Assembly (NCBI GenBank): GCA_050247235.1
Contig: JBFWUN010000012.1
Coordinates: 16,514 to 80,513 of the forward strand
Reading direction: 5' to 3'
DNA length: 64,000 bases
Origin: Gammaproteobacteria bacterium
Lineage (GTDB): Bacteria; Pseudomonadota; Gammaproteobacteria; Ga0077536
The notes below the pieces were generated by a model. The model saw only the letters and a program-made list of their open reading frames with translations, searched no databases and was not told the origin of the DNA. The stretch's first letter is position 1. The number at the start of each line of letters is the position of its first letter. A program made the position numbers and the translations under genes. Below are positions 1 to 64,000 of the stretch, one piece after another.

Positions 1-2
1 AG

Positions 3-2642
3 GTGCTGTCCGACCTCACCGAGACCCTGCTCGCACGCCAGCTCACCCAGCTCGACGGCGTGGGCGAAATCGGCATCACGGGCCAGCGGCGGCCGGCGCT
101 GCGCGTGCAGGTGTGGCCGGACCGGCTCGCCGCGGCCGGACTCACGCTCACCGACGTGCGCCGGGTGCTGCAGGGCGCGAACGTCAACCGTCCGAAAGGC
201 GCGCTGTTCGGCGCACGGCACACGTCCACGCTCGCCACCAACGACCAGCTGTTCGACCCGGGCGCGTATCGCCGGCTGGTGCTCGCGTACCGGGCGGGAT
301 CGCCGGTCCTGCTCGGCGACGTCGCGGAGATCGTGGCCGGCGCGGAGAACGAGTACGTGCAGGCATGGCCCAACGGGCGCCCGGGACTCAATCTCATCAT
401 CCGCCGGCAGCCGGGTGCGAACGTCGTCGCCACCGCGGAACGCATCAAGGCGGCGCTGCCGGCGTTACAGGCAATGCTGCCCGCCGGGATCGAGGTGGAC
501 GTGCTGAACGATCGCACGCGCACCATCCGTGCCTCGCTCGCCGAGGTGGAGCTCGCGCTCAGCGTCAGCGTGGTGCTCGTGATCGGCGTGATGGGCGCGT
601 TCCTGCGCCAGCGCGCAGCCACCGGTATCGTCACGGTGGTGCTGGCGGTGTCCGTGCTGGCGACGCTCGGCGCGATGTACCTTGCGGGTTTCAGCCTGAA
701 CAACCTGACCCTGGTCGCGCTCGTGATCGCGGTGGGCTTCGTCGTGGACGATGCGATCGTCGTGATCGAGAACATCCACCGTCACCTGGAGGCCGGCGCA
801 TCCCGCGAAGAAGCGGCACTGCGCGGCGCGCGCGAGATCGCCTTCACGGTCCTCGCGATCAGCGTATCGCTGGTCGCGGCGTTCATCCCGCTGCTGTTCA
901 TGGGCGACGTGGTGGGCCGGCTGTTCCGCGAATTCGCGCTGACCGTGACGATCGCGGTGCTGGTCTCCGCGCTGGCCGCACTGACCCTCGCGCCCGCGCT
1001 CGCCGGCCGTTTCATGCGGCCGCTGGTGCACGACCCTCATGCCGGCCGGACGTGGCCGGTACGCCTCGCCGATGCGTACGGACGATCGGTCGCGGCGGCG
1101 CTCGATCACCCGCGCGCACTGCTCGCGGCGTTCCTGGTCAGCGTCGCGCTCGCGGTGGCGGGTTACGCGGCAATCCCGAAAGGATTCTTCCCGCTGCAGG
1201 ACACGGCGTTCCTGTTCGGCACCACGCAGGCGGCGGAGGATATCGGCTACCCGGAGATGGTCGCCAAGCACCAGGCGCTCGCGCGCCTCATCGCCGCCGA
1301 CCCGGCCGTGCAGTCGTTCTCGCATTCGGTCGGCGCGACCGGCGGCAGCCAGGGCATGTCGATGGGCCGCTTCTGGCTGGTGCTGAAGGATCGCGATCAG
1401 CGCGACGTGTCGGTATTCGAGCTGATCGAACGCTTGCGGCCGCGGCTCGCCGACGTGCCCGGGATCGCGCTGTACTTCCGCGCCGCGCAGGACATCAACC
1501 TCGGCATCTCGGCGGGGCCGTCGCGCACGCAGTACCAGTACGCGCTGCGCAGCGCCGACAGCGAGGCACTCGCGCGGTGGGCCCGGCGCCTGACCGAACG
1601 CCTGCAGGCGCTGCCCGAGCTGCGTGACGTGTCGAACGATCTGCAGAGGGGGGCGCGCGTGACCGGGCTCGAGATCGATCGTGCCGCGGCGGCGCGGTTC
1701 GGCATCAGCGTCGCCGACATCGATGACGCCCTGTACGACGCCTTCGGTCAGCGGCAGGTCGCGGAGTACCAGACGGAAACCAACCAGTACAAGGTGATTC
1801 TCGAGATCGTACCGACCTTGCGCGGCCGCGCGGACAGTCTCGCGTATTTTCACTTGCGCGCCGGCGCCACCGGCGCACTGGTGCCGCTGTCGGCGCTCGT
1901 GATACCGCAGCCTCCGCGTGCGGGGCCAACGACGATCAGCCACAACGGGATGTTTCCGGCCGTCACGATTTCGCTGAACCTCGCGCCGGATGTCGCGCTC
2001 GGGGACGCGGTACGGCTCATCCATGCCACGGAAGCCGCGCTCGGCATGCCGGCGCAGGTCACGGGCCGGTTTCTCGGCACGGCGCAGGCGTTCCAGAATG
2101 CGCTCGCCACCCAGCCGCTGCTGATCCTCGCGGCAGTGCTCGCCGTCTACATCATCCTGGGCGTGCTCTACGAGAACGCGTGGCACCCGCTGACGATCCT
2201 CTCCACGCTGCCCTCCGCCGGCATCGGCGCGCTGGCCTTCCTGTGGCTGGCGGGTTTCGATTTTTCGATCATGGCCCTGATCGGTGTGGTGCTGCTGATC
2301 GGCATCGTGAAGAAGAACGGCATCCTGCTGGTGGATTTCGCGCTGGCCGCGCAGCGCACGCAGGGACTCGGGGCACGCGCGGCAATCGAGCAGGCCTGCC
2401 GCGTGCGCTTCCGGCCCATCATGATGACGACGATCGCCGCGATGCTCGGCGCCGTGCCGCTGATGATCGGCGGCGGCACCGGCGCCGAACTGCGCCAGCC
2501 GCTCGGCTACGCGGTGTTCGGGGGACTGCTCGTCAGCCAGGTGCTGACCCTCTACACCACCCCCGTGGTTTACCTGTGGCTCGCGCGCTGGACGGGCACC
2601 TTGCGCGCCAGCGCTGCGGACGAGGCTCCCCAGGGAAGGTGA
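3..2642 (+). CDS. RND efflux permease (AcrB/AcrD/AcrF family, MdtB/MdtC-like), 5' truncated by window edge
   Basis: Motifs SLNNLTLVALVIAVGFVVDDAIVVIENI, GIVKKNGILLVDFA, RFRPIMMTT, ELRQPLGYAVFGGL; two TM bundles with periplasmic domains. Confidence 0.93.
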   Translation: MLSDLTETLLARQLTQLDGVGEIGITGQRRPALRVQVWPDRLAAAGLTLTDVRRVLQGANVNRPKGALFGARHTSTLATNDQLFDPGAYRRLVLAYRAGSPVLLGDVAEIVAGAENEYVQAWPNGRPGLNLIIRRQPGANVVATAERIKAALPALQAMLPAGIEVDVLNDRTRTIRASLAEVELALSVSVVLVIGVMGAFLRQRAATGIVTVVLAVSVLATLGAMYLAGFSLNNLTLVALVIAVGFVVDDAIVVIENIHRHLEAGASREEAALRGAREIAFTVLAISVSLVAAFIPLLFMGDVVGRLFREFALTVTIAVLVSALAALTLAPALAGRFMRPLVHDPHAGRTWPVRLADAYGRSVAAALDHPRALLAAFLVSVALAVAGYAAIPKGFFPLQDTAFLFGTTQAAEDIGYPEMVAKHQALARLIAADPAVQSFSHSVGATGGSQGMSMGRFWLVLKDRDQRDVSVFELIERLRPRLADVPGIALYFRAAQDINLGISAGPSRTQYQYALRSADSEALARWARRLTERLQALPELRDVSNDLQRGARVTGLEIDRAAAARFGISVADIDDALYDAFGQRQVAEYQTETNQYKVILEIVPTLRGRADSLAYFHLRAGATGALVPLSALVIPQPPRAGPTTISHNGMFPAVTISLNLAPDVALGDAVRLIHATEAALGMPAQVTGRFLGTAQAFQNALATQPLLILAAVLAVYIILGVLYENAWHPLTILSTLPSAGIGALAFLWLAGFDFSIMALIGVVLLIGIVKKNGILLVDFALAAQRTQGLGARAAIEQACRVRFRPIMMTTIAAMLGAVPLMIGGGTGAELRQPLGYAVFGGLLVSQVLTLYTTPVVYLWLARWTGTLRASAADEAPQGR

Positions 2643-2844
2643 ATCGGGTTGCCAGAGATGCGTCGGGGTTTCATGCGACGGGGCCCTGCTGCAGTCGCGA
2701 AGCGTAGCCCCGAAGTACTGGGAGCGTGCCGCGGAAGCGGGCATGATCGTGACCGGAACCGGATCAGATCAAGTGGCGCGAAAGGCGTTGCCGCAACGTG
2801 CCCGATGCGCCGCTCGCAACCAGCGGCAGGAGTTGTTCAGGCGC

Positions 2845-3453
2845 ATGGCAGCCATGCTAGAGGTACCACGTCCGCGCACGCGGGCATCGCCGCTGTTCAT
2901 TGTGGCGATGGGGGTTTCGGCCGTCGTCGTGGTCGTGGCCGCCCGGATCTTCCCGGCTCTCGCGGACGAGAACCACACGCTGGAAAACCTGCAGGTGGCG
3001 TTGCTGCTCTGCGCTGCGGCCGGGCAGGTCTGGCGGGCTGAGCGCATCCGCGGGGAACAGGAGTACCAGCGGACGCTCGCGGTGCTGCTCGCGTTCCTGT
3101 GTCTGGCGTGTGCGCTGCGTGAGCTCGACATCGACCGGCTCGGCGCGCGCGCGTTCTTCGAACCGTTCGAGACGACCTTGCGGGCGCTGACACTGGGCAG
3201 TATCGCCACCTACGTGTACACACGGTTCCGTGCCGTGCTGCTGCTGCTGCGCGAACCCCGCGCGACTCTGCAGGACCCGGTCGGGCGACTGACCATCGCG
3301 GGTGTCGTGCTCTATTGCCTGTCCTGGCCGCTCGACAAGAAGCTCGCGCCGCTTGGCGAGCGCGCGTCACTGTTGCTGGAGGAATGGCTCGAACTCTGGG
3401 CGTGCGCTTCGTTTTTCCTCGCGGCGTGCGTGCGACCGCGCACCGGGGGGTGA
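2845..3453 (+). CDS. Hypothetical polytopic membrane protein
   Basis: About 200 aa ORF with several hydrophobic segments and GC3-biased codons. Start chosen at ATG 2845 (AGGAG upstream); the ORF track starts at 2743. Confidence 0.65.
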   Translation: MAAMLEVPRPRTRASPLFIVAMGVSAVVVVVAARIFPALADENHTLENLQVALLLCAAAGQVWRAERIRGEQEYQRTLAVLLAFLCLACALRELDIDRLGARAFFEPFETTLRALTLGSIATYVYTRFRAVLLLLREPRATLQDPVGRLTIAGVVLYCLSWPLDKKLAPLGERASLLLEEWLELWACASFFLAACVRPRTGG

Positions 3454-3460
3454 GCGCGCG

Positions 3461-3820
3461 CTACTTCTGCATCCAGCGTCCGTCGGCGCCCTGGAACCAC
3501 GTGCCGGCCGGGACCTTCTGCAGGATCTCGGCCGCGTAGACCTTGCCGACCTCGCCGACCGGCGCGCCGGTGGACACGGCCTGCTGTTCGTAGACCTGGC
3601 GACGCTGGGCGTTGGTCTGATCCACGAGCTGCCTGACGTCCGCCGGCGCGTTCGCGTCGCGCACCACCGCGAACCCGTCGTAGCGCTCGCCGATCAGCCC
3701 CGCCGCGCGCGGGGCGTCCAGCGGGCGCTCCTGTGCGTGCGACGGCGCGCTCTGGAGCACGAGACTCCACGCGAGCGCGACACACCCGAGGGCGGTCTTC
3801 CAGCGGTGAGTCGTCTTCAT
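3461..3820 (-). CDS. ydbL: YdbL family (DUF1318) periplasmic protein
   Basis: Signal peptide, then GLIGERYDGF...VDQTNAQRRQVYEQQA...GTWFQGADGRWMQK. Directly downstream of the ynbE-like gene. Confidence 0.85.
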   Translation of the reverse strand: MKTTHRWKTALGCVALAWSLVLQSAPSHAQERPLDAPRAAGLIGERYDGFAVVRDANAPADVRQLVDQTNAQRRQVYEQQAVSTGAPVGEVGKVYAAEILQKVPAGTWFQGADGRWMQK

Positions 3821-3845
3821 CACGGGCACCTCGTGCGCGGGGAAT

Positions 3846-4073
3846 TCAGAAGATGGGCTTGCTGGCGACGTCCTGCTTCGCCTGCTGTTCGAGCTTGACG
3901 CGCACGTCCGCATCGAGCTTGATGTTGAGATTGATGGTAATCGGCTCGCGTGGCGGTTCCACCTTGACCGTGGGAGAGCACGCGGAGATCACCATCACGC
4001 AGGCGATGAGCGCACCTGCGGACAGGTTACCCGGTATCCACGTGAACGCGCGGTCGGGATGTCGCCGAGTCAT
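3846..4073 (-). CDS. ynbE: YnbE family lipoprotein
   Basis: Lipobox ISA-C followed by SPTVKVEPPREPITINLNIKLDADVRVK; context with ydbH and ydbL. Confidence 0.87.
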   Translation of the reverse strand: MTRRHPDRAFTWIPGNLSAGALIACVMVISACSPTVKVEPPREPITINLNIKLDADVRVKLEQQAKQDVASKPIF

Positions 4074-4085
4074 GCGTTCACCATA
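4074..4085 (-). promoter_or_regulatory. -10 box (TATGGT) 6 nt before ynbE ATG; putative leaderless start
   Basis: Minus strand reads TATGGT-GAACGC-ATG; no Shine-Dalgarno. Confidence 0.5.
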
Positions 4086-4175
4086 CGCCTGTCGGACCGT
4101 GGCGCCAACTCGGCGCCGGCCGTGACTCGCGCGGCGCGTATCGCTGCGATCACATGAAGTGCCCGATGCCACTGA

Positions 4176-4204
4176 TTGTCGGGTGTCGCGGGGGCTCTTA
4201 CACT
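4176..4204 (+). promoter_or_regulatory. Sigma70-type promoter of the monooxygenase gene
   Basis: TTGTCG (4176-4181), 17 nt spacer, TACACT (4199-4204); AGGAG RBS before ATG 4241. Confidence 0.6.
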
Positions 4205-4240
4205 CGGGCGCCCGACCGGTTGGATTCCGAAGGAGCCCGC

Positions 4241-5902
4241 ATGTCCGCCACTGCCGCACACACGAGAGCCAATCCGTCCCCCGTCCCGGAGTACGACGTC
4301 ATCGTGATCGGCGCCGGATTCGGTGGTCTGTACGCGCTGCACACCCTGCGTGAGCAGGGACTGCGCGTACGGGTGTTCGACGAAGCCACGGGCGTCGGCG
4401 GCACCTGGTACTGGAATCGTTATCCGGGCGCGCGCGTCGACTATCCCGGCGGCCCGTTCTACTGCTACACGTTCTCGGAAGACCTCGTCCGCGCGTTCGA
4501 CTGGCCGGAGAAGCAGCCGGACCAGCCCACGGTGCTGCGTTACCTGAACTTCGTTGCCGACCGGCTGGATCTCCGGCGCGACATCGAACTGGGCACCCGG
4601 GTCACTGGCGCGGTGTTCGACGAGGCGACGCAGCGGTGGGAGATCGGGACCGCCAAGGGCACCCGGACGCGCGCGCAGTTCCTGGTCTGCGCGGTGGGCG
4701 CGCTGTCGGCGGCGCACGTCCCCGACATCCCCGGTCTCGCAGGCTTCAGAGGTGAGACGTATCACACGGGTCGCTGGCCGCAGGATCGCCCCGTGGTGTT
4801 CACCGGCAAGCGGGTCGGCATCATCGGCACCGGCTCGTCCGGCATCCAGTCCACCCCGGTGATCGCACGCGAGGCGCGGCACCTCACCGTGTTCCAGCGC
4901 ACGCCGCAGTACTCGGTGCCGGCCGGCAACACGCCCACCGACCAGGCGCTGGTGGCAGAAGCGCGCCGCAACTGGGCGGGTGTCCGCAACATCATGCTGA
5001 CCACGCCGATCGGCGCACCGGATGTGCCGACCACGATCCGGGCCTGCGAACACACGCCCGAGCAGCGTCGCGCCACCTACGAGGAGGCGTGGCGCAAGGG
5101 CGGTCTCGGACCGATCCTCGTCTCCACGTACTGTGACATCCTGACCGATCGTCAATCCAACGAGTGGCTCGCGGAATTCGTGCGCGAGAAGATCCGCGCG
5201 ACAGTCAAGGACCCGGACACCGCGCGCAAGCTGCTGCCGAGCTACCTCATCGCCACCAAGCGCCAGGTCATGGACGAGGGGTACTACGAGGCGTTCAACC
5301 GCGACAACGTGACGCTCGTTGACCTGCGCGAGGATCCGATCGAGGAGATCACCGCGGACGGCCTGCGCACGCGGCACGGTCACCACCCGCTCGACATGCT
5401 GGTGTTCGCCACGGGCTTCGATGCGATCACCGGCGCTTTGCAGAAGATCAATCCGCGCGGCCGCGGCGGTGTGTCGCTCACCGACTGCTGGAAGGATCGG
5501 TTCAGCTCGTGGCTCGGCCTGACGATTCCGCACATGCCGAATCTGTTCATGATCCACGGGCCGGAATCCCCCTGCGTGCTGTTCAACATGCCGCTCGGCG
5601 CGGAATTGCAGGGCGACTGGATCCGGGAGTGCATCCTGCACCTTCGCGCACACGGCATCGGCGTCATCGAACCGGCGCCCGGCGTCGAGTTCGCGTGGTC
5701 GCGCGAGGTGGAGACCATCGCCAACCAGTCGCTCTATCCGCAGACCGAGTCCTGGTACACGGGCAGCAACATTCCCGGCAAGCATCGGCAGTTCGCGGTG
5801 CACATGGGCGGACCGGCGTATTTCGCACGGATCCGCGCCGCGGCGGCCGCGGGGTACGAGGGTTTCGTGCTGGAGCCGGCGCGGACATCCGCGGCCGTGT
5901 GA
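4241..5902 (+). CDS. Type I Baeyer-Villiger monooxygenase (cyclohexanone monooxygenase family, FAD/NADPH)
   Basis: Rossmann motifs GAGFGG and GTGSSG, BVMO fingerprint FRGETYHTGRWP, and GGTWYWNRYPGARVD. Confidence 0.92.
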   Translation: MSATAAHTRANPSPVPEYDVIVIGAGFGGLYALHTLREQGLRVRVFDEATGVGGTWYWNRYPGARVDYPGGPFYCYTFSEDLVRAFDWPEKQPDQPTVLRYLNFVADRLDLRRDIELGTRVTGAVFDEATQRWEIGTAKGTRTRAQFLVCAVGALSAAHVPDIPGLAGFRGETYHTGRWPQDRPVVFTGKRVGIIGTGSSGIQSTPVIAREARHLTVFQRTPQYSVPAGNTPTDQALVAEARRNWAGVRNIMLTTPIGAPDVPTTIRACEHTPEQRRATYEEAWRKGGLGPILVSTYCDILTDRQSNEWLAEFVREKIRATVKDPDTARKLLPSYLIATKRQVMDEGYYEAFNRDNVTLVDLREDPIEEITADGLRTRHGHHPLDMLVFATGFDAITGALQKINPRGRGGVSLTDCWKDRFSSWLGLTIPHMPNLFMIHGPESPCVLFNMPLGAELQGDWIRECILHLRAHGIGVIEPAPGVEFAWSREVETIANQSLYPQTESWYTGSNIPGKHRQFAVHMGGPAYFARIRAAAAAGYEGFVLEPARTSAAV

Positions 5903-5909
5903 GCACAGC

Positions 5910-8672
5910 TCAGCGCGTGGCACCGGCGCGCACACCCCAGCCGAGCGCTTCCTGCGTGGCGCCCGCGAGTTCGCGCAGGACCTGCGCGAGCACGTCGAAG
6001 TCGGTTTCCAGGTTGATGTTGAACACGAACGGCTGACTGTCGAGCACGGCCGGGTTGTGGCCTTCGAGCCGCACTTTCGCCCGTCCCGTGCCCGCGAACG
6101 GCTTGTCGGCATCGATGACGAGCCGGGTGTAGTGAAAATCCGCGAGCGCGCGCGCGGCGAGATCGACGTCCTCGCCGTAAGCGGCCAGTTTCTCGGTGAG
6201 CGCGGCCGCGCCGATCCGCACGACGCCGGGCGCGGCGGCTTCGAGGTGCGCGCCGGCCACCGCGATCCGGCCGTCCGCGATCCGCAGCGGCAGACGGCCG
6301 TCCAGCCGCCCCGTACCCTGGAACTCCGCGAGATCGAGCACCTTGGAAGCGGCCTCCAGGTCCAGCCGGTGGATCATGATCTCCGCCTCGCCGGCGCGGG
6401 CATCAAGATCGAACTTCGCGCCGCGGGCGCGCAGCTCGCCGCCGAGGATCCGTGCGATCACGTCGTCGAACTGCACACGCGCCGGCGCCACCTCGAACCG
6501 CGCTTCCAGCGGCACCGCGCCGAGACCCGGAACGTCGAGTACCGCCCGCAGCGCCTGTCCCGGCGGCGCGCGTAACGGCTGGAGGTTCGAGAACCGCAGT
6601 GCGCCGTCGAGCCCGCGGATACGCAAGTCTGCCGTCGCGAGCGCGATTTCGCGCAACGTCAGGGCGAGCGTCGGCGGCGGCGCCCGTGAACCCCAGGCGA
6701 ACGTCCCGTCGGCCGTCAGCGACCCGGCAGAGGCGTCGATGCGGGCGGCGAGCGCCGGGGACAGCGAAGCCACGCTCGCGCCGTTGCCGAACGCGACGGG
6801 GGCGAGCTGCCATGTCGCCTCGCCGCGATCCGAGTCGAGCTGGTGCCGACCGCGCGCCGTGACGTGCAGGCGGCCGCTCGCATCCCGCAGGTCGGCAGCG
6901 AACGCCACGCGCACGCCCGTGAGCCGCGCGTCGAGCGTTGCTGCGAGGGGGACGAACAGCGCAGGAGATGCCGTGCTTCGCACGCGCGGGATCCGGAGCG
7001 CCAGCGTGGACTGACCCGCCACGTACCGCCACGTGCCGCGCGCACCCTCCAGCGCGAGGGCGTGTCCCGGCAGCGCCAGCGCGCCGCCGCGCAGCGCCAA
7101 CGAGGTCCCGCGCGTGTCCAGTTGCAGACCGAGGTGTTCCGCCGCGATCGATACGTCGGAGGCGGTCTCGCCGCGCGCGAGGCGCACACGGGTATGCCAC
7201 GGCGCGAAAGTCGCGCGCGCGGCGAGCGCACCGGCGCCGTGTGTCCAGGTCACCGCCGTGTCCGGCCGCAACGACAGCTGCAACGGCTCCGCCAGGCGCA
7301 TCCCGTCCCAGCGGGCGTCCGTCAGCGTCACGTGGCCGGACGTGGCGCCGAAGTGCAGCGCATCGTCGTCGCCACGAAGGGCGCCGTCGACGGCGACCTG
7401 CAGTCCGGAAACACGGCGTGCCGCCGACTGCGTGAGCGCCAGGTCCGCGCGCACCGTGACGTTCGCGCCGCCATTACGCGCGTCGATGATCGACTCGAAC
7501 GGCGCCTCGAACACGGCGCGCCCCTGCACGGTGCCGCGCGCCACACCGTGCGGCGTATCGATCCCGATGGCCGCGACGAGTTCGACCTCCGGGGCAGCGG
7601 GCGCCGCGAATGCAAGCAACGGACGGTCGCCGTGCGCATCGAGCCTGGCGTGCAAGCGACGCGCCGCAGTCGACCCGGATGTGTCCGTGGTCACGTCGTC
7701 GAGCACGAGCGGCGCCAGCGCGTGCACCGTGGCAACACCCTCCGCGAGCCGAAGCGCGCACTCCGCGTGAACGTGCCCGACGAAGACGCGGTCCGGCACC
7801 CTGAGTTCGTGCACATCGATGCGCACATTCGCATCCGCGCGACCCTTGCGCAGCCACGTGGAAACATCGAGTCCCGCCAGTTCCGCCAAGGTCGGCCGCG
7901 GCGGGGCCGCGCCGTGTGCCGCGAACGCGATCTCGCCGCGCGAGGGTCTGAACGCGCCGGTCACCGCGCCCAGCAGCGCCGCGTCGGCCGTCCCGGTCAA
8001 TGCGAACGGCAGTCCGTGCGTCACGCGGCCGGTCTCCACCGTGACGTCGGCACGCAGCGCGGCGGAATCGAGCGTGATGCGCAATCGGTGATCCGCGTGC
8101 CATGACGCGGTCAGCTCTCCGGCGCCGAGCGGCTGTCCATCCCGCGCGAGTTCGAGGATGTCGAGTTTCGCGGTGAACTCTTCGGCCCGAGTGCCGGGCG
8201 TGAGTGTGCCGTGTGCATGCGCGGCGACGGTCCCGGTGGCGGACTTCCAGGTGACGCGGGCGTCGCGCACGGCGATCTCCGGCATCCTCCGCAGTGGGAC
8301 ACCCCCGGTTCGGGTGCCGGTCCCCAGCGGCGGCCACCGCGCGGCGTCGATCGCGATCCGCACGCCCTCGAGCGTGACCGCCCGCAAGTCGGGCCAGCCG
8401 TCGTGCGCAAGCGCGTAGCGCAGATCAATCCGCGCAATCGCGCCGAGGCCGGAACGAATCACGGCGAACTCCGCGTGCGTCGGTCCCAGCACGGAAAACC
8501 TGACATCCGCAGGCCCGAGGCCGGTGCGTGCCAGAACGTGCGCCACCGCCAGGTCCGCGAGCGGCATCCGCGCGAACCACAGCGTGCCACCGATCACGAC
8601 GAGCGCCGACACGACCAGGATCACGTACCGCAGGATCCGGCGTCTGCGCGACGGGGGAGGAGGGGACTGCAT
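5910..8672 (-). CDS. ydbH: YdbH family AsmA-like intermembrane bridge protein
   Basis: N-terminal TM anchor, long beta-rich body, C-terminal GTGRLDGRLPL...ALADFHYTRL...GHNPAV...FVFNINLE; near ynbE/ydbL. Confidence 0.85.
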   Translation of the reverse strand: MQSPPPPSRRRRILRYVILVVSALVVIGGTLWFARMPLADLAVAHVLARTGLGPADVRFSVLGPTHAEFAVIRSGLGAIARIDLRYALAHDGWPDLRAVTLEGVRIAIDAARWPPLGTGTRTGGVPLRRMPEIAVRDARVTWKSATGTVAAHAHGTLTPGTRAEEFTAKLDILELARDGQPLGAGELTASWHADHRLRITLDSAALRADVTVETGRVTHGLPFALTGTADAALLGAVTGAFRPSRGEIAFAAHGAAPPRPTLAELAGLDVSTWLRKGRADANVRIDVHELRVPDRVFVGHVHAECALRLAEGVATVHALAPLVLDDVTTDTSGSTAARRLHARLDAHGDRPLLAFAAPAAPEVELVAAIGIDTPHGVARGTVQGRAVFEAPFESIIDARNGGANVTVRADLALTQSAARRVSGLQVAVDGALRGDDDALHFGATSGHVTLTDARWDGMRLAEPLQLSLRPDTAVTWTHGAGALAARATFAPWHTRVRLARGETASDVSIAAEHLGLQLDTRGTSLALRGGALALPGHALALEGARGTWRYVAGQSTLALRIPRVRSTASPALFVPLAATLDARLTGVRVAFAADLRDASGRLHVTARGRHQLDSDRGEATWQLAPVAFGNGASVASLSPALAARIDASAGSLTADGTFAWGSRAPPPTLALTLREIALATADLRIRGLDGALRFSNLQPLRAPPGQALRAVLDVPGLGAVPLEARFEVAPARVQFDDVIARILGGELRARGAKFDLDARAGEAEIMIHRLDLEAASKVLDLAEFQGTGRLDGRLPLRIADGRIAVAGAHLEAAAPGVVRIGAAALTEKLAAYGEDVDLAARALADFHYTRLVIDADKPFAGTGRAKVRLEGHNPAVLDSQPFVFNINLETDFDVLAQVLRELAGATQEALGWGVRAGATR

Positions 8673-8783
8673 ATCGGCAGGATACCCGCGGGGTCCGTGC
8701 CGGTGAATTGATGCGCGCGTCCGCGGTCCAACCCCCGGGACAGGCGACGCCTGACGCCGATCCGCGCGGTGCGCGCCTTACCA

Positions 8784-8811
8784 TTGAAAAGGCCCTTCAC
8801 AGCATCCATCT
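8784..8811 (+). promoter_or_regulatory. Putative sigma32 (RpoH) heat-shock promoter of lon
   Basis: TTGAAA, 14 nt, ATCCATCT, resembling TTGAAA-N13/14-CCCCATNT; lon genes are typical RpoH targets. Confidence 0.45.
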
Positions 8812-8860
8812 GCAGTGAAAGGGATCTGGGCGATCCCGCTACCCGAGTGGTGTACAAGCC

Positions 8861-11284
8861 ATGCAAGAATCAGGCATCGACGCCCTCGAAGGGCACCCGG
8901 CGCAACCCGCGGCGGACGCCGCCGTGAGACCGGACGCGCCGCGCACGGGCGTACTGTCCGCCGACACGATCGCAATCGTCCCGGTGCGCAATGTCGTGCT
9001 GTTCCCCGACATGCTCGTGCCGTTGTCCATGGGGCGTGAGAAATCGATCGCTGCCGTGCAGAGCGCGTTGTCCGCGCAGCGGCCCGTGGGACTGCTGCTT
9101 CAGCGCGACCCCGCCGCTGATACGCCCGGCGCGGCGGACCTCCACGGCGTGGGCACGATTGCGCTGCTCAGTCGTCATCGCGTGGGCGCGGATGGCACGC
9201 ACCACGTGGTCTGCCAGGGTCGCCAGCGGTTCCGCGTGCTCGAGTTCGTTGCCGATCATCCTTATCCGATCGCGCGCATCGAACTGCTGGACGACGGCGA
9301 TCCGGCGACGCCGGAGATCGAGGCGCGCGTGCTCGCATTGAAGCAGCAGGCGCTCGAAGTCCTGCAGCTGCTGCCGCAGGTGCCGGCCGAGGTTGCCAGC
9401 GCGATCGAAGCGCAGCGCAGCGGTTCGCGGCTGGCGGATCTCGTCTCGGGTCTGCTGGACGTGGCACCGGCCGAACGCCAGGAGCTGCTGGAGACGGTCG
9501 ACGTGAAGGCCCGGCTCGACGCGCTGCTGCGGATCGTGGCACATCGCCTGCAGGTGCTGCGCATCTCCGAGCAGATCGGTCAGCAGACACGCGTGGCGCT
9601 CGACGAGCGCCAGCGGGAAGCCGTGCTGCGCGAGCAGCTCAAAACCATCCAGAAAGAACTCGGCGACAGCGACGACCGCGGTGAGGAGCTGTCCACGCTC
9701 GAGCGCGCGCTCGACGACGCCGGCATGCCCGAGGACACCCTGCGCCAGGCGCGCAAGGAGTTGAAGCGTCTGCAGCGTATGGGGGAGAGTTCGGGCGAGG
9801 CCTCGCTGCTGCGGACTTATCTCGAATGGCTTTCCGAGCTGCCGTGGGCGCGCGACACCGAGGATCGTATCGACCTCGGAGACGCACGCCGCGTGCTCGA
9901 CGAGGACCACTACGGGCTGGCGAAGATCAAGCGCCGGATCCTCGAATACCTCGCGGTCCGCAAGCTCAACCCGGAGGGGAAGAGTCCGATCCTTTGCTTC
10001 GTGGGTCCCCCGGGGGTCGGCAAGACCTCGCTCGGAAGCAGCATCGCGCGCGCAACCGGCCGCAAGTTCGCGCGCATCAGCCTGGGCGGTGTGCACGACG
10101 AGGCCGAGATCCGCGGGCACCGGCGCACGTATATCGGCGCGCTGCCGGGGAATGTCGTGCAGGCACTGCGCAAGGCTGGAAGCCGCAATCCAGTGATCGT
10201 ATTCGACGAGATCGACAAGCTCGGCATGGGCGCGATGCACGGTGACCCGTCTGCAGCACTGCTGGAGGTGCTCGACCCGGAACAGAACGCGAGCTTCCGC
10301 GACAACTACCTCGGCGTGTCCTTCGACCTGTCCAAGGTCCTGTTCATCTGTACCGCGAACGTGCTGGAGAACATCCCGGCGCCGCTGCGCGACCGGATGG
10401 AGATCGTCCCGCTGCCCGGCTACACGCAGGAGGAGAAGCATGAAATCGCGCGGCGTTACCTCGTGCCGCGGCAGCAGCGCGCCAACGGGCTTGGCGCGGT
10501 GTCCGTCGGCATCGATGATGCCGCGCTTGAAGCATTGATCACGGGTTACACGCGCGAAGCCGGTGTGCGCAACCTCGAGCGGGAGTTGGGTGCAGTGTTC
10601 CGCAGCGTGGCCATGCGCGTCGCGGAAGGCGCATCCGGACCCATCGGGGTGGGGGTCGGCGACCTCCTGCCGATCCTCGGACCACGCCGCTTCGAGAACG
10701 AGGTGGCACTGCGCGCCGGTGTGCCGGGCGTCGCCACGGGACTCGCCTGGACCGCGGTCGGCGGGGACATCCTGTTCATCGAGGCCACCAAGGTGCCCGG
10801 CAGCGGCCGGCTGATCCTGACCGGACAGCTTGGCGACGTCATGAAGGAGAGCGCACAGGCGGCATTGTCGTGCGTGAAGGCAAAGGCAGACGTACTCGGC
10901 ATCGCGGCGGAGCAGCTCGAGAAGAGCGACATCCACGTCCATGTCCCCGCGGGCGCGACCCCCAAGGACGGACCGAGCGCGGGTGTTGCGATCCATCTCG
11001 CGCTGGTGTCGCTGCTGACGGGACGCTGCGTGCGGCCCGATGTCGCGATGACCGGCGAGATCAGCCTGCGCGGGCTGGTGCTGCCGGTGGGCGGCATCAA
11101 GGAGAAGGTGCTGGCGGCACTGCGCGCCGGGATCCGCACCGTGCTCCTGCCTCGCCGCAACGCGCACGATATCGACGAAATCCCGGCGAGCGCGCGCGAG
11201 CAGCTCGAGTTCGTGTGGCTCGACCGGGTAGAGGATGCCGAGGCCGTTGCGTTTACGACGGTCGCCGACCCTGTTGCGGTGTAG
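8861..11284 (+). CDS. lon: ATP-dependent protease La (Lon)
   Basis: LON N domain, Walker A GPPGVGKTS, Walker B FDEIDK, catalytic Ser in PKDGPSAG and Lys in GGIKEK. Confidence 0.97.
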   Translation: MQESGIDALEGHPAQPAADAAVRPDAPRTGVLSADTIAIVPVRNVVLFPDMLVPLSMGREKSIAAVQSALSAQRPVGLLLQRDPAADTPGAADLHGVGTIALLSRHRVGADGTHHVVCQGRQRFRVLEFVADHPYPIARIELLDDGDPATPEIEARVLALKQQALEVLQLLPQVPAEVASAIEAQRSGSRLADLVSGLLDVAPAERQELLETVDVKARLDALLRIVAHRLQVLRISEQIGQQTRVALDERQREAVLREQLKTIQKELGDSDDRGEELSTLERALDDAGMPEDTLRQARKELKRLQRMGESSGEASLLRTYLEWLSELPWARDTEDRIDLGDARRVLDEDHYGLAKIKRRILEYLAVRKLNPEGKSPILCFVGPPGVGKTSLGSSIARATGRKFARISLGGVHDEAEIRGHRRTYIGALPGNVVQALRKAGSRNPVIVFDEIDKLGMGAMHGDPSAALLEVLDPEQNASFRDNYLGVSFDLSKVLFICTANVLENIPAPLRDRMEIVPLPGYTQEEKHEIARRYLVPRQQRANGLGAVSVGIDDAALEALITGYTREAGVRNLERELGAVFRSVAMRVAEGASGPIGVGVGDLLPILGPRRFENEVALRAGVPGVATGLAWTAVGGDILFIEATKVPGSGRLILTGQLGDVMKESAQAALSCVKAKADVLGIAAEQLEKSDIHVHVPAGATPKDGPSAGVAIHLALVSLLTGRCVRPDVAMTGEISLRGLVLPVGGIKEKVLAALRAGIRTVLLPRRNAHDIDEIPASAREQLEFVWLDRVEDAEAVAFTTVADPVAV

Positions 11285-11340
11285 GACCGCGCGCCGGTAC
11301 GTTTCGGCTACGATACCGCACCCAAATCAGGAGCCGTCTC

Positions 11341-11766
11341 ATGCCCACCAAGCTCGGACTCAACGAAGCCCGCCTCATCGTCGACACCATGCTGGAGGAA
11401 GCTGCCAAGCGCGGCATCAGGTTCGCCGGCGCAGTGGTCGACGCCGGTGGCGACACGATCTGCCTCGCCCGCATGGACGGCGCCACGGCGCTGAACGCGC
11501 GCATGGCGTACAACAAGGCGTACACGGCGACCAAGTGGCAGATGGATACGCGCGTGCTGAAGACGCGGCTGTTCGACATGTCGCTCGGGGACGAACGGCG
11601 CGAGATCACGTGGTTCTGCGACCCGCTCTACACTCCTGTGTGGGGCGGTATCGTGCTGCGTGCGCCGGACGGCACGATGCTGGGCGCGCTGGGGGAGAGC
11701 GGCGGTACCTACCAGCAGGACGAGGAGATCGGGCAGATCGCGGCGGCGCGGTTCAACGCGCTCTGA
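11341..11766 (+). CDS. GlcG/HbpS family heme-binding protein (DUF336)
   Basis: AGAVVDAGG...RMDGA...AYNKAYTA...GGIVL...GALGESGG...DEEI pattern; AGGAG RBS before ATG 11341. Confidence 0.85.
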   Translation: MPTKLGLNEARLIVDTMLEEAAKRGIRFAGAVVDAGGDTICLARMDGATALNARMAYNKAYTATKWQMDTRVLKTRLFDMSLGDERREITWFCDPLYTPVWGGIVLRAPDGTMLGALGESGGTYQQDEEIGQIAAARFNAL

Positions 11767-11850
11767 GGGTGGTCCGATGACGCGCTGTCTTTGCTGGCAG
11801 TCACGTCGATGCGACACTCGGAGCCGCACTTCGTAGTCCGCGCGAGTGCA

Positions 11851-12837
11851 TCAGGCGCGCAGCACGAGCAGCGCGGTGAGATAGACGAAGTACGTCGCGA
11901 CGAACACGCCGCCCTCCACGCGCGAGACGCAGCGATCGCTCCGGAACACCGGCAGGCAGACCGCGGCCACGAGCGCGGCGAGCGGCAGATCGATCCATGC
12001 GACTTCACGCGAGACATCGATGCCATCCGGTGCGGCCAGCAACGTGAGGCCGAGAATCGCGAGGATGTTGTACGTGCTGCTGCCGATCAGGTTGCCGATG
12101 GCGACGTCGCGCTCGTCCTTCCACGTGGCCATCAAGGTCGTGGCGAGTTCCGGCGCAGAGGTGCCGAGCGCGACGATTGTCAGCCCGATGACTGTCTCAG
12201 GCACGGCGAAATCCCGCGCAATGCTCCCCGCGCCCGCGACGAGCAGGTCCGCACCCAGCACCGTGAGCGCGATGCCGCTCACCAGCAGTCCCGCATGCCA
12301 CGCGAGGCGCAGCCGGCGTTGGCGGGCGGGCACGCGCTCGGCGCCGAACTGCGCCGCGAAGTCGCGTTGGGCGGCAGCGCTCTGCCGTCGGCTCTCGCGG
12401 ATCACGAGCAGCGTGTAGAACAGCCCAGCGAGCACCAGCAGGCCACCTTCCGCACGGGTGAGGCGGCCATCGAACGACATCAGGATCAGCGCGACGGCCG
12501 CGCCGGCCATCGCCGGGATGTCGAGCCTGAGGCTCTGCAACCGGATCGGCAGCGGGCGGACTGCGGCGCTCGCACCCAGGATCAGCAGGATGTTGAGGAT
12601 GTTGGTGCCCGCGATGTTGCCGATCGCGAGCGGTCCCTGGTCCGCTGCCACGGCGGTCAGGCCGACCGCGAGTTCCGGTGCGCTGGTGCCCACCGAAACG
12701 ATGGTCAGCCCGATGACGATGGGACTCACGCCGAGCCACGCGGCGATCCGCGCGGCGCTGCGCAACAGGATCTCGGCACCGACCAGGATCACGACGACAC
12801 CGGCGATGAAGATCACAACGGGGGAGAGATCGATCAT
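11851..12837 (-). CDS. yrbG: Calcium/sodium antiporter (YrbG/CaCA family)
   Basis: Two alpha repeats, GLTIVSVGTSAPEL...GNIAGTNILN and GLTIVALGTSAPEL...GNLIGSSTYN. Confidence 0.92.
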   Translation of the reverse strand: MIDLSPVVIFIAGVVVILVGAEILLRSAARIAAWLGVSPIVIGLTIVSVGTSAPELAVGLTAVAADQGPLAIGNIAGTNILNILLILGASAAVRPLPIRLQSLRLDIPAMAGAAVALILMSFDGRLTRAEGGLLVLAGLFYTLLVIRESRRQSAAAQRDFAAQFGAERVPARQRRLRLAWHAGLLVSGIALTVLGADLLVAGAGSIARDFAVPETVIGLTIVALGTSAPELATTLMATWKDERDVAIGNLIGSSTYNILAILGLTLLAAPDGIDVSREVAWIDLPLAALVAAVCLPVFRSDRCVSRVEGGVFVATYFVYLTALLVLRA

Positions 12838-12862
12838 GCGAGAGAATTCTCGCGCGGAGTGA

Positions 12863-12938
<76 letters not shown>

Positions 12939-12985
12939 AGCGGGAATCGCCTGCGCCGCGGGCCAGGGGCCGGCGGGGAGGGCGT

Positions 12986-13014
12986 ATTAAATCGGCTCCG
13001 CCTGGGGGCGTCAA
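12986..13014 (-). promoter_or_regulatory. Sigma70 promoter of tRNA-Phe
   Basis: TTGACG, 17 nt, TTTAAT, then GC-rich discriminator (ACGCCCTCCCC) typical of stable-RNA promoters. Confidence 0.75.
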
Positions 13015-13227
13015 CCCGAGCCGTCACGCATTCCGCGCGGGTCCGGCGCGCGCTATCCTGCGCCCTCCAAGTGTCCTTCCCGGGCCGTGCATGGAGGTTC
13101 GCTGCCGGGGCCAGCGAGGTGACTCCATGTCCGCGTGCCGTGGCGGTGTGCCCCTGTGTGCCATACACCATGCCGTTGAATCCGGCGCTGCCCGTGCGGC
13201 GCGCGAGCGACCGGCGGCGTGTCGCCG

Positions 13228-14040
13228 ATGAGCGCACCCCGCCCGTCCGCGGCGCTGACACCGTCCTCGCACTGGACGGTCGCGCGGATAGTCGCGCTGG
13301 CCGGAATTGCCGCGGTCGCGCTGCTCGCGTGGGGATTCCTGTGGCGCGCCGCGGTCGCGATGTCATCGACGGGGGGGGACGGCGCGGCGGCTGTCCTGAT
13401 GGACGCGCTGATGCGGCCCGGACAGCCTGCACGGTACCTGCCTGCCGCGGTGTCGATGTGGATCGTCATGGCGATCGCGATGATGGCGCCGGCCGTGCTG
13501 CCGGTGGTGACGGCGTTCTGGCGGCTCGAGCGCGGCGCCACCCGCCTCGCCACGTGGCACGGCCTGGTATTCGCCGCGGCCTACCTCGTGGTCTGGTGCG
13601 GGACCGGTCTCGTGTTCGGCGTGCTGCAGTTCGGCCTGCATCGGGCGGCGCTGCTGCAGCACCACCTGTTTGCGCTCGCGCCGCAGTTCGGCGCGGCGCT
13701 GCTGGTGGCGGCCGGGGTCTACCAGCTCACGCCATTCAAGCACACCTGCCTCGTCCACTGTCGCGAGCCGCTCACGTTCATGCGCCGGCACGCGCGTGGC
13801 GGTGCCGCAGGCGCGTTCGCGATGGGGCTCGGACACGGCGCGTTCTGCGTCGGCTGCTGCTGGGCGATGATGCTGCTGATGTTCGTCGGCGGGGTGATGA
13901 GTCTCGGCGGCATGGCGCTGATCGCGATGCTGCTGCTCATTGAGCGACTGTTGCCGCTCCGGCCGTGGGCCACCACAGTGCCCGGGATCGTGCTGATCGC
14001 CGCCGGCCTCTGGACGCTGCTGACGGCGCCGGCGGCCTGA
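13228..14040 (+). CDS. DUF2182 predicted metal-binding integral membrane protein
   Basis: MWIVMAIAMMAP, YQLTPFKHTCLVHCR, HGAFCVGCCWAMMLL motifs; multiple TM helices. Start is ATG 13228 or GTG 13219. Confidence 0.88.
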   Translation: MSAPRPSAALTPSSHWTVARIVALAGIAAVALLAWGFLWRAAVAMSSTGGDGAAAVLMDALMRPGQPARYLPAAVSMWIVMAIAMMAPAVLPVVTAFWRLERGATRLATWHGLVFAAAYLVVWCGTGLVFGVLQFGLHRAALLQHHLFALAPQFGAALLVAAGVYQLTPFKHTCLVHCREPLTFMRRHARGGAAGAFAMGLGHGAFCVGCCWAMMLLMFVGGVMSLGGMALIAMLLLIERLLPLRPWATTVPGIVLIAAGLWTLLTAPAA

Positions 14041-14047
14041 CCGTCCG

Positions 14048-14314
14048 TTACTGAGGTTTGAACTGTTCCGGGCGCGCGGAGCCGTCGCCGAAGAAATATT
14101 TCTCCATCTCGCCTTCCAGGTACTTGCGATCCTTCGGCTCGATCGGGGTCAGGCGATACTCGTTGATGAGCATGGTCTGGTGTTTCAGCCAGCCCTGCCA
14201 CGCCTCTTTCGATACGCTGTCATAGATCCGCCGGCCCAGTTCGCCGGGATACGGAGGCATCTGCAGGCCTTCGGCTTCGCGTCCGAGTTTCACGCAGTGG
14301 ACGGTACGGCTCAT
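14048..14314 (-). CDS. yggX: Fe(II)-trafficking / oxidative damage protection protein YggX
   Basis: [10 protein letters not shown]...PYPGELG...[21 protein letters not shown]; follows mutY. Confidence 0.95.
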
Positions 14315-15375
14315 CGGGAGGCTCCTTTCGTGCTGGCGTTCAGCACCTCGAGCAGGTGGGCGACGGGGGCAGCAAGCCCCACGACGGACGGGGCGGCGGT
14401 GTTATACCAAAGCCATTGATCCGAATCCATGCAGCGCGCGTCCGCCCGGCGGACGGAGGCAGCGAGCGGCGTGATCGTGAGTCGGAAGTGGGTGAACGCG
14501 TGCACCAGCGGATCGAATGTCCGGGGCGGACCCGCAAGTTCCAGCGCATGTGCGCGGCACCAGTCCGCGAGTCCGATCGCATCCGGCAGTTCCGGAAACG
14601 CCCACAAGCCTCCCCATACGCCGCTCGGCGGCCGCCGCCACAGCAGGCACTCGGCGTGCTCGTTGTGCAGGAGCAGGAACGTCGCGGCGCGCGCGGGCAC
14701 CGTGCGCCGCGGACGCGGCGACGGCAGCTGATCGATCCGCCCTTCGCGCAGCGCCACGCACGTGGATGCTACCGGACACCGGGCACAGGCGGGGCGCGCG
14801 CGCGTGCACACGGTCGCGCCGAGATCCATGACTGCCTGCGTGTAGCGCGCCACGTCGGCTGCCGGTGTCAGCGCGTCGGCGAGCGACCACAACGTGCGCT
14901 GTACCACCGGCGCATCCGGCCAGCCCTCGATCCCGAAATGCCGGGCGAGCACGCGCTTCACGTTGCCGTCCAGGATCGGATGGCGTTCATCGCGTGCCAG
15001 CGCGAGGATCGCGCCCGCGGTCGACCGCCCGATTCCGGGCAGCGCGAGCACGTCGTCGAACGCCACCGGGAAGTCTCCGTCGTGCAGGTCGACCATCCGG
15101 CGCGCCGCCTGGTGCAGGTTGCGTGCGCGCGCGTAATACCCGAGTCCCGACCAGTGGTGGAGCACTTCGTCGAGATCGGCGGCGGCAAGCGTCGCGCAGT
15201 CCGGAAACCGCGCGACGAAGCGTTCGAAATAGGGGATTGCCGTTCCCACCTGCGTCTGCTGCAGCATGATTTCCGAGATCCACACGCGGTACGGCGTGCG
15301 GGTGTGCTGCCAGGGCAGGCCCTGGCGCCCGTACGCCGACTGCCACGCGAGCAATCGATCACTGAACCCGTTCAT
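14311..15375 (-). CDS. mutY: A/G-specific adenine glycosylase MutY
   Basis: [24 protein letters not shown], Hh[13 protein letters not shown], Fe-S motif [18 protein letters not shown]-terminal NUDIX-like domain. Confidence 0.96.
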
Positions 15376-15976
15376 TCGCGAAGCGTTCGATGCGGGCCAC
15401 GGTCTCCGTCACTTCCTTGATGAACGAGCGCTTGATCACGAGTGGACCGATCAGCGGCGGGATCCAGAACTTCGGGGCCTGGTCGGCCTCCAGGGACACG
15501 CGGGTGCGCCCGGGCTCGAGCGCCGCGATACGCCACACTGCGGTGCCCCGGCGGAACGTGCTCTCGTCCGGGAGGATGGTCGTTTCAATATCGCCGTTCG
15601 GCAGGATTTCCACGCGCTCGACGAACGCGATGTCGAAGCAAAAGAACAGCAGGCAATGTTCCAGTCGCAGCCGGCGCTTCAGGGTGCGCGCGTCGTAGCG
15701 TTCGAGCAGCCGGCTTTCGACGATACCGTCATTGAGCCGTGCCATGTGATCGAAATCGGACACCACCCGGCGCACGGCGTCCGCATCCGCGTCGAGCGTG
15801 GCCGCAAAGAAATAGCGATACGCTCCGTTGGAGAACCAGATCTCCGTGCGTTCGAGGTCTGCCCCACGCGCGGCCCCGCCAGCCCCGATGAGACCGGCGA
15901 GCAGCAGCGCACCCCGCCAGTACCCCGCCCGCTGCCGGCCGGCGCGTGGGTGCCTCCGTGCATCGGTCCCCGACAT
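15359..15976 (-). CDS. SRPBCC/START-like (polyketide cyclase fold) exported protein
   Basis: Signal-like N terminus, then AVRRVVSDFDHMARLNDGIVES...CLLFFCFD...WIPPLIGP. Start uncertain. Confidence 0.6.
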   Translation of the reverse strand: MSGTDARRHPRAGRQRAGYWRGALLLAGLIGAGGAARGADLERTEIWFSNGAYRYFFAATLDADADAVRRVVSDFDHMARLNDGIVESRLLERYDARTLKRRLRLEHCLLFFCFDIAFVERVEILPNGDIETTILPDESTFRRGTAVWRIAALEPGRTRVSLEADQAPKFWIPPLIGPLVIKRSFIKEVTETVARIERFANERVQ

Positions 15977-16020
15977 CCGGGGGAGGCTCGCATCGCGAAA
16001 GGGCATCGCGGGACACCGCA

Positions 16021-19000
16021 CTAGAAGTTCAGGAGCTTCTTCAGCGCTTTGCCCGCCCCCGAATCCTCCAGCTTTTCCTTCAGCTTGTCCTTCACCGCCT
16101 TCGCTGCGGCATTCTTCGCAAGTTCACCAAAGTCCGGCAGGCAGCTGCTGCCGCCGATTTCGCCGCGGCAGCGGATCGGGATGGCGTAGCCGCCGAGGTT
16201 GTATTGCGACGCGCCCTGCTCGGCGCTCGTCTCGTCCACGATGACCCGCGCGTCGTACTTGATCGTGTGGTCGGCAAGATTGGCGAGCATGCCCTCGCCC
16301 GCGACCTTGAATCCGAGGCCGTCGAGCAGCAGGTCCCGGTTGAAGATTGCACCGTTCGTGATTTCGAGCGATCCCGTCAGCGACTGGAACTGCGTGACGC
16401 CGCCGGTCGGTACCGGCTGAAGCGTCTTGCTCTCGAGAATGAGTTCCGCGGCGCGCAGGATGGCCGGCACGTCGAATCCCCGCACCTCGCCCGCCGTGAT
16501 GGAGAACGACGCCGGCCCGTTCAACGTGCGCGTGAACTGCGTGCCGTCGTGGCCTGCGGCGGTGAGTTTCGCCTCGAAGTTGAGTGTGCCGGCCAGGTCG
16601 CGCTTGCCGGTGGCATCCGCGAGCAGCGGTTCGAGCGCGACCTTCGCGAGCGTGGTGTTCAGCCCGAGCCGAGGGACTGCGCCGGTCGCATCCAGGGTCA
16701 TCACACCGGTGTAGCGTCCGCCGTACAGGTCGGCGGTCACCGGGTCGAGTGCGAGCAGGCCACCGCGGGCCTTGAGGGCGAGCTGCACGTTCGCGATCTG
16801 CATGCCGGACAGCTGCAGCTTCCCGATGCCGAGCCGTCCGTCCACGCGAAGGTCGCGCAGCGTGTCCATCGGCAGGCCCGCGGCACCCGCGGCGGCGGCC
16901 TCGGGCGTCACCGGCCGCGCTTTCGTCTCGCCCGCCGGCGCGAAGTACCGATCGGCATTCAGGCGGTCGACATCGAGCGCCACGGTGATCACCGACGGAT
17001 CGCCCTGCGCACTCACCTGTCCCTTCCACGTGCTGTCGTCGAGCGCGAGCACGAGATCCTGCAGCGCGTATCCCGCGGACGAACCCAGCACGCGCGCGTC
17101 GAGCCCCACGCGCGTCAGCGCCGCCGCGTCGGCCATTTCGACCGGCATGTTCAGCGCCGCGAGCGCGGCGCGCAGGTTGAACGCCGGCACGCGGATCCGG
17201 CCGGACGTCGTGGGATTCGATTTCAGTTGTGTCGCGTCGAACTCCCCGCGGGCATCGAGCCCGAGCCCCTTGAGCGCGAGCTCACGCACCGCGAGCGTTT
17301 CCTTCGGCAGGCTGGCCTCGGCGCGGCCGACGGTCAAGGTTACGTCGACGGGTGCGGCTCCGCCCGGACCCGCCACCGCGAGCGTGGCCTCGAACGGACT
17401 GAGCGTGAGGGTTTCCGGGTTGCCCTTGACGCCGGCCTCGAACTTCAGGCTGCGCAGCGACCGGGCCAGTTCGGCGTGGCCGAGCGCGGTCAGGAGCGGC
17501 GCGAGATCCGGTCCCTGGAGCGCCAGACGACCGTCGATGCGCCCGCCCGAAGGGTGGTTGAACGCGGTCGCGATCAGCGTGCCATCGAGCGTGAGCCCCA
17601 TCGCGCTCGCACCGAGGGCGGGCAGTTCGAGCCGGCCGTCGCGCGCATCGAGCTCGAACTTCCCGCCGAGCGTGAACGACTTGTCGGTGGCGTTCGCGAG
17701 CGCATGCGCAAGTTCAGGCAGTGCGCTGTCGGCCCCCTGCACCCCGCCGATCAACGCGAGCAGTGCCGGCAGATCGCGCCCCTGCGCGGCAATCTCCCCC
17801 GCCAACGACGGTTGCTTGCTGGTCGCGGACAGCGCGCGGAACGAGCCGGTGAGTTCGTTGCCGAACAGCGCCGCGGTCACCGCGGGAAGCGCGAAGCGAT
17901 CGGCCTCGAAGTCAGCTTCGACGGTCGTCCTGAACGTGAAGCTCCGGTCGGCCCGCTTGCCGATGACGGTGTTGATCGCCGCGAGAGCATCGCCGTCGAG
18001 TCCCTGCAGTGCGCCCACCGCGAGCGCGAGCGTCGTGAGATCCGGTCCCGACGCGACCACCTCGCCGGTAACCGCGGGCTTGCCGGAATCGCCGCCGGCC
18101 GACTGCAGCCTGCCCGTGAGCGTGTTGCCGAGCAGGCTGGCGTCGAGTCGCGGCAGTGCGAACTGCCCGGCGCCGAGATCCGCGGTGAGTTCGGCATCGA
18201 GCGAGAACGCGCGTGCTTTCACCGGGGCGAGTGCCTTGGCGAGACTCGTCGCGCCGTCGTTGTGCGGATTGGTCAACGCGGTGCCCACGACCAGCAGCGC
18301 CGGGAAATCCGGTCCCTTCGCGGTGATGCGGCCGGCGAGCGCCGGGGCATCGGAGTTCATGCGTTCGCCGTCCACCTGCAGGTCGAGCGTGGCCCCGAGC
18401 ACCTTGGCCGTGAACACCGGTACCGCGAGGCGGCCGGTGTCGGCATCCAAGGTGAACTCCGTGCGGAAGTCGACACCGCGCTCCGCGAGTCGCGTGACCT
18501 GCGCGACTGCCGGCAGATCGAATGCCCGGAAGAGCGTCGCGAGATCCTTGCCGGCGAGCGCGAGTTGCCCGCGCGCGCCGGGGCGCGCCGTGTCCACGTG
18601 ATCGAGCAGCAATTCGCCCTGCACACGGTGATCCAGCCCGGTGACGGACAGGTTGCGGATTTCGACGGTACCAGCGGCGCGATCGGCCGTCACCGCGCCC
18701 TCGCTGACGATCTCCGCCGACCCGCGCGGCAATGTCTTGCCCTTGAGCGTGGTCACCAGGCGCATGGGATCGACGATAACCCGCTGCGCCGCGTCGTCGT
18801 ACCGCGTGGTGCTGGTCAGCGACACGGCGCCCGCCAGCGCGGGGCGCGCCGACTCGACCTTGGCCTCCACCGCGAGCGCAATGGGTGTGTCGAACGCGAG
18901 CGCGCCCGACGTCGCGGTGAGTTCGCTGATCCGTACGTCCCGTTCGGTGAGCGCATCCTGCCAGTGGAGCGACGCGCCGCGGATGTCCACGCCGCCGAGC

Positions 19001-19455
19001 AGCAGTGCGCCCAGCGGGTTGCCGCCCCCGTCTTTCGCGCGGTCCCGTGGCTCCTGGCGCGCGAGATCGTCCCAGTTGGTGACCCCGTCCGCGTGACGCG
19101 CCAGCCGTACCGCGAGGCCAGTGGCCCGCACCGTCTCCATCTCGATGCGCCCGCGCAGCAGCGGCAGGGTGGCAATGGCGACCTCGAGTTCATCGAGCGC
19201 GACCATCGGGTCGGTGCCGAAGCCGGCTGCGTCCGCAAGCGCGAGACCGCGCACGTGCAGGCGCACTTTCGGCCACAGCGCGAGATCGATCGGCCCGCCG
19301 AGGACGAGGTCGCGCCCGGTCGCGGCCTTCACGCGCGCCGCGAGCGCGTCCTTGTGCGCGTTGGGATCGAACGTCGCGAGGAAGACGGCGGCGCCGCCGA
19401 TGACGAGCACCGCCAGGAGCAGCAGTGCCAGCAGGAGTCGAATGAACATCCGCAT
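16021..19455 (-). CDS. asmA: AsmA family protein, unusually long (about 1140 aa)
   Basis: N-terminal TM and FDPNAHK...ATGRDLVLGGPIDLALWP; AsmA C terminus GEVRGFD...FQSLTGS...GAIFNRDL; AAGGAGG RBS before ATG 19455; upstream of mutY. Confidence 0.88.
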   Translation of the reverse strand: MRMFIRLLLALLLLAVLVIGGAAVFLATFDPNAHKDALAARVKAATGRDLVLGGPIDLALWPKVRLHVRGLALADAAGFGTDPMVALDELEVAIATLPLLRGRIEMETVRATGLAVRLARHADGVTNWDDLARQEPRDRAKDGGGNPLGALLLGGVDIRGASLHWQDALTERDVRISELTATSGALAFDTPIALAVEAKVESARPALAGAVSLTSTTRYDDAAQRVIVDPMRLVTTLKGKTLPRGSAEIVSEGAVTADRAAGTVEIRNLSVTGLDHRVQGELLLDHVDTARPGARGQLALAGKDLATLFRAFDLPAVAQVTRLAERGVDFRTEFTLDADTGRLAVPVFTAKVLGATLDLQVDGERMNSDAPALAGRITAKGPDFPALLVVGTALTNPHNDGATSLAKALAPVKARAFSLDAELTADLGAGQFALPRLDASLLGNTLTGRLQSAGGDSGKPAVTGEVVASGPDLTTLALAVGALQGLDGDALAAINTVIGKRADRSFTFRTTVEADFEADRFALPAVTAALFGNELTGSFRALSATSKQPSLAGEIAAQGRDLPALLALIGGVQGADSALPELAHALANATDKSFTLGGKFELDARDGRLELPALGASAMGLTLDGTLIATAFNHPSGGRIDGRLALQGPDLAPLLTALGHAELARSLRSLKFEAGVKGNPETLTLSPFEATLAVAGPGGAAPVDVTLTVGRAEASLPKETLAVRELALKGLGLDARGEFDATQLKSNPTTSGRIRVPAFNLRAALAALNMPVEMADAAALTRVGLDARVLGSSAGYALQDLVLALDDSTWKGQVSAQGDPSVITVALDVDRLNADRYFAPAGETKARPVTPEAAAAGAAGLPMDTLRDLRVDGRLGIGKLQLSGMQIANVQLALKARGGLLALDPVTADLYGGRYTGVMTLDATGAVPRLGLNTTLAKVALEPLLADATGKRDLAGTLNFEAKLTAAGHDGTQFTRTLNGPASFSITAGEVRGFDVPAILRAAELILESKTLQPVPTGGVTQFQSLTGSLEITNGAIFNRDLLLDGLGFKVAGEGMLANLADHTIKYDARVIVDETSAEQGASQYNLGGYAIPIRCRGEIGGSSCLPDFGELAKNAAAKAVKDKLKEKLEDSGAGKALKKLLNF

Positions 19456-19474
19456 GCCGCCCTGGACCTCCTTC

Positions 19475-20935
19475 TCAGCCGGCGAGTCGTTGCCGGGCTC
19501 GTTGACATGCCGCGCGCACCTGGTGCGGCGCGGTTCCGCCGAAGTGGTCACGCGCCGCGACCACCCGTTCGATATCGAGGACCTGGTAGACCGATTCGTC
19601 GATCACCGGCGTGAGGGCCAGGAAATCGGCCAGGTCCAGTGCTTCGAGCCGGCAACCCCGCGCGATCGCCAGGCGCACCGCGGCGCCGACGATCGCATGC
19701 GCATCGCGGAACGGCACGCCCCGGCGCACCAGGTAATCGGCGAAGTCAGTGGCGTTGGTGAACCCGGCTTCCGCCGCCGCCCGCATGCGCTCGCGGTTCA
19801 CGCGCAACGCCGGCAGCAGGTCGCCGAATGCCCGCACACACGCCGACAGCGTGTCGACGGTGTCGAACAGCGGCTCCTTGTCCTCCTGGTTGTCCTTGTT
19901 GTACGCCAGCGGCTGGCTCTTCATCAGCGTCAGCAGCGCGACCAGGTGGCCGACCACCCGCCCGCTCTTGCCGCGCACGAGCTCGGGCACGTCCGGGTTC
20001 TTCTTCTGCGGCATCATGCTGGATCCCGTGCAGAACGCATCGTCGAGATCGACGAACCCGAACTGCTGCGAGTTCCACAGGATGAGCTCCTCGGCGATGC
20101 GCGAGAAATGCACCATCATCAGTGCGCCGGCCGCGCAGAACTCGATTGCGAAATCGCGATCAGAGACCGCGTCCAGCGAATTCTCCGCGACGGCGCGAAA
20201 GCCCAGCAGCTCGGCTGTCAGCTCACGCCGGATGGGGAAGCTCGTGCCTGCCAGCGCGCCGGCGCCGAGCGGCAGCACATCGACCCGGCCGCGCGCGTCC
20301 CGCAGCCGCGCGCGATCGCGCAGCAGCATTTCGAACCAGGCGAGCACGTGGTGCCCGAAGGTGATCGGTTGCGCGGCCTGCAGGTGCGTGAAACCCGGCA
20401 TCACGGTCGCCGCCTCGCGCTCCGCGAGTTCCACCAGGCCGGCCAGCAGCCGGTCGAGGCCGCCCACCAGCGCGTCGATCCGCCCCCGCAGGTACAAGCG
20501 GATGTCGGTGGCGACCTGGTCGTTGCGGGAGCGCGCGGTGTGCAGCTTCTTGCCCACGGCGCCGATGCGCTCGACGAGTGCGCTCTCCACGTTCATGTGC
20601 ACGTCCTCGAGCGCGACCGACCACGGGAAGCGCCCGGCCGCGCAGTCGGCCCGGATGGATTCCAGTCCGTCGACAATCAGGTCGCGTTCCTCTGCGGTGA
20701 GAATGCCGCAGGCCGCGAGCATCGTCGCGTGCGCGATGGACCCCGTGATGTCCTCCGCGCACAGGCGCTGGTCGAATCCGACCGACGCGGTGAACTCCGC
20801 GACGAAGGCATCGGTCGGGGCGTCGAAGCGGCCACCCCAGGACTGGTTGGTCGTCGCCGGCGCGGCCGTGCCCGCCGGCGTGGTCGAGGGCTGGGCAGCC
20901 ACGGGAATTTGTGCATCAATCGGGGGATGGGCCAC
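19475..20935 (-). CDS. argH: Argininosuccinate lyase
   Basis: [31 protein letters not shown], signature [20 protein letters not shown]. Start GTG 20935 is an estimate. Confidence 0.96.
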
Positions 20936-21025
20936 GGCGGTCGTCAATCCGAAGAGTATGCGGCCAGTATATCCTAGTGGCCGCGGGGCCCCCGTGAACC
21001 CACGGCCTGAACTGGAGACCTCGGC

Positions 21026-22075
21026 ATGAAGGCGCGAACGGATTCGCCGGCCATGTTCCTGCCCGACCTGTGCGGCGTGCGTCCGCTGTTTGCGATCGTC
21101 ATGGTCGCCGAACTGCTCGCATTCGTGCTCGTGCTGACCAGGGTCGGGTTCGCGCCTGACGCGCTCCCGGAGCTCGCGCTGCTGTCGTTGTACGTGCAGC
21201 TCCTCGCGCTGTCGGCGGCCGCCGTGCTGTGCGCGGGACGCCGATGGCTGTCCGCGCTGCCCGAGGCGTGGGCCGTGGTGCTGAGCTACGGGCTGGTGCT
21301 GGTCGCGGTGGCGGCAGTCAGCGAGTTCGCGTGGCGCACGTTCGCGCCGCTGTTCGGCGCCGATACACCGACTCGCCTGTCCCACGTCGACTTCCTCGCG
21401 CGCACCCTGTGCATCAGCGCGATAGTGGCTGCGCTGATCCTGCGCTACTTCTACGTGCAGTTTCACTGGCGTGCGCAGATTGCCGCCGAGTCGCGCGCCC
21501 GCCTGCAGGCCCTGCAGGCGCGCATCCGCCCGCACTTCCTGTTCAACTGCATGAACACCATCGCGAGCCTCACCCGCAGCGATCCGCGTGCCGCCGAACA
21601 GGCAGTGGAAGATCTCGCCGACCTGTTCCGGGCCAGCCTCGGCGACTCACGGCAGCTCGTGACGGTCGCCGACGAGTTCGCGCTCGCGCGGCACTACCTC
21701 CGCATCGAAGCGCTGCGGCTCGGCGCGCGGCTGCAGGTGGACTGGGCAACGGACGACGTTCCGCCGGCGACGCCGATCCCGCCGCTGACCCTGCAGCCCC
21801 TGCTCGAGAACGCGATTTACCACGGGATCGAACCGCTGCCCGAAGGCGGCACCATCACGCTGCAGGGGCGTCGCGACGGCGCCGATATCGAGTTCGTGAT
21901 CCGCAACCCGCGCACGGTATCGTCGGCCCGCAGCGGCAACCGGGTCGCGCAGGAGAACGTGCGCCTGAGGCTGGAAGCGCACTTCGGCGCGCGCGGCACC
22001 TTGGTCACCGACGAGAGCGACCACGCCTACGCGGTCACCCTGCGGATCCCCCTGGACGAGGCAGGACTGTCATGA
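21026..22075 (+). CDS. algZ: LytS-type sensor histidine kinase AlgZ/FimS
   Basis: TM region, then [21 protein letters not shown] and [12 protein letters not shown]; divergent from argH and upstream of a LytTR regulator. Confidence 0.88.
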
Positions 22076-22103
22076 ATGCAACCCGGGTCGGGCAGCGCCG
22101 GCC

Positions 22104-22856
22104 GTGAACGAGACGACCCGCGCAACCCTGCTGATCGCGGACGACGAGCCGCTCGCGCGGGCCCGCCTGCGTGCGCTGCTCGCGGAGATCGATGCCGGTG
22201 ACATCGTCGGCGAGGCCGCCACCGGACTCGAGGCGCTGCAGGGTGTCCTCGCGCTGCGCCCGGACGTGGTGCTGCTCGACGTCCGGATGCCGGGCATGGA
22301 CGGCATCGAGCTGGCGCAGCATCTCGCGCGACTGCCCAAGCCGCCAGCAATCGTGTTCACCACGGCCTACGGCGAACACGCGCTCGCTGCGTTCGAGGCG
22401 CACGCGATCGACTACCTGGTCAAGCCGGTGCGGAGCGAACGTCTCCAGGTCGCGCTGTCGCGCGCGCGGCTGCTGACCGCCGGTCAGCTCCGGGAATTCA
22501 CCCAGCATCGCGCAGAGGCACCCGCGCGGACCCACTTCAGCGCGCTGGCGAAGGGCGGCCTGCGGCTCGTCCCCGTCGCGGACGTGCGTTACCTGCAGGC
22601 AGACCAGGGTTACGTGACCGTGCGCCACGCACAGGGGGAACTCCTGGTCGAGGATTCGCTGCGCGCGCTCGAGGAGGAATTCGGCAACGCGTTCATGCGC
22701 GTCCACCGCAACACGCTGGTGGCGCGCGCGCACGTCACCGGGCTCGAGCGGGACGCGCTGGGCAACTCCGCGATCGTGCTGAGCGACATCGAGGAACGGT
22801 TGCCGGTGAGCCGCCGGCTCGTCGCCGAGGTGCGGCGACGTCTGCGCGGATCCTGA
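22104..22856 (+). CDS. algR: LytTR response regulator AlgR
   Basis: REC domain (IADDEPLAR, LLDVRMPG, DYLVKP) plus LytTR domain (FMRVHRNTLV, LPVSRR). Confidence 0.9.
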   Translation: MNETTRATLLIADDEPLARARLRALLAEIDAGDIVGEAATGLEALQGVLALRPDVVLLDVRMPGMDGIELAQHLARLPKPPAIVFTTAYGEHALAAFEAHAIDYLVKPVRSERLQVALSRARLLTAGQLREFTQHRAEAPARTHFSALAKGGLRLVPVADVRYLQADQGYVTVRHAQGELLVEDSLRALEEEFGNAFMRVHRNTLVARAHVTGLERDALGNSAIVLSDIEERLPVSRRLVAEVRRRLRGS

Positions 22857-22860
22857 GCGT

Positions 22861-23589
22861 TCAGCGGCCCAGGTCGCCGGCGATGATCTGCAATGCGGAC
22901 AGCGCCACCAGCGCTGCGGTCTCGGTCCGCAGCACGCGCGGGCCGAGCCGTACCGGCCGGTAACCATGGGTTTCCAGCCGCGCGATCTCGGCGGCATCGA
23001 GCCCGCCCTCCGGCCCGATCACGAGTGATACCGCGCGATGTCCGGCCACGCTGTCCACGAGCGCAACGGCGGCCCCCGGCGACAACGTGAGCTTCAGCGA
23101 CGCGCCATCCGTCGCGATGAAGTTTTCGAGCGTCGCAATGTCCGTGAGTTCGGGCAGCCGGTCGCGACCGGACTGTTCACAGGCATGCACGACGATCCCG
23201 CGCCAGTGTTCCAGGCGGCGGGCGGCGCGCGCCGGGTCGAGTTTCACCTGGCTGCGCGCGCTCGCGAGCGGGATGATGCGCGTGACCCCGAGTTCGACCG
23301 CCTTCTGCAGCGTGTAGTCCATGCGTTCTCCGCGCGAGATACCCTGGACGAGCGTGACCTCAAGTGGTGATTCGCACGAGATGGCGCGGTGCGCGCCGGT
23401 GTGGACGGTGACGCCGTCGCGCGCCATGCGGCGGATAACGGCGGAATACTCACCGCCGCGACCGTCGAACAGCACGAGCGAATCGTTCACGCGCGCGCGC
23501 AGCACCTCGCGCATGCGGTGCGCAGTCGCCGGCGGCAGCTCGAGTTCACGGTCCGGCCCGAGTGCGGCTGGCACGTACAGGCGGGTCAT
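22861..23589 (-). CDS. rsmE: 16S rRNA m3U1498 methyltransferase RsmE
   Basis: LQKAVELGV, ACEQSGR, VIGPEGGL, LGPRVLRTETA SPOUT motifs. Confidence 0.95.
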   Translation of the reverse strand: MTRLYVPAALGPDRELELPPATAHRMREVLRARVNDSLVLFDGRGGEYSAVIRRMARDGVTVHTGAHRAISCESPLEVTLVQGISRGERMDYTLQKAVELGVTRIIPLASARSQVKLDPARAARRLEHWRGIVVHACEQSGRDRLPELTDIATLENFIATDGASLKLTLSPGAAVALVDSVAGHRAVSLVIGPEGGLDAAEIARLETHGYRPVRLGPRVLRTETAALVALSALQIIAGDLGR

Positions 23590-23627
23590 GGCATGGTGTT
23601 CCGGTCACGACTCCGGGAATAACTGCA

Positions 23628-24068
23628 ATGTGGAAGACGCTGCGTGCGCTGCTCGGTGACCTGCGCCAGGCGCCGATCACGGACCTCGGGCTCGAGGTCG
23701 CCGGGCTCGCCCTGCTGCTGGAAATCGCGCGGGCGGATCATAACAGCACGTCCGACGAGCGGAAGGCGATCGCCCGCGCCGCGACACAGGTGTTTGGCGT
23801 GGAAGGCGCGACGGCGGACGCGCTGATCGCGGAAGCGGAAATCGCGGTGGACGAAGCCGTGTCGCTGTTCGATTTCACACGCCTGCTGAACGATCGGCTC
23901 GATCGGACCATGAAGCTTCGCCTGCTCGAGCACCTGTGGCGCGTCGCCTACGTAGACGGCCACCTGGATCACTTCGAAGAGTATTTCCTGCGCAAGATCT
24001 GCGATCTGCTGCATCTCTCCCACCGCGATCTGATTCGCGCGAAGCTCGCGGTGGTGGCGGACGGCTGA
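23628..24068 (+). CDS. TerB-like (tellurite resistance fold) protein
   Basis: ALLLEIARAD...ERKAI...SLFDFTRLLN...LWRVAYVDGHLDHFEEYFLRKICDLL. Confidence 0.85.
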   Translation: MWKTLRALLGDLRQAPITDLGLEVAGLALLLEIARADHNSTSDERKAIARAATQVFGVEGATADALIAEAEIAVDEAVSLFDFTRLLNDRLDRTMKLRLLEHLWRVAYVDGHLDHFEEYFLRKICDLLHLSHRDLIRAKLAVVADG

Positions 24069-24144
24069 GGGGCCGCACGGCATGCGTCCGGAGCGGCGCC
24101 CCGGCAACCGCGGCACTGCAAGCGCCGGTGCCGCGGGACGCGCG

Positions 24145-24690
24145 TCAGTGCGGGGCGCGGGCGGCCGGCGCGTTCGGGCCGTCACTCCCGAGCATTGCGT
24201 CGATCAGCTGATCTTCGAGCTCGATGCGGGTCGTGATGTGCTCGGCGAGCTGTGACAGGTCCTGCGCGAGGTGCGTGTTCAGCGCCTGCGTTTCAGCTTT
24301 CTCGAAACGCTCGCTGAAATTCACGGCCGACTCGGTGGTGGCCGCGATCCTGCCGTAGACTTCCCGGGCGGTCTCGACCACGCGGCCGCGACGTTCGCTG
24401 CCTTCGGTGATGCGCTGGTAGAGTCCGAAATGCCCCGCCGCGATGTAATCGACGAGGACTGACAGGAATTCGTCGATCATGTCCTTCGTCGTGTCGTCCA
24501 CCCGGCTCAGGTCGAGCTTGGTCAGTTCCCACAGCAGCACGAGCATCTGCTGGCGCTGACGGAGCATGTCGTCGATCAGCTTGCGCGTGGTTGACCGTGC
24601 GTCGTGGGCAGACTTGGCGCTCTTGTTCATGCAAAGGATTCCGGGGCGCCGGCTCACGTGGGGGCGGCGCTGGGCAGTTACGCTGGGCAT
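24145..24690 (-). CDS. rsd: Regulator of sigma D (Rsd/AlgQ family)
   Basis: RQQMLV...FLSVLVDYIAAGHFGLYQRI...LSQLAEHITTRIELEDQLI; AGGAGG RBS before ATG 24690. Confidence 0.88.
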   Translation of the reverse strand: MPSVTAQRRPHVSRRPGILCMNKSAKSAHDARSTTRKLIDDMLRQRQQMLVLLWELTKLDLSRVDDTTKDMIDEFLSVLVDYIAAGHFGLYQRITEGSERRGRVVETAREVYGRIAATTESAVNFSERFEKAETQALNTHLAQDLSQLAEHITTRIELEDQLIDAMLGSDGPNAPAARAPH

Positions 24691-24837
24691 TGCGAGTTCC
24701 CTCCTAATTTATCGAAGTCGCCCGGTCTGCGCACGCCCGTGGGCGGCGCGCCGGTCCATTCTGTCCGTGCGGCGGGTACGCGCACGCCGGTCCTGTGCGC
24801 CGGCGGGCGCCGCATGCGCGTCGCTATAATGACCCGC

Positions 24838-26253
24838 ATGGAAATCGCCGGTTACACCATCCAGCAGTGCATCGCCCAGGGCGGCATGGCGTCGGCGTTT
24901 CTCGCCGAGCAGACCTCGCTGGGCCGCACGGTAGTCCTCAAGGTGCTCGACACCAGCGTCAACGAGTCGCGGGTGGCATTCCGTCGCTTCATGAACGAAG
25001 GACGTCTGCTCGCCGCGTTGCGTCACCCGAATGTGATCACCATCTACGATATCGGCACGGCGGGCCATTTCGTTTACATCTCGATGGAGTACGTGGCCGG
25101 CGGAGATCTGCGGCAGCGGCTCGCCGACGGACCGCTCGAACCTGCGCAGGCGCTTGATATCCTGGAACAAGTCGCGCGCGGCCTCGGCGCGGCGCACGCG
25201 GAGGGCATCATCCATCGCGACGTCAAGCCCGGTAACATTTTGTTTCGGCCCGACGGCACCCCGGTGCTCAGCGACTTCGGTATCGCGAAATCGCTGGTGC
25301 GCGACGCCGATCTGACGGCGACGGGGGTGTTTCTCGGCAGCCCGAACTACATGGCTCCCGAACAGGCGGAATCAGGCGAAGTGGATTTGCGCGTCGACCT
25401 CTACGCGCTCGGCGTCATCTTTTTCGAGATGCTGACCGGCCGCAAACCATACCAGTCCGAGTCGGTGATCGAAGTCATCCACATGCACCGGCACGCGCCG
25501 ATCCCGCGGCTCGATGGTTCCCTGGCGCCGCTGCAGGGTCTGCTCGACCTGATGCTTGCCAAGGAGCGGAGCGAGCGCTTCCGCGACGTGCCGGCACTGC
25601 TGCATGCATTGCACGAGGTACGCACCCGTTGGCATGCCGCGACCCAGGCGACGGCGACGCCTGGGGAATCAGCGCCACCGGCGCCGCCCACGCGCGTCGC
25701 CTGGGGGCATGGCGGTCGCTCGCGCGTGCGCACCGGGCTGGTCACCCTGCTCGGGCTCGCCGCCGCCGGTTACGCCGCGCTCTACGTGATCGAGGCAGAG
25801 CTTGACGCCCCGGCGGCCGCCGAGGATCCGGGCGATCCCGCCCAGGTCAGCGCGGCGCAGAAGGCGCTGACCGCCGTGGCATCGCCCACCGAGGGCACCG
25901 TCGACACCGCAACCGCGACCGCCGCGCTGCTGTGGCTCGGGCAGCACTGCCTGAACGGCGAGCGCCTGACCTTGCCGCCCAACGACAACGCCTACTACTA
26001 CTTCTCGCGCGTGCTGCAGGTAGACCCGGTAAACGAGGCCGCCCGGCGCGGACTCGCGGAAGTGGCGAAGCGCTACGCGCTGCTCGCCGATGGCGCCATC
26101 GCACGCGGCGATCCCGCGCGCGCGCAGGCCTACCTTGCGATTGGACGACAGATCGATCCGCACAACGAAGCGCTGCAGGTGATCGCGCAGCTGGCGGCGC
26201 CGCCGCCCGGACTCTGGCAGACGTTACTTCGATGGTGGCGCGGCAGCGGTTGA
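24838..26253 (+). CDS. Membrane-anchored Hanks-type Ser/Thr protein kinase with TPR-like C terminus
   Basis: GGMASAF, VVLK, HRDVKPGNIL, DFGIAK, GSPNYMAPE; TM helix; NAYYYFSRVLQVDPVNEAARRGL repeat-like segment. Confidence 0.92.
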   Translation: MEIAGYTIQQCIAQGGMASAFLAEQTSLGRTVVLKVLDTSVNESRVAFRRFMNEGRLLAALRHPNVITIYDIGTAGHFVYISMEYVAGGDLRQRLADGPLEPAQALDILEQVARGLGAAHAEGIIHRDVKPGNILFRPDGTPVLSDFGIAKSLVRDADLTATGVFLGSPNYMAPEQAESGEVDLRVDLYALGVIFFEMLTGRKPYQSESVIEVIHMHRHAPIPRLDGSLAPLQGLLDLMLAKERSERFRDVPALLHALHEVRTRWHAATQATATPGESAPPAPPTRVAWGHGGRSRVRTGLVTLLGLAAAGYAALYVIEAELDAPAAAEDPGDPAQVSAAQKALTAVASPTEGTVDTATATAALLWLGQHCLNGERLTLPPNDNAYYYFSRVLQVDPVNEAARRGLAEVAKRYALLADGAIARGDPARAQAYLAIGRQIDPHNEALQVIAQLAAPPPGLWQTLLRWWRGSG

Positions 26254-26646
26254 CGGGGCCGCGGAGCGCGCGGCCTGTTCACGGTCCCAGGCGTCCAGCA
26301 AGGCCCTGAATTCCGCGTGCAGCGAGTCGCTGTCCGGCACCCCGGCCTCCGCGGTCGCGGTCGCGGTCGCGGTCGGCGCGGCGGGCAGCGGCGGGGCCGG
26401 CAACGGGGTGGGCGGTGCGTAGGCCGTGTCGTCAATGACGCGCCCGTGCTCGATCACGCGCACGCGCGGGCCGGTGAGCGCCGTGCGGTACCACGGCGGC
26501 GGATGTCCGGCGAGCTGCACGGTGCCGGTGTCCGGATCGACCCATTCGTACATGCGCGCGGCCGCTGCGGGCATGGCAACGACCAGTGCCGCACCCAGCA
26601 GGGCACACTGGTTCCGGACGCGGCAGGGAACTCTCTCGATGGGCAC
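26224..26646 (-). CDS. Hypothetical exported protein (DUF4124-like N terminus, Pro/Ala-rich linker)
   Basis: GAGGAGG RBS before GTG 26646; signal peptide followed by MYEWVDPDTGTVQLAGHPP. Confidence 0.6.
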   Translation of the reverse strand: MPIERVPCRVRNQCALLGAALVVAMPAAAARMYEWVDPDTGTVQLAGHPPPWYRTALTGPRVRVIEHGRVIDDTAYAPPTPLPAPPLPAAPTATATATAEAGVPDSDSLHAEFRALLDAWDREQAARSAAPSTAAAPPSK

Positions 26647-26701
26647 GGGCGTCCTCCTCGGCTGCTTCAGCGCGGCGGTCCACTTGCCTACCATACGCTG
26701 A

Positions 26702-29248
26702 ATGACCGCCGACGCCATCTCTGCTCCCTGGTGTCGCGTCCTCGCGGACGGACACACGCTCGTCGTGCCGACGGGCCGGCTGGGCGCGGTGCTGCGCGCG
26801 GCCTGGGATCGCGCGCAGGCCGATACCGGGGCCACGGCGTGGGCCGCGCCGCGCCTGCAGTCGTGGCAGGAATGGCTCGCGGACGCCGCCGCGCGACACC
26901 CCGCCGCGCTCGGTCACGCCGACGTGCTGCTCAGCCCCGCGCAGGAACTCGCGCTGTGGACGCGCGTCGTGGCGGACGACGCGATGCCATCGTTCACGCC
27001 ACGCGCGACGGGCGCGCTGGCCCGCCTTGCGCAGCAGGCGTGGGCGGTGCGTCACGGGTACGACGTCGACACGGCAGGTGCGGGCGCGACACTCGAACAG
27101 CGCGCGTTCGCCGCGTGGAGCGCGCGTTTCGCCGAGGCCTGCACCGCGCTTCGCGTGATCGACGCGCCGCGCGTGCTCGATCGTCTGCCGCCGGGCGCGC
27201 GCGACGCCGCGGCGGCGAGCGCGGGCTTTTTCACGGCGAGCCCGGCGGTCCGTCGGCTGCTGCCCCCGGATATCACACCCGGGGCCGGAAGCCCGGTGCA
27301 GCCGCTTGCCTGCCTGCGTTACCCCGATCCGGAGGACGAGATCGCAGCCGCGCTCGCATGGGTCGCCGAATCGCGCACATCAGGCGTGCGCGCACCGGTG
27401 CTGGCCTGCGCGGATCCGGTACTCGCAGAGGCGCTGGAACGCGCGCTTCTGCGTGGGCTGCGGCCGGCCGCCGCACCACCGGACGAGCCGCGCCCGTTCC
27501 GCGCGATCGCGGGCGATGAGCCGCCCCCGCTGGTGACACTCGCACTCGAATTTCTCGACCCGCAGGGCGAACCGACCCGCGCGCGCGCCGCCGCGCTGGT
27601 CACGAGCCCGTACTTCGGCGCCGGGATGCACAGCGCGGGGGACGCATTCCCGGCGCGCGTGCGGGCGGCGCACGTGCTGCTGACGGGAGGGGTCGACCCC
27701 GTCGCGTGGCCCCGTGTGCAGGCGGCCTGCCGCGAAGCCGGCTGTCACGATCTCGAACCGCTGTGGGATGCGCAACGCACGCTCGCGGGGGATGCAAGGC
27801 GGCGCCTGTCCATTCGTCTGCGGCTCGCGCGGATCGAACAGGCGCTGGCGGGTGCAGGCTGGCCGGGGCACAGCGCCCTCGACACCGCCGAGGACGAGGA
27901 CTACCGACGCTGGCGGCGGGTGCTCGACGAAGTCGCCACGCTCGATCTCGTGCTGGCACCGCAGACGCACGGCGACGTGTTGCAGGCCGTGCGCCGGGCC
28001 GTGCAGCGCGGCGCGTGGGGGCCGTCTCCCGCGCTCGACGCGGTGGAGATCCTGTCGCTGGAAGAGCTCGCGGTGCTGGCGCCCGCGCGCGCGCGCATCG
28101 TCGGTCTGCACGCCGGCGCCTGGCCGCCGGTGGCGGACGTTACGCCGTTCCTGCCAGTGCTCGCGCAACGCCGCGCCGGGGTGCCCGCCGCATGCCGCGA
28201 TCAGGCCTTCGAGCGTGCGCGCGCACTGCTCGGGGCGCTTGGCACCTGTGCCCTGACGGCGAGTTTCGCCGCGCACGCGGATGACGCGGAACAGCTGCCG
28301 GTGCAGGGCCTCGCGCTTGCGCTCGCAGACGGCGCGCCGGGTCCGGCGACGCCAGGCCCGACGACAGCCTTCGAGCCGATCCCGGACGTGCCCGTTCCGC
28401 TGACGACGGCGGAGCGCGTACGCGGCGGCTCGGCGGTGCTGACCGACCAGTCGGCGTGCCCGTTCCGGGCATTCGCGCGGCATCGCCTGCACGCCGGGTC
28501 GCTCGACGACCCTCAACTCGGTCCGGACGCACGCCTGCGCGGAGAACTGGTCCATCGTGTGCTCGCCCGGTTCTGGTCGCAATGGCGGTCGCAGGCGGCG
28601 GTGCACGCGCTGTCCACTGCCGAGCGCGCCGCGGCCATCGCGGACGCGGTGGACGACACGTTCGCGACGCTCGGGGCGACACCGCCCGGCACTGGCCTCG
28701 AGCGCGACCGTGTCGCGCGGATTGCCGCCGAATGGCTCGCGGTGGATCTCGCGCGCCCGCCGTTCGCGGTGGTCGCGTGCGAGGCCGCGCGGCGACTCAC
28801 CCTCGAGGCGCTCACGCTCGAACTGCGCATCGATCGCATCGATCGGCTCGCACACGGCGGCACGCTGCTCATCGACTACAAGACCGGGCGTGACGTCTCG
28901 CCGCGCCACTGGCAGCCGCCACGCCCGGAGCAGCCGCAGCTGCTGTCCTACGCGCTGGCCGAACCGGACGCGCAGGGCATCGCGTTCGGCTGCGTCCGCA
29001 CGGGGGACTGCCGTCTCCTCACGTCCCCGTCGAAAGTCACGACCGAAGCCCCGGACCCGGCCGCGTGGGCCGCCATGCGTGCCGACTGGCAGTCCGCGCT
29101 CGGCGCGCTTGCGCGGGAGTTCGTGACGGGTGCCGCCGAAGTCGCCCCGAGGGACGCGCAGAAAACCTGCCGGCAATGCGATCTGCACGTGCTGTGCCGT
29201 GTGCACGAAGTCGGCGCACTCGCCGCGGACGCCGCCGATGACGCCTGA
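26702..29248 (+). CDS. AddB/RexB-like PD-(D/E)XK nuclease subunit with Fe-S staple
   Basis: Degenerate helicase-like N terminus; SACPFRAF, RIDRIDRL...LIDYKTG, and C-terminal CRQCDLHVLC (1+3 Cys pattern). Confidence 0.85.
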   Translation: MTADAISAPWCRVLADGHTLVVPTGRLGAVLRAAWDRAQADTGATAWAAPRLQSWQEWLADAAARHPAALGHADVLLSPAQELALWTRVVADDAMPSFTPRATGALARLAQQAWAVRHGYDVDTAGAGATLEQRAFAAWSARFAEACTALRVIDAPRVLDRLPPGARDAAAASAGFFTASPAVRRLLPPDITPGAGSPVQPLACLRYPDPEDEIAAALAWVAESRTSGVRAPVLACADPVLAEALERALLRGLRPAAAPPDEPRPFRAIAGDEPPPLVTLALEFLDPQGEPTRARAAALVTSPYFGAGMHSAGDAFPARVRAAHVLLTGGVDPVAWPRVQAACREAGCHDLEPLWDAQRTLAGDARRRLSIRLRLARIEQALAGAGWPGHSALDTAEDEDYRRWRRVLDEVATLDLVLAPQTHGDVLQAVRRAVQRGAWGPSPALDAVEILSLEELAVLAPARARIVGLHAGAWPPVADVTPFLPVLAQRRAGVPAACRDQAFERARALLGALGTCALTASFAAHADDAEQLPVQGLALALADGAPGPATPGPTTAFEPIPDVPVPLTTAERVRGGSAVLTDQSACPFRAFARHRLHAGSLDDPQLGPDARLRGELVHRVLARFWSQWRSQAAVHALSTAERAAAIADAVDDTFATLGATPPGTGLERDRVARIAAEWLAVDLARPPFAVVACEAARRLTLEALTLELRIDRIDRLAHGGTLLIDYKTGRDVSPRHWQPPRPEQPQLLSYALAEPDAQGIAFGCVRTGDCRLLTSPSKVTTEAPDPAAWAAMRADWQSALGALAREFVTGAAEVAPRDAQKTCRQCDLHVLCRVHEVGALAADAADDA

Positions 29249-32200
29249 CGCATTGCACGACGCGGCGGCACGTGCCACCGCGTGCGATCCGACGTACTCC
29301 TGCATCGTGGAAGCGGCGGCAGGTTCGGGCAAGACAGCGCTGCTGACCCAACGGTTTCTCGCGCTGCTCGCACGCGTCGCGGCGCCGGAGGAGATCGTCG
29401 CGATCACGTTCACGCGCAAGGCCGCGGCCGAGATGCGCGCCCGCGTGCTGAAAGCCTTCGCGCTCGCCGCTGCGCCGCCCGCTGGCGACGAGCCGGCACG
29501 CACACTGCAGATGCTCGCCCGCGCCGCGGTGGCACGCGATGCCGACGCGGGCTGGCGGCTACGCGAGAATCCTGCGCGTCTGCGCATCATGACAATCGAC
29601 GCGTTGACCGGCGCGCTCGTCCGGCGTCTGCCGCTGCAGTCCGGGCTGGTGCCGGGGTCCGCGCTCGGCGAGGACCCGCGCGAACTCTACCGTCTTGCCG
29701 CGCGTCGCACCTTGCTGATCGCCGAGGACGAGGACGAGGACGGCGAATGGCGCCGCGCGGTCCGCGCGGTACTCGCCGATCACGACAACGACTGGCGCCG
29801 CCTCGAGGAGCGCATCGTGGACCTGCTCGCCCGGCGCGACCAATGGCTCGACGCGGTGGTGGGCACACCTTCGCGCGACGCGCTCGACGCCGCCCGGAGG
29901 CAGCTCATCGAACGCGATTTCACTTCGATGGTGCGCGAATGCCCGGCGCTGTTGCACGAGCGGCTCGTCGAACTCGCGCGCTGGATCGGGCAGTCCGTCG
30001 CCATGCGCGATCCCGCCGCCCCGGAGGCGGATCTCGCGACGTTCGCCGGGCTCCCGGGCGAAGTCGCGCGGTGGTGCTGCCTGGCGCAGGCGGTGCTGAA
30101 GCAGGACGGCGGGATCTACCGCCGGATCCCGAAAGCGCTGGAACCGGGACGCGAATCGGACCTTGCCGCATTCCGCGCGGCATGGCGCGCGCTGGCCGAG
30201 GCGCTGGACGCCGCGCCGGGATGGCACGCGCGATTCGCCGCGCTGCGCCGGCTGCCGGCGCTGCGTTACGGTGACCGCGAATACGTCCGTCTCGGGCACC
30301 TGCTCACCCTGCTGCGTCTCGCGGTCGCCCAGTGGCGGCTCGTCAGCGCCGAAGTCGGGACGATCGACTTCACCGAACAGGCGCTCGCGGCCGTGACCGC
30401 GCTCGGCAGCGACGAGGCGCCAAGCGATCTCGCGCTGGCGCTCGATTACCGGCTCGCGCACCTGCTGATCGACGAGTTCCAGGACACCTCGCGCAGCCAG
30501 TACGCCCTGCTCGAGCGACTCGTCGCGGGCTGGACCGGCGCCGACGGACGCACGCTGTTCCTGGTGGGCGACCCGATGCAATCCATCTATCGCTTCCGCG
30601 ACGCGGACGTGAACCTCTTCCAGGCGACGCTCGCGGCGCGGCGCTTTGCCCAGGTGCCGCTCGCGGCGCTGCGACTCACTGCCAATTTCCGCACGTGCCC
30701 GCGGGTTCTCGGCTGGTTGAACGACTCGCTTGCCCGTACGTTCGCGCAGGCGGATCGCGCGTTGCCGACGTTTCACCCGTTTCAGGCCACGCGCGAGGAC
30801 GACGTGCTCGCGGAAGTTGCCGTGCATGCCGTGTCGGCCGACGCGGTGGCAGCGCGCGCGATCGGGATCATCGAACGCACCTGGGCGCGTGCGCCCGAAG
30901 CGACGATTGCGATCCTCGTGCGCAGCCGTGCGCACCTGGGTACGCTGCCGCGTGCGCTCGCGTCCGCCGGCATTCCGCTCGCGACCAACGACATCGACGC
31001 GCTCGGCGCAATCCCGTGCGTGAACGACCTCGCGGCGCTGACGCGTGCGCTGGCGGATCCGGCGGACCGCACCGCCTGGTTCGCAGTGCTGCGGGCGCCG
31101 TGGTGCGGATTGCCGCTCGTCTGCCTGCGCGAAGTGGCGGGTGACGCGCGCGATGGCCTCGTGTGGACACGGATTGCCGAACCGACGTGTGGCGCCGGCT
31201 GGCCTGCGGCTGAACGGGCACGACTCGCGCGCGTGCGCACGGTATTCGGTCATGCTTTCGCGGCACGCGGCCGGCAGTCGCACGCGCGGCTCGTCGAATC
31301 CACGTGGCACGCGCTCGGTGGTCCGGCAACGCTCGGCGATCCCGCGGAACTGCGCCACGTTCATCGCTTCCTGGCGCTCGTCGCAGCGCTCGAAACCGCC
31401 GACGAACCGCTCACGGGACCGCGCCTCGCGAGTCGCATCGCCGAGGAGTTTGCGCCGTTTCCGCGCCAGGACGGGCGCGCGGTGGAGGTCATGACCGTGC
31501 ATCGCGCGAAAGGCCTGGAGTTCGACGTGGTGCTGCTGCCCGAACTCCAGCGCGCCGTCCAGCGCGAACCGCACTCGTTGCTGCAGGGCCATGCGGTCGC
31601 CGGCGTGCCGCCGCTGTTCGCCACGCCACCGCCGGTCGGCGCCGACGGCGACGCTGGAGACGACGCGCTGTACGAATTCCTGCGTGACGCGGCAAAAGCC
31701 TCGCTGGCGGATGAAGGATACCGATTGCTGTACGTCGCGCTGACGCGTGCGCGTCGCGCGCTGCACCTGTTCTGTGCACCGCCCGAACCGGGTCGAGTAC
31801 CGCGCCGCGACAGTTTTCTCGGCATGCTGTGGCCAGCGCTCGCAGATGCCGTCATCGCGACTGCGCCGGCGCCGGACGCGGCGGCCGCGCCGGTCACGCG
31901 ACACGCCGCACGGCGCGTGGTGGAACAGGCACTGCCGCCGCCGGCGCAGCTGCCGCGACATCCGGTGCAACGCGTCCCCGTGCCGTTCGAGTGGGCGAGC
32001 CCGCTCGCCAAACCCATCGGCACCGTCACCCACGCGTTCCTGCAGGCCATGGCCGAAGGCGGCGCTTTCGCGTTGCCGACCTCGGCGGCGATGCAGGCGC
32101 GCCTGCGTGCACTCGGGCTCCGCGGGCGCGAGATCATCCAGGCGGAACGTGAAGTCGCCCGCGCACTGGCCGCCACGCGCGACAGTCCGCGCGGCCGCTG

Positions 32201-32513
32201 GCTGTTCGACCCCACACACCGCGAGGCACGCAGCGAGTACCGGATTACGGCACTGCGCGAAGGTCGCGTGACCGACGTGATCGTCGACCGTACGTTCGTG
32301 ACGGCGGCGGGCGTGCGGTGGATCGTGGACTTCAAGACGAGCGCGCACGAGGGCGGGGATCTCGCTGCGTTCATGGCGTCCGAAGTGGAACGCTACCGGC
32401 CGCAGCTCGAGGCGTATGCCCGCGTATTCGCCGCGCTGTCCCCGCAACCCATCATGCTCGGCCTGTACTATCCGCGACTCGATGCCTGGCGCGAGTGGCC
32501 GGCGCCGGGCTGA
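29238..32513 (+). CDS. AddA/RexA-like UvrD helicase-nuclease
   Basis: AAAGSGKT, FTRKAAAEMR, IDEFQDTS, VGDPMQSIYRFR, TVHRAKGLEFD, LYVALTRAR, C-terminal IVDR...WIVDFKT; overlaps the upstream stop. Confidence 0.9.
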   Translation: MTPDALHDAAARATACDPTYSCIVEAAAGSGKTALLTQRFLALLARVAAPEEIVAITFTRKAAAEMRARVLKAFALAAAPPAGDEPARTLQMLARAAVARDADAGWRLRENPARLRIMTIDALTGALVRRLPLQSGLVPGSALGEDPRELYRLAARRTLLIAEDEDEDGEWRRAVRAVLADHDNDWRRLEERIVDLLARRDQWLDAVVGTPSRDALDAARRQLIERDFTSMVRECPALLHERLVELARWIGQSVAMRDPAAPEADLATFAGLPGEVARWCCLAQAVLKQDGGIYRRIPKALEPGRESDLAAFRAAWRALAEALDAAPGWHARFAALRRLPALRYGDREYVRLGHLLTLLRLAVAQWRLVSAEVGTIDFTEQALAAVTALGSDEAPSDLALALDYRLAHLLIDEFQDTSRSQYALLERLVAGWTGADGRTLFLVGDPMQSIYRFRDADVNLFQATLAARRFAQVPLAALRLTANFRTCPRVLGWLNDSLARTFAQADRALPTFHPFQATREDDVLAEVAVHAVSADAVAARAIGIIERTWARAPEATIAILVRSRAHLGTLPRALASAGIPLATNDIDALGAIPCVNDLAALTRALADPADRTAWFAVLRAPWCGLPLVCLREVAGDARDGLVWTRIAEPTCGAGWPAAERARLARVRTVFGHAFAARGRQSHARLVESTWHALGGPATLGDPAELRHVHRFLALVAALETADEPLTGPRLASRIAEEFAPFPRQDGRAVEVMTVHRAKGLEFDVVLLPELQRAVQREPHSLLQGHAVAGVPPLFATPPPVGADGDAGDDALYEFLRDAAKASLADEGYRLLYVALTRARRALHLFCAPPEPGRVPRRDSFLGMLWPALADAVIATAPAPDAAAAPVTRHAARRVVEQALPPPAQLPRHPVQRVPVPFEWASPLAKPIGTVTHAFLQAMAEGGAFALPTSAAMQARLRALGLRGREIIQAEREVARALAATRDSPRGRWLFDPTHREARSEYRITALREGRVTDVIVDRTFVTAAGVRWIVDFKTSAHEGGDLAAFMASEVERYRPQLEAYARVFAALSPQPIMLGLYYPRLDAWREWPAPG

Positions 32514-32557
32514 TCCGAACCCGCGGGCGGATCAGACCGCGGCGCGACACCACGCAT

Positions 32558-33199
32558 TCAGCCGGGACCGGCCCGGCGTCGCCGCCGCGCCAGCGCGAAC
32601 AGGCCGGCTCCGAACAGCCAGCCGGCGGCGGGTGCCGGCACCGCGCTGATCGCGGCCACCCGGCCATGCAGCGTGAAGTCATCCAGGCGCCACGTCCCGA
32701 GCGACGAGCTGGCGCCAGTGGCAGCGAGCAGGAGCTCCACCGGCCCGGTGCGGTCCGGCAGTTCGAGTGCGATGAGGCTCGAGGTGTACGTGCTGGTGGT
32801 CGCCCCGGTTGCAAGAACCGCATCGCCTGCCTTCATCTCCCAGGTGGCGGGACCGGTCGCCGTTGCGCTCTGCATGAACTCGAGCGTGTCCAACGTCAGC
32901 GCGAAGCCGGCGGCGGGTGTCAGGGTGAGGCGCAGGGTGTTGCCGTCGTGGAATGATCGCGCACTCATCGCGAATCCGGGTGTCCGGGAGACGCTGCGCA
33001 AGGTTCCGTCCGTGTCTTCCCAGGCGTCGACCTGCAGCCCGGTCGCGACGTCCTCGGGCGCGAGACTGAACGCACCGGACGGGTCTTCGAAGTCGAACCG
33101 CGCGAGCAGCGCGGCCGAGGCACCCGTCCAGGGTACGCTGCCGATGAGCGTGGTGAAGGCGAGTGCGCACGCGCGCCGCCGGGTCGATCTCACTTCCAT
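32558..33199 (-). CDS. PEP-CTERM/VPLPA-CTERM type surface protein (VPAPA variant)
   Basis: Signal peptide, Ser/Thr/Gly-rich body, C-terminal AVPAPAAGWLFGAGLFALARRRRR sorting signal. Confidence 0.85.
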   Translation of the reverse strand: MEVRSTRRRACALAFTTLIGSVPWTGASAALLARFDFEDPSGAFSLAPEDVATGLQVDAWEDTDGTLRSVSRTPGFAMSARSFHDGNTLRLTLTPAAGFALTLDTLEFMQSATATGPATWEMKAGDAVLATGATTSTYTSSLIALELPDRTGPVELLLAATGASSSLGTWRLDDFTLHGRVAAISAVPAPAAGWLFGAGLFALARRRRRAGPG

Positions 33200-33376
33200 G
33201 TGGATTTCCTCGTTCTGTTGGGATGGTAGGCGGTCTCCCCGGGCACCTCCTGTGCCCGGACGACGGTCAGCCTACGGGCGGCGCGACACGGTCCGCAATG
33301 CCGGCAGGCGCGAAGGAAACCATGGATTCTTCCCGCCGGTGCGGCGGCAGGTGGTCCGCGCGGCGAACGGCCGCAG

Positions 33377-34789
33377 CTACCGCCGGGCCTGGGGTTCGCC
33401 GACCTGTCCGCTGGCAAAACTCACCAGCAGCGAGGCCGGACCGCTCTCGATGCGGTGGATGAGCTCGGTCTGACGGTTGATGCCCGTCTTGTGGAAGATG
33501 TGCTTCAGGTGCGTGCGGGCGGTGTTGACGGAGATCTCGAGTTCCTCCGCGGCCTCGTCAAGCGTCATGCCGTTGGTCATGAACTGCACCAGCTTGGCCT
33601 CGGTATGCGTGAGTCCGTACAGTCCGGTCAGCACGTCGAACGAGACCTGGCGCGGGCTCGCCGTGTCGAACAGGTAGACGAGGATCTGCACATCCGACTC
33701 CGCACCGCCGACAGCGGGGACCGGCGCCACCACCAGTTCGACATGTTCACGCGACATCGGCGCGCGCACGAACATCGCACCGCTCGCCTCGTCTTGACCC
33801 GCACGCGCACGCGCCGCGGCGGTCTCCACGAGTTCCTTCAGGCGCAGGTCGAATTGCCGATCGGTCAGGGTCAGCGTGTCGTTGCGGATCTCGACGCCAC
33901 GATGGCGCCCCAGTGCGTCACGGGCGCTGCGGTTCAGGTGGCGCACCCGCAGGTCCGCGCCCACGATGAGGACGCCGTGGCTGACCGCATCGAGCGCGCG
34001 CACGAGCGCTCGCTCGGAGGAACGCGGCTCGAGCCGGCCCGTGAGCCTGGCGCCGGTCACGAGTTTCAGGGCCACGCCGAACACGCGGCCACGCGAGTCG
34101 TAGAGCGGCGTGAGCGCGTCCGTGCAGGGATCGCTGCCACCGAAGCGCCCACCCTGCGGGCGGACGAGATTCTCCTCGGTAGCCTCGTGCGTCACGCGGC
34201 GGACAATCTCGGTCGCCTGCGCGAGCGGCATGTCGTAGAGGACCGCCAGCAGATCTGCCAGCGGCCGGCCGAGCACCTGTCGGCGTTGCCAGCCGATGAT
34301 GTACTCGGCCGAGTTGTTCACGAAGCCGACGCGACCCTCCGTGTCGGCCGTGATCACCCCGTCCGTCGGACGTTCATCGGGCGCTGCACTCGGCGCGGGC
34401 ATCGCCGCCGTCAGTGGCGGATCCCGGTGCAGCGCCATGTCGATCGCGGTGAGCAGATCCTTGGTCGTGAACGGCTTGTTGATGAAACCCGCGGGTCGGG
34501 TGGAGCGCGCACGCTCGAGCAGCTTGGTGTCGACGTGCGCGGAGATGTAGATGACCGGAATATCGTGGCGCGCACGGATCCGCTGGGCCGTCTCGATCCC
34601 GTCCATGCCCTCTCCGAGGCGCACGTCCATCAGGATCAGATCCGGTTTGAGCTCGGCGGCCTTCTCGATCGCCTCGAAACCGTCTTTCGCGATCGCGGAG
34701 ACATCGTAGCCCAGCCCACGCAACCGGAGTTTCAGCGCGCCCGCCACCGCGCGCTGATCCTCGACGATCATGATCTGTTCGCGCGCCAT
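33377..34789 (-). CDS. Response regulator REC-PAS-(PAS-like)-LuxR HTH
   Basis: IMIVEDQ...LILMDVRL...FINKPF; DGVITADTEGRVGFVNNSAE PAS; LTHTEAKLV...GMTLDEAAEELEISVNTARTHLKHIFHK HTH. Confidence 0.88.
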   Translation of the reverse strand: MAREQIMIVEDQRAVAGALKLRLRGLGYDVSAIAKDGFEAIEKAAELKPDLILMDVRLGEGMDGIETAQRIRARHDIPVIYISAHVDTKLLERARSTRPAGFINKPFTTKDLLTAIDMALHRDPPLTAAMPAPSAAPDERPTDGVITADTEGRVGFVNNSAEYIIGWQRRQVLGRPLADLLAVLYDMPLAQATEIVRRVTHEATEENLVRPQGGRFGGSDPCTDALTPLYDSRGRVFGVALKLVTGARLTGRLEPRSSERALVRALDAVSHGVLIVGADLRVRHLNRSARDALGRHRGVEIRNDTLTLTDRQFDLRLKELVETAAARARAGQDEASGAMFVRAPMSREHVELVVAPVPAVGGAESDVQILVYLFDTASPRQVSFDVLTGLYGLTHTEAKLVQFMTNGMTLDEAAEELEISVNTARTHLKHIFHKTGINRQTELIHRIESGPASLLVSFASGQVGEPQARR

Positions 34790-34844
34790 TCGCTCAGCGG
34801 GGTGGTCGACGGGGCGCGCCGCCCGGGCTACTTCCTTGCGTCAT

Positions 34845-35861
34845 TCAATGGTCGTCCCTGAATTGTCGCTGCAGCATCTCGCGGCGCTCCTGCGCGTCCA
34901 CGGTCAGCGTGGCGATTGGTCGTGCTTCGAGGCGCCCCAGGCCGATTTCCTCCCCGGTCTCCTCGCAGTACCCGTAGCTCCCGTCTTCGATGCGCTTCAA
35001 TGCCTGATCAATCTTGTTCAGCAGCTTGCGGTAGCGGTCACGGGTGCGCAGTTCGAGAATGTTGTCACTCTCGCGGCTCGCACGTTCCGCCTCGTCGCCC
35101 ACGTCGCGTGTCTCGGTCCGCAGGTGTTCGAGGGTTTCCTGTGATTCCAGAATCAGTTCCTGGCGCCAGTTCAGCAGTTTCTGCTTGAAATAGGCCAGAT
35201 GCAGCGGGCACATGTACTCTTCGTTGGGCGAAGGACGGTACCCCTCGGGTAGTTTGATCTCGTCCAGATTGATTACCTTGCGTACCGGGCTCGCGGCCTT
35301 GGCGGCAGGTTTGGCTGCCTTCCTGACCGGCTCCGTCTTGGGTTTCTTGTCTGCCGGGAGCGTACCCGGCGCGTTCGCCGTTCCCTTGGCAGGCGCCGCC
35401 GGAGCAGGGGCCGGTGCAGGGACGGTTGGTGTTTTACGGGCCGCCGGTTTGCGCACGGTCACGGGTGCCGCCGGCGGCGGTGCCGGCGCCTTTTTCGGAG
35501 CCGCGGCCTTGGCGGGTACCGCCGCAGGTTTCGCGGTCTTCGGCGCGGGCGCCCTGATGGCGCTTTTCGCCGCCGGTTTGACCGGCGGCGCAGCTTTCCG
35601 GGCCGCCGGCTTCGCTGCCGCGGCCTTGCGCGTGGTTGCCGCACGCGCCGGCGCGGTTTTCGCGGTCCGGCTCGCGCCCTTCGTCGGGGACTTGGCTTTC
35701 GGCGCCTTCGCCGCGGCCTTCTTGGCGACCGTCCTGGCCGCGGACTTCGCGGCCGCCTTGCGGGCCGCGGTGGGCGCTGCCTTGGCCGCGGTCTTCTTCT
35801 TGCCGGGCGTCGCTGGCCGCGTGGTCTTGGCGGTCGATGCCTTGACTTTGGGTTTCGCCAC
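34845..35861 (-). CDS. dksA: RNA polymerase-binding factor DksA with long Lys/Ala/Pro-rich N-terminal tail
   Basis: C-terminal YM..LHLAYFKQKLLNWR...DEAERAS...ELRTRDRYRKLLNKIDQALKRIEDGSYGYCEETGEEIGLGRLEARP; GGAGG RBS before GTG 35861. Confidence 0.93.
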   Translation of the reverse strand: MAKPKVKASTAKTTRPATPGKKKTAAKAAPTAARKAAAKSAARTVAKKAAAKAPKAKSPTKGASRTAKTAPARAATTRKAAAAKPAARKAAPPVKPAAKSAIRAPAPKTAKPAAVPAKAAAPKKAPAPPPAAPVTVRKPAARKTPTVPAPAPAPAAPAKGTANAPGTLPADKKPKTEPVRKAAKPAAKAASPVRKVINLDEIKLPEGYRPSPNEEYMCPLHLAYFKQKLLNWRQELILESQETLEHLRTETRDVGDEAERASRESDNILELRTRDRYRKLLNKIDQALKRIEDGSYGYCEETGEEIGLGRLEARPIATLTVDAQERREMLQRQFRDDH

Positions 35862-35946
35862 GCGCGCTTCCTCCAATCAGTTTCGCTAGTCGTTGCGAGC
35901 GATTATCCGCTAAACCTAAAAAACTGCTTTATGTTCAGCGGATGGC

Positions 35947-35975
35947 ACGATAATCATTTTCAGGTATCAACGCAA
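35947..35975 (-). promoter_or_regulatory. Sigma70-type promoter of dksA
   Basis: Minus strand TTGCGT, 17 nt, TATCGT, followed by GCCATCC. Confidence 0.55.
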
Positions 35976-36093
35976 CGAGTGAGAAAGCCTCCTGGGGGCG
36001 GGCTCGCGGACGCGTGCAGGCCGGTGCGCGGGCGCGTGAACCGCGTCGCGCAAGCACGCACCGCTGGCGGGGATCGCGCGCCTCGGGGCCGCT

Positions 36094-36122
36094 TCCACAC
36101 CTCCGTGTGCATTTAGTAGTAT
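36094..36122 (+). promoter_or_regulatory. Putative sigma70 promoter of the cytochrome c pair
   Basis: TCCACA, 17 nt, TAGTAT in an AT-enriched patch. Confidence 0.4.
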
Positions 36123-36235
36123 TCGCGCACCATCGGGGCGCTGACTGGGAGACAGACCCCGCTGTCCACCCAAAGAATTATGTTGCGGTCCGGAACAGCC
36201 CCACGGGGCATGCCGGCGTCGAGGAGCCATCAAGA

Positions 36236-36562
36236 ATGACGAAGCGGTTTTCCTGTGGGCTGGTCACCAGCCTGCTCATCGCACACGCATCCATCGCGGC
36301 CGCCGAGGGGGACGCCACGGCCGGACGCCTCGCCGCCGAGACCTGCATCGGATGCCATGGGGTCGAAGGCTATTTCAATGTCTATCCCTCGTACCACGTG
36401 CCGAAGATCGGCGGACAGAATGCAGGCTACCTGGCCGCCGCACTGAAGGCGTATCGCGATGGCAGCCGCAAGCACGACACCATGCACGCGAACGCGGTGA
36501 GCCTGTCGGACAAGTCGATCGAAGACATCTCCGCCTATTTCGCTTCCCAGGGCTCCAAGTAA
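36236..36562 (+). CDS. Monoheme cytochrome c (c4/c554-like)
   Basis: Signal peptide, CIGCH heme motif, PKIGGQNAGYLAAALKAYRDG, distal Met (DTMHA). Confidence 0.92.
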   Translation: MTKRFSCGLVTSLLIAHASIAAAEGDATAGRLAAETCIGCHGVEGYFNVYPSYHVPKIGGQNAGYLAAALKAYRDGSRKHDTMHANAVSLSDKSIEDISAYFASQGSK

Positions 36563-36614
36563 CCCATCAGCGGCTGGCCCCGCCCGCCTCAAACCGATCC
36601 CGGAGACATCCAGC

Positions 36615-36968
36615 ATGACACTGCGCCCGTTCCTCCTTGCTTGTGGAGTTGCCCTCGCGTCCGGCGCGACGTGGGCGAACGAACCCGCCGCCGCGACCGA
36701 CGGCCCCTCGTTCGATGACAAGCTCGCTGCCTGCGCAGCCTGCCACGGCGAGAATGGCGCGAAACCGATCATGCCGGAATACCCGATTCTCGCCGGCCAG
36801 CACGCGGATTACCTTGCCGCGTCGCTGCGTCATTACCGCGACGGCCGCCGCAACAATCCCATCATGGCCTCGCAGCTCCAGGCGCTGCAGCTCACCGACG
36901 CGGAGATCGAGCGCCTCGCCGCCCATTTCGCCGCCCAGCAGAGCGGACTGACTTCGCTCCCTCGCTGA
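36615..36968 (+). CDS. Monoheme cytochrome c (c4/c554-like)
   Basis: Signal peptide, CAACH motif, PILAGQHADYLAASLRHYRDG, distal Met (PIMAS). Confidence 0.92.
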   Translation: MTLRPFLLACGVALASGATWANEPAAATDGPSFDDKLAACAACHGENGAKPIMPEYPILAGQHADYLAASLRHYRDGRRNNPIMASQLQALQLTDAEIERLAAHFAAQQSGLTSLPR

Positions 36969-36986
36969 TTCCGCGCTGAGCGCACG

Positions 36987-39005
36987 CTACCCGTTGGGGC
37001 GCGCCGGCGCGCTCCATGACGGTGCCTCGGCGGGTGACACGCGCGACTGCGGACCGAACAGGCGTTCGAACGCCGCTTCCTCGCGCGCCAGCCGTTCCGC
37101 CGGCCATCGCGCACGCACCCGCTCCCGCACATCCCCGCCCTCCCGGTAGGACAGCGCCAGCACGAGCACATCGACGTGCGCTGCCCGGCGCGCGCGCGCG
37201 AGCACGGGTTCGTCGGCCGGGCGCGTGGCCCCCGCCAGCACGAGCCACGCCAGCGCGGCAGGACTATCCTCGTCGCGGGCGTCCACCAGCCGCGCCCAAC
37301 GGCTCACCGCGGTCTCGCGCCGACCCGCATGCCAGTCCAGGTAGCCGAGCACACGTGCGGCGGTCGGTGACGTGACCGCGGCAGCCGCGCAGGCCGGTGT
37401 CCAGGACTCGCGCTGGCGCGCGGTCAACGGCGCGGCACCGTGCAACCACGCGTTGAAGCGAGCCACGCAGACGAGCGCCTGCGCAGCGCGCCGCCGCGGC
37501 GCCAGCCGGAGCGCCGCTTCGGCAGCCGCCTGCGCAGCCGCGTGTTCCCCCAGCTCGCTGTACGCGCGACCGAGGGCGAGATGATCCTGCACGAAGGTTT
37601 CTTCGCGCAGCGCACGCGGAAGCGGCATCAGCGCCCCCCCGCCGAGCGCAATCGCCAGCAGCCACGCACGCCAGTGCGTGGCGGCGGCGACGAAGGCACT
37701 CGCACTGCCGCCGGCAAGGACGGCGCCCGCGCCGACCAGCGGCACGCGGAAGCGATCGCTCACGTAGTACAGCAGTGTGCCCGCCGCGTAAGCCGCCGCG
37801 GCCACCAGCACCCAGCGTACGTCACGGCGACCCGCGCCCCGCACCGCGCCGAGGGTTGCGAGCCCCAGCACCAGCCACCAGCCCAAGGGATTCACGCGCA
37901 GCCACGGTGATCGTGCCCGGTGGAACGCGTAGGTCTTGTTGTTGTACTGCTCGACGTTGTTCCACAGGTAGAACGCCTTGCGCGCAAGCCTGCGCAGCCA
38001 GCCGATGGGATCGTCTGCAATCGCGGCTCTCCCGCGGCTCTCCCAGTACGCGGTCTGTGCGCGGTAGTCGCCCGCGCGATCGCCGGTCGCACGTCGATAG
38101 AGCAGCGTTGATTCGAGTCGCGCGGTGTTCGCGGCGGGGTCGACGGTGTGTACCGGGAGTGTCTGCACGAAGTAGCGGCCGTGTGCACGCGCGTGGTTCG
38201 CCGCCCAGAAATTGAATGCCCCCTGCCAGGGCAGCAGGCGGAAATCGTCGGCGAGGTACGCGTTGACCGTGCCGAACCCCAGCAACGCCGCGGCGAGCGG
38301 CGCTGCCGCCGCGCACGCGGTCACCATGCGCGCACGCTGGCGGTTGGCGACCAGCGCGAGCACCGGAAGCACAACCGCAACGGACAGCAGCTGGGGACGG
38401 ACGAGTACACCGATCGCGAGCCACGTGCCGGCGCTGCACCAGTGGCCGGCGACCGCTGGCGCGCGCGCCGCGCGGACGAGCGCACCGAGGCCACCGACGA
38501 ACAGCATCAGCGCGCACGTGATGTCGAGCGCGTCTCCGGCGAAATGGAGCAGCACGGGATTGAAGCCGACCAGCGCCGCGGCGATGTATTGCGCGCTGCG
38601 CGACTGCCACAACATGCCCGCGGTACGCCATGCGAGCCACGCGGTCGCGAGGTGCAGCAGGCCGTTGAGCAGTCGTGCGACCGGCGCGAGCCACGCAGCG
38701 TCCAGGCCGAGTGCCAGCGGCAGCGCGAGCAGCGCGGGATAGAGCGGGGCGCGGTAGAAGGCCTCGCGCGGCAGCGTGCCGTGCGCGATCTGTGTCGCCA
38801 TGGCCAGCACTTCGCGCTCGTCGAGGACCGGCATCCGACCGAGCGCGGTGGTGGCGTACCACGCGAGGTAGCCGGCGCAGTAGATGGCCAGTGCCCCCGC
38901 GAACACGAGGACAGGCAGACGCCGTGCGCGGCTGCCGGCGCGCTCCGCGATCGCGTTCAGACGCGCGTTCCCTCGCGGCGGATCCCCGACTGTCCCCACG
39001 CGCAA
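36987..39005 (-). CDS. GT-C fold membrane glycosyltransferase (ArnT/PMT_2-like) with TPR-like C terminus
   Basis: N-terminal TM then LDERE...FYRAPLYP, about 10 TM segments, YVSDRFRVPL, helical C-terminal repeats. Start uncertain. Confidence 0.7.
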   Translation of the reverse strand: MRVGTVGDPPRGNARLNAIAERAGSRARRLPVLVFAGALAIYCAGYLAWYATTALGRMPVLDEREVLAMATQIAHGTLPREAFYRAPLYPALLALPLALGLDAAWLAPVARLLNGLLHLATAWLAWRTAGMLWQSRSAQYIAAALVGFNPVLLHFAGDALDITCALMLFVGGLGALVRAARAPAVAGHWCSAGTWLAIGVLVRPQLLSVAVVLPVLALVANRQRARMVTACAAAAPLAAALLGFGTVNAYLADDFRLLPWQGAFNFWAANHARAHGRYFVQTLPVHTVDPAANTARLESTLLYRRATGDRAGDYRAQTAYWESRGRAAIADDPIGWLRRLARKAFYLWNNVEQYNNKTYAFHRARSPWLRVNPLGWWLVLGLATLGAVRGAGRRDVRWVLVAAAAYAAGTLLYYVSDRFRVPLVGAGAVLAGGSASAFVAAATHWRAWLLAIALGGGALMPLPRALREETFVQDHLALGRAYSELGEHAAAQAAAEAALRLAPRRRAAQALVCVARFNAWLHGAAPLTARQRESWTPACAAAAVTSPTAARVLGYLDWHAGRRETAVSRWARLVDARDEDSPAALAWLVLAGATRPADEPVLARARRAAHVDVLVLALSYREGGDVRERVRARWPAERLAREEAAFERLFGPQSRVSPAEAPSWSAPARPNG

Positions 39006-39428
39006 TGCGCGTCCGTCGCGTGATGGACGGTGCCGGCTGTCGCGTCCGATCGGGCGAATCCTTCGGAGCTTGCCGCGATGCGGGAGGTCTGGACCGGGCG
39101 TGCGCGCATCACGTCTCCTCGCAGGCGGGTGGTGTGCATTCTAAGGGGCCACCCAGGCACCGGACAGCGCCGGCAGCGCGGGGATGTGCCGTCGCGCGAT
39201 GGCCGTGAGTGTGGAATATTTCCGGTTCGGCCGGGCGAATTCCTGCCCAACGCCTAAACTTCGTCACAAATCGCAGGTCTGTCCGGTGCGCGTGCAGAGC
39301 CCTCTCTATACTTTGTTCACCAGTTGCCGATACCGCCACCAGAGGCGATCCAGACCGCAGCGACAGGCGCTCGAGAGACAGGTCGCCAACCCACGGACTC
39401 AACAGAGCAGGGCACAGGACACGGCCGG

Positions 39429-40289
39429 ATGCTGAACGTCACACAACTGCTGAGCGAGGAAGTCGCCGGTCGGCTGGGCGCCAACTTCGCGGTGTCCTTC
39501 GGCGGCGGGGACACGGGGCACCTCGCACTTGCAGTCCGTGCGTCGCGTGACGCGCTGGAGCGGATTGCGACCAGCGACGCGCTGTACCACAACGTCGAGC
39601 ACACGGTTTACGTGACGCTGGTCGGGCTCCAGATCCTGCTCGGCAAGCAGATCCTCGAAGGCGACGTCAGTCGCGAGGACTGGCTCAACGTCATCGTGGC
39701 GCTGAGTTGTCACGACATCGGATACGTGCGCGGTGTCTGCCGGACCGACGGCCCCCAGCGGGTCTCGACCGGTCTCCTGAATCACACCGTCAGGGTGGTC
39801 GAGGGGGACAGTGACGCTGTGCTGATGCCCATCCATGTCGACCGCGGCAAGCGCTACGTGGCCGAGCAGTACCCGCAGGCCGATGCGCTGATCGACGTCG
39901 CGATGGTGCAGTCGTGCATCGAGCGAACCCGTTTCCCGGTGCCGAACGACCCCGTCCACTTGCAGACCGCGGACTACCCGGGCCTTGTGCGTGGCGCGGA
40001 TCTGATCGGTCAGCTCAGTGACCCGCGCTACCTGCACAAGTTGTCGGCGGTGTTCTACGAGTTCGAGGAAATCGGCTTCAACGCGAGCACCGGCTATCGT
40101 CGCCCCGGCGATCTGCTCGAGGCATACCCCGCGTTCTTCGAGAAGAACGTCGCGCCGTTCATCCCGGAATCGGTGCGCTACCTGGAACAGACCAAGGAAG
40201 GCCGGGAAATCCTCGCGAGCCTCTATCGCAACCTCGAAAATGCGCGCAGCCACGCCTGTGCGCCGCACGCCCGCGCCCAGGCCTGGTAA
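39429..40289 (+). CDS. HD-domain metal-dependent phosphohydrolase (Npun_R2479-like)
   Basis: SDALYHNVEHTVYVTLVG...LSCHDIGY...HVDRGK...RGADLIGQLSDPRY. Confidence 0.82.
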   Translation: MLNVTQLLSEEVAGRLGANFAVSFGGGDTGHLALAVRASRDALERIATSDALYHNVEHTVYVTLVGLQILLGKQILEGDVSREDWLNVIVALSCHDIGYVRGVCRTDGPQRVSTGLLNHTVRVVEGDSDAVLMPIHVDRGKRYVAEQYPQADALIDVAMVQSCIERTRFPVPNDPVHLQTADYPGLVRGADLIGQLSDPRYLHKLSAVFYEFEEIGFNASTGYRRPGDLLEAYPAFFEKNVAPFIPESVRYLEQTKEGREILASLYRNLENARSHACAPHARAQAW

Positions 40290-40326
40290 CGACAGCATCC
40301 GGTTGACGAACGCGGCGCGTTGACGA

Positions 40327-41253
40327 ATGCTGCCGCGCATGTTCCTTGCCTCGCACGACGTCCTCCGCGCCTGCCTCCTTGCCGCGTGCCTGGTCCAGCC
40401 GGTCGTCGCCGCGGACTTCGAGGTCACCGAGATCGCCCCGGCGGTGTTCGTGCACCAGGGCGCGTATGCCGAGATCGACGATCCCGCACGTGGTGACAGC
40501 GCCAATATCGGGTTCGTGATCGGCGCGCGCTGCGTGGCGGTGATCGACACCGGCGGCAGCATCGCCACGGGACGTGCACTGCGCGCCGCGATCGCGGCGC
40601 ATACCGATCGACCCGTCTGCTACGTGATCAACACGCACGCGCATTTCGATCACGTGCTCGGCAACGCCGCGTTTCGGGACGACGACCCGACGTTCGTCGG
40701 CCACGCCGCGCTGCCCGAAGCACTCGCCGCGAGCCGCGAATATTTCCTCGAGCGCTTCGCCGTCGAGCTCGCCGACGCGCCGGCGATCATCGCACCCACG
40801 CTGACGGTCGATGACACGCACACGCTCGACCTCGGCGGACGCACGCTCCGGCTGGAGGCGCATCCCGTGGCGCACAGCGCGGCGGATCTGACCGTCGTGG
40901 ACGACGCGACGCACACGCTCTTCACCGGGGACCTGCTGTTCGTCGAGCGCCTGCCGGCGTTCGACGGCAGGCTCAGCGGCTGGCGCGGCTGGATGCAGAC
41001 AGTCGGGGGTGCGGATTTCGCGCACGTGGTCCCGGGCCATGGACCGCCGCGCGTCGCCTGGCCTGCCGCGCTCGATGCGCAGCGCCGGTACCTCGACTCG
41101 CTGGCCGATGCCGCGCGCACCGCGCTGGATGCGGGCGAGTTCCTGGAGGATGTGACCGCGGACGCGGGCGCGCACCCGCCTGCCGGCTGGCAGGCCACCG
41201 GCACGCACGCGCGCAACCTCGCGCGCGTCTACCGTGAACTCGAGTGGGAGTGA
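40327..41253 (+). CDS. MBL-fold metallohydrolase (quinoprotein relay system / SoxH-like), exported
   Basis: Signal peptide, ANIGFVIG, VIDTGG, NTHAHFDHVLGN (HxHxDH), AHS, TGDLLF, VVPGHG. Start may be ATG 40339. Confidence 0.88.
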   Translation: MLPRMFLASHDVLRACLLAACLVQPVVAADFEVTEIAPAVFVHQGAYAEIDDPARGDSANIGFVIGARCVAVIDTGGSIATGRALRAAIAAHTDRPVCYVINTHAHFDHVLGNAAFRDDDPTFVGHAALPEALAASREYFLERFAVELADAPAIIAPTLTVDDTHTLDLGGRTLRLEAHPVAHSAADLTVVDDATHTLFTGDLLFVERLPAFDGRLSGWRGWMQTVGGADFAHVVPGHGPPRVAWPAALDAQRRYLDSLADAARTALDAGEFLEDVTADAGAHPPAGWQATGTHARNLARVYRELEWE

Positions 41254-41274
41254 CGCCGAGCCGGTGATGTCCCC

Positions 41275-41997
41275 TCAGAATCGTGCGCCCTGCGTGGCGC
41301 ACAGGAAGCGCATCAGCGGCGTCGCGGTGCGGTAGGTCTCGCACGCGAATTCGAGCAGACCGGGCGCGTAGAGCACCCCCTCGTCGAATGCGCGCAGCAC
41401 GATGTAGTCCTTGAATTTCAGGTCGTCCTTCCACGGATGTGCCTCCGGCACCGGCACGTCCGGGGGCATGCGCTTCAGCCGCTCACCGTGGAACTCGAAG
41501 TGTCCGGTCCTGGCGAGCGAGCGCCGCACGCTGCCCCACTGCCTGGGCTGTTCCACGATGGCGGTGCGGATGCGATGCAGCGCGGCGCGCTCGGGATGCC
41601 AGACACCGCAGCCGAGGAAGCACTCGTCCACGCCGATGTGGAAGTAGAAGCCGGGCGCGTGTACGTCGAAGTCGGCTTCATGGCGGAAGTGGATGCCGAT
41701 GTTCGTCTTGAACGGACGCTTGTCGTGCGCGAAGCGGGTGTCGCGGTAGATCCGGAAGAGTGAGCCTCCGACCCGCTTCGGGATGCACAGGAAGTGCGGA
41801 GAGATCCGGGACAGCGGCGTCGCCATCGCCTCGATGAAGTCGAGCGCCGGCGCGACCACCACCTTTTCGAACTCGTCCTTGTGCGCCTGGAACCAGGCAC
41901 GGTCGTTGTTCTGTGCGAGACGATTGAGGAAACCCAAGGTGTCCGGCGTGAAACCCTTGAACGACGGTGCGCCGCGTGCGAGTACCTTCTTCTTCAT
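41275..41997 (-). CDS. DUF2461 (TIGR02453-type) protein
   Basis: FLNRLAQNNDRAWFQAHK...SLFRIYRDTRFAHDKRPFKT...PGFYFHI. The upstream ORF extension overlaps glpD and was discarded. Confidence 0.88.
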   Translation of the reverse strand: MKKKVLARGAPSFKGFTPDTLGFLNRLAQNNDRAWFQAHKDEFEKVVVAPALDFIEAMATPLSRISPHFLCIPKRVGGSLFRIYRDTRFAHDKRPFKTNIGIHFRHEADFDVHAPGFYFHIGVDECFLGCGVWHPERAALHRIRTAIVEQPRQWGSVRRSLARTGHFEFHGERLKRMPPDVPVPEAHPWKDDLKFKDYIVLRAFDEGVLYAPGLLEFACETYRTATPLMRFLCATQGARF

Positions 41998-42130
41998 GAG
42001 CTCGTTGCTTTCCCGTGAGAGTGAATCGAGACGCGGAAGGACGGTTCCAGGTTCCGCGACGGCGTGTCCGTGTGCTCGAGAGTGGCGGACCAGGACATCG
42101 AGACCGTGAGCGCGGTACCGCACATCCTCA

Positions 42131-43645
42131 TCACGCGGCCGCGCGCGGTGCCTCCGTGTCATCGCGCGGCGGCAGGTAGTCGGCGGCAGTCTGTTCGAAG
42201 TGTGCCAGTTCGCGTTCGACCCAGGTGGCGTCGCGACCGTGGGCCCGTGCCAGCGCGGCGGCCACCGCGGGGGCGAGCGCGCGCGCTTGCGCAACGTCCA
42301 CGAACAGCGTGCGCAGCCGACGCCCGAGCACGTCCTCCACGCGGCACGCGAGCTGCCCGCCGATCGCCCGCGCGAGCGTGGCCTCCAGCGAGGCGTCCGG
42401 CCCGCCGGCGGTCGCCGGTACGCGGAGCACCGGTGGCAGCAGCGATGCCCCGTCATCCAGCCGGTCAGCGGCCGTGCGGGAGGCCTGTGCGGCGATCCCG
42501 TGGTGACCAAGCGCAGCATCGAGACCGGCGATCGCCATCCGCCGGAACGTGGTCCATTTTCCGCCGTACAGCGACACCAGCCCGGAATCCGCGATCGTCA
42601 GCTGGTATTCGCGCGACGCCCGCGCGGTCCCGTGCGCGGCAGTGCCCGCAAGCGGCCGCACCCCCGCGAAGCACGCCGTGATGTCTTCGGTGCGGGGCGC
42701 GCGCGCAAGGTAGCAGGCTGCAACGGCCAGGATCTCGTCGATCTCGGCCGCCGTGGCGCGCAGCGGGGCGTCGGGGGTGGTCGGCACGTCGGTCGTGCCG
42801 AGCAGCACGCGGTCATGCCAGGGCAGCGCGAACATCACGCGCCCATCCGGGGTCCGCGGCATCAGCAGACCCTGCGGGTGTGGCCAGAACGCGCGCTCGA
42901 CCACGACGTGACTGCCCCGGCTGAGCGTCAGTGACGGCACCCGGCGCGGGTCGTCCAGCGCGGCGATCCCGCGCGCGCCCGGCCCCGCCGCATTGATGAT
43001 GATACGGCCGGAAAACTCGTGCACCGCGCCGGTCAGCATGTCCTCGCACACCACGCCGCGCACGCGACCTGCGGCGTTCTTCAGCAGTGCGCGGACCGGC
43101 GCGTGGTTCACCACGTGCGCCCCGTGATCGGCGGCGCGCGCCAGCACCGCGAGGAGCAGGCGGGTGTCGTCGAACCGCGCGTCGGCATAGCGCAGCTGCC
43201 GCGCGCCAGGCGCGCGCAGCGACGCGCGCACCGCCGCGGGGTCGTCCCGGGGCGCCATCGCGTCGGCGCTGCGCGCGAGTCGCGCGTAGAGCGCAAGCCC
43301 GAAGCGGTATTTCAGGTGCTCCACCCACCCGGTGGTCGGGATCGTGAACGCGAGACGCGTGACCAGCGCGGGGGCCTGCACGAGCAGGTGTTCGCGCTCA
43401 CGGAGTGCCTCGAACACCAGCCCTAGCTGGCCCTGCGCGAGGTAGCGGATACCCCCGTGGATGAGTTTCGTGCTGCGGCTGGACGTGCCGCAACCGAAGT
43501 CCCCGCCTTCCAGCAGCAACGTGGACAGGCCCCGACCGGCGGCGTCCCACGCCACGCCGGCGCCGGTCGCGCCGCCGCCGATCACGATCACGTCCCACGG
43601 CTGACGCATCGCGCACACCGCGTCCAGCAGCGTGGCGCGGGTCAT
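42131..43645 (-). CDS. glpD: FAD-dependent glycerol-3-phosphate dehydrogenase
   Basis: [55 protein letters not shown]; overlaps glpK stop (ATGA). Confidence 0.93.
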
Positions 43646-45132
43646 TCGGCGGTCGCCCAGTGGCCAGCGCGCACGATGGCCTTCTCCCAGCGGGCACGCA
43701 GCCCGGTGGTGTCGCACGCGGGATCGGGGGCGAACGCGGCGGCCTCGTCCCGGGTGGCCACGACGAGCGTGGCGCGGTCACGCCAGGTGCCGACACCAAG
43801 CCCCGCGAGCGCTGCCGCGCCGCGCGCGGTGGTTTCCAGGTCCCGCGGCTGGCGCAGGCTGCGCCCGAGGAGATCCGCCTGCAGTTGCATCAGCAGCCGG
43901 TTGCGCGACGCGCCGCCGTCGACCCGCAGTTCACCGGTCGGGGCGCCGGTGTCCTGCGCCATCGCGACGAGCACGTCATGAACCTGCAGTGCGATGGCCT
44001 CCAGCGCAGCGCGCGCAATGTGCGCGCGGGTCGTGCCGCGCGTGAGACCGATCAGGAGCCCGCGCGCGTCGGCGTCCCAGTGCGGCGCGCCGAGGCCGGT
44101 GAAGGCGGGAACGAGCACCACGCCGCCGCTGTCCGGCACCGAGGCGGCGAGTGGTTCGATTTCGTTCGCGTCCGCGATGATGCCCAGGCCGTCGCGCAGC
44201 CATTGCACGATCGCGCCGCCCATGAACACGCTGCCTTCGACGGCGAACGCACGCTCGCCGCCGATGGCGCTCGCCACGGTGGTCAGCAGGCGCGCCCGCG
44301 ACGGCACGATGCGGGGGCCCGTCTGCTGCAGGATGAAGCAGCCCGTGCCGTAAGTGCACTTCGCGTCACCGGGCGCGAAACACCCCTGTCCGAACAACGC
44401 GGCCTGCTGGTCACCCGCGATGCCGGCGATCGGCGCCCGCACCCCCGGCAACGCGTTCGTCTCCGCCAGGATCCCGCTCGAATCGACGATGCGCGGCAGG
44501 ATCTCGCGCGGGATGTCCCACAGCGCCAGCAAGTCATCGTCCCAGTCGCCGCGGGCGAGATCGTAGAGCAGGGTGCGTGACGCGTTCGTCGCGTCGGTGA
44601 CGTGCAGCCGGCCGCCGGTGAGCTGCCAGGTCAGCCAGGTATCGATGGTGCCGGCCGCGAGTTCGCCGTGGGCCGCCGCGCCGCGTGCGCCGGCACAGTG
44701 GTCGAGCAGCCACGCGAGCTTGCTCGCGCTGAAGTACGGATCGAGCACCAGCCCCGTGCGCCGCTGCAGGTCGGGCTCGTGACCGGACTCGCGCAGCGCG
44801 GTGCATGCCGCCGCCGTGCGCCGGTCCTGCCATACCAGCGCACGATGCAGCGGTTCACCGGTGCGCCGGTTCCACAGCACCACGGTCTCGCGCTGGTTGG
44901 TGATGCCGATGCCGTCGATCGCGCCGGCCGCCACGCCCGCGTCGGCCAGCGCCGCGCACGCCGCGTCGCGTTGTCCGAGCCAGATCTCGCGCGGGTCGTG
45001 TTCCACGAGGCCGGGCGCCGGGAAATGCTGTTGGAGCGGGCGTTGCGCCCGGCCGAGCACGCGCAGCGACGCGTCGTAGACGAACGCGCGCGAACTGGTG
45101 GTGCCCTGGTCGAGCGCGAGCAGGTAGCGCAT
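43642..45132 (-). CDS. glpK: Glycerol kinase
   Basis: [57 protein letters not shown] motifs. Confidence 0.96.
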
Positions 45133-45211
45133 GGCCGCAGTATAAACATCCGGCGTGACCACCTGGCCCTCGTGCCCGTGACGAACGCGAAATCGACTAC
45201 TCAATTTGGGC

Positions 45212-45386
45212 GATGGGCGCCCCAGGGCCGGTCACCGACACTCCGGCGCGTGCACTGGCGGGGAGCCCCACCAGTAACCCTGTTGGGGGCCGGTGCAGAG
45301 ACGCGCGAGTGTTTCCGGGCCGTAAGGTCCGCTTCCCCTTAGTACTGCCTGACCTTGGCGCCCAGGGTTCCCTGGGCGCTCGTTTT
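45212..45386 (+). ncRNA. Candidate structured non-coding RNA or switch-like leader (family not recognised)
   Basis: Nested complementary helices spanning 45238-45312, GNRA hairpin 45317-45330, 5'/3' pairing 45212-45227 with 45370-45384, terminal hairpin plus U-run. G-U pairs and the GNRA loop favour the + strand. Confidence 0.55.
45358..45386 (+). terminator. Intrinsic terminator-like hairpin
   Basis: GCGCCCAGG-GTTC-CCTGGGCGC followed by TCGTTTT. Confidence 0.6.
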
Positions 45387-45515
45387 ACCCGCCACCGTCG
45401 TCACCCCGCGATGCGCCCGCGGGCCCTCCGCTCAAGTTGTCCTGTGCTCCGACGTTAATACCCGGAACGCCCTGCGCGTGGCCTCGTCACGCGTCGCAAT
45501 AAGGACTGCACCGGT

Positions 45516-46886
45516 ATGACCCACGCTGACAGCGCATCCACGGCCTCCACCCCGCGCCTGCCGCGGCTCGAACCCTTCGTAGCCGCGGTTGCCGCGCTGG
45601 GCGCGGGCGCATTGGCGCTCCCGTGGCCGCTGCCGGTCACCGCGGCCTGGGTGGCGCTGATCGGGGTACTGCACGGGCTCGCGCCGCGCACGCGCGCACC
45701 GTTCGCCGACGGTCTGCGCATCACGCTGCTGGCACTCTCGTGGGCCGCCGGGCCCGCGCTCGCCGCGCCGGGTGTCCCCTTGTGGGTGGCCAGTGCCGCC
45801 GCGTGCGTTGCGCTCGCCACCGCGCTCGCGGCGAGTCGCGCACTGCTGGCTGCGGAGCATTCCGCGCGCGCGGCACACGACACGGCGCGGAGCGACCTGG
45901 AACATCGGCTGCGGCAGGCCACCGACGAGGTGGCGCGGCTGCGCATCGATCTGAAGACCGGTCACGACGTGTACCAGCAGATCAGCCAGCAGCTGCAGGA
46001 GACCTCCGACGAGGCGAGCCTGCTGCGCAGCAAGGCGGAGGCGCTGGCCACCACGCTCCAGCGCGTGATGCCCTACGAGATGGAATCCGGCCTGCTCACC
46101 GCCGAGAAATTCAACACGGTGCTCGAGCGCGAAGCGGCCCGCATGCAGCGACAGGAACTCCCGTTGACGATGGTTCTCGTGAAGCTGGACCATTTCGCGG
46201 AATTCGAACGCGGTTATGGCCGGGTGGCATACGAAGCCGTGATCCGGCGCGTGTCCGAGATCCTGCACAAGTCCGGCAACCGTCCGGGTGACGTCGCCGG
46301 GCGCCTCGACGAGCACACTTTCGCCCTGCTGTATCCCGAGGCCGATCATCACAACGGGTTCCGGCTCGCCGAGGCCATCCGGACCCGCCTCGTCCAGCTC
46401 GGCGTCAGGAACGAAGCGTCGCCGCACGGGCTGGTCACCGCCAGTCTCGGCTGCGCGACGGTGCTGCCGAGCGGTGACACGGACGCCGGCACGTTACGCG
46501 AGCGCGCCGAGTCCGCGCTGTACGAAGCAGGTTTCCAGGACGGCAACCGCTGCGTGCGCTACCGCCTCGCGCAGGCCGTGCGGGTCGAACACTGGGACCT
46601 GCAGAACGAAGGCGCGCTGACGCCGGACAGCCTGCGCCACAAGCTCGCCCTGCTCGGGTACTCGGGCAAGCCGCGTCGCCTCGCCCCCGGCGAATCGCAG
46701 CGCGAGCGGCGGGTCGTGATCGATACCGTGAAGGCGATCGTGGAAGGGAACCTCAAGATCTCGCTCGAGGGCGAAGCCCGCATGCTGCGTCCGGGTGACT
46801 GCCTGTACCTCCCCAAGGGCACCGTCACGCGCGAAGAGGTGATCGGCGACAAGCCCGTGATCTGTTTCGAGGGCGTGCTCGCCTGA
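45516..46886 (+). CDS. Membrane protein: TM + coiled coil + degenerate GGDEF (RxxD I-site intact) + cupin-like domain
   Basis: GGDEF scaffold (VTASLGCA, ALYEA, GNRC) with the active site read as DEHTF, preceded by RPGD-x5; C-terminal LRPGDCLYLPKGT cupin strand. Confidence 0.8.
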   Translation: MTHADSASTASTPRLPRLEPFVAAVAALGAGALALPWPLPVTAAWVALIGVLHGLAPRTRAPFADGLRITLLALSWAAGPALAAPGVPLWVASAAACVALATALAASRALLAAEHSARAAHDTARSDLEHRLRQATDEVARLRIDLKTGHDVYQQISQQLQETSDEASLLRSKAEALATTLQRVMPYEMESGLLTAEKFNTVLEREAARMQRQELPLTMVLVKLDHFAEFERGYGRVAYEAVIRRVSEILHKSGNRPGDVAGRLDEHTFALLYPEADHHNGFRLAEAIRTRLVQLGVRNEASPHGLVTASLGCATVLPSGDTDAGTLRERAESALYEAGFQDGNRCVRYRLAQAVRVEHWDLQNEGALTPDSLRHKLALLGYSGKPRRLAPGESQRERRVVIDTVKAIVEGNLKISLEGEARMLRPGDCLYLPKGTVTREEVIGDKPVICFEGVLA

Positions 46887-46897
46887 GCGCAAGGCCC

Positions 46898-47347
46898 GTG
46901 CGGCCTGTCGCGCGCATCCATCGGCGCCTGCCGGACTGCGCGCTGCCGGTGTTCACGATGCACGCGCATCCGACCTACGCGACGCAGGCATTCGAGGCCG
47001 GTGCGCGAGGGTACGTGACAAAGGCGAGCCCGGCGGACGAACTCATCGCGGCGATCCGTGCCGTCGCGCGCGGCGCACGCTTCCTGAGCGACGACATCGC
47101 CCAGGCGCTCGCGATCGAGCGCCTGGATCATGCCCGGTCCTGTCTCGATGCATTGTCGCCGCGCGAATTCGAGGTACTGCGGCTGCTCGTGCAGGCGCAC
47201 CCGGTTGCCGCGATCGCGGAGTCGCTGCACCTCAGTCCCAAGACGGTCATGAACCTGCACTACGCGATCAAGCGCAAGCTCGAGGTGGACACCGACATCG
47301 AACTGACCCGCCTCGCGGCGCGCCTCGGCCTGATCGACGACGCCTGA
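46898..47347 (+). pseudogene. N-terminally truncated NarL/LuxR-family response regulator
   Basis: Keeps FTMH...AGARGYVTKAS and a complete LuxR HTH (LSPREFEVLRLL...LHLSPKTV) but lacks the first half of REC, including the phospho-Asp. Confidence 0.55.
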
Positions 47348-47474
47348 GCTGGCGACCGCCCGGCGCCCCTCCGCGTGATCGGCCGAACGTGATGGACAGC
47401 CCACGGGACCGCCACTACAGTCGCAGGCCCACACGGATCCCTCGTGTACCACGGAGCGAACCGGAGACTGGCGC

Positions 47475-47882
47475 ATGGACAGACGACTACCGAACTGGGC
47501 AATCCCGTTGCTGCTGTGTGCGGGATGCGCCGCCCACAAGCCGATTCTCTATTCGAGCGCCGGCAACCAGGCGGGCGCCGACGCCGCCATCGCCGAGTGT
47601 CACAACCTGGCCGTGGCGGCAGGTGCGCAACCGACGGGCGGCCAGGTCGGGCAGGCCGCGCGTGACACCACCAAGGGCGCTGCGCTCGGCGCGGCGACCG
47701 GGGCCGTCGGCGGGGCCATCGCCGGCAACGCGGGCAGCGGCGCCGGCATCGGCGCGGCGACCGGTGCGACCGCCGCGCTGATCCATTCGCTGTTCACCCC
47801 TGCGGCGCCGAACCCGGCGTACCGCGCGTTCGTGGAACGCTGCCTGCGCGATCGCGGATTCGACCCCGTCGGGTGGCAGTGA
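47475..47882 (+). CDS. Glycine-zipper lipoprotein
   Basis: Lipobox CAG-C and GAALGAATGAVGGAIAGNAGSGAGIGAATGA glycine zipper. Confidence 0.82.
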   Translation: MDRRLPNWAIPLLLCAGCAAHKPILYSSAGNQAGADAAIAECHNLAVAAGAQPTGGQVGQAARDTTKGAALGAATGAVGGAIAGNAGSGAGIGAATGATAALIHSLFTPAAPNPAYRAFVERCLRDRGFDPVGWQ

Positions 47883-47903
47883 ACGGGGTGTGGCCCGGCC
47901 CCG

Positions 47904-49328
47904 CTATTCGGGGCGCCGAAGCGCCGGCCGCGGCAGCGGACGCCCGGCTTCGAACGCGCGCGCCGCGCGCAGCACGGCGGCGTCGCCGAACATCGGTCCC
48001 ACGATCTGCAGTCCGATCGGCAGGCCGTCCCGGGTCAGTCCGCAGGGGATCGTGCACGCCGGCTGCTGCGACAGATTGAACGGGTAGCTGAACGGGGTCC
48101 AGCCGAGCATCGTCTCCGGGGTCATGGCGCATTCACCCGGCGCGCGCAGCGGGAATGCCGGTACCGCCACCGCCGGTGTCACGAGCAGGTCGAACCCCTG
48201 CATGAACTGGCGGAGATGCGCCCCCAGCGCGCCACGGCGCAGGTTGAGACGCTGGACGTCGAGCGCGCTCAGCCGCGCGCCCAGTTCCGCCTGGGCGCGC
48301 AAGTCCGGATCGGTCAGCGCCTGCTGGTCCGGCGTCAACGTGTTCCACACGGTCCACGCACCCAGGAACCACAGGCCGGTGGTGATCTCGACGGGATCAT
48401 CGAAACCCGGATCACACGCCTCGACGCGTGCGCCAAGCGCCTCGAACTCGCGCACGGCCGCGGCGCACGCGGCGGCGATCTCCGGATGCACGTTCGCGTA
48501 ACCGAGCGTGGCCGACCACGCGATGCGCAGACCGCGCACGCCGTCCTCGAGCCCGATGGTGTAATCGGTCGGATCCGGCGGCAGCGCTGTCCAGTCGCGC
48601 GCGTCGGGCTGTTTCAGCACGTTCATCGCGAGGGCCGCGTCGCGCACGCTCATCGTGTGCGGGCCGAGATGCGCGACCGTACCGAACGGCGACAGCGGAT
48701 ACGCCGGCACCCGTCCGAAGCTCGGCTTCAGGCCGAAGTTGCCGCAGAACGCCGCCGGGATCCGCACACTGCCGGCGCCATCCGTGCCGATGCCGATGGG
48801 CCCCATGCCGGCGGCCACGGCCACGGCGGCGCCGCCGGACGATCCGCCCGGAGTACGCGATGGATCCCATGGATTGCGCGTGAGGCCCGTCAGCGGCGAA
48901 TTCGTCTCGCCTTTGCAGCCGAACTCCGGCGTGGTGGTCTTGCCGAGCAGCACGGCACCGGCCTCGCGCAGCCGCGCGGTGGCCGGGGCATCCACGTCCC
49001 ACGGCTGCACCGGATCGACCGTGCGGCTGCCGCGCAACGTGGGCCACCCGCGCGTCAGCACGAGGTCCTTGATCGAGACCGGCACGCCGTCCAGCGCGCC
49101 GCACGGCGCGCCCGCACGCCAGCGGGCTTCACTCGCCGCCGCAGCGGCCCGCGCGTCGTCCGCGGCGAGATGGCAGAACGCGTTGAGGTGCGGGTTCCAG
49201 CTCTCGATCCGCGCCAGCACCGCGTGCAAGGTCTCCACCGGGGACGCGAGGCCGCGCCGGTAGAGCGCGCGCAGCACGTGGGCCGGGCAGTCGGCGAGAT
49301 CGGTGGCGGCGTGCGGCGAGGCGGTCAT
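47904..49328 (-). CDS. Amidase-signature family amidase
   Basis: LDGVPVSIKD (Lys), TPGGSSGG and GTDGAGSVRIPA (Ser-cisSer), GLPIGLQIVG. Confidence 0.93.
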   Translation of the reverse strand: MTASPHAATDLADCPAHVLRALYRRGLASPVETLHAVLARIESWNPHLNAFCHLAADDARAAAAASEARWRAGAPCGALDGVPVSIKDLVLTRGWPTLRGSRTVDPVQPWDVDAPATARLREAGAVLLGKTTTPEFGCKGETNSPLTGLTRNPWDPSRTPGGSSGGAAVAVAAGMGPIGIGTDGAGSVRIPAAFCGNFGLKPSFGRVPAYPLSPFGTVAHLGPHTMSVRDAALAMNVLKQPDARDWTALPPDPTDYTIGLEDGVRGLRIAWSATLGYANVHPEIAAACAAAVREFEALGARVEACDPGFDDPVEITTGLWFLGAWTVWNTLTPDQQALTDPDLRAQAELGARLSALDVQRLNLRRGALGAHLRQFMQGFDLLVTPAVAVPAFPLRAPGECAMTPETMLGWTPFSYPFNLSQQPACTIPCGLTRDGLPIGLQIVGPMFGDAAVLRAARAFEAGRPLPRPALRRPE

Positions 49329-49459
49329 GGCGCGGGCTCCCCCGGGTTGCGGCGTGTCCGCCTGCATTCTCGATGGACCCCCGGATCAAGGGAAGCGCCC
49401 GGTACCTGTGCATGCCGGCAATGCCTACAATCGACGCCATCCCGCACAGGAGAGATTCG

Positions 49460-50875
49460 ATGGGCCTGATGACCGCCGCGCAGTACCGCGCCTCGCTGAA
49501 CGACGGAAGAGTGATCTACTGGGGGGGCGAGAAGATCGCCGACATCACCGCCCATCCGCGCTTCCGGGTGCCGCTGGACGTTGCGTGCCGCGACTACGCG
49601 TACGACGAAGCCGACGCCCGCGACATCCTCACCTATGAAACCGACAACGGCGAACGCGCGCACCGCGTGTTCCAGGTGCCGCGCACCCCCGAGGACCTGA
49701 AGCTCCGGCTCGAGCTCGGCCGCCGCATGAGCATCGTCGGCGGGGTCACCGGCGTGTACATGGCGCTGCTGCAGATCCGGGACCAGGTGGCGGCCGTCAA
49801 CCCGCTCTACGCTGCCAACATCGAACGCCTGTATACGCACGCCCGGGCGCAGGACCTGCGCGCTGCCGAAGTGATCACCGACGCCAAGGGCGACCGGGCG
49901 AAGAAGGCGCACGAGCAGATCGATCCGGATCTGTACGTGCGGATCGTCGAACGCCGGCCGGACGGCATCGTCGTGCGCGGCGCCAAGTTCCACATCACGG
50001 GCGCCGCGCTGGTGCACGAACTCGTGGTGATGCCCACCAAGTCGATGCGCCGTGAGGAAGCCGATTACGCGGTGGCGTTCTGCATTCCGGTGAACGCCCC
50101 TGGTGTGAAGATCATCAACCGCAGCTTCGCGCCGGCCGAGCTGAACGAATTCGACTACCCGGCGAGTGCGCATCACAGCATGCCGGAAGGCATGGTGGTG
50201 TTCGACGACGTGTTCGTGCCATGGGACCGCGTACTGCTCGCAGGCGAACACCAGCTTGCCGGCAGCTTCGCCGCCGCGCTCGGGCTGTGGGAACGCACGC
50301 TCGGGCTCGTGATGGCGGCGCGCGAAGCGGAGATCATGGTGGGGCTGGCGGACCTGGTGACGGAACAGCAGGGCAAGGAGCGCGACCCCCACGTGCAGGA
50401 CACGATCGCCGAGATGATCTGCTACGCAGAGACGATTCGCATGGGCCTGGACTACGCGGTCCGCAACTACGAAGCGACGCCGAGCGGCATGCTTCATCCG
50501 AGCACGCTCGGTATCAATGTCACCAAGTACTTCTACGCATCCAATTTCCACCGGATGGTCGGTCACCTGCACGACGTGGCGGGCGGCCTCACGATCACGC
50601 TGCCGGAGGAAGCCGATCTGCGCCACCCGGAAGCCGGCGCGTACATCCGCAAGTACCTCGCCGCCAAGCCGGATACCGACGTGGAGCAGCGCATGCGCGT
50701 GTTCACGCTGATTCGCGATCTCACGGCGGACGCGTTCGGCGGCTGGAACCTCGTGACCGCACTGCAGGCCGGCGGCGGTCTCAAGGCCCAGCGCATCATG
50801 ATGGCCCGCACCTACGACATGGCGCGCGCGCGGCGCACCGCGCTCATCGCCGCCGGCGCATTGCCGCGACACTGA
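49460..50875 (+). CDS. HpaB/PvcC/4-hydroxybutyryl-CoA dehydratase fold flavoprotein (function uncertain)
   Basis: MTAAQYRASLNDGR, ITDAKGDR, DPDLYVRIVERRPDGIVVRGAKFHITG, VFDDVFVPWDRV, DVAGGL; AGGAG RBS. Confidence 0.85.
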   Translation: MGLMTAAQYRASLNDGRVIYWGGEKIADITAHPRFRVPLDVACRDYAYDEADARDILTYETDNGERAHRVFQVPRTPEDLKLRLELGRRMSIVGGVTGVYMALLQIRDQVAAVNPLYAANIERLYTHARAQDLRAAEVITDAKGDRAKKAHEQIDPDLYVRIVERRPDGIVVRGAKFHITGAALVHELVVMPTKSMRREEADYAVAFCIPVNAPGVKIINRSFAPAELNEFDYPASAHHSMPEGMVVFDDVFVPWDRVLLAGEHQLAGSFAAALGLWERTLGLVMAAREAEIMVGLADLVTEQQGKERDPHVQDTIAEMICYAETIRMGLDYAVRNYEATPSGMLHPSTLGINVTKYFYASNFHRMVGHLHDVAGGLTITLPEEADLRHPEAGAYIRKYLAAKPDTDVEQRMRVFTLIRDLTADAFGGWNLVTALQAGGGLKAQRIMMARTYDMARARRTALIAAGALPRH

Positions 50876-50876
50876 C

Positions 50877-52049
50877 ATGCCGACGTACTTCGCCGACGAA
50901 CCCGAGCACCTGGTGATGCTGCGCGAGCTGCTCGCGCGGTTCATCGCGGAGAAGATGCCGCGCGACAAGGTGCGGGCGTGGGATCGCGCGCATCACTTCC
51001 CGGTGGACGTGTTCGCGGCGTTCGCCGAGCTCGGCACCTTGGGGCTGACATTCGGCGAGGAATACGGCGGGACGGGCCGCGACGTCGTGGCCGCCATCAT
51101 GGTGGTGGATCTCCTGTGCACACGGGGCATGGCGGTGTCCGGTCCGTTCATCCATTCCACGATGTACGCCGGGCTCAACATCACGGAGTCCGGTTCCGAG
51201 GCGCAGCGTCGCGAGATCCTGCCGAAAGTGGCCGCCGGCGAGATGCTGTTCGCGTACGGGCTCTCCGAGCCGGACGTGGGCGGTGATCTTGCGAGCGTGA
51301 CCACGCGCGCGGAGCGTGTCGGCGATAGGGTGCGCATCAGCGGCGCCAAGCGCTGGTGCACGATGGCGCGCGACGCGAATTACATTTATTGCCTGGTGCG
51401 CTCCGACCGCGCCGCGCCGCGTTACCAGAACCTGAGCCTCGTGCTGGTGCCGTCGTCCACCCCGGGCATCACGATCACCGACATCGATCACATCGGACTG
51501 CGCTATACGCGGACCTGCGACGTGGTGTTCGAGGACGTCGAAGTGCCGGTGGAGAACATCGTCGGCGGGCCGGACCACTGGAACCGCGGGTGGGAGAAGC
51601 TCGTCGGGCCTGCGCTCGACGTGGAGCGCCTGGCGGTCGCCGCGATGGGCATGGGGATCATGCGCGGCGCAGTGGAGGATGCGTGGGCGTACGCGGGCGA
51701 GCGTCGCCAGTTCGGCAGGCTCATCGCGGATCACCAGGCCGTGCGCCACGCGCTCGTCGATGCGCGCACGCGACTCGTCGCCTGTGAACACATGCTTTAC
51801 CACGCCGCATGGCTCGCGCAGCAGGGACGCCCCTGCGCGGTGGAGAGCTCGATGGCGAAGCTCTATATCTGCGACACGGCGGTGGACGTGGTGATCAGGA
51901 TGCAGCAGGTGCTCGGCGCCTACGGCTGCGCGGAGGAATACGACCTGGAACGCCACGTGCGTGACGTGACCTGTGTGCCGATCGTCGGGGGATCGTCCAA
52001 CATGCAGCGGAACAACATCGCGAACCGGCTGCGGCTGGGGCAGCGCTGA
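50877..52049 (+). CDS. Acyl-CoA dehydrogenase family protein
   Basis: EEYGG, YGLSEPDVGGD, ISGAKRWCT, ERRQFGRLIADHQAV, SSMAK, QVLGAYG. Confidence 0.93.
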   Translation: MPTYFADEPEHLVMLRELLARFIAEKMPRDKVRAWDRAHHFPVDVFAAFAELGTLGLTFGEEYGGTGRDVVAAIMVVDLLCTRGMAVSGPFIHSTMYAGLNITESGSEAQRREILPKVAAGEMLFAYGLSEPDVGGDLASVTTRAERVGDRVRISGAKRWCTMARDANYIYCLVRSDRAAPRYQNLSLVLVPSSTPGITITDIDHIGLRYTRTCDVVFEDVEVPVENIVGGPDHWNRGWEKLVGPALDVERLAVAAMGMGIMRGAVEDAWAYAGERRQFGRLIADHQAVRHALVDARTRLVACEHMLYHAAWLAQQGRPCAVESSMAKLYICDTAVDVVIRMQQVLGAYGCAEEYDLERHVRDVTCVPIVGGSSNMQRNNIANRLRLGQR

Positions 52050-52187
52050 AGAGCGGCGCAGATTCCTGGAAATGCGAAGTGCCTCGCTTGAAGAGACATC
52101 TCGACCGGAGATGTTAGGATTCCGGCCCAGGCGCCGGAGCTCACGCGGTGGACTCGGAAATGACCCTAGGTCCTCCCGCCTCGATCG

Positions 52188-53099
52188 TTACGTCACCGAA
52201 CGGATGACATACCCCAGGTGCGGAAAGTGCACATGCACCACGCCGGCCCGCGGATCCGCGCTGCGGAGCACGATGCGGTCCACACTCCCACCGACGATCT
52301 CGCCCGTCACGGGCGAAGACGTGCGTTCTTCCGGAAACACTTCGACGCGGGCGCCGCTGGCGAACCCGGACACCTTGGACCGGGTGGGCGCCGGCGTCGA
52401 ACGCCGCGCGATCTCCAGTGCCTCGGCAGGCGTGATCTCCCGTCGTGTGCCTTGGCCCAGTGCCGTCATCCTTGCCATCCAATCGAGCACGCGCGGATCT
52501 GGTGCGAACGTCGTCAACAGCCGGTTCGGGAAGCGATCGAGGAACCACAGCGCGTGATGGATCGCAAGATCGGCGAGCCCCGGTGACTCGCCGGTGACGA
52601 ATGGCTGGCCGTGTGCCAGCAGGTCCGCGACCCACCGGATCTGAATCCGTACACCTGCGTGCGCATCGACACCGGCACGGCGAACCTGTTCGAGCGTCGG
52701 CGGCGGGCGTCCGCGCATCGCGGCGCGGTCGGCGTGGAAGGTTGCCGGGAAGTGCTCCGCGTTCGCGCCGACCACGGCGCGTGCGCACGGCCAGAACAGG
52801 CTCGACTCGGCCCAGGTCTCCAGCGCGCGATGCAGACCCTCGCCGCCGGGGAACAGTGTCGGCAACGGGTTCCGGTGTTCGAGTTCGCTGACGATGAGCC
52901 GCGTATCGCAGTAGATATCCGCGCCGATCTGCAGCGCCGGCACGCGCCGGTAGCCGCCGGTCAGCGCGGTGTAGTCGGGCTTCGGCAGCACGTCCGGCAC
53001 GATCACGGACCGCCAGGTGAGGCCCTTCAGTCCGAGCGCGAGCCGGATCTTCTCCGCGAACGGCGAGATCTCGTAATGATGCAGGATGAGCTCCGCCAT
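52188..53099 (-). CDS. Glutathione S-transferase family protein
   Basis: LHHYEISPFAEKIRLALG, GGYRRVPALQIG..IYCDTRLI, PGLADL, HVHFPHLGY tail. Confidence 0.88.
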   Translation of the reverse strand: MAELILHHYEISPFAEKIRLALGLKGLTWRSVIVPDVLPKPDYTALTGGYRRVPALQIGADIYCDTRLIVSELEHRNPLPTLFPGGEGLHRALETWAESSLFWPCARAVVGANAEHFPATFHADRAAMRGRPPPTLEQVRRAGVDAHAGVRIQIRWVADLLAHGQPFVTGESPGLADLAIHHALWFLDRFPNRLLTTFAPDPRVLDWMARMTALGQGTRREITPAEALEIARRSTPAPTRSKVSGFASGARVEVFPEERTSSPVTGEIVGGSVDRIVLRSADPRAGVVHVHFPHLGYVIRSVT

Positions 53100-53127
53100 G
53101 CCCGCGGCGGGTCGTCGCGCCGTCCGC

Positions 53128-54177
53128 TCAGGGGCGCGCCGCGTAGAAGAGATTCGTCGGACTCCTGATCGGCAGATCGTCCACCCGCGTGAAGCCGGCT
53201 TCCGCCAGCAGTGCGCGCGTGCGCGCCGGTCCCATGCACGCTCCGAGCCCCGCACCGTGATGGGCAAGCGACTGTGTCAGGCAATGAAACGTGCTGAAGC
53301 CGTAGAACATCGCGGCCAGCGGGTTCACGTTCTCTTCCAGGTGATCGGAGATCCGCGGCTCGATCACGAACAGCACACCGTCGTCCGTCAGCCGCGCGCG
53401 GATGTCCCGCAGTACTGCGACCGGTGCCGGCAGGTCGTGCAGCACGTCGCACAACAGGACGAGATCGAACCCGGGACGCGCGGGGATAGTGTCCAGCGTG
53501 GCCTGCACGAGCTGCGGCGGGTGCGGGAGATCGGCGACCGCGGCCGTCGCTTCGGCGATCGACGCCGGATCCGGATCCACGCCAAGGACATCGGCGCGTG
53601 GAAACTCCCGTGCCAGCACGCGTACCACGTGGCCGCGCCCGCAGCCGACGTCGAGCGCCCGCCCGCCGGCTTGGAGCCGCGCCACCGTCTCCGGCAGCTG
53701 CGCCAGCCAGTAGCCGACGAGCCGGTGCTCGTAGTTGCCCCGGTTCATCTGGTCGATCGCGTCACGGCACTCGGGCGCGAAATCACTGAACGGCACCCCG
53801 CCGCCGTGGCGGAACGCATCGATGATGCGTGGCGCCACCGCGAGCAGCGGCGGCACCATGCCGAACATGCCGCCCATGTAGTGATCCGTGGACGCGGAGG
53901 CCAGCAGGTACGCGTGCTCCGGTGGCAGCTCGAACGTATGCGCCGCCGGGTCGTACCGCAGGTACCCGGCGGCGACCATGCCGTGCAGCCATTCGTCCAC
54001 GTAGCGCGCCTGGAGCCCGCTCGCCGCGACGACTTCCGCGGCGGTGAGCGCGCCCTTGCCTGCCATCGCCTCGAACAATCCCGTCTGCACCCCGATATGC
54101 GCGAGCCCCACCGCCATGCTGCCCGCCATGTCCCGGAACACGCGGTCCGCCATCGTCTTCATCCGTTCCTTGTCCAT
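53128..54177 (-). CDS. Class I SAM-dependent methyltransferase with N-terminal winged helix (Rv2258c-like)
   Basis: GVQTGLFEAM...RYVDEWL winged helix; ALDVGCGRG motif I; FYGFSTFHCLTQSLA. Confidence 0.88.
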   Translation of the reverse strand: MDKERMKTMADRVFRDMAGSMAVGLAHIGVQTGLFEAMAGKGALTAAEVVAASGLQARYVDEWLHGMVAAGYLRYDPAAHTFELPPEHAYLLASASTDHYMGGMFGMVPPLLAVAPRIIDAFRHGGGVPFSDFAPECRDAIDQMNRGNYEHRLVGYWLAQLPETVARLQAGGRALDVGCGRGHVVRVLAREFPRADVLGVDPDPASIAEATAAVADLPHPPQLVQATLDTIPARPGFDLVLLCDVLHDLPAPVAVLRDIRARLTDDGVLFVIEPRISDHLEENVNPLAAMFYGFSTFHCLTQSLAHHGAGLGACMGPARTRALLAEAGFTRVDDLPIRSPTNLFYAARP

Positions 54178-54318
54178 GTCGGCGCGCTCCGAGGGATTGG
54201 ATTGGTCGCCGGAGTCTACCCGAAACCTCCCGGCAGCCGGCCACTGGCGCGGCGCGCCCGTTGCCATTAGCCTCGACGTCCATGCTGCCGCGTTCCCGCC
54301 CTCCCGTCTGAGCTCCCG

Positions 54319-55590
54319 ATGAAGGACACGCCGCGCCTGTTCCATGGCTGGACCATCGTGGCGGCCGCATTCACGGTGCTGTTCCTCGCCTACGGCCTGC
54401 AGTTCAGCTACGGCGTGTTCATTGCCGGCATGGCGGGCGATCTGGGCTGGACCCGCGCGGAGACCGCGCTGCCGTATTCAATCTATGTTTTTCTCTACAG
54501 CGTGCTGTCGGCGGTGACGGGCCAGGCGACGGATCGCTTCGGGCCGCGCGTGGTGATCTCGGTGGGCGCGGTGCTGCTCGGGCTCGGCTGGGGCATGAGT
54601 GCGCTGGTGCAGCAGCCGTGGCAGCTCAACGTCACGCTGGGGCTCGTCGCGGCGTTCGGCATGAGCGTCGCGTGGGTGCCGTGCAATGCCACCGTCGCCC
54701 GCTGGTTCACGCGACGACGCGGGACGGCGGTCTCCATCGCATCCACCGGCGCGAGCCTCGGCAACTTCATCGTGCCGGCGGTCGTTGCGGTGTTCGTGCA
54801 GGCCTACGGCTGGCGCGCGACACTCGCGGCGTTCGCCGTGGGCAGCGCGCTCGCGATTCTCGCCGTCGCGCGCTTCATGGTGCGCGACCCGGAATCGATG
54901 GGGCTGTGGCCGGACGGCGACGCGACGCCACCGCCCGCGGCTACCTTGACCGGCGGCTACCGCGTGCGCGAGCTGTGGGGGCACGAAGCATTCCTGTTCA
55001 TCAACGCGATCTACTTCCTGACGTGGCTGGTGGTGTTCGTGCCGTTCGTGCATGCGCCGGCGTACGCGCGGGATCTCGGGTTGAGCGCGCTGGAAGGCGC
55101 GTCGATCCTGAGCGCCATCGGCATCGGCGGGGTGGTGGGTCGACTGTCTTCCGGCACGGTGTCCGATCGCTGCGGGCGTTTCCCGACCCTGCTCGTGATG
55201 TGCGGACTGCAGGCGCTCGGCTTCGGCCTGTTCGCACTCGCCGAGGACGTGGCCGCGTTGTGGTTCGCGGCGATCGTGTTCGGCGTGTCCTACGGCGGCG
55301 GCGTCGCACTGCTGCCGCCGCTGTGCGGAGATCTCTTCGGCCGCGCGCACGTGGCGAGTGTCGTGGGTACCATTTTTGCGCTCGCCGGCTCGCCCGCCGC
55401 GGTGGGGCCATACCTCGCCGGCTGGCTCTACGACACCACCGGCGGCTACACCAGTGCCTTCGCGGTGTCCGCCGGGCTGAACGTGGCCGCGCTGGCACTG
55501 ACCGCGGTATTCGCGATACGCCAGCGTGCGGCGCATCGCGTCTCGCCGGGTCATCCGTCTTCCCCCGTCTCCACAGGAGGTCCCCGATGA
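54319..55590 (+). CDS. MFS transporter (OFA/monocarboxylate-like)
   Basis: 12 TM pattern, GQATDRFGPR and GTVSDRCGR loop motifs, WFTRRRGTA. Confidence 0.9.
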   Translation: MKDTPRLFHGWTIVAAAFTVLFLAYGLQFSYGVFIAGMAGDLGWTRAETALPYSIYVFLYSVLSAVTGQATDRFGPRVVISVGAVLLGLGWGMSALVQQPWQLNVTLGLVAAFGMSVAWVPCNATVARWFTRRRGTAVSIASTGASLGNFIVPAVVAVFVQAYGWRATLAAFAVGSALAILAVARFMVRDPESMGLWPDGDATPPPAATLTGGYRVRELWGHEAFLFINAIYFLTWLVVFVPFVHAPAYARDLGLSALEGASILSAIGIGGVVGRLSSGTVSDRCGRFPTLLVMCGLQALGFGLFALAEDVAALWFAAIVFGVSYGGGVALLPPLCGDLFGRAHVASVVGTIFALAGSPAAVGPYLAGWLYDTTGGYTSAFAVSAGLNVAALALTAVFAIRQRAAHRVSPGHPSSPVSTGGPR

Positions 55591-56366
55591 AACTTCCCTC
55601 CCGCATCGTCGACATCTCGCAGCCTCTCGACAACGACACGGTGGTGGATCCGCCGTTCATGCGGCCGTCCATCCGCTACGTCACCGGCAAGGAGAGCGCC
55701 ACGCTGATGTGCGAGCTCTTTCCGGGGTTGCGACCGGAAGATCTGCCGGGCGGCGAGGGGTGGGCGATCGAGCACATCTCCCTCACCACCCACAACGGCA
55801 CGCACATGGATGCGCCGTACCATTACAACTCGAAGGATGCGCGCGGCAACCCGATGCCGACGATCGACCAGATGCCGCTGGACTGGTACTTCCGGCCCGG
55901 TGTGAAGCTCGATTTCCGGCATTTCGACGATGGCTACGTGGTCACCGCGGCCGATGTCCAGGCCGAGCTCGCGCGCATCGGGGTGACCCTGCAGCCGCTC
56001 GACATCGTGCTCGTGAACACGCGCGCCGGCGAGATGTACGGCACGGATCGCTACATCCACTCCGGCTGCGGCGTCGGGCGTGAAGCCACGCGCTGGCTGA
56101 CCGACCAGGGCGTGCGCGTCACGGGCATCGACGGCTGGAGCTGGGACGCGCCGTTCTCGAAGACGCTCGAACGCTGGCTGGCGACGAAGGATCCCTCGAT
56201 CATCTGGGAAGGGCACTACGCGGGTATCGACTGCCCGTACTCGCACATGGAAAAGCTGCGGCATCTCGAACAGCTGCCGTCGCACGGCTTCGTCGTGGCG
56301 TGCTTCCCGTGCAAGATCAAGGGCGCGTCCGGCGGCTGGACGCGCGCAGTGGCGATGTTCGACTGA
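55587..56366 (+). CDS. Cyclase family metal hydrolase (KynB-like)
   Basis: HNGTHMDAPYH (HxGTHxDxPxH), GIDGWSWD, HMEKL, GGWTRAVA; AGGAGG RBS; ATGA overlap with the MFS gene. Confidence 0.9.
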   Translation: MKLPSRIVDISQPLDNDTVVDPPFMRPSIRYVTGKESATLMCELFPGLRPEDLPGGEGWAIEHISLTTHNGTHMDAPYHYNSKDARGNPMPTIDQMPLDWYFRPGVKLDFRHFDDGYVVTAADVQAELARIGVTLQPLDIVLVNTRAGEMYGTDRYIHSGCGVGREATRWLTDQGVRVTGIDGWSWDAPFSKTLERWLATKDPSIIWEGHYAGIDCPYSHMEKLRHLEQLPSHGFVVACFPCKIKGASGGWTRAVAMFD

Positions 56367-56369
56367 AAG

Positions 56370-56454
56370 GAAACCGGGGACAGACCCCGTTTTTCACTTC
56401 TGCTCAGAAAGCGAATCGGGAGACTGCAGAAAAACGGGGTCTGACCCCGGTTTC
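56370..56454. repeat. REPIN/MITE-like element: 26-bp inverted repeat whose arms are each palindromic
   Basis: GAAACCGGGGACAGACCCCGTTTTTC (56370-56395) and GAAAAACGGGGTCTGACCCCGGTTTC (56429-56454): one mismatch, 33-nt spacer. Confidence 0.8.
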
Positions 56455-56505
56455 TCCCGGTCCGCAGTCGAACGCGGTCGGAGACGCCGGATTCGGGGCC
56501 GCCGT

Positions 56506-58110
56506 TCAGCGCGCGCCGTGGCGCAGTGCCAGCACCGCACCCGCGCCGTCCGCGCCGATCAGCAGGGCGCCATCCGGCGCCACGGCGAGATCCGCAAATG
56601 GCAGCAACGGCCCCGGCATGACATCTGCGATCCCCGGCAGCGCTTTCGGCACCACGCCGGGCGCGGCGCCCACCGGCAGGTTCGACACGATGATGTCGCA
56701 CACCCCGTCCGCCGTGCGCCGGGAGACCGTGCGGCCGGCGCGATCCAGCACGCAGACCTCGCCGTTTGAGCAGGCCACCCCATGCGGTTCCTGCAGCCCC
56801 CCGATCACTTCACTCACTTCACCGTTCGCCACGTGGACCACGCGCCCGCCCGTGGCTTCGGACACGAAGCAGCCGCCGTCGGCAGCCACCGCGATCCCGG
56901 TGGGCGCGTGCAGCCCGCGCGCGAGTTCGGTGACGCGCCCCTCCGGCGTGATCGCGAGCACGCGTCCGGCGTCGCGCTCACACACGAGCACCCGGCCGTC
57001 GGCGGCGATCGCGAGCCCGGTCGGCTGCGCGAGCGACGTTGCGAGCGTGACCGTTTCTGCCCCGGCGCGCATGCGTGCGACGGTGCCGGCGCTCGTCGCG
57101 ATGAAACAGTGGTCACCGGCCACCGCCACCGCGCGTGCGAAGCCCGGGAACTCGTGGTTCACGAGCAGCGCGGGGCGTGCGGTGACACGGCCCGCGTGCA
57201 CCACCGCGAGGCTCATGCCGTCGGCGACGTGGAGCGTGCCGTCCGGCGCGCACGCGATCCCGAACGGCCCCAGCAGGCCGGCCGCGACGAGCACACGCTC
57301 GCGCCCGTCCGGCAGGATCTCGGCGACTCCACCGTCCGTGAAATGCGACACGAACAGCCGCCCATCCGGGGTGAACGCGAAGTTGTCGATGCCCGGCCGT
57401 ACGTGCGCGATCACATGCCGCGTGCGCGCCACCGGATCGATGCGCGTGATCTCGCCCGAACCCGCTTCCACGGTGAAGAGCTCGCCGCGCGGGCTGAACT
57501 TCACCGCGGTGGGCAGCGCGAGTCCGCCCAGCACGATCTCCGGCGCGCCGCCCGCGACGGGTACACGCCAGATTTCGCCGTTCAGCACCTGCGGAAAGTA
57601 CAGGCAGTCATCCGGTCCGCGCGCGAGCGCGTTCGGCAGCGCCAGGTGTTCGGCGATCACGCGCGGCGCGCGCCCGTCCGGGTAGAGTTCCAGGATGCGG
57701 CCGTCTGGCCGGAATTCGTCCATGAAGATCCGATCGCCGTAGGCGGTGATGCCGTTCGCCACCGGCACGTCGCTCGCGACGACGCGCAGGGTGCCGTCCG
57801 GCAGCCGCGCGCTGACCCGTTCACTCATCACCTCGGTGATGTACATCACACCGCGGGTGTCGAACGCGAGATCGTCCGGCGCGACGACGGCGCTGCCCAC
57901 CGGTACCACGGTTTCCGGCGCGCCGGTCTCGCAATCGAGCGCGCTGACCTGGCTGCCGAAGGCCTGGGCGACGTACAGGCGCCCATCGGGGCCGACTTTC
58001 ATGCCGTTCGCGCCGAACAGCGCGCTCGGGCCGATCACCGCGTCGAGCGTCCAGCCGGCCGCGACGTCCGGTGCCTCACCGGTGGATGAGAGGTAGCGTC
58101 CGCTGTGCAT
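56506..58110 (-). CDS. SMP-30/gluconolactonase/NHL-repeat protein with two beta-propeller units
   Basis: Repeated blades ANGMKVGPDG, PDDLAFD, ANGITAYGD, PNALARGPD, DNFAFTPDG, PFGIACAPDG, PTGLAIAADG, PHGVA. Confidence 0.82.
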   Translation of the reverse strand: MHSGRYLSSTGEAPDVAAGWTLDAVIGPSALFGANGMKVGPDGRLYVAQAFGSQVSALDCETGAPETVVPVGSAVVAPDDLAFDTRGVMYITEVMSERVSARLPDGTLRVVASDVPVANGITAYGDRIFMDEFRPDGRILELYPDGRAPRVIAEHLALPNALARGPDDCLYFPQVLNGEIWRVPVAGGAPEIVLGGLALPTAVKFSPRGELFTVEAGSGEITRIDPVARTRHVIAHVRPGIDNFAFTPDGRLFVSHFTDGGVAEILPDGRERVLVAAGLLGPFGIACAPDGTLHVADGMSLAVVHAGRVTARPALLVNHEFPGFARAVAVAGDHCFIATSAGTVARMRAGAETVTLATSLAQPTGLAIAADGRVLVCERDAGRVLAITPEGRVTELARGLHAPTGIAVAADGGCFVSEATGGRVVHVANGEVSEVIGGLQEPHGVACSNGEVCVLDRAGRTVSRRTADGVCDIIVSNLPVGAAPGVVPKALPGIADVMPGPLLPFADLAVAPDGALLIGADGAGAVLALRHGAR

Positions 58111-58156
58111 GTGTGCTTCTCCCGCGTGGCCCGCGCAGCGGGCAGTTCGACGGAGC

Positions 58157-59863
58157 TTACGGCGACGGCGCGCGCGGCGCGACGTCTTCGCGGCGTGCGC
58201 CCGTCCCTGCGCCGCCGGTCCGCGACTCCGGTACCCGGTAATCCGCCGGCGCATTGAACTGGAACGGCGCGGCGAGCGCGGCGGCCACTGCCGGGTCCCG
58301 GCCGTAGAGATCGGCGCGGTAGTGCAGTGCGCCGTCGGGATCGGGAAACGCGGTCAGGTACAGCAGCAGGATCGGCAGCGGGCGCGCGAGGCGGATGCGC
58401 TGGCGTTTGCCGGAATCGATCGCCGTCGCGAGCGCGGCGGGGGACCACGCGGGATCGTCGGCCAGCAGGCGTTCGGCCAAGGTGAAGGGCTGCTCGAGAC
58501 GAATGCAACCCGAACTGAACGAGCGTGCCGGCAGCGCGAAGAGATCACGCGCGGGCGTGTCGTGCAGGTAAACCGCGTGGGCATTCGGAAACAGGAACTT
58601 GATCCGCCCGAGCGCATTGTCGGGACCGGGCGGCTGGCGCAGCACGTACGGGAACTGCCGCGCCGGCACCTGCCAGTCCACCATGGCGGGATCCACCGTG
58701 CGGCCGTTCCGATCGAGCACCTGCAGTTTCTTCTTCGCCAAGGTGCGCGGATCCCGCCGCTGCGCCGGCAGGATGTCCTGGGCAAGGATCGTCGGCGGCA
58801 CTGTCCAGGTGGGATTCAGCTCGATGACGTCTATCGCGGAGCGGAACGACGGGGTCCGCCGGTACGGCCGGCCGACGACCACGCGGGATTCCCACGTGAT
58901 CGTTCCGTGATCGAACAGCACGCCGTGGAACGCAGCGATGTTGATCGCCACGAACACCGGGTCGAGCGCGTGGAATATCCAGCGGATGCGTTCCAGGTTC
59001 ACGCGCAGGGTTTCCACGCGCGCAGCCGGCGGCGTGTTCAGCGCGGCGAGCGTCGCGCGTCCGACGATGCCGTCTTCGGCGAGCCCGTGTCGGCGCTGGA
59101 ACGCCTGGACGTCGGCAACGAGCGCCGGGTCGAACAGCTCGGGTTCCGCCACCGTCGCCGCGTCGGTGGGTCGCAGCCGCGCGCGCAGCGCGTTCACGCG
59201 CGGATCGCGTGCCCCGGGTTTCAGCGACGGTCCCGGCGGCAGCGCGATCCACGGTTCCGCCAGGCGCAGACGCTCTGCGGCCAGCGCGTCCTTCAACGCC
59301 TGGTAGTAGGGTGACTGCGGACGCAACGCCTCGAGCGCCTGCGCGGGATCGCCGGCGCCGATGGCATCACCGAGCCACGTCACCGGGTCGGCGTCACCGA
59401 ATCCGCGCGCGAAGTTCCAGTCCGGATCGAGCGCGCGCGGATTGGCCTTGCCGAAGCGCAGGCTGTACGCGAGCCGCGCGAGGCTTTCGCCAAGCACGAC
59501 TTCGAGGCGCGCGCGGTCCGCCGGGGCCAGCGTCGCATCGATCGGACGATCGGGCGTCGGGTAGTCGGCGGGGTCGAGTCCATCGTGCAGGCTCGCGGCG
59601 GCGGCGCGCACCAGCGCATCGCGCGTTTCGGCGCGCCACAGCGGCGCATAGTCGCGCGCGGCGTACAGTGCGCGCAGCACCGGGGCGGCGTGGATCGGCA
59701 CGCCGTACACCACGATGTGCGGCTGCGCCAGCAGGGCACGCAGCGCTGCGCGATCGGCTGCGTCGTCGGCAAGGCCCGCGGTCATCCAGGTGACGAGCCA
59801 CGCCGCGACGAGCAGGCGCAGGCATGCAAGCGCGTCGCGCAGGGCGGGTGGCGGCGGAGTCAT
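58157..59863 (-). CDS. L,D-transpeptidase YcbB/LdtD family (scaffold + PG-binding + YkuD)
   Basis: AFQRRHGLAEDGIVGRAT PG-binding; SRVVVGRP..RTP, LNPTWTVP, QPPGPDNALGRIKFLFPN, VYLHDTP...FSSGCIRL catalytic His/Cys. Confidence 0.92.
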   Translation of the reverse strand: MTPPPPALRDALACLRLLVAAWLVTWMTAGLADDAADRAALRALLAQPHIVVYGVPIHAAPVLRALYAARDYAPLWRAETRDALVRAAAASLHDGLDPADYPTPDRPIDATLAPADRARLEVVLGESLARLAYSLRFGKANPRALDPDWNFARGFGDADPVTWLGDAIGAGDPAQALEALRPQSPYYQALKDALAAERLRLAEPWIALPPGPSLKPGARDPRVNALRARLRPTDAATVAEPELFDPALVADVQAFQRRHGLAEDGIVGRATLAALNTPPAARVETLRVNLERIRWIFHALDPVFVAINIAAFHGVLFDHGTITWESRVVVGRPYRRTPSFRSAIDVIELNPTWTVPPTILAQDILPAQRRDPRTLAKKKLQVLDRNGRTVDPAMVDWQVPARQFPYVLRQPPGPDNALGRIKFLFPNAHAVYLHDTPARDLFALPARSFSSGCIRLEQPFTLAERLLADDPAWSPAALATAIDSGKRQRIRLARPLPILLLYLTAFPDPDGALHYRADLYGRDPAVAAALAAPFQFNAPADYRVPESRTGGAGTGARREDVAPRAPSP

Positions 59864-59937
59864 TACGGCCTTTATACTCAATCCGCTCCCGGGTGCGCGA
59901 CCCCGCGCGGGGGCTGCATTCCAAGCCGGGATCTCCC

Positions 59938-60471
59938 ATGCCAACAGCCAAGCTCTCGCGCCGCGCGTTCCTGCAGCTCGCCGTCGCGGCCGGTGCGACG
60001 TACGCGCTCCCGGCCTCCGCGGCGGCCGCGCCACGCCACCTGTCCTTTGCGCATACGCATACCGGCGAAACCCTCGCCCTCACGTACTGGCGTGATGGCC
60101 GCTACGATCCGATCGCGCTCAAAACCATCGATCACCTGCTGCGTGATCACCGTACGGGTGACATCCACGCCATCGAACCCCGACTGCTCGATTTCCTGTA
60201 CACCGTGCAGTGCACGCTGGACTGCGACGTGCCGTTCGAGGTGATCTCGGGCTATCGCTCGCCGGTCACCAACGAGATGCTCCACCGCTCGACCAGCGGC
60301 GTGGCGTCGCGCAGCCTGCACATGGACGGCCGCGCGATCGACGTGCGCCTGCCGGGTATCCGCACCGCGCGCCTGCGCGAGACCGCCGCGGCGTTGCGGC
60401 TCGGCGGCGTGGGGTTCTATCCCGATTCGGGTTTCGTGCACCTGGACACGGGGCGGGTACGCCAGTGGTGA
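59938..60471 (+). CDS. YcbK/MepK family (DUF882) Tat-exported M15 peptidase
   Basis: Tat motif LSRRAFL; HTHTGE, LRDHR, ISGYRSP, SLHMDGRAID, FVHLDTG. Confidence 0.9.
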   Translation: MPTAKLSRRAFLQLAVAAGATYALPASAAAAPRHLSFAHTHTGETLALTYWRDGRYDPIALKTIDHLLRDHRTGDIHAIEPRLLDFLYTVQCTLDCDVPFEVISGYRSPVTNEMLHRSTSGVASRSLHMDGRAIDVRLPGIRTARLRETAAALRLGGVGFYPDSGFVHLDTGRVRQW

Positions 60472-60486
60472 TCGCCGCGTGATCCG

Positions 60487-61473
60487 ATGACCGGCGCCGC
60501 CGCCGGGTTCCGCGCGGCCATGCGCGGCGCGCTGTTCGCCGCGGTGGCGGTACTGCTCGCGGGCTGCAGCGCGCTGCGCCTGACCTACGAACAGGGTCCG
60601 ACGCTTGCGTACTGGTGGCTGGACGGCTATGCCGATTTCGATCGCGCGCAGGCACGTGTTGTCCGGGGGGCGCTGCGCGAATGGTTCGCGTGGCACCGGC
60701 AGCGGGAACTGCCGGTGTGGCGCGCACTGCTCGACGATCTCGCCGACGCGCTGCCGCGGGACACCACGTCGCAGGCCGTGTGCGCGCTGGGGGACCGGAT
60801 GCGCGAGCGCGCCCAGGTCGCGTACGCCGCCGCCGTGCCGCCGCTCGCGGAGCTCGCGGTGACGATGCAGGCGCCCCAGCTCGCGCATCTCGCGCGTGAA
60901 TTCGACGAGCGCAACGACGAACTGGCGGAGGAATACCTGGAGGGATCGCCCGCGCGCCGTGCGAAGCGCCTGCGCAAACAGGCCGAGGAGGCGTTCGAGA
61001 CCTTGTACGGCCGTCTCGACCGCGCGCAGCGGGCGCGGCTCACCGCGTTGCTGCAGGACTCGCCGTTCGACCCCGCCCGCTGGCTCGCGGAACGGCGCGC
61101 GCGCCAGCGGGCACTGCTCGACGTGCTGCGCGGAATCTCCGCGGCAGGAGACGCCGACCCCGGAGAAATCGCCGTGCGCCTGGCGGCACTCGGGCGTGCG
61201 TTCGACGTCTCACCGCGCGCCGACTACCGCCAGTACTACCAGCGCGTGGTGGCCGCGAACTGCGCGCTGATCGCGGACATGCACGGGACGATGCGGCCGC
61301 GCCAGCGTGCGCGCGCGGTCCGCCGGATCGCGGGGTGGCGCGCCGACCTGGATGCCCTGCTCGGCGCCGCGGACGCGGCGGCGGCATCCGCGGTACCCGC
61401 TGCGGCGGTGGCGGCATTCCGGCCGACTGTCCGGCGCGCGATAATCAACGCGACAACCTTGGCCCGCAGATGA
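60487..61473 (+). CDS. Helical lipoprotein (DUF6279-like)
   Basis: Lipobox LLAG-C followed by LRLTYEQGPTLAYWWLDGYADF...WFAWHR..ELP. Confidence 0.72.
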   Translation: MTGAAAGFRAAMRGALFAAVAVLLAGCSALRLTYEQGPTLAYWWLDGYADFDRAQARVVRGALREWFAWHRQRELPVWRALLDDLADALPRDTTSQAVCALGDRMRERAQVAYAAAVPPLAELAVTMQAPQLAHLAREFDERNDELAEEYLEGSPARRAKRLRKQAEEAFETLYGRLDRAQRARLTALLQDSPFDPARWLAERRARQRALLDVLRGISAAGDADPGEIAVRLAALGRAFDVSPRADYRQYYQRVVAANCALIADMHGTMRPRQRARAVRRIAGWRADLDALLGAADAAAASAVPAAAVAAFRPTVRRAIINATTLARR

Positions 61474-61494
61474 CGCAACACGCGCACACTCCCG

Positions 61495-64000
61495 ATGACC
61501 GCGCAGGATGACCGTTCGCCGCCGGCGGATGCCGGTCGTTCGCTCGCGACGCTGCTCGGCGCCCTGCACCCGGCGCTGCACGAGAATCTCGCACTGTCCG
61601 TCACGGATCACGACGGCACCATCGTCGAGGTCAACGACGCGTTCTGCCGGCTTTGCGGTTTCGCGCGCGACGAACTGCTCGGCCGCAACCACCGCGTGCT
61701 CAAGAGCGACGCGCATCCGCCGGAGCACTTCCGGAACCTCTACGCCGTCCTCAACGCGAGCGAGACCTGGCACGGCATCTTCGAGAACCGGCACCGCGAC
61801 GGCACCCCGTTCTGGCTGAACGCGACGGTCATCCCGCTCGGTGAACGCCTGCTGCCGCACGGCGGCTACCTGCTGGTGGGCACCGATGTCTCGGCGCGCG
61901 AGCGCCAGCGCCTCGCCTACGAGGCGCTGGTCAACCCGGGAGAGGACGTCGACCTTTTCACCGGCATCGCGCGGGCGGTCACGCTCGGGCTGCAGTGTCT
62001 CGGTGCCGGTGTCGGGCGCTGGCGGGCCGACACCGGCCACATCGAACTCGTCGGCTACTGGAGCCGGGACGGTCGCCGCATGCCGGATCGTTACCCGCTG
62101 GCCGGTACGCCGTGCGAAACCGCGCTGTCACGACAGGCCGCCGTGACCCGCGTGGAGTCCGGGCTCGCGCAGCGTTTCCGGCTCGCCGAGGCCTTCATCG
62201 GCGCCGGGCTCGAAAGCTACTGCGGCGCACCGCTGTGCGCGGCCGACGGTCGCCTCATCGGCATCCTGTTCGCATGCGACGTACGACCCTGGCCCGCGGA
62301 TCCCAACGAGGACGCGTTCATCAAGGTGGCGGCGTCGCGTGCGTCGTCCGAGCTGCAGCGCGAGACGGCCGCCGCGATGATCCAGGCCGACGAGGCGCGC
62401 ATGCGCTTCGCGCTCGAGGCCGCCGCACTCGGCATGTGGGAATGGAACGTCGCGGAAGACACCTGGGTGTACAACGATCGCTGGGCCGAGATGCGGGGGT
62501 ATCGCCAGGGCGGGATCACGCCGGTCTTCGATGACTTCCACCCGGACGATGCCGTACGGCTGCGCGGCCTGAGCGAGGACCTGCTGGCGGGCCGCATCGA
62601 CGGCTACGAGATCGAATACCGCACGCCGCACCGATCCGGCGAGTATCGCTGGATCAACGCACGCACGCGCATCATGCAGCGCGCACCGGACGGTCGCCCG
62701 GCGCGCATCGTCGGCATCCAGCAGGACATCCACGATCGGCGGCTTGCCGAGGCGGCGGCGGAAGCCAACCGCCTGTGGCTGCAGCTTGCGATCGATGCGG
62801 CCGAACTCGGCCTGTGGGACTGGAACGGCATGACCGACGAGGTCACCTGGAGTCCGGGTTGCGCCACCATGCTGGGGTATCCCGTGGACGAACTGCCGCG
62901 TACGGCGCGCGACTGGGTCGTCATGAACCATCCGGACGATCAGCCGGACGTGGGGCAGCAGTTCCGCGCGCACATGCGCGGCGAGATCGACCAGATCCGC
63001 GCCGAGGTCCGCATGCGCGCGAAGGACGGCCGGTGGATATGGGTGCTGACGCAGGGACGCGCCATCGCGCGTGATCCGGACGGCCGCGTGCGCCGCGCGG
63101 TCGGCATCCACCTGGACATCAGCCGGCTGAAGGAAACGGAGCGCGCGCTGCGCGAGAGCGAGGCGCGGCTGCGGACGGTGGTCGACAACTCGCCCGTCGG
63201 GATCTATCTCGCGGACCCGGTCGGCACCATCGTCTACTGCAACCCGACGATCCTCGCGCTGCGCGGCGATGAACGCGCGGAAGATGCGTACGCGTGGGAG
63301 CACTTCGTGCACCCGGATGACCTCGCGCGCGTGCGCGCCGAGTGGCACCGGTTCCTGGTGCAGCCGGACGGGATCTACGACGTCGAGTGGCGCGCGACCG
63401 TGCCGGGTGGCGACCGCCGGATCCGGGTACGCGCGGCGCCGGTGCGTGAGCAGGACCGGATCGTCGGCTTCGCGGGCACGCTCGAGGACGTCACCGCGCA
63501 ACGCTCGGCCGAGGCGCGCCAGCGCGCGCTCGAACGCCAGCTCCAGCAGGCCCAGAAACTGGAGGCCATTGGCGCGCTGACAGGCGGCATTGCGCACGAC
63601 TTCAACAACAGCCTGGCGACGATTCTCGGCTTCGCGTCGCTCGCGCTGACCCGCACGGCGCGCGATGCCAAGCTCTCCGAGTACCTGAACAACATCGTGC
63701 AGGCGGCGGAGCACTCGCGCGATCTCGTGCGCAAGATGCTCGATTTCAGCCGGCGCCGGCCCGCCGGAGACTCCCGCGCGAGCGACGCGATGCAGGTGGT
63801 GCAGGACGCTGCGCGGATGCTGCAACCGGTGCTGCCGGCGACGATTCATTTCGCGATCGAAGCGCCCGGCGAACTGCCGGCCGTCGACATCGACCCGACC
63901 GACCTGCACCAGGTCATCGTGAACCTCGTGGTGAACGCGCGCGACGCGATCGCCGCGCACGGTCATATCGCATTGGCGCCGCGCCGGATCCGCGCTGACG
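61495..64000 (+). CDS. Multi-PAS/GAF sensor histidine kinase (probably hybrid), 3' truncated by window edge
   Basis: Not in the ORF track because it has no stop. Translation from ATG 61495 gives PAS (VTDHDGTIVEVNDAFC), GAF (SYCGAPL...LIGIL), further PAS domains, H-box QKLEAIGALTGGIAHDFNN (in frame at 63541) and N-box QVIVNLVVNARDA. Confidence 0.92.
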   Translation, partial: MTAQDDRSPPADAGRSLATLLGALHPALHENLALSVTDHDGTIVEVNDAFCRLCGFARDELLGRNHRVLKSDAHPPEHFRNLYAVLNASETWHGIFENRHRDGTPFWLNATVIPLGERLLPHGGYLLVGTDVSARERQRLAYEALVNPGEDVDLFTGIARAVTLGLQCLGAGVGRWRADTGHIELVGYWSRDGRRMPDRYPLAGTPCETALSRQAAVTRVESGLAQRFRLAEAFIGAGLESYCGAPLCAADGRLIGILFACDVRPWPADPNEDAFIKVAASRASSELQRETAAAMIQADEARMRFALEAAALGMWEWNVAEDTWVYNDRWAEMRGYRQGGITPVFDDFHPDDAVRLRGLSEDLLAGRIDGYEIEYRTPHRSGEYRWINARTRIMQRAPDGRPARIVGIQQDIHDRRLAEAAAEANRLWLQLAIDAAELGLWDWNGMTDEVTWSPGCATMLGYPVDELPRTARDWVVMNHPDDQPDVGQQFRAHMRGEIDQIRAEVRMRAKDGRWIWVLTQGRAIARDPDGRVRRAVGIHLDISRLKETERALRESEARLRTVVDNSPVGIYLADPVGTIVYCNPTILALRGDERAEDAYAWEHFVHPDDLARVRAEWHRFLVQPDGIYDVEWRATVPGGDRRIRVRAAPVREQDRIVGFAGTLEDVTAQRSAEARQRALERQLQQAQKLEAIGALTGGIAHDFNNSLATILGFASLALTRTARDAKLSEYLNNIVQAAEHSRDLVRKMLDFSRRRPAGDSRASDAMQVVQDAARMLQPVLPATIHFAIEAPGELPAVDIDPTDLHQVIVNLVVNARDAIAAHGHIALAPRRIRAD

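Follow-up and report, generated by a model that had tools for sequence, protein, structure and literature searches.

A probable new family of structured small RNAs with a near-invariant, predicted single-stranded block in uncultured Gammaproteobacteria

Introduction

Does the gap between a glycerol kinase gene and a GGDEF-domain gene encode a functional RNA, and does such an RNA control the gene that follows it or act on its own? This question was raised by a 64,000-nt stretch of gammaproteobacterial DNA (hereafter the window; positions are counted from its first letter), which has a G+C content of 70%. The exact sequence of the window is found in landfill metagenomes; activated sludge yields near relatives. 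The gap measures 383 bp and is flanked by two genes. On the minus strand lies the glycerol kinase gene (glpK; FGGY_N and FGGY_C domains), whose ATG is the complement of 45130-45132, and a glpD-like FAD oxidoreductase gene precedes it on the same strand. On the plus strand, at 45516-46886, lies a gene for a 456-aa membrane protein that combines a degenerate GGDEF domain with a C-terminal cupin domain (the GGDEF-cupin gene).

A sequence-only reading of the gap had proposed an unrecognised structured RNA of about 175 nt on the plus strand, built on a four-helix rod with a possible pseudoknot and a terminator, and serving either as a standalone sRNA or as a riboswitch or attenuator. All of the complementary segments on which that reading relied lie where it placed them. 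Here, we report a comparative analysis of the element that revises its extent and its fold, describes its transcripts in metatranscriptomes, and weighs the alternative functions against one another.

Results

Intergenic relatives and comparison with Rfam

Relatives of the element were gathered by three routes. Fetching the loci of glpK homologues yielded three related intergenic regions; scans of collections of species-representative genomes and metagenomes with the conserved 3' motif provided more members; and look-ups of the GGDEF-cupin protein added the loci L147, L173, L174 and L177. Together these gave 20 further sequences, a few of them fragments, and thus 21 including the window. The 20 relatives come from MAGs and metagenome contigs, most of which are labelled Gammaproteobacteria or Pseudomonadota, and the family as a whole was found in samples from landfill, wastewater, groundwater, lakes, rivers and biofilms. 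When a covariance model was trained on the five closest sequences, it matched every full-length member from end to end and had no match in the 12 glpK loci from other lineages tested. The family is most likely restricted to a lineage of uncultured Gammaproteobacteria.

The element occurs as a single copy in the window and gave one match per contig in the collection scans, and no plasmid or phage match to it was found. On these grounds a MITE or other mobile element, to which dispersed copies would have pointed, was rejected. A coding function was also considered: an 81-aa ORF spans 45213-45458, has no Pfam match, and is not conserved in frame, as single-nucleotide indels occur in the closest relative (L141) and large length changes elsewhere.

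No Rfam family, with 6S RNA and the riboswitch classes included, matched the window or the 16 homologous loci at the gathering score, so that the description of the RNA as unrecognised was upheld. In three members (the window, L097 and L092), 6S RNA (RF00013) gave no match even at E <= 10, and no riboswitch family was reported either at the gathering score or at E <= 10. Permissive scans of the two distant members L097 and L092 returned weak, terminator-driven similarities, with neither 6S RNA nor a riboswitch among them. The only sub-threshold match was to the Burkholderia RNA ncS54 (RF02871), at 22.2 bits in the window, 16.3 bits in L097 and 22.1 bits in L092; these scores are about half or less of its gathering score of 43 bits, and the alignment depends on the G+C-rich terminator. 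Neither the motif sequence nor a glpK-linked RNA motif turned up in full-text literature searches.

A covarying core on the plus strand

Comparison of the members defined an architecture in which a stem with a bulged G-run is followed by three hairpins, a single-stranded block and a terminator, all on the plus strand. The stem, S1, is formed by UGCACUGGC (45251-45259) and GCCGGUGCA (45289-45297). It encloses the G-run and hairpin H1, CCCCACCAG-UAACC-CUGUUGGGG (45266-45288), the length of which varies widely in relatives. H2 (45298-45315) has a GNRA loop and the core ACGC-GCGA-GUGU, and H3 (45316-45331), GGGCC-GUAA-GGUCC, has a GNRA loop as well and is a long hairpin in other lineages.

Counted in an alignment that was fitted to the structure, and which therefore favours it, five helices are 91.5% paired across the 17 full-length members, compared with 33-46% when their 3' partners are slid by 1-3 columns, and changes on both sides are found in 32 of their 41 pairs; none of 500 shuffles reached the observed values. 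A count made with the initial, longer model agreed with this. Double changes affect seven of eight pairs in S1, nine of ten in H1 (89.9% paired), seven of eight in H2 (93.7% paired; the loops of relatives are GNRA, UUCG or GAAA) and all five in H3 (98.4% paired). In S1 the compensatory forms across the family are CACAGUGG/CCGUUGUG, UGCGCCGG/CCGGUGCA, CCCGGCGG/CCGUCGGG, UGCACUGG/CCGGUGCA and AAAGCA/UGCUUU, and the 5' strand of this stem is missing in the L107/L174 lineage. Alignments of two subgroups made with MAFFT only, without a structural guide, predicted H1, H2 and H3 in both cases and S1 in the group A alignment only.

Folding energies point to the same strand. For 45205-45395 (191 nt), the z score was -1.89 on the plus strand and -0.71 on the minus strand, which is modest relative to shuffles; for the revised RNA (45250-45386, see below), it was -2.51 and -1.41, respectively. 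The covarying helices and the better z score on the plus strand bear out the earlier proposal of a structured plus-strand RNA.

The rod of the sequence-only reading was retained in part. Its two inner helices are conserved and covary: GCACTGGC (45252-59) with GCCGGTGC (45289-96) is S1, and CCCCACCAG (45266-74) with CTGTTGGGG (45280-88) is H1, in eight of nine pairs. The two outer helices, ACACTC/GAGTGT and GCGCGT/ACGCGC, are 49.5% paired, which is the same as in shuffles (147 of 500); ACACT belongs to the -10 box GACACT, and the 3' partners form H2. The hairpin GGGCC-GTAA-GGTCC, which had been offered as an alternative, is H3 and stands with double changes at every pair, whereas the helix AAGGTC/GACCTT, with which it clashes, shows no covariation and was abandoned. 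A further nested alternative, in which the 5' end of the RNA pairs with AGUACUG, appears in the minimum-free-energy fold of several members; it was rejected because its 3' strand is invariant and its 5' strand varies without compensation, whereas S1 covaries.

Between S1 and H1, the G-run GGGGAG (45260-45265) bulges out and provides the 5' strand of a further candidate helix, S2, whose 3' strand is the C-run CCCC (45335-45338), pairing with 45260-63. The G-run contains at least four G residues in all members, a C-rich run occupies the place of the 3' strand in all members (CCC or longer, except for CCUCU in L173), and the two are complementary in every one. Because both runs hardly vary, covariation is limited to the flanking pairs, where G.U is replaced by U-A in L107 and L174, and A-U by U-A in L092. 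A model built on the revised extent (R2) recovers all 21 sequences; it treats S2 as a nested helix and aligned distant members only locally, and the S2 counts were therefore made by hand. The pseudoknot that had been suggested between GGGGAG and TTCCCC is thus plausible: with S1 present, the pairing of G-run and C-run would form an H-type pseudoknot, which we consider likely but not proven. The RNA of the L107/L174 lineage seems to begin at the G-run, and S2 would there be a plain closing helix.

A probable promoter upstream of a shorter RNA

The 5' part of the element behaves differently from the core. An upstream element, ACTACTCAA-TTTGGGCGATG (45196-45215, plus strand), has an invariant core GGCGAT, and TTTGGGCGATG is conserved in every member for which 5' sequence is available. 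It is followed by a -10 box, GACACT (45237-45242, plus strand), for which the family consensus is TAnACT; the forms TAGACT, TAGAAT, TACACT, TAAACT and, in L174, TATGAT occur, with A at position 2 and T at position 6 retained by all members except one. The distance from TTTGGGCGATG/GGCGATG to the -10 box is fixed at 20-22 nt, and the spacer sequence itself is variable. A conserved purine lies 7-8 nt downstream of the box, immediately before S1.

Sequencing runs divide at about the same place. When the first 81 nt of the initial model, which began at 45205, were used as a query in their L097 form, the four index words sampled occurred together in 17 sequencing runs, every one of DNA and not one of RNA. 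The 3' two-thirds of the L097 element are contained in at least 10 metatranscriptomic runs. In six of the eight runs examined, the L097 contigs start 51-63 nt into the initial model, four of them at 56-57; starts of 46-57 nt were also recorded for RNA-run contigs of this orthologue. The contigs begin at the G-run, a few nucleotides after the start suggested by the promoter, and their 3' ends lie at or shortly past the U-run. A processed or slightly shorter 5' end than G45250 is thus possible.

Since 45205-45249 were found in DNA runs only and show promoter-like spacing, the RNA was revised to about 45250-45386 (plus strand), approximately 137 nt from the proposed start at G45250 to the end of the U-run. 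The sequence features indicate that 45196-45242 is probably the promoter and that transcription probably starts at G45250, a 5' end that rests on contig ends, which are blunt instruments, on the four-word index test and on promoter logic. By its position, at about -55 to -35, the TTTGGGCGATG element is probably an activator site or a UP-type site; sigma-54, FNR/CRP and Pho-box readings of it fitted poorly by eye. A scan of the collection for AATTTGGGCGATG-N20-22-TANACT returned only known members and chance matches, and the model found no member among the latter.

Several earlier assignments fall with this revision. The extent of about 175 nt is replaced by the shorter RNA, as the 5' 45 nt or so behave as a promoter. 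A closing stem, P1, between the 5' UUGGGCG (45206-12) and UGCCUGA (45346-52) was predicted by RNAfold and RNAalifold in most members and is 100% paired, with one-sided changes only; it was dropped because the 5' region occurs in DNA runs only and has a promoter-like fixed spacing to the TAnACT box. The pairing of 45212-27 with 45370-84, which had been thought to compete with the terminator, involves a segment that is variable in relatives and lies upstream of the likely start.

Terminated transcripts in metatranscriptomes

The 3' end of the RNA is an intrinsic terminator (45357-45386, plus strand) with a 10-bp G+C-rich stem (45357-80), the loop GUUC, and CG-UUUU after the stem. It is 93.5% paired across the family and shows an A-U/G-C exchange at one pair, and in L174 it takes the compensated form GCGCUCGGG/CCGAGCGC. 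In almost all members the lower stem GCGCCC/GGGCGC is kept in sequence and not merely in pairing. The U-tails of many members contain only four U residues, which is poor for Hfq and counts against a reading of the RNA as a base-pairing sRNA.

Transcript ends agree with this terminator, which had been recognised in the sequence-only reading. In the contig of one relative the sequencing adapter follows directly after the third U of the U-run, and in another RNA run an A-rich tail comes right after the U-run. RNA-run contigs of the L097 and L147 orthologues contain the body of the RNA only; for the flanking genes of L097 and L147, no contig of that genome was found, and the few short pieces there in L097 were mismatched. 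In four biofilm metatranscriptomes of 28-44 Mb each, the summed word depth on the 3' block was about 860-3,300 in three and 84 in the fourth; single contigs reached a depth of up to about 1,800 on the block, with zero on the flanks. The window's own sequence was in none of the RNA runs searched, and the expression evidence comes from orthologues of the more distant group B. The orthologue transcripts are discrete, precisely terminated and very abundant.

These results also bear on whether a functional RNA is needed at all. Conservation in the gap could instead reflect DNA regulatory sites shared by the divergent glpK promoter and the downstream promoter, with the transcript a by-product; the region does sit between two promoters, and the upstream 45 nt or so are themselves best read as DNA regulatory sequence. 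However, compensatory changes in five helices are unexpected for DNA sites, the G.U pairs, the T-run and the better fold z score are specific to the plus strand, and the transcript, besides being very abundant, has discrete limits and a precise termination point. We regard this explanation as highly improbable. Taken together, it is very probable that a real, independent, expressed and structured sRNA is encoded here.

The length and abundance of the RNA are 6S-like, and a loose likeness to 6S RNA had been noted in the sequence-only reading. Most of the 6S chain is base-paired in one long rod, which opens at its centre into a large bubble resembling an open promoter; 6S RNA binds the sigma-70 RNA polymerase holoenzyme and templates pRNA. 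If the element were a divergent relative of an established housekeeping or sRNA family, the candidates would be 6S RNA and ncS54, the latter on the strength of its 22.2 bits (window) and 16-22 bits (relatives). Against both, 6S RNA went unreported at E <= 10 in three members and the fold lacks the rod and its central bubble; the ncS54 scores are about half of what its family requires and come from the terminator; and a pseudoknot with three hairpins and a single-stranded block fits neither family. There is very little likelihood that the RNA belongs to either, and the likeness to 6S RNA was discarded.

Separability from the GGDEF-cupin gene

In most loci the GGDEF-cupin gene lies directly downstream of the RNA on the same strand. 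Between the terminator and this gene a motif is conserved, which reads TCAAGTTG-N11-GACGTTAA in the window (45432-58), CAAAGTCC-N11-GCCGATAT in group B and TCAATTCC-N11-GTCGATAA in L147. The consensus of sigma-28 (FliA) promoters is TAAAGTTT-N11-GCCGATAA, and by this resemblance the motif looks like a flagellar-sigma (sigma-28-like) promoter; in L083 and L090, the start codon comes 7 nt after it.

The genes beside the RNA are not constant. An AMP-ligase gene lies downstream in L001, a glycerophosphodiesterase gene takes the place of glpK upstream in L092, and in L107 and L174 a ChaC gene follows the RNA and an Aas-like gene adjoins it. Conversely, in L175, L176 and L179 the GGDEF-cupin gene is present without the RNA in the 1.3-2.5 kb of available upstream sequence, searched with filters off. 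No conserved antiterminator emerged from the family comparison, in which the 45212-27 segment is variable and found in DNA runs only. An antiterminator formed by the 5' strand UUGGGCG and the 5' arm of the terminator was also considered; it finds no support in the G-to-A variants, and its 5' strand is probably untranscribed.

Of the two functions named in the sequence-only reading, these observations favour the standalone sRNA and speak against the riboswitch or attenuator, in which the core would respond to a ligand such as glycerol-3-phosphate or c-di-GMP, and passage of transcription into the GGDEF-cupin gene would be controlled at the terminator. Such a device would account for the position of the RNA directly 5' of the gene in the same orientation at most loci, for an aptamer-like complexity of the core followed by a terminator, and for the one RNA contig that extends 20 nt beyond the U-run. 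It is difficult to reconcile with a conserved sigma-28-like promoter between terminator and gene, with other downstream genes (AMP-ligase in L001, ChaC in L107 and L174), with three loci in which the available 1.3-2.5 kb upstream of the gene lack the RNA, with a competing 5' segment that is variable and unseen in RNA runs, and with the lack of a match to any riboswitch family. The intervening promoter, the varying neighbours, the gene without the RNA and the lack of an antiterminator together make cis control unlikely, and we consider an attenuator or riboswitch improbable.

The near-invariant block as a candidate recognition site

The most conserved part of the RNA lies between the core and the terminator. 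This 18-nt block, UUAGUACUGCCUGACCUU (45339-45356, plus strand), is near-invariant and predicted to be single-stranded, and it is a candidate seed or recognition site. Within it, CUGCCUGAC is identical in 21 of 21 sequences and GUACUGCCUGACCUU in 16 of 21, an invariance that is partly an ascertainment effect, because two of the scans used the block as their search pattern; the block is also kept in the members that were found through neighbouring proteins and not through the motif. It remains constant even in lineages whose helices have all changed in sequence and whose neighbouring proteins share only 40-65% identity. Its mean predicted unpaired probability ranges from 0.32 to 0.75 and is at least 0.57 in 15 of 17 members.

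A conserved single-stranded stretch adjoining the terminator is the usual seed signature of base-pairing sRNAs. As the block is near-invariant, mostly unpaired and beside the terminator, seed pairing was taken as the most likely mechanism; that the RNA works in this way is a tentative proposal, founded on this analysis, that we would not yet call probable. A search for complementary sites covered the 64-kb window and the neighbouring genes of all loci; the best sites in the window do not stand out, and no site is conserved among the neighbouring genes.

Discussion

Our best reading of the locus, which we favour while holding it short of an even balance, is an independent trans-acting sRNA that uses the block UUAGUACUGCCUGACCUU; both the trans action and the base pairing are features that we infer. 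In this mechanism, transcription would start about 7-8 nt past the TAnACT -10 box, at a fixed distance below TTTGGGCGATG, and would stop at the strong intrinsic terminator. The 5' two-thirds of the RNA would form a compact core, in which S1 encloses the bulged G-run and H1, with H2 and H3 next, and the G-run would pair with the downstream C-run to give a pseudoknot. The 18-nt block, unpaired between core and terminator, would base-pair in trans with one or more conserved target RNAs, and the folded core would confer stability and perhaps offer a protein-binding platform.

The elaborate fold deserves separate comment. Most base-pairing sRNAs manage with something simpler than a pseudoknotted, multi-hairpin core, an observation that counts against a seed.

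A different possibility is a protein-binding or ribonucleoprotein RNA, whose core and block would be recognised by a protein, or would sequester one, with the RNA acting through its abundance in the manner of 6S, CsrB-type and Y RNAs. Several findings suit it: the very high abundance relative to neighbouring genes in metatranscriptomes, the tertiary-looking core with its conserved G-run and C-run, GNRA loops and multi-helix junction, the conservation in sequence of the lower terminator stem GCGCCC/GGGCGC, and the fact that no target was found in the sequences scanned, namely the 64-kb window and short loci. However, the RNA has no repeated protein-binding motifs and lacks the GGA loops of a CsrA sponge, it shows neither a 6S-like rod with a central bubble nor similarity to Rfam families, and no partner gene is consistently linked, as glpK and the c-di-GMP effector are both separable from it. 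We consider this explanation rather unlikely.

A related idea gives the core a larger part. The RNA could represent a new class of highly abundant, pseudoknotted RNAs in which the compact core is the functional portion and binds a ligand or a protein in trans. It could be a functional analogue of 6S RNA with a housekeeping role in this lineage, or a sensor tied to the physiology of glycerol phosphate or c-di-GMP, and would in either case go beyond an ordinary base-pairing sRNA. We likewise find this doubtful, and the trans-acting sRNA with a block for pairing remains the reading that we prefer.

If confirmed, this would be a new and well-supported family of structured sRNAs, in a lineage that only MAGs and metagenome contigs have so far revealed. 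The RNA ranks with the most abundant transcripts of some biofilm metatranscriptomes and would explain reads that are currently unassigned. It also offers a clean case for study, with a conserved promoter and upstream element, a likely pseudoknot and a near-invariant block of 15-18 nt. Its recurrence beside genes of glycerol catabolism and a degenerate GGDEF receptor under probable flagellar-sigma control hints that carbon status may be linked to the control of motility or biofilms.

Comparison with known systems places the RNA more precisely. It shares with ncS54 a GCGCC...GGCGC terminator and a U-tail, but the similarity is confined to the terminator, and ncS54 has no counterpart of the core described here. 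It resembles 6S RNA in its size class (about 135-250 nt across the present family), in its very high abundance in transcriptomes and in its one copy per locus examined; it differs in the want of a long rod with a central bubble, in having its own intrinsic terminator and in its gene neighbourhood. Like the c-di-GMP-I (RF01051) and c-di-GMP-II (RF01786) riboswitches, it is a structured element with a terminator upstream of a GGDEF-domain gene on the same strand. Unlike them, it matches neither model, a sigma-28-like promoter intervenes, a conserved antiterminator is lacking, and the linkage to the gene is broken in some lineages.

The raiA and IMES RNAs are orphan structured bacterial RNAs that came from comparative genomics and metatranscriptomics, and their models are in Rfam. 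The present RNA is similar to them in being defined by covariation, abundant in environmental RNA, narrow in phylogenetic range and of unknown function at discovery; it matches none of their models, is of smaller size, and its promoter and terminator are clear. In enterobacterial sRNAs such as SgrS, the base-pairing seed is 3'-proximal and adjoins the terminator. The present RNA has no sequence or model similarity to sRNAs of this type and carries no small ORF; its core is predicted to be pseudoknotted and is multi-branched, and many of its members have short U-tails. It nevertheless shares with them a promoter of its own, an orientation divergent from a metabolic or regulatory gene, a structured 5' part, and a most conserved stretch that is single-stranded and lies immediately 5' of an intrinsic terminator. 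The RNA is thus most like a new family, matching no Rfam family, of a known sort: the chromosomally encoded trans-acting sRNAs.

Gene content and annotation around the sRNA

Across the 64-kb window, Rfam matched a single feature, a tRNA gene (12866-12938, - strand; 73.6 bits). Two ORFs on the + strand overlap the sRNA and the antisense strand of glpK, one encoding 81 aa (45213-45458) and the other 246 aa (44602-45342). Family searches returned no match for either, and the reading frame of the 81-aa ORF is broken in relatives; both are artefacts of high G+C content.

At the glpK start (45130-45144, - strand), the -10-like hexamer TATACT lies only 6 nt upstream of the ATG, and the start in the window has no Shine-Dalgarno sequence. 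The same arrangement, read on the + strand as AGTATA beside CAT, was also found in five related loci (L083, L085, L090, L094, and L100). The glpK mRNA may be leaderless.

Three contigs carrying the sRNA locus (L090, L100, and L147) are titled as MAGs of Klebsiella pneumoniae, Klebsiella sp., and Hydrogenophaga intermedia. Gene content and sequence group them with unclassified gammaproteobacterial contigs, and the labels are probably binning or labelling errors.

Sequence likeness and abundance of the sRNA

The invariant promoter element upstream of the sRNA, (T)GGGCGATG (45205-45215), is similar in sequence to the terminator's 3' arm and tail (45374-45382), which read GGGCGCTCG in the window and GGGCGCATG in group B, the more distant subgroup of homologues. 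This likeness may be due to chance or may be meaningful, for example as a shared protein site.

For the nearly invariant 3' block of the sRNA (positions 5915-5945 in L097, a group B locus, and 1865-1906 in L147), three biofilm metatranscriptomes of small size (28-44 Mb) gave summed contig word depths of approximately 860-3,300, and exact-match contigs were also present in RNA runs from river, wetland, wastewater, and sediment. In data of this kind, the sRNA may make up an appreciable part of the reads that go unassigned.

The GGDEF-cupin gene and its probable promoter

GGDEF-cupin proteins form a rare family: a search of 5.8 billion proteins gave 43 at E <= 1e-20. In the window protein (gene at 45516-46886, + strand), the GG(D/E)EF motif is degenerate and reads DEHTF; relatives have AEHKF, DRNRF, SVDLF, or AKNRF at this position, and all keep RPGD at the RxxD inhibitory site. 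This combination makes a role as c-di-GMP receptor more likely than one as cyclase.

In a more distant lineage (L175, L176, L179, and L174), the gene lies within another conserved block, ordered unannotated 254-aa protein, GGDEF-cupin, Fpg, and Ada/AraC. The block lacks the sRNA or, in L174, the sRNA is displaced to a site preceding a ChaC gene.

The GGDEF-cupin gene is preceded by a sigma-28 (FliA)-like promoter, TCAAGTTG-N11-GACGTTAA (45432-45458, + strand), which is kept across most homologous loci; its group B form is CAAAGTCC-N11-GCCGATAT. The GGDEF-cupin ATG follows it by 7 nt in L083 and L090, a spacing that suggests a leaderless, flagellar-regulon mRNA; likeness to sigma-28 promoters was judged against the FliA consensus.

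What the first reader, a model, noticed from the sequence alone, without database searches (positions are those of the whole stretch)
45516..46886. TM-coiled coil-dead GGDEF (intact I-site)-metal-less cupin fusion: candidate c-di-GMP effector
Seen in sequence: the GG(D/E)EF position reads DEHTF (nt 46308-22), DxDxFK reads KLDHFA and GHxxGD reads GRVAYE, but RxxD (RPGD, 46281-92) sits exactly five residues upstream. Established: degenerate GGDEF domains that keep RxxD act as c-di-GMP receptors (PelD, PopA). The C-terminal cupin lacks the His ligands of both cupin motifs (GDCLYLPKGTVT has T at the His position). Inference: a membrane-anchored c-di-GMP receptor with a non-catalytic cupin as ligand-binding or output module. 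I do not recognise this architecture. It lies directly downstream of the candidate structured RNA.
Basis: partly seen in the sequence, partly recalled or inferred. Interest (0 to 1): 0.66.

Follow-up and report, generated by a model that had tools for sequence, protein, structure and literature searches.

The report
Dead GGDEF–dead cupin membrane receptor
This gene encodes a membrane protein whose c-di-GMP-making domain has lost its catalytic site but keeps, in every relative examined, the pocket that binds c-di-GMP, fused to a cupin barrel that has lost its metal site; it is most likely an uncharacterised receptor for this bacterial second messenger, which databases name a cyclase.

Summary
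ORF 45516-46886 (+, 456 aa) has four parts:
- four membrane helices;
- a roughly 70-residue coiled coil;
- a GGDEF domain (Pfam E = 2.7e-19);
- a C-terminal cupin.

The gene is not decaying. I compared 53 relatives (21-100% identity, at least 5 clades), all from uncultured Gammaproteobacteria.
- **Inhibitory-site (I-site) residues:** R256, G258, D259, R212 and R209 are kept in 53 of 53.
- **Active-site (A-site) residues:** every one is lost or variable. The guanine-binding Asn is 0/53, the catalytic Glu 1/53, and the two Gly 3/53 and 7/53.
- **Missing I-site residue:** the position of PleD R390 is not kept (A287).

The cupin belongs to a small clade whose free-standing ~105-aa members keep the metal ligands (HxH...H). 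In this protein those positions are R398, V400 and T438. The same clade is also fused, rarely, to a canonical PilZ domain.

The host genome has 22 GGDEF and 7 PilZ matches.

The conserved sRNA upstream is an independent gene. It precedes all 9 orthologs found among 41 related genomes, but it also occurs in 4 genomes that lack this gene.

Most likely this is an I-site c-di-GMP receptor with a pseudo-cupin output module. Binding, output and partner are untested. It is a new variant of a known kind and of moderate interest.

The parts
45516..46886 (+). Whole gene: 456-aa membrane protein made of membrane helices, coiled coil, degenerate GGDEF and pseudo-cupin
   Evidence: ORF and translation. About 43 full-length homologs. 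53 loci in GTDB genomes. Low-depth RNA-seq contigs lie on the gene body.
45558..45851 (+). Four transmembrane helices (residues 15-112); N-terminus and C-terminus predicted inside; periplasmic loops of 3-4 residues
   Evidence: AlphaFold helices 15-33, 39-54, 62-82 and 89 onward. Hydropathy peaks, and Arg at 14, 17, 58, 60 and 108. This is the least conserved region (mean column identity 0.34). The number of helices varies among relatives: the 374-aa form has one hydrophobic stretch, and the ~525-aa forms have a longer membrane region.
45852..46070 (+). Coiled-coil stalk (residues 113-185), continuous with the fourth membrane helix
   Evidence: A single helix 89-184 in the model. Weak Pfam hits to coiled-coil families. 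Foldseek and HMMER align it with the WspR stalk and the GCN4-WspR fusion 3I5C.
46071..46550 (+). Degenerate GGDEF domain (residues 186-345)
   Evidence: Pfam PF00990 E = 2.7e-19. TIGR00254 E = 8.6e-18. Foldseek to WspR, DgcB and PleD, target-normalised TM-score up to 0.92.
46131..46151 (+). E206-x-x-R209-x-x-R212 on helix alpha-1; R212 aligns with the secondary I-site arginine (WspR R198 / PleD R313)
   Evidence: WspR alignment. R209 and R212 are 53/53; E206 is at least 94%.
46182..46235 (+). Destroyed nucleotide and metal site: KLDHFAEFERGYGRVAYE in place of D-x-D-x-F-K-x-x-N-D-x-x-G-H-x-x-G-D
   Evidence: Family counts: metal Asp 16/53, guanine Asn 0/53, guanine Asp 19/53.
46281..46292 (+). 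RPGD, the RxxD primary I-site motif, five residues before the GGDEF position
   Evidence: Aligned on WspR R242-S-S-D245. R256, G258 and D259 are invariant in 53/53.
46308..46322 (+). DEHTF at the GG(D/E)EF position (dead active site)
   Evidence: Aligned on WspR GGEEF. Family counts: Gly 3/53 and 7/53; catalytic Glu 1/53.
46551..46883 (+). Conserved linker (C-V-R-Y-R) plus C-terminal cupin (residues 346-456) with its N-terminal helix motif W360...G366...K376-L377...G381-Y382
   Evidence: AlphaFold pLDDT 88.8, pTM 0.79. Foldseek to cupins 3FJS, 1O5U (DUF861), KdgF, EutQ and 3LWC. Profile against PDB: EutQ 2e-7. Stand-alone relatives.
46707..46715 (+). R398-R399-V400 where stand-alone relatives have the cupin motif-1 H-x-H metal ligands
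   Evidence: Alignment A3. Family counts: first His 11/53, second His 0/53.
46827..46829 (+). T438 where stand-alone relatives have the cupin motif-2 His
   Evidence: Alignment A3. His is 0/53 in the fused family.
45197..45390 (+). Context: conserved sRNA-like element (5' box ACTACTCAATTTGGGCGATGG; 3' box GTACTGCCTGACC; GC hairpin followed by a T-run)
   Evidence: Conserved in the 8 intergenic regions aligned. Rfam gives only a sub-threshold ncS54 hit. The 3' box occurs in 13 of 41 related genomes, 4 of them without the GGDEF-cupin ortholog.
43642..45132 (-). Context: glpK (glycerol kinase), divergent from the gene; glpD, a DUF2461 gene and a metallo-beta-lactamase-fold gene follow
   Evidence: Pfam. 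Synteny holds in the 8 ortholog loci examined. The likely start is M25 of the longest ORF.
46898..47347 (+). Context: 5'-truncated NarL/LuxR-type response-regulator gene (receiver-domain profile positions 61-111 plus GerE)
   Evidence: Pfam. In a ~99% identical strain (run X4) the sequence upstream of 46907 differs and reads, in frame, SLPGASGLSA, the missing receiver segment.

Best explanation
The gene encodes an inner-membrane protein, probably a dimer, that cannot make c-di-GMP but most likely binds it.

**Shown**
- Four membrane helices lead into a long coiled coil that carries a GGDEF domain.
- In that domain the metal-binding, guanine-binding and GG(D/E)EF residues are all replaced.
- The allosteric I-site signature (E-x-x-R-x-x-R on helix alpha-1 and R-x-G-D five residues before the former active site) is invariant across a family that has diverged to about 21% identity.
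- The C-terminal domain is a cupin barrel. It derives from a small clade of metal-binding cupins and has lost all three His ligands.

**Inferred**
- An intercalated c-di-GMP dimer binds RxxD of one subunit and the alpha-1 arginine of the other, as in product-inhibited WspR and PleD.
- This locks the two GGDEF domains of the coiled-coil dimer in one orientation and repositions the two pseudo-cupins.
- The pseudo-cupins act as the output, either as a protein-interaction or dimerisation surface or as a metal-free ligand pocket.
- The membrane part is mainly an anchor. It is the least conserved region, the number of helices varies, and the periplasmic loops are only 3-4 residues long.
For: 1. **Real, conserved gene.**
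- About 43 full-length homologs at 38-63% identity and 53 loci in GTDB genomes.
- RNA-seq contigs lie on the gene body.

2. **Dead cyclase in every member.**
- Guanine Asn 0/53.
- Catalytic Glu 1/53.
- The two Gly 3/53 and 7/53.
- Metal Asp 16/53.

3. **I-site conserved.**
- R256, G258, D259, R212 and R209 are each 53/53.
- They are among only 37 columns that are at least 94% identical.
- They are in register with WspR R242, D245 and R198.
- The review PMC7288161 lists RxxD, R390 and R313' as the PleD I-site.

4. **Precedent.** PelD and PopA bind c-di-GMP through degenerate GGDEF domains, at 0.5-2 uM (PMC10519070).

5. **A c-di-GMP network exists in the host.** The genome has 22 GGDEF and 7 PilZ matches.

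6. **The cupin is a pseudo-enzyme.** Stand-alone relatives keep HxH...H; here the positions are R398, V400 and T438.

7. **A second c-di-GMP link for this cupin clade.** The same clade is fused to a canonical PilZ domain (RxxxR and DxSxxG present). It is a real gene on a 129.7-kb contig.

8. **Fold support.** Foldseek places the coiled coil plus GGDEF on the WspR stalk-GGDEF architecture.
Against: - No binding data exist.
- The third primary I-site residue (PleD R390 / WspR K273) is A287 here and varies in the family: A19, S8, T5, V5, and only R2.
- RxxD and the alpha-1 arginines are common in GGDEF domains in general, so part of their conservation could be structural.
- No gene neighbour is conserved across clades, so nothing points to an output pathway.
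- The PilZ-cupin fusion is rare: 2 clusters, 86% identical to each other.
- I could not inspect model coordinates, so the position of the cupin relative to the I-site is unknown.
- All members come from uncultured organisms.
Confidence: 0.55

Rival explanations
1. The protein is a cupin-based small-molecule sensor or a scaffold that does not bind c-di-GMP. The dead GGDEF domain only provides a dimeric platform, or pairs with active cyclases or phosphodiesterases to modulate them. The RxGD motif is conserved for structural or partner-binding reasons.
For: - One canonical I-site residue is missing (A287).
- The cupin and the linker are as conserved as the GGDEF domain (mean column identity 0.52 against 0.55).
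- The YEAxFQGG motif at the GGDEF-cupin junction is nearly invariant, which suggests a fixed interdomain interface.
- The cupin resembles EutQ/DUF861-type metal-free cupins and the CENP-C dimerisation cupin.
Against: - What selection preserves is exactly the I-site signature (ExxRxxR plus RxxD in register), while every A-site residue drifts. That pattern is what a retained c-di-GMP pocket predicts.
- The cupin pocket has lost its ligands, and the replacement residues vary between clades.
Confidence: 0.22
2. The protein is a CsrD-like factor. It is a membrane-anchored, doubly degenerate signalling protein that controls the stability or action of the abundant sRNA encoded immediately upstream.
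For: - The architecture parallels CsrD (membrane helices, coiled coil, dead GGDEF, second dead domain); this comparison rests on my own knowledge.
- The sRNA-like element lies directly upstream of the gene in 9 of the 9 genomes, among 41 relatives searched, that carry an ortholog.
- These loci form one clade.
Against: - The sRNA motif also occurs in 4 genomes without the gene. G007 and G008 have glpK, then the sRNA, then HpaB. G005 and G022 have other neighbours.
- The other clades of the family have no such RNA nearby.
- There is no RNA-binding or EAL domain.
- No sequence complementary to the sRNA's conserved 3' box lies in or near the gene.
Confidence: 0.05
3. The protein is a regulator linked to glycerol metabolism. 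It senses glycerol, glycerol-3-phosphate or a membrane-lipid cue and modulates the divergent glpK-glpD operon or glycerol-dependent biofilm behaviour.
For: - The divergent arrangement with glpK, glpD and DUF2461 is kept in the 8 ortholog loci examined, from 5 genera.
- G007 and G008, the two genomes with glpK beside the sRNA but no GGDEF-cupin gene, also lack glpD at this locus.
Against: - The whole block, including unrelated genes, is syntenic, so vertical inheritance explains the linkage.
- The paralogous clades sit next to FKBP, GDSL-esterase or rhomboid genes instead.
- There is no DNA-binding domain.
- G005 keeps glpD without the gene.
Confidence: 0.05
4. The gene is an active but unorthodox cyclase, or simply a decaying gene copy.
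For: - Databases name relatives 'diguanylate cyclase'.
- One ortholog reads GGDNF at the motif (L028).
Against: - All substrate-binding, metal-binding and catalytic residues are missing in all clades.
- All examined members but one have full-length open reading frames (L044 is split into two ORFs), and the replacement motifs are conserved down to 21% identity.
- GC3 is 0.87, like the neighbouring genes.
Confidence: 0.03

Closest known systems
PelD (Pseudomonas aeruginosa), a degenerate-GGDEF I-site c-di-GMP receptor
   Same: It is membrane-anchored, with a catalytically dead GGDEF domain that keeps RxxD and binds c-di-GMP at 0.5-1.9 uM (PMC10519070). It acts as a receptor, not an enzyme.
   Different: - PelD has a GAF domain before the GGDEF domain and no cupin.
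- It lies in the pel polysaccharide operon.
- It is too divergent to be found by sequence with the family profile.
- Here there is a coiled-coil stalk, a C-terminal pseudo-cupin and no polysaccharide genes nearby.
PopA (Caulobacter crescentus)
   Same: A degenerate GGDEF domain used as a c-di-GMP receptor through its I-site (2 uM; PMC10519070).
   Different: PopA is soluble, with two receiver domains at the N-terminus and no C-terminal domain. Its output is recruitment of proteolysis substrates to the cell pole (my own knowledge).
WspR (PA3702; PDB 3BRE, 3I5A-C) and GcbC (5EUH): active cyclases with a helical stalk and an I-site
   Same: - These are among the closest solved relatives by sequence and fold: profile E = 2e-34 and target-normalised TM-score 0.9.
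- They share the coiled-coil-then-GGDEF layout.
- They share the ExxRxxR...RxxD I-site in the same register.
   Different: WspR is an active GGEEF enzyme with a receiver domain. Here the A-site is gone, the WspR K273 position is Ala, and a cupin is appended.
CuxR (Sinorhizobium meliloti), an AraC-type regulator that binds c-di-GMP with its cupin domain
   Same: It shows that a cupin can take part in c-di-GMP signalling (6.7 uM; PMC10519070).
   Different: CuxR binds through an N-terminal RxxxR, PilZ-like mechanism (my own knowledge). No RxxxR precedes this cupin; the linker reads R345-x-x-R348-x-R350. It also has no DNA-binding domain.
EutQ / DUF861 (Cupin_3) small cupins: 2PYT, 3LWC, TM1112 (1O5U)
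   Same: These are the best sequence and fold matches of the C-terminal domain. They are single-domain barrels of about 100 residues.
   Different: - They are stand-alone proteins.
- The Pfam Cupin_3 score here is just under the cut-off.
- The nearest true relatives are a separate small clade of ~105-aa cupins that keep HxH...H.
CsrD (Escherichia coli)
   Same: It is membrane-anchored, has a coiled-coil or HAMP-like stalk, a degenerate GGDEF domain followed by a second degenerate domain, and has no enzymatic role (my own knowledge).
   Different: In CsrD the second domain is EAL, no I-site is used, and it acts on CsrB/CsrC decay. Here the second domain is a cupin and the I-site is invariant.

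Membership tests
GGDEF domain superfamily (PF00990) | Match to the family HMM above the curated cut-off | tested here: met
   69.9 bits against 23.8, residues 197-344. TIGR00254 gives 64.6 bits against 37.4.
GGDEF domain superfamily (PF00990) | Nucleotidyl-cyclase-like alpha/beta fold | tested here: met
   AlphaFold model with pLDDT about 90 over the domain. Foldseek to WspR and DgcB, target-normalised TM-score 0.9, E = 1e-14.
Active diguanylate cyclase | GG(D/E)EF active-site motif | tested here: not met
   The motif reads DEHTF. In the family, Gly is 3/53 and 7/53 and the catalytic Glu is 1/53.
Active diguanylate cyclase | Metal-binding Asp (PleD D327) and guanine-binding Asn and Asp (PleD N335, D344) | tested here: not met
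   These positions are K223, E231 and E240. Family counts are D 16/53, N 0/53 and D 19/53.
Degenerate-GGDEF I-site c-di-GMP receptors (PelD/PopA type) | RxxD five residues upstream of the (former) GGDEF motif | tested here: met
   RPGD at 256-259 aligns on WspR R242-D245. R and D are 53/53.
Degenerate-GGDEF I-site c-di-GMP receptors (PelD/PopA type) | Secondary I-site arginine on helix alpha-1 (PleD R313 / WspR R198) | tested here: met
   R212 aligns with WspR R198 and is 53/53.
Degenerate-GGDEF I-site c-di-GMP receptors (PelD/PopA type) | Third primary-site basic residue (PleD R390 / WspR K273) | tested here: not met
   This position is A287. The family has A19, S8, T5, V5 and only R2.
Degenerate-GGDEF I-site c-di-GMP receptors (PelD/PopA type) | Measured, RxxD-dependent c-di-GMP binding | not testable with these tools
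   This needs DRaCALA, ITC or MST on purified protein.
Cupin superfamily | Small double-stranded beta-barrel fold | tested here: met
   The domain model has pLDDT 88.8 and pTM 0.79. Foldseek gives probability 1.0 to many cupins.
Cupin superfamily | Motif 1 G(x)5HxH(x)3-4E(x)6G and motif 2 G(x)5PxG(x)2H(x)3N with their metal ligands | tested here: not met
   The glycine and proline framework is kept (G411, G427, P433, G435). The His positions are R398, V400 and T438. The motif-2 His is 0/53.
EutQ-like Cupin_3 (PF05899) | Match above the Pfam gathering score | tested here: inconclusive
   23.3 bits against a cut-off of 23.5. Several homologs are precomputed as PF05899. The family profile hits EutQ 2PYT at 2e-7.
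CuxR-type c-di-GMP-binding cupin | RxxxR motif N-terminal to the barrel | tested here: not met
   The linker reads N-R345-C-V-R348-Y-R350-L-A-Q-A-V-R356. There is no RxxxR spacing.
CsrD-like sRNA turnover factor | Degenerate EAL domain after the GGDEF domain, and dependence on a partner sRNA | tested here: not met
   No EAL match. The sRNA is present in 4 genomes that lack the gene.

The most novel reading that the evidence does not exclude
The 'W-x5-G...KL...GY' cupin clade is a dedicated output module of c-di-GMP signalling. It was captured independently by two different c-di-GMP-binding domains: the I-site-only GGDEF domain here, and a canonical PilZ domain in P0104. On this reading, the doubly dead membrane protein is a c-di-GMP-gated adaptor. 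Nucleotide-driven cross-linking of the two GGDEF domains opens or closes the paired pseudo-cupins, which capture or release a still unknown partner at the inner membrane. That would be a new receptor-output logic, confined to an uncultured gammaproteobacterial lineage.
Probability: 0.25. Interest if true: 0.62.

Novelty: new variant of a known kind. Interest (0 to 1): 0.45.

Why it matters
c-di-GMP controls the switch between motile and biofilm life, but known receptors explain only part of its effects. Each new receptor class shows a new way in which the signal is read.

- **What is defined here:** a conserved family in which selection has kept only the c-di-GMP-binding half of a cyclase and joined it to a cupin that has itself lost its catalytic metal. 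Neither half looks catalytic, so any function must come from binding and conformational change.
- **Annotation error:** databases call these proteins diguanylate cyclases. That inflates counts of c-di-GMP synthesis capacity in environmental Gammaproteobacteria from landfill, sludge, groundwater and soil.
- **Testability:** the hypothesis can be tested with a soluble fragment and three point mutants.

Tried and rejected
- **Rfam on 44000-48000.** Only a sub-threshold ncS54 hit (22 bits against a gathering score of 43). No riboswitch lies in front of the gene.
- **Literature search for 'GGDEF' plus 'cupin'.** No paper describes this architecture.
- **Search for an ancestor with an active GGDEF fused to this cupin.** None was found. 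All fused hits examined are degenerate.
- **Conserved neighbours across clades.** None was informative. The ortholog clade sits by glpKD and the sRNA. Other clades sit by FKBP, GDSL-esterase, rhomboid or Fpg-like genes.
- **Contexts of stand-alone cupins.** The contigs were too short to help.
- **More PilZ-cupin fusions.** Only 2 clusters were found, so this is a lead and not solid support.
- **sRNA seed complementarity in the window.** None near this gene or glpK.
- **Sigma-70 promoter scan.** No site between the sRNA terminator and the start codon.
- **PelD by sequence.** The family profile does not find it in PDB.
Full report
**1. The observation**

The ORF 45516-46886 on the + strand gives a 456-aa protein. 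An AAGGA ribosome-binding site lies about 10 nt before the ATG. GC3 is 0.87, like the neighbouring genes.

Pfam finds a GGDEF domain at residues 197-344 (E = 2.7e-19, 69.9 bits against a cut-off of 23.8). It also finds near-threshold cupin matches at 402-450: Cupin_3 at 23.3 bits against 23.5, and Cupin_2 at 22.7 against 27.2. NCBIfam agrees on the GGDEF domain, but the protein reaches none of the named cyclase equivalogs.

- RPGD = R256-D259 (46281-46292).
- VAGRL follows it.
- DEHTF = D265-F269 (46308-46322).
- KLDHFA = 223-228.
- GRVAYE = 235-240.
- GDCLYLPKGTVT = 427-438.

HMMER's alignment with WspR (PDB 3BRE) fixes the register independently. RPGDVAGRLDEHTF lies on RSSDLAARYGGEEF, and KLDHFAEFERGYGRVAYE lies on DVDYFKSYNDTFGHVAGD.

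**2. Anatomy**

An AlphaFold2 model built on 32 homologs has mean pLDDT 85. It shows:
- helices 15-33, 39-54 and 62-82;
- one uninterrupted helix 89-184;
- the GGDEF alpha/beta domain;
- a beta-barrel from about residue 356 to the end.

Hydropathy and the positions of the arginines (14, 17, 58, 60, 108) fit four membrane helices with both ends in the cytoplasm. The outside loops are only 3-4 residues long. There is therefore no periplasmic sensor domain.

Foldseek places the stalk plus GGDEF on WspR, the GCN4-WspR fusion, DgcB and PleD (E down to 1.8e-14, target-normalised TM-score up to 0.92).

The C-terminal 111 residues, modelled alone (pLDDT 88.8, pTM 0.79), match single-domain cupins with probability 1.0. 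These include 3FJS, TM1112/DUF861, KdgF, EutQ, 3LWC and the CENP-C dimerisation cupin. A profile of this domain finds EutQ (2PYT, 2e-7) and 3LWC (2.5e-7) in PDB by sequence.

**3. A conserved family, not a decaying copy**

The 5.8-billion-protein search gave about 43 full-length homologs (38-63% identity) with the same GGDEF plus cupin layout. A scan of one genome per GTDB species gave 53 loci. All are metagenome-assembled genomes of uncultured Gammaproteobacteria; some carry obviously wrong species labels. Many genomes hold two or three paralogs. A tree shows at least five clades.

In an alignment of 53 members, identity to the window protein falls to 21%.

| Site | Position in window protein | Count in family |
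|---|---|---|
| I-site Arg (PleD R359) | R256 | R 53/53 |
| Middle Gly of RxGD | G258 | G 53/53 |
| I-site Asp (PleD D362) | D259 | D 53/53 |
| Secondary I-site Arg (WspR R198) | R212 | R 53/53 |
| Helix alpha-1 Arg | R209 | R 53/53 |
| Third I-site basic residue (PleD R390) | A287 | R 2/53 |
| A-site metal Asp | K223 | D 16/53 |
| A-site guanine Asn | E231 | N 0/53 |
| A-site guanine Asp | E240 | D 19/53 |
| First Gly of GGDEF | D265 | G 3/53 |
| Second Gly of GGDEF | E266 | G 7/53 |
| Catalytic Glu | T268 | E 1/53 |

Selection has therefore kept one surface of the domain and released the other. None of the further fused homologs I read from the 1.84-billion-representative search has an intact motif either.

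**4. Which I-site residues are present**

The review PMC7288161 gives the PleD I-site as R359 and D362 (RxxD), R390, and R313 from the neighbouring subunit. Using WspR as a bridge:
- R256 and D259 correspond to R242 and D245.
- R212 corresponds to WspR R198 (PleD R313).
- PleD R390 / WspR K273 corresponds to A287, which is not basic and not conserved.

Three of the four positions are thus kept without exception and one is absent. This is the main sequence-level reservation about c-di-GMP binding.

PelD (0.5-1.9 uM) and PopA (2 uM) are the precedents for degenerate GGDEF domains that act as receptors (PMC10519070). The host genome has a c-di-GMP network to read, with 22 GGDEF and 7 PilZ matches.

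**5. The cupin is a pseudo-enzyme with informative relatives**

Searching 1.84 billion representatives with the cupin-only profile gave 390 hits at E <= 1e-3 and 122 at E <= 1e-10. Of the 150 best hits listed:
- about a third are ~500-550-aa GGDEF-cupin proteins;
- most of the rest are free-standing proteins of 100-140 aa that match the whole profile, including the N-terminal helix motif (W...DG.L[ST]E...KL...GY).

Most of the free-standing proteins I read keep the classical ligands: PPGTxFPEHxHxVDKIDAV and PxGxxHSAEV. In the window protein the same columns are R398, V400 and T438. In the fused family the motif-2 His is 0/53 and the second motif-1 His is 0/53.

The same cupin clade occurs in other fusions:
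- with OsmC;
- as four tandem copies;
- with a membrane segment;
- in P0104, behind a canonical PilZ domain (Pfam 54 bits; RxxxR and DxSxxG visible). P0104 is a real gene on a 129.7-kb contig.

A second, unrelated c-di-GMP-binding domain in front of the same cupin is suggestive. But the fusion is rare, with 2 clusters, so I count it as a lead.

**6. Genomic setting**

The gene is divergent from glpK, followed by glpD, a DUF2461 gene and a metallo-beta-lactamase-fold gene. This arrangement is kept in the eight ortholog loci examined, which come from five genera. Downstream genes vary.

The other clades sit next to FKBP, GDSL-esterase, rhomboid or Fpg-like genes. No neighbour is shared across clades, so the context names no output pathway.

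The 383-nt spacer holds a conserved element: a 5' box, the 3' box GTACTGCCTGACC, a GC hairpin and a T-run (about 45197-45390). It matches no Rfam family.

- The 3' box precedes the gene in all 9 genomes that have an ortholog.
- It is also present in 4 genomes without one.
- In G007 and G008 the order is glpK, sRNA, HpaB.
- In G005 an acyl-CoA-ligase-like gene follows the sRNA.
- In G022 the surroundings are different altogether.

The RNA is therefore not a leader of this gene and does not depend on it. No sequence complementary to its 3' box lies near the gene.

**7. Expression and assembly**

One RNA-seq run holds 48% of the gene's sampled words. Its low-depth contigs lie on the gene body but not on the flanks, which is weak evidence of transcription.

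The same call shows that the downstream 'response regulator' (46898-47347) is a 5'-truncated gene. It has receiver-domain profile positions 61-111 plus GerE. In a ~99% identical strain the sequence left of 46907 is different and reads SLPGASGLSA in frame, which is the missing receiver segment. The two forms share about 7 nt at the joint (46907-46913). A unitig of the probable source sample spans the joint, so it is a real strain-specific deletion and not an assembly chimera. It does not touch the GGDEF-cupin ORF.

**8. Mechanism**

*Shown:*
- membrane anchoring;
- a coiled-coil stalk;
- a dead A-site;
- an invariant partial I-site;
- a ligand-less cupin.

*Inferred:* the protein is a parallel dimer. 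An intercalated c-di-GMP dimer bridges RxxD of one subunit and the alpha-1 arginine of the other, as in inhibited WspR and PleD. This fixes the GGDEF pair and repositions the two pseudo-cupins, which form the output surface or a metal-free pocket.

The membrane part is probably just an anchor. It is the least conserved region (0.34 mean identity). The 374-aa relative has a single hydrophobic stretch, and the ~525-aa relatives have a longer membrane region.

I put about 0.55 on this reading. The 'dead cyclase' part is near certain. The main rival (0.22) is a scaffold or cupin sensor that does not bind c-di-GMP. CsrD-like and glycerol-linked roles are possible but poorly supported (0.05 each).

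**9. Novelty and score**

Receptors built on degenerate GGDEF domains are a known kind. What is new here:
- the C-terminal pseudo-cupin;
- the family-wide pairing of two dead enzyme folds;
- the restriction to an uncultured gammaproteobacterial lineage;
- the mis-annotation as 'diguanylate cyclase'.

Other windows of this scan flagged members of the same family with the same reading (e1-1538656, e1-4825244, e1-1488814). Those are AI notes and not independent evidence, but my counts agree with them.

I rate it a new variant of a known kind, with interest 0.45. It is solid and directly testable, but it would not surprise a specialist, and the output is unknown.

Noticed in passing
window 46898-47347 (+); joint at 46907-46913: The NarL/LuxR-type response-regulator gene lacks the first ~60 profile positions of its receiver domain, which normally hold the phospho-accepting Asp. 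In a ~99% identical strain (run X4) the upstream sequence differs and encodes SLPGASGLSA in frame. The window strain therefore carries a deletion with about 7 nt of microhomology. A unitig of run X1 spans the joint, and a minor strain in X1 has the other form.
   Followed up: partly
window 45197-45390 (+); G007:C225, G008:C109, G005:C351, G022:C45: The conserved sRNA-like element (3' box GTACTGCCTGACC plus terminator) is found in 13 of 41 related genomes. Four of these lack the GGDEF-cupin ortholog, and one of those four (G022) also has no glpK nearby. A second conserved box, ACTACTCAATTTGGGCGATGG, lies about 150-250 nt upstream of the 3' box in the 8 intergenic regions aligned. It stays with the RNA in L017, where a glpQ-like gene is inserted next to glpK.
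   Followed up: partly
window 45431-45460 (+): Between the sRNA terminator and the start codon, CTCAAGTT-N(12-14)-CCGACGTTA is shared with the two nearest relatives (L018, L019). There it ends about 8-10 nt before the ATG, which could mean a promoter and leaderless mRNA in those genomes. No sigma-70 consensus site was found in the window's spacer.
   Followed up: no
P0104 on L084 6001-6759: A canonical PilZ domain (RxxxR and DxSxxG present) is fused to the same cupin clade with intact His ligands. It sits next to a family-2 glycosyltransferase on a 129.7-kb metagenome contig. Only 2 clusters of this fusion exist.
   Followed up: partly
P0050, P0192, P0165, P0171 (representative library): Other architectures of the same cupin clade exist: four tandem cupin copies with intact HxH...H (P0050), OsmC plus cupin (P0192), and cupin plus membrane segment plus an unknown ~300-aa domain (P0165, P0171).
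   Followed up: no
L045 742-3999 and L066 890-3969: Two genomes carry two GGDEF-cupin genes of this family in tandem.
   Followed up: no
L019 (G006:C183) 3407-4531; protein P0006: The closest ortholog but one is only 374 aa. It has a single hydrophobic stretch, because the region of the first three membrane helices is missing, while the rest is intact. This fits a membrane part that is only an anchor.
   Followed up: no
L081 (G007) and L082 (G008): In the two genomes where glpK and the sRNA are followed directly by HpaB with no GGDEF-cupin gene, glpD is also missing between glpK and DUF2461.
   Followed up: no
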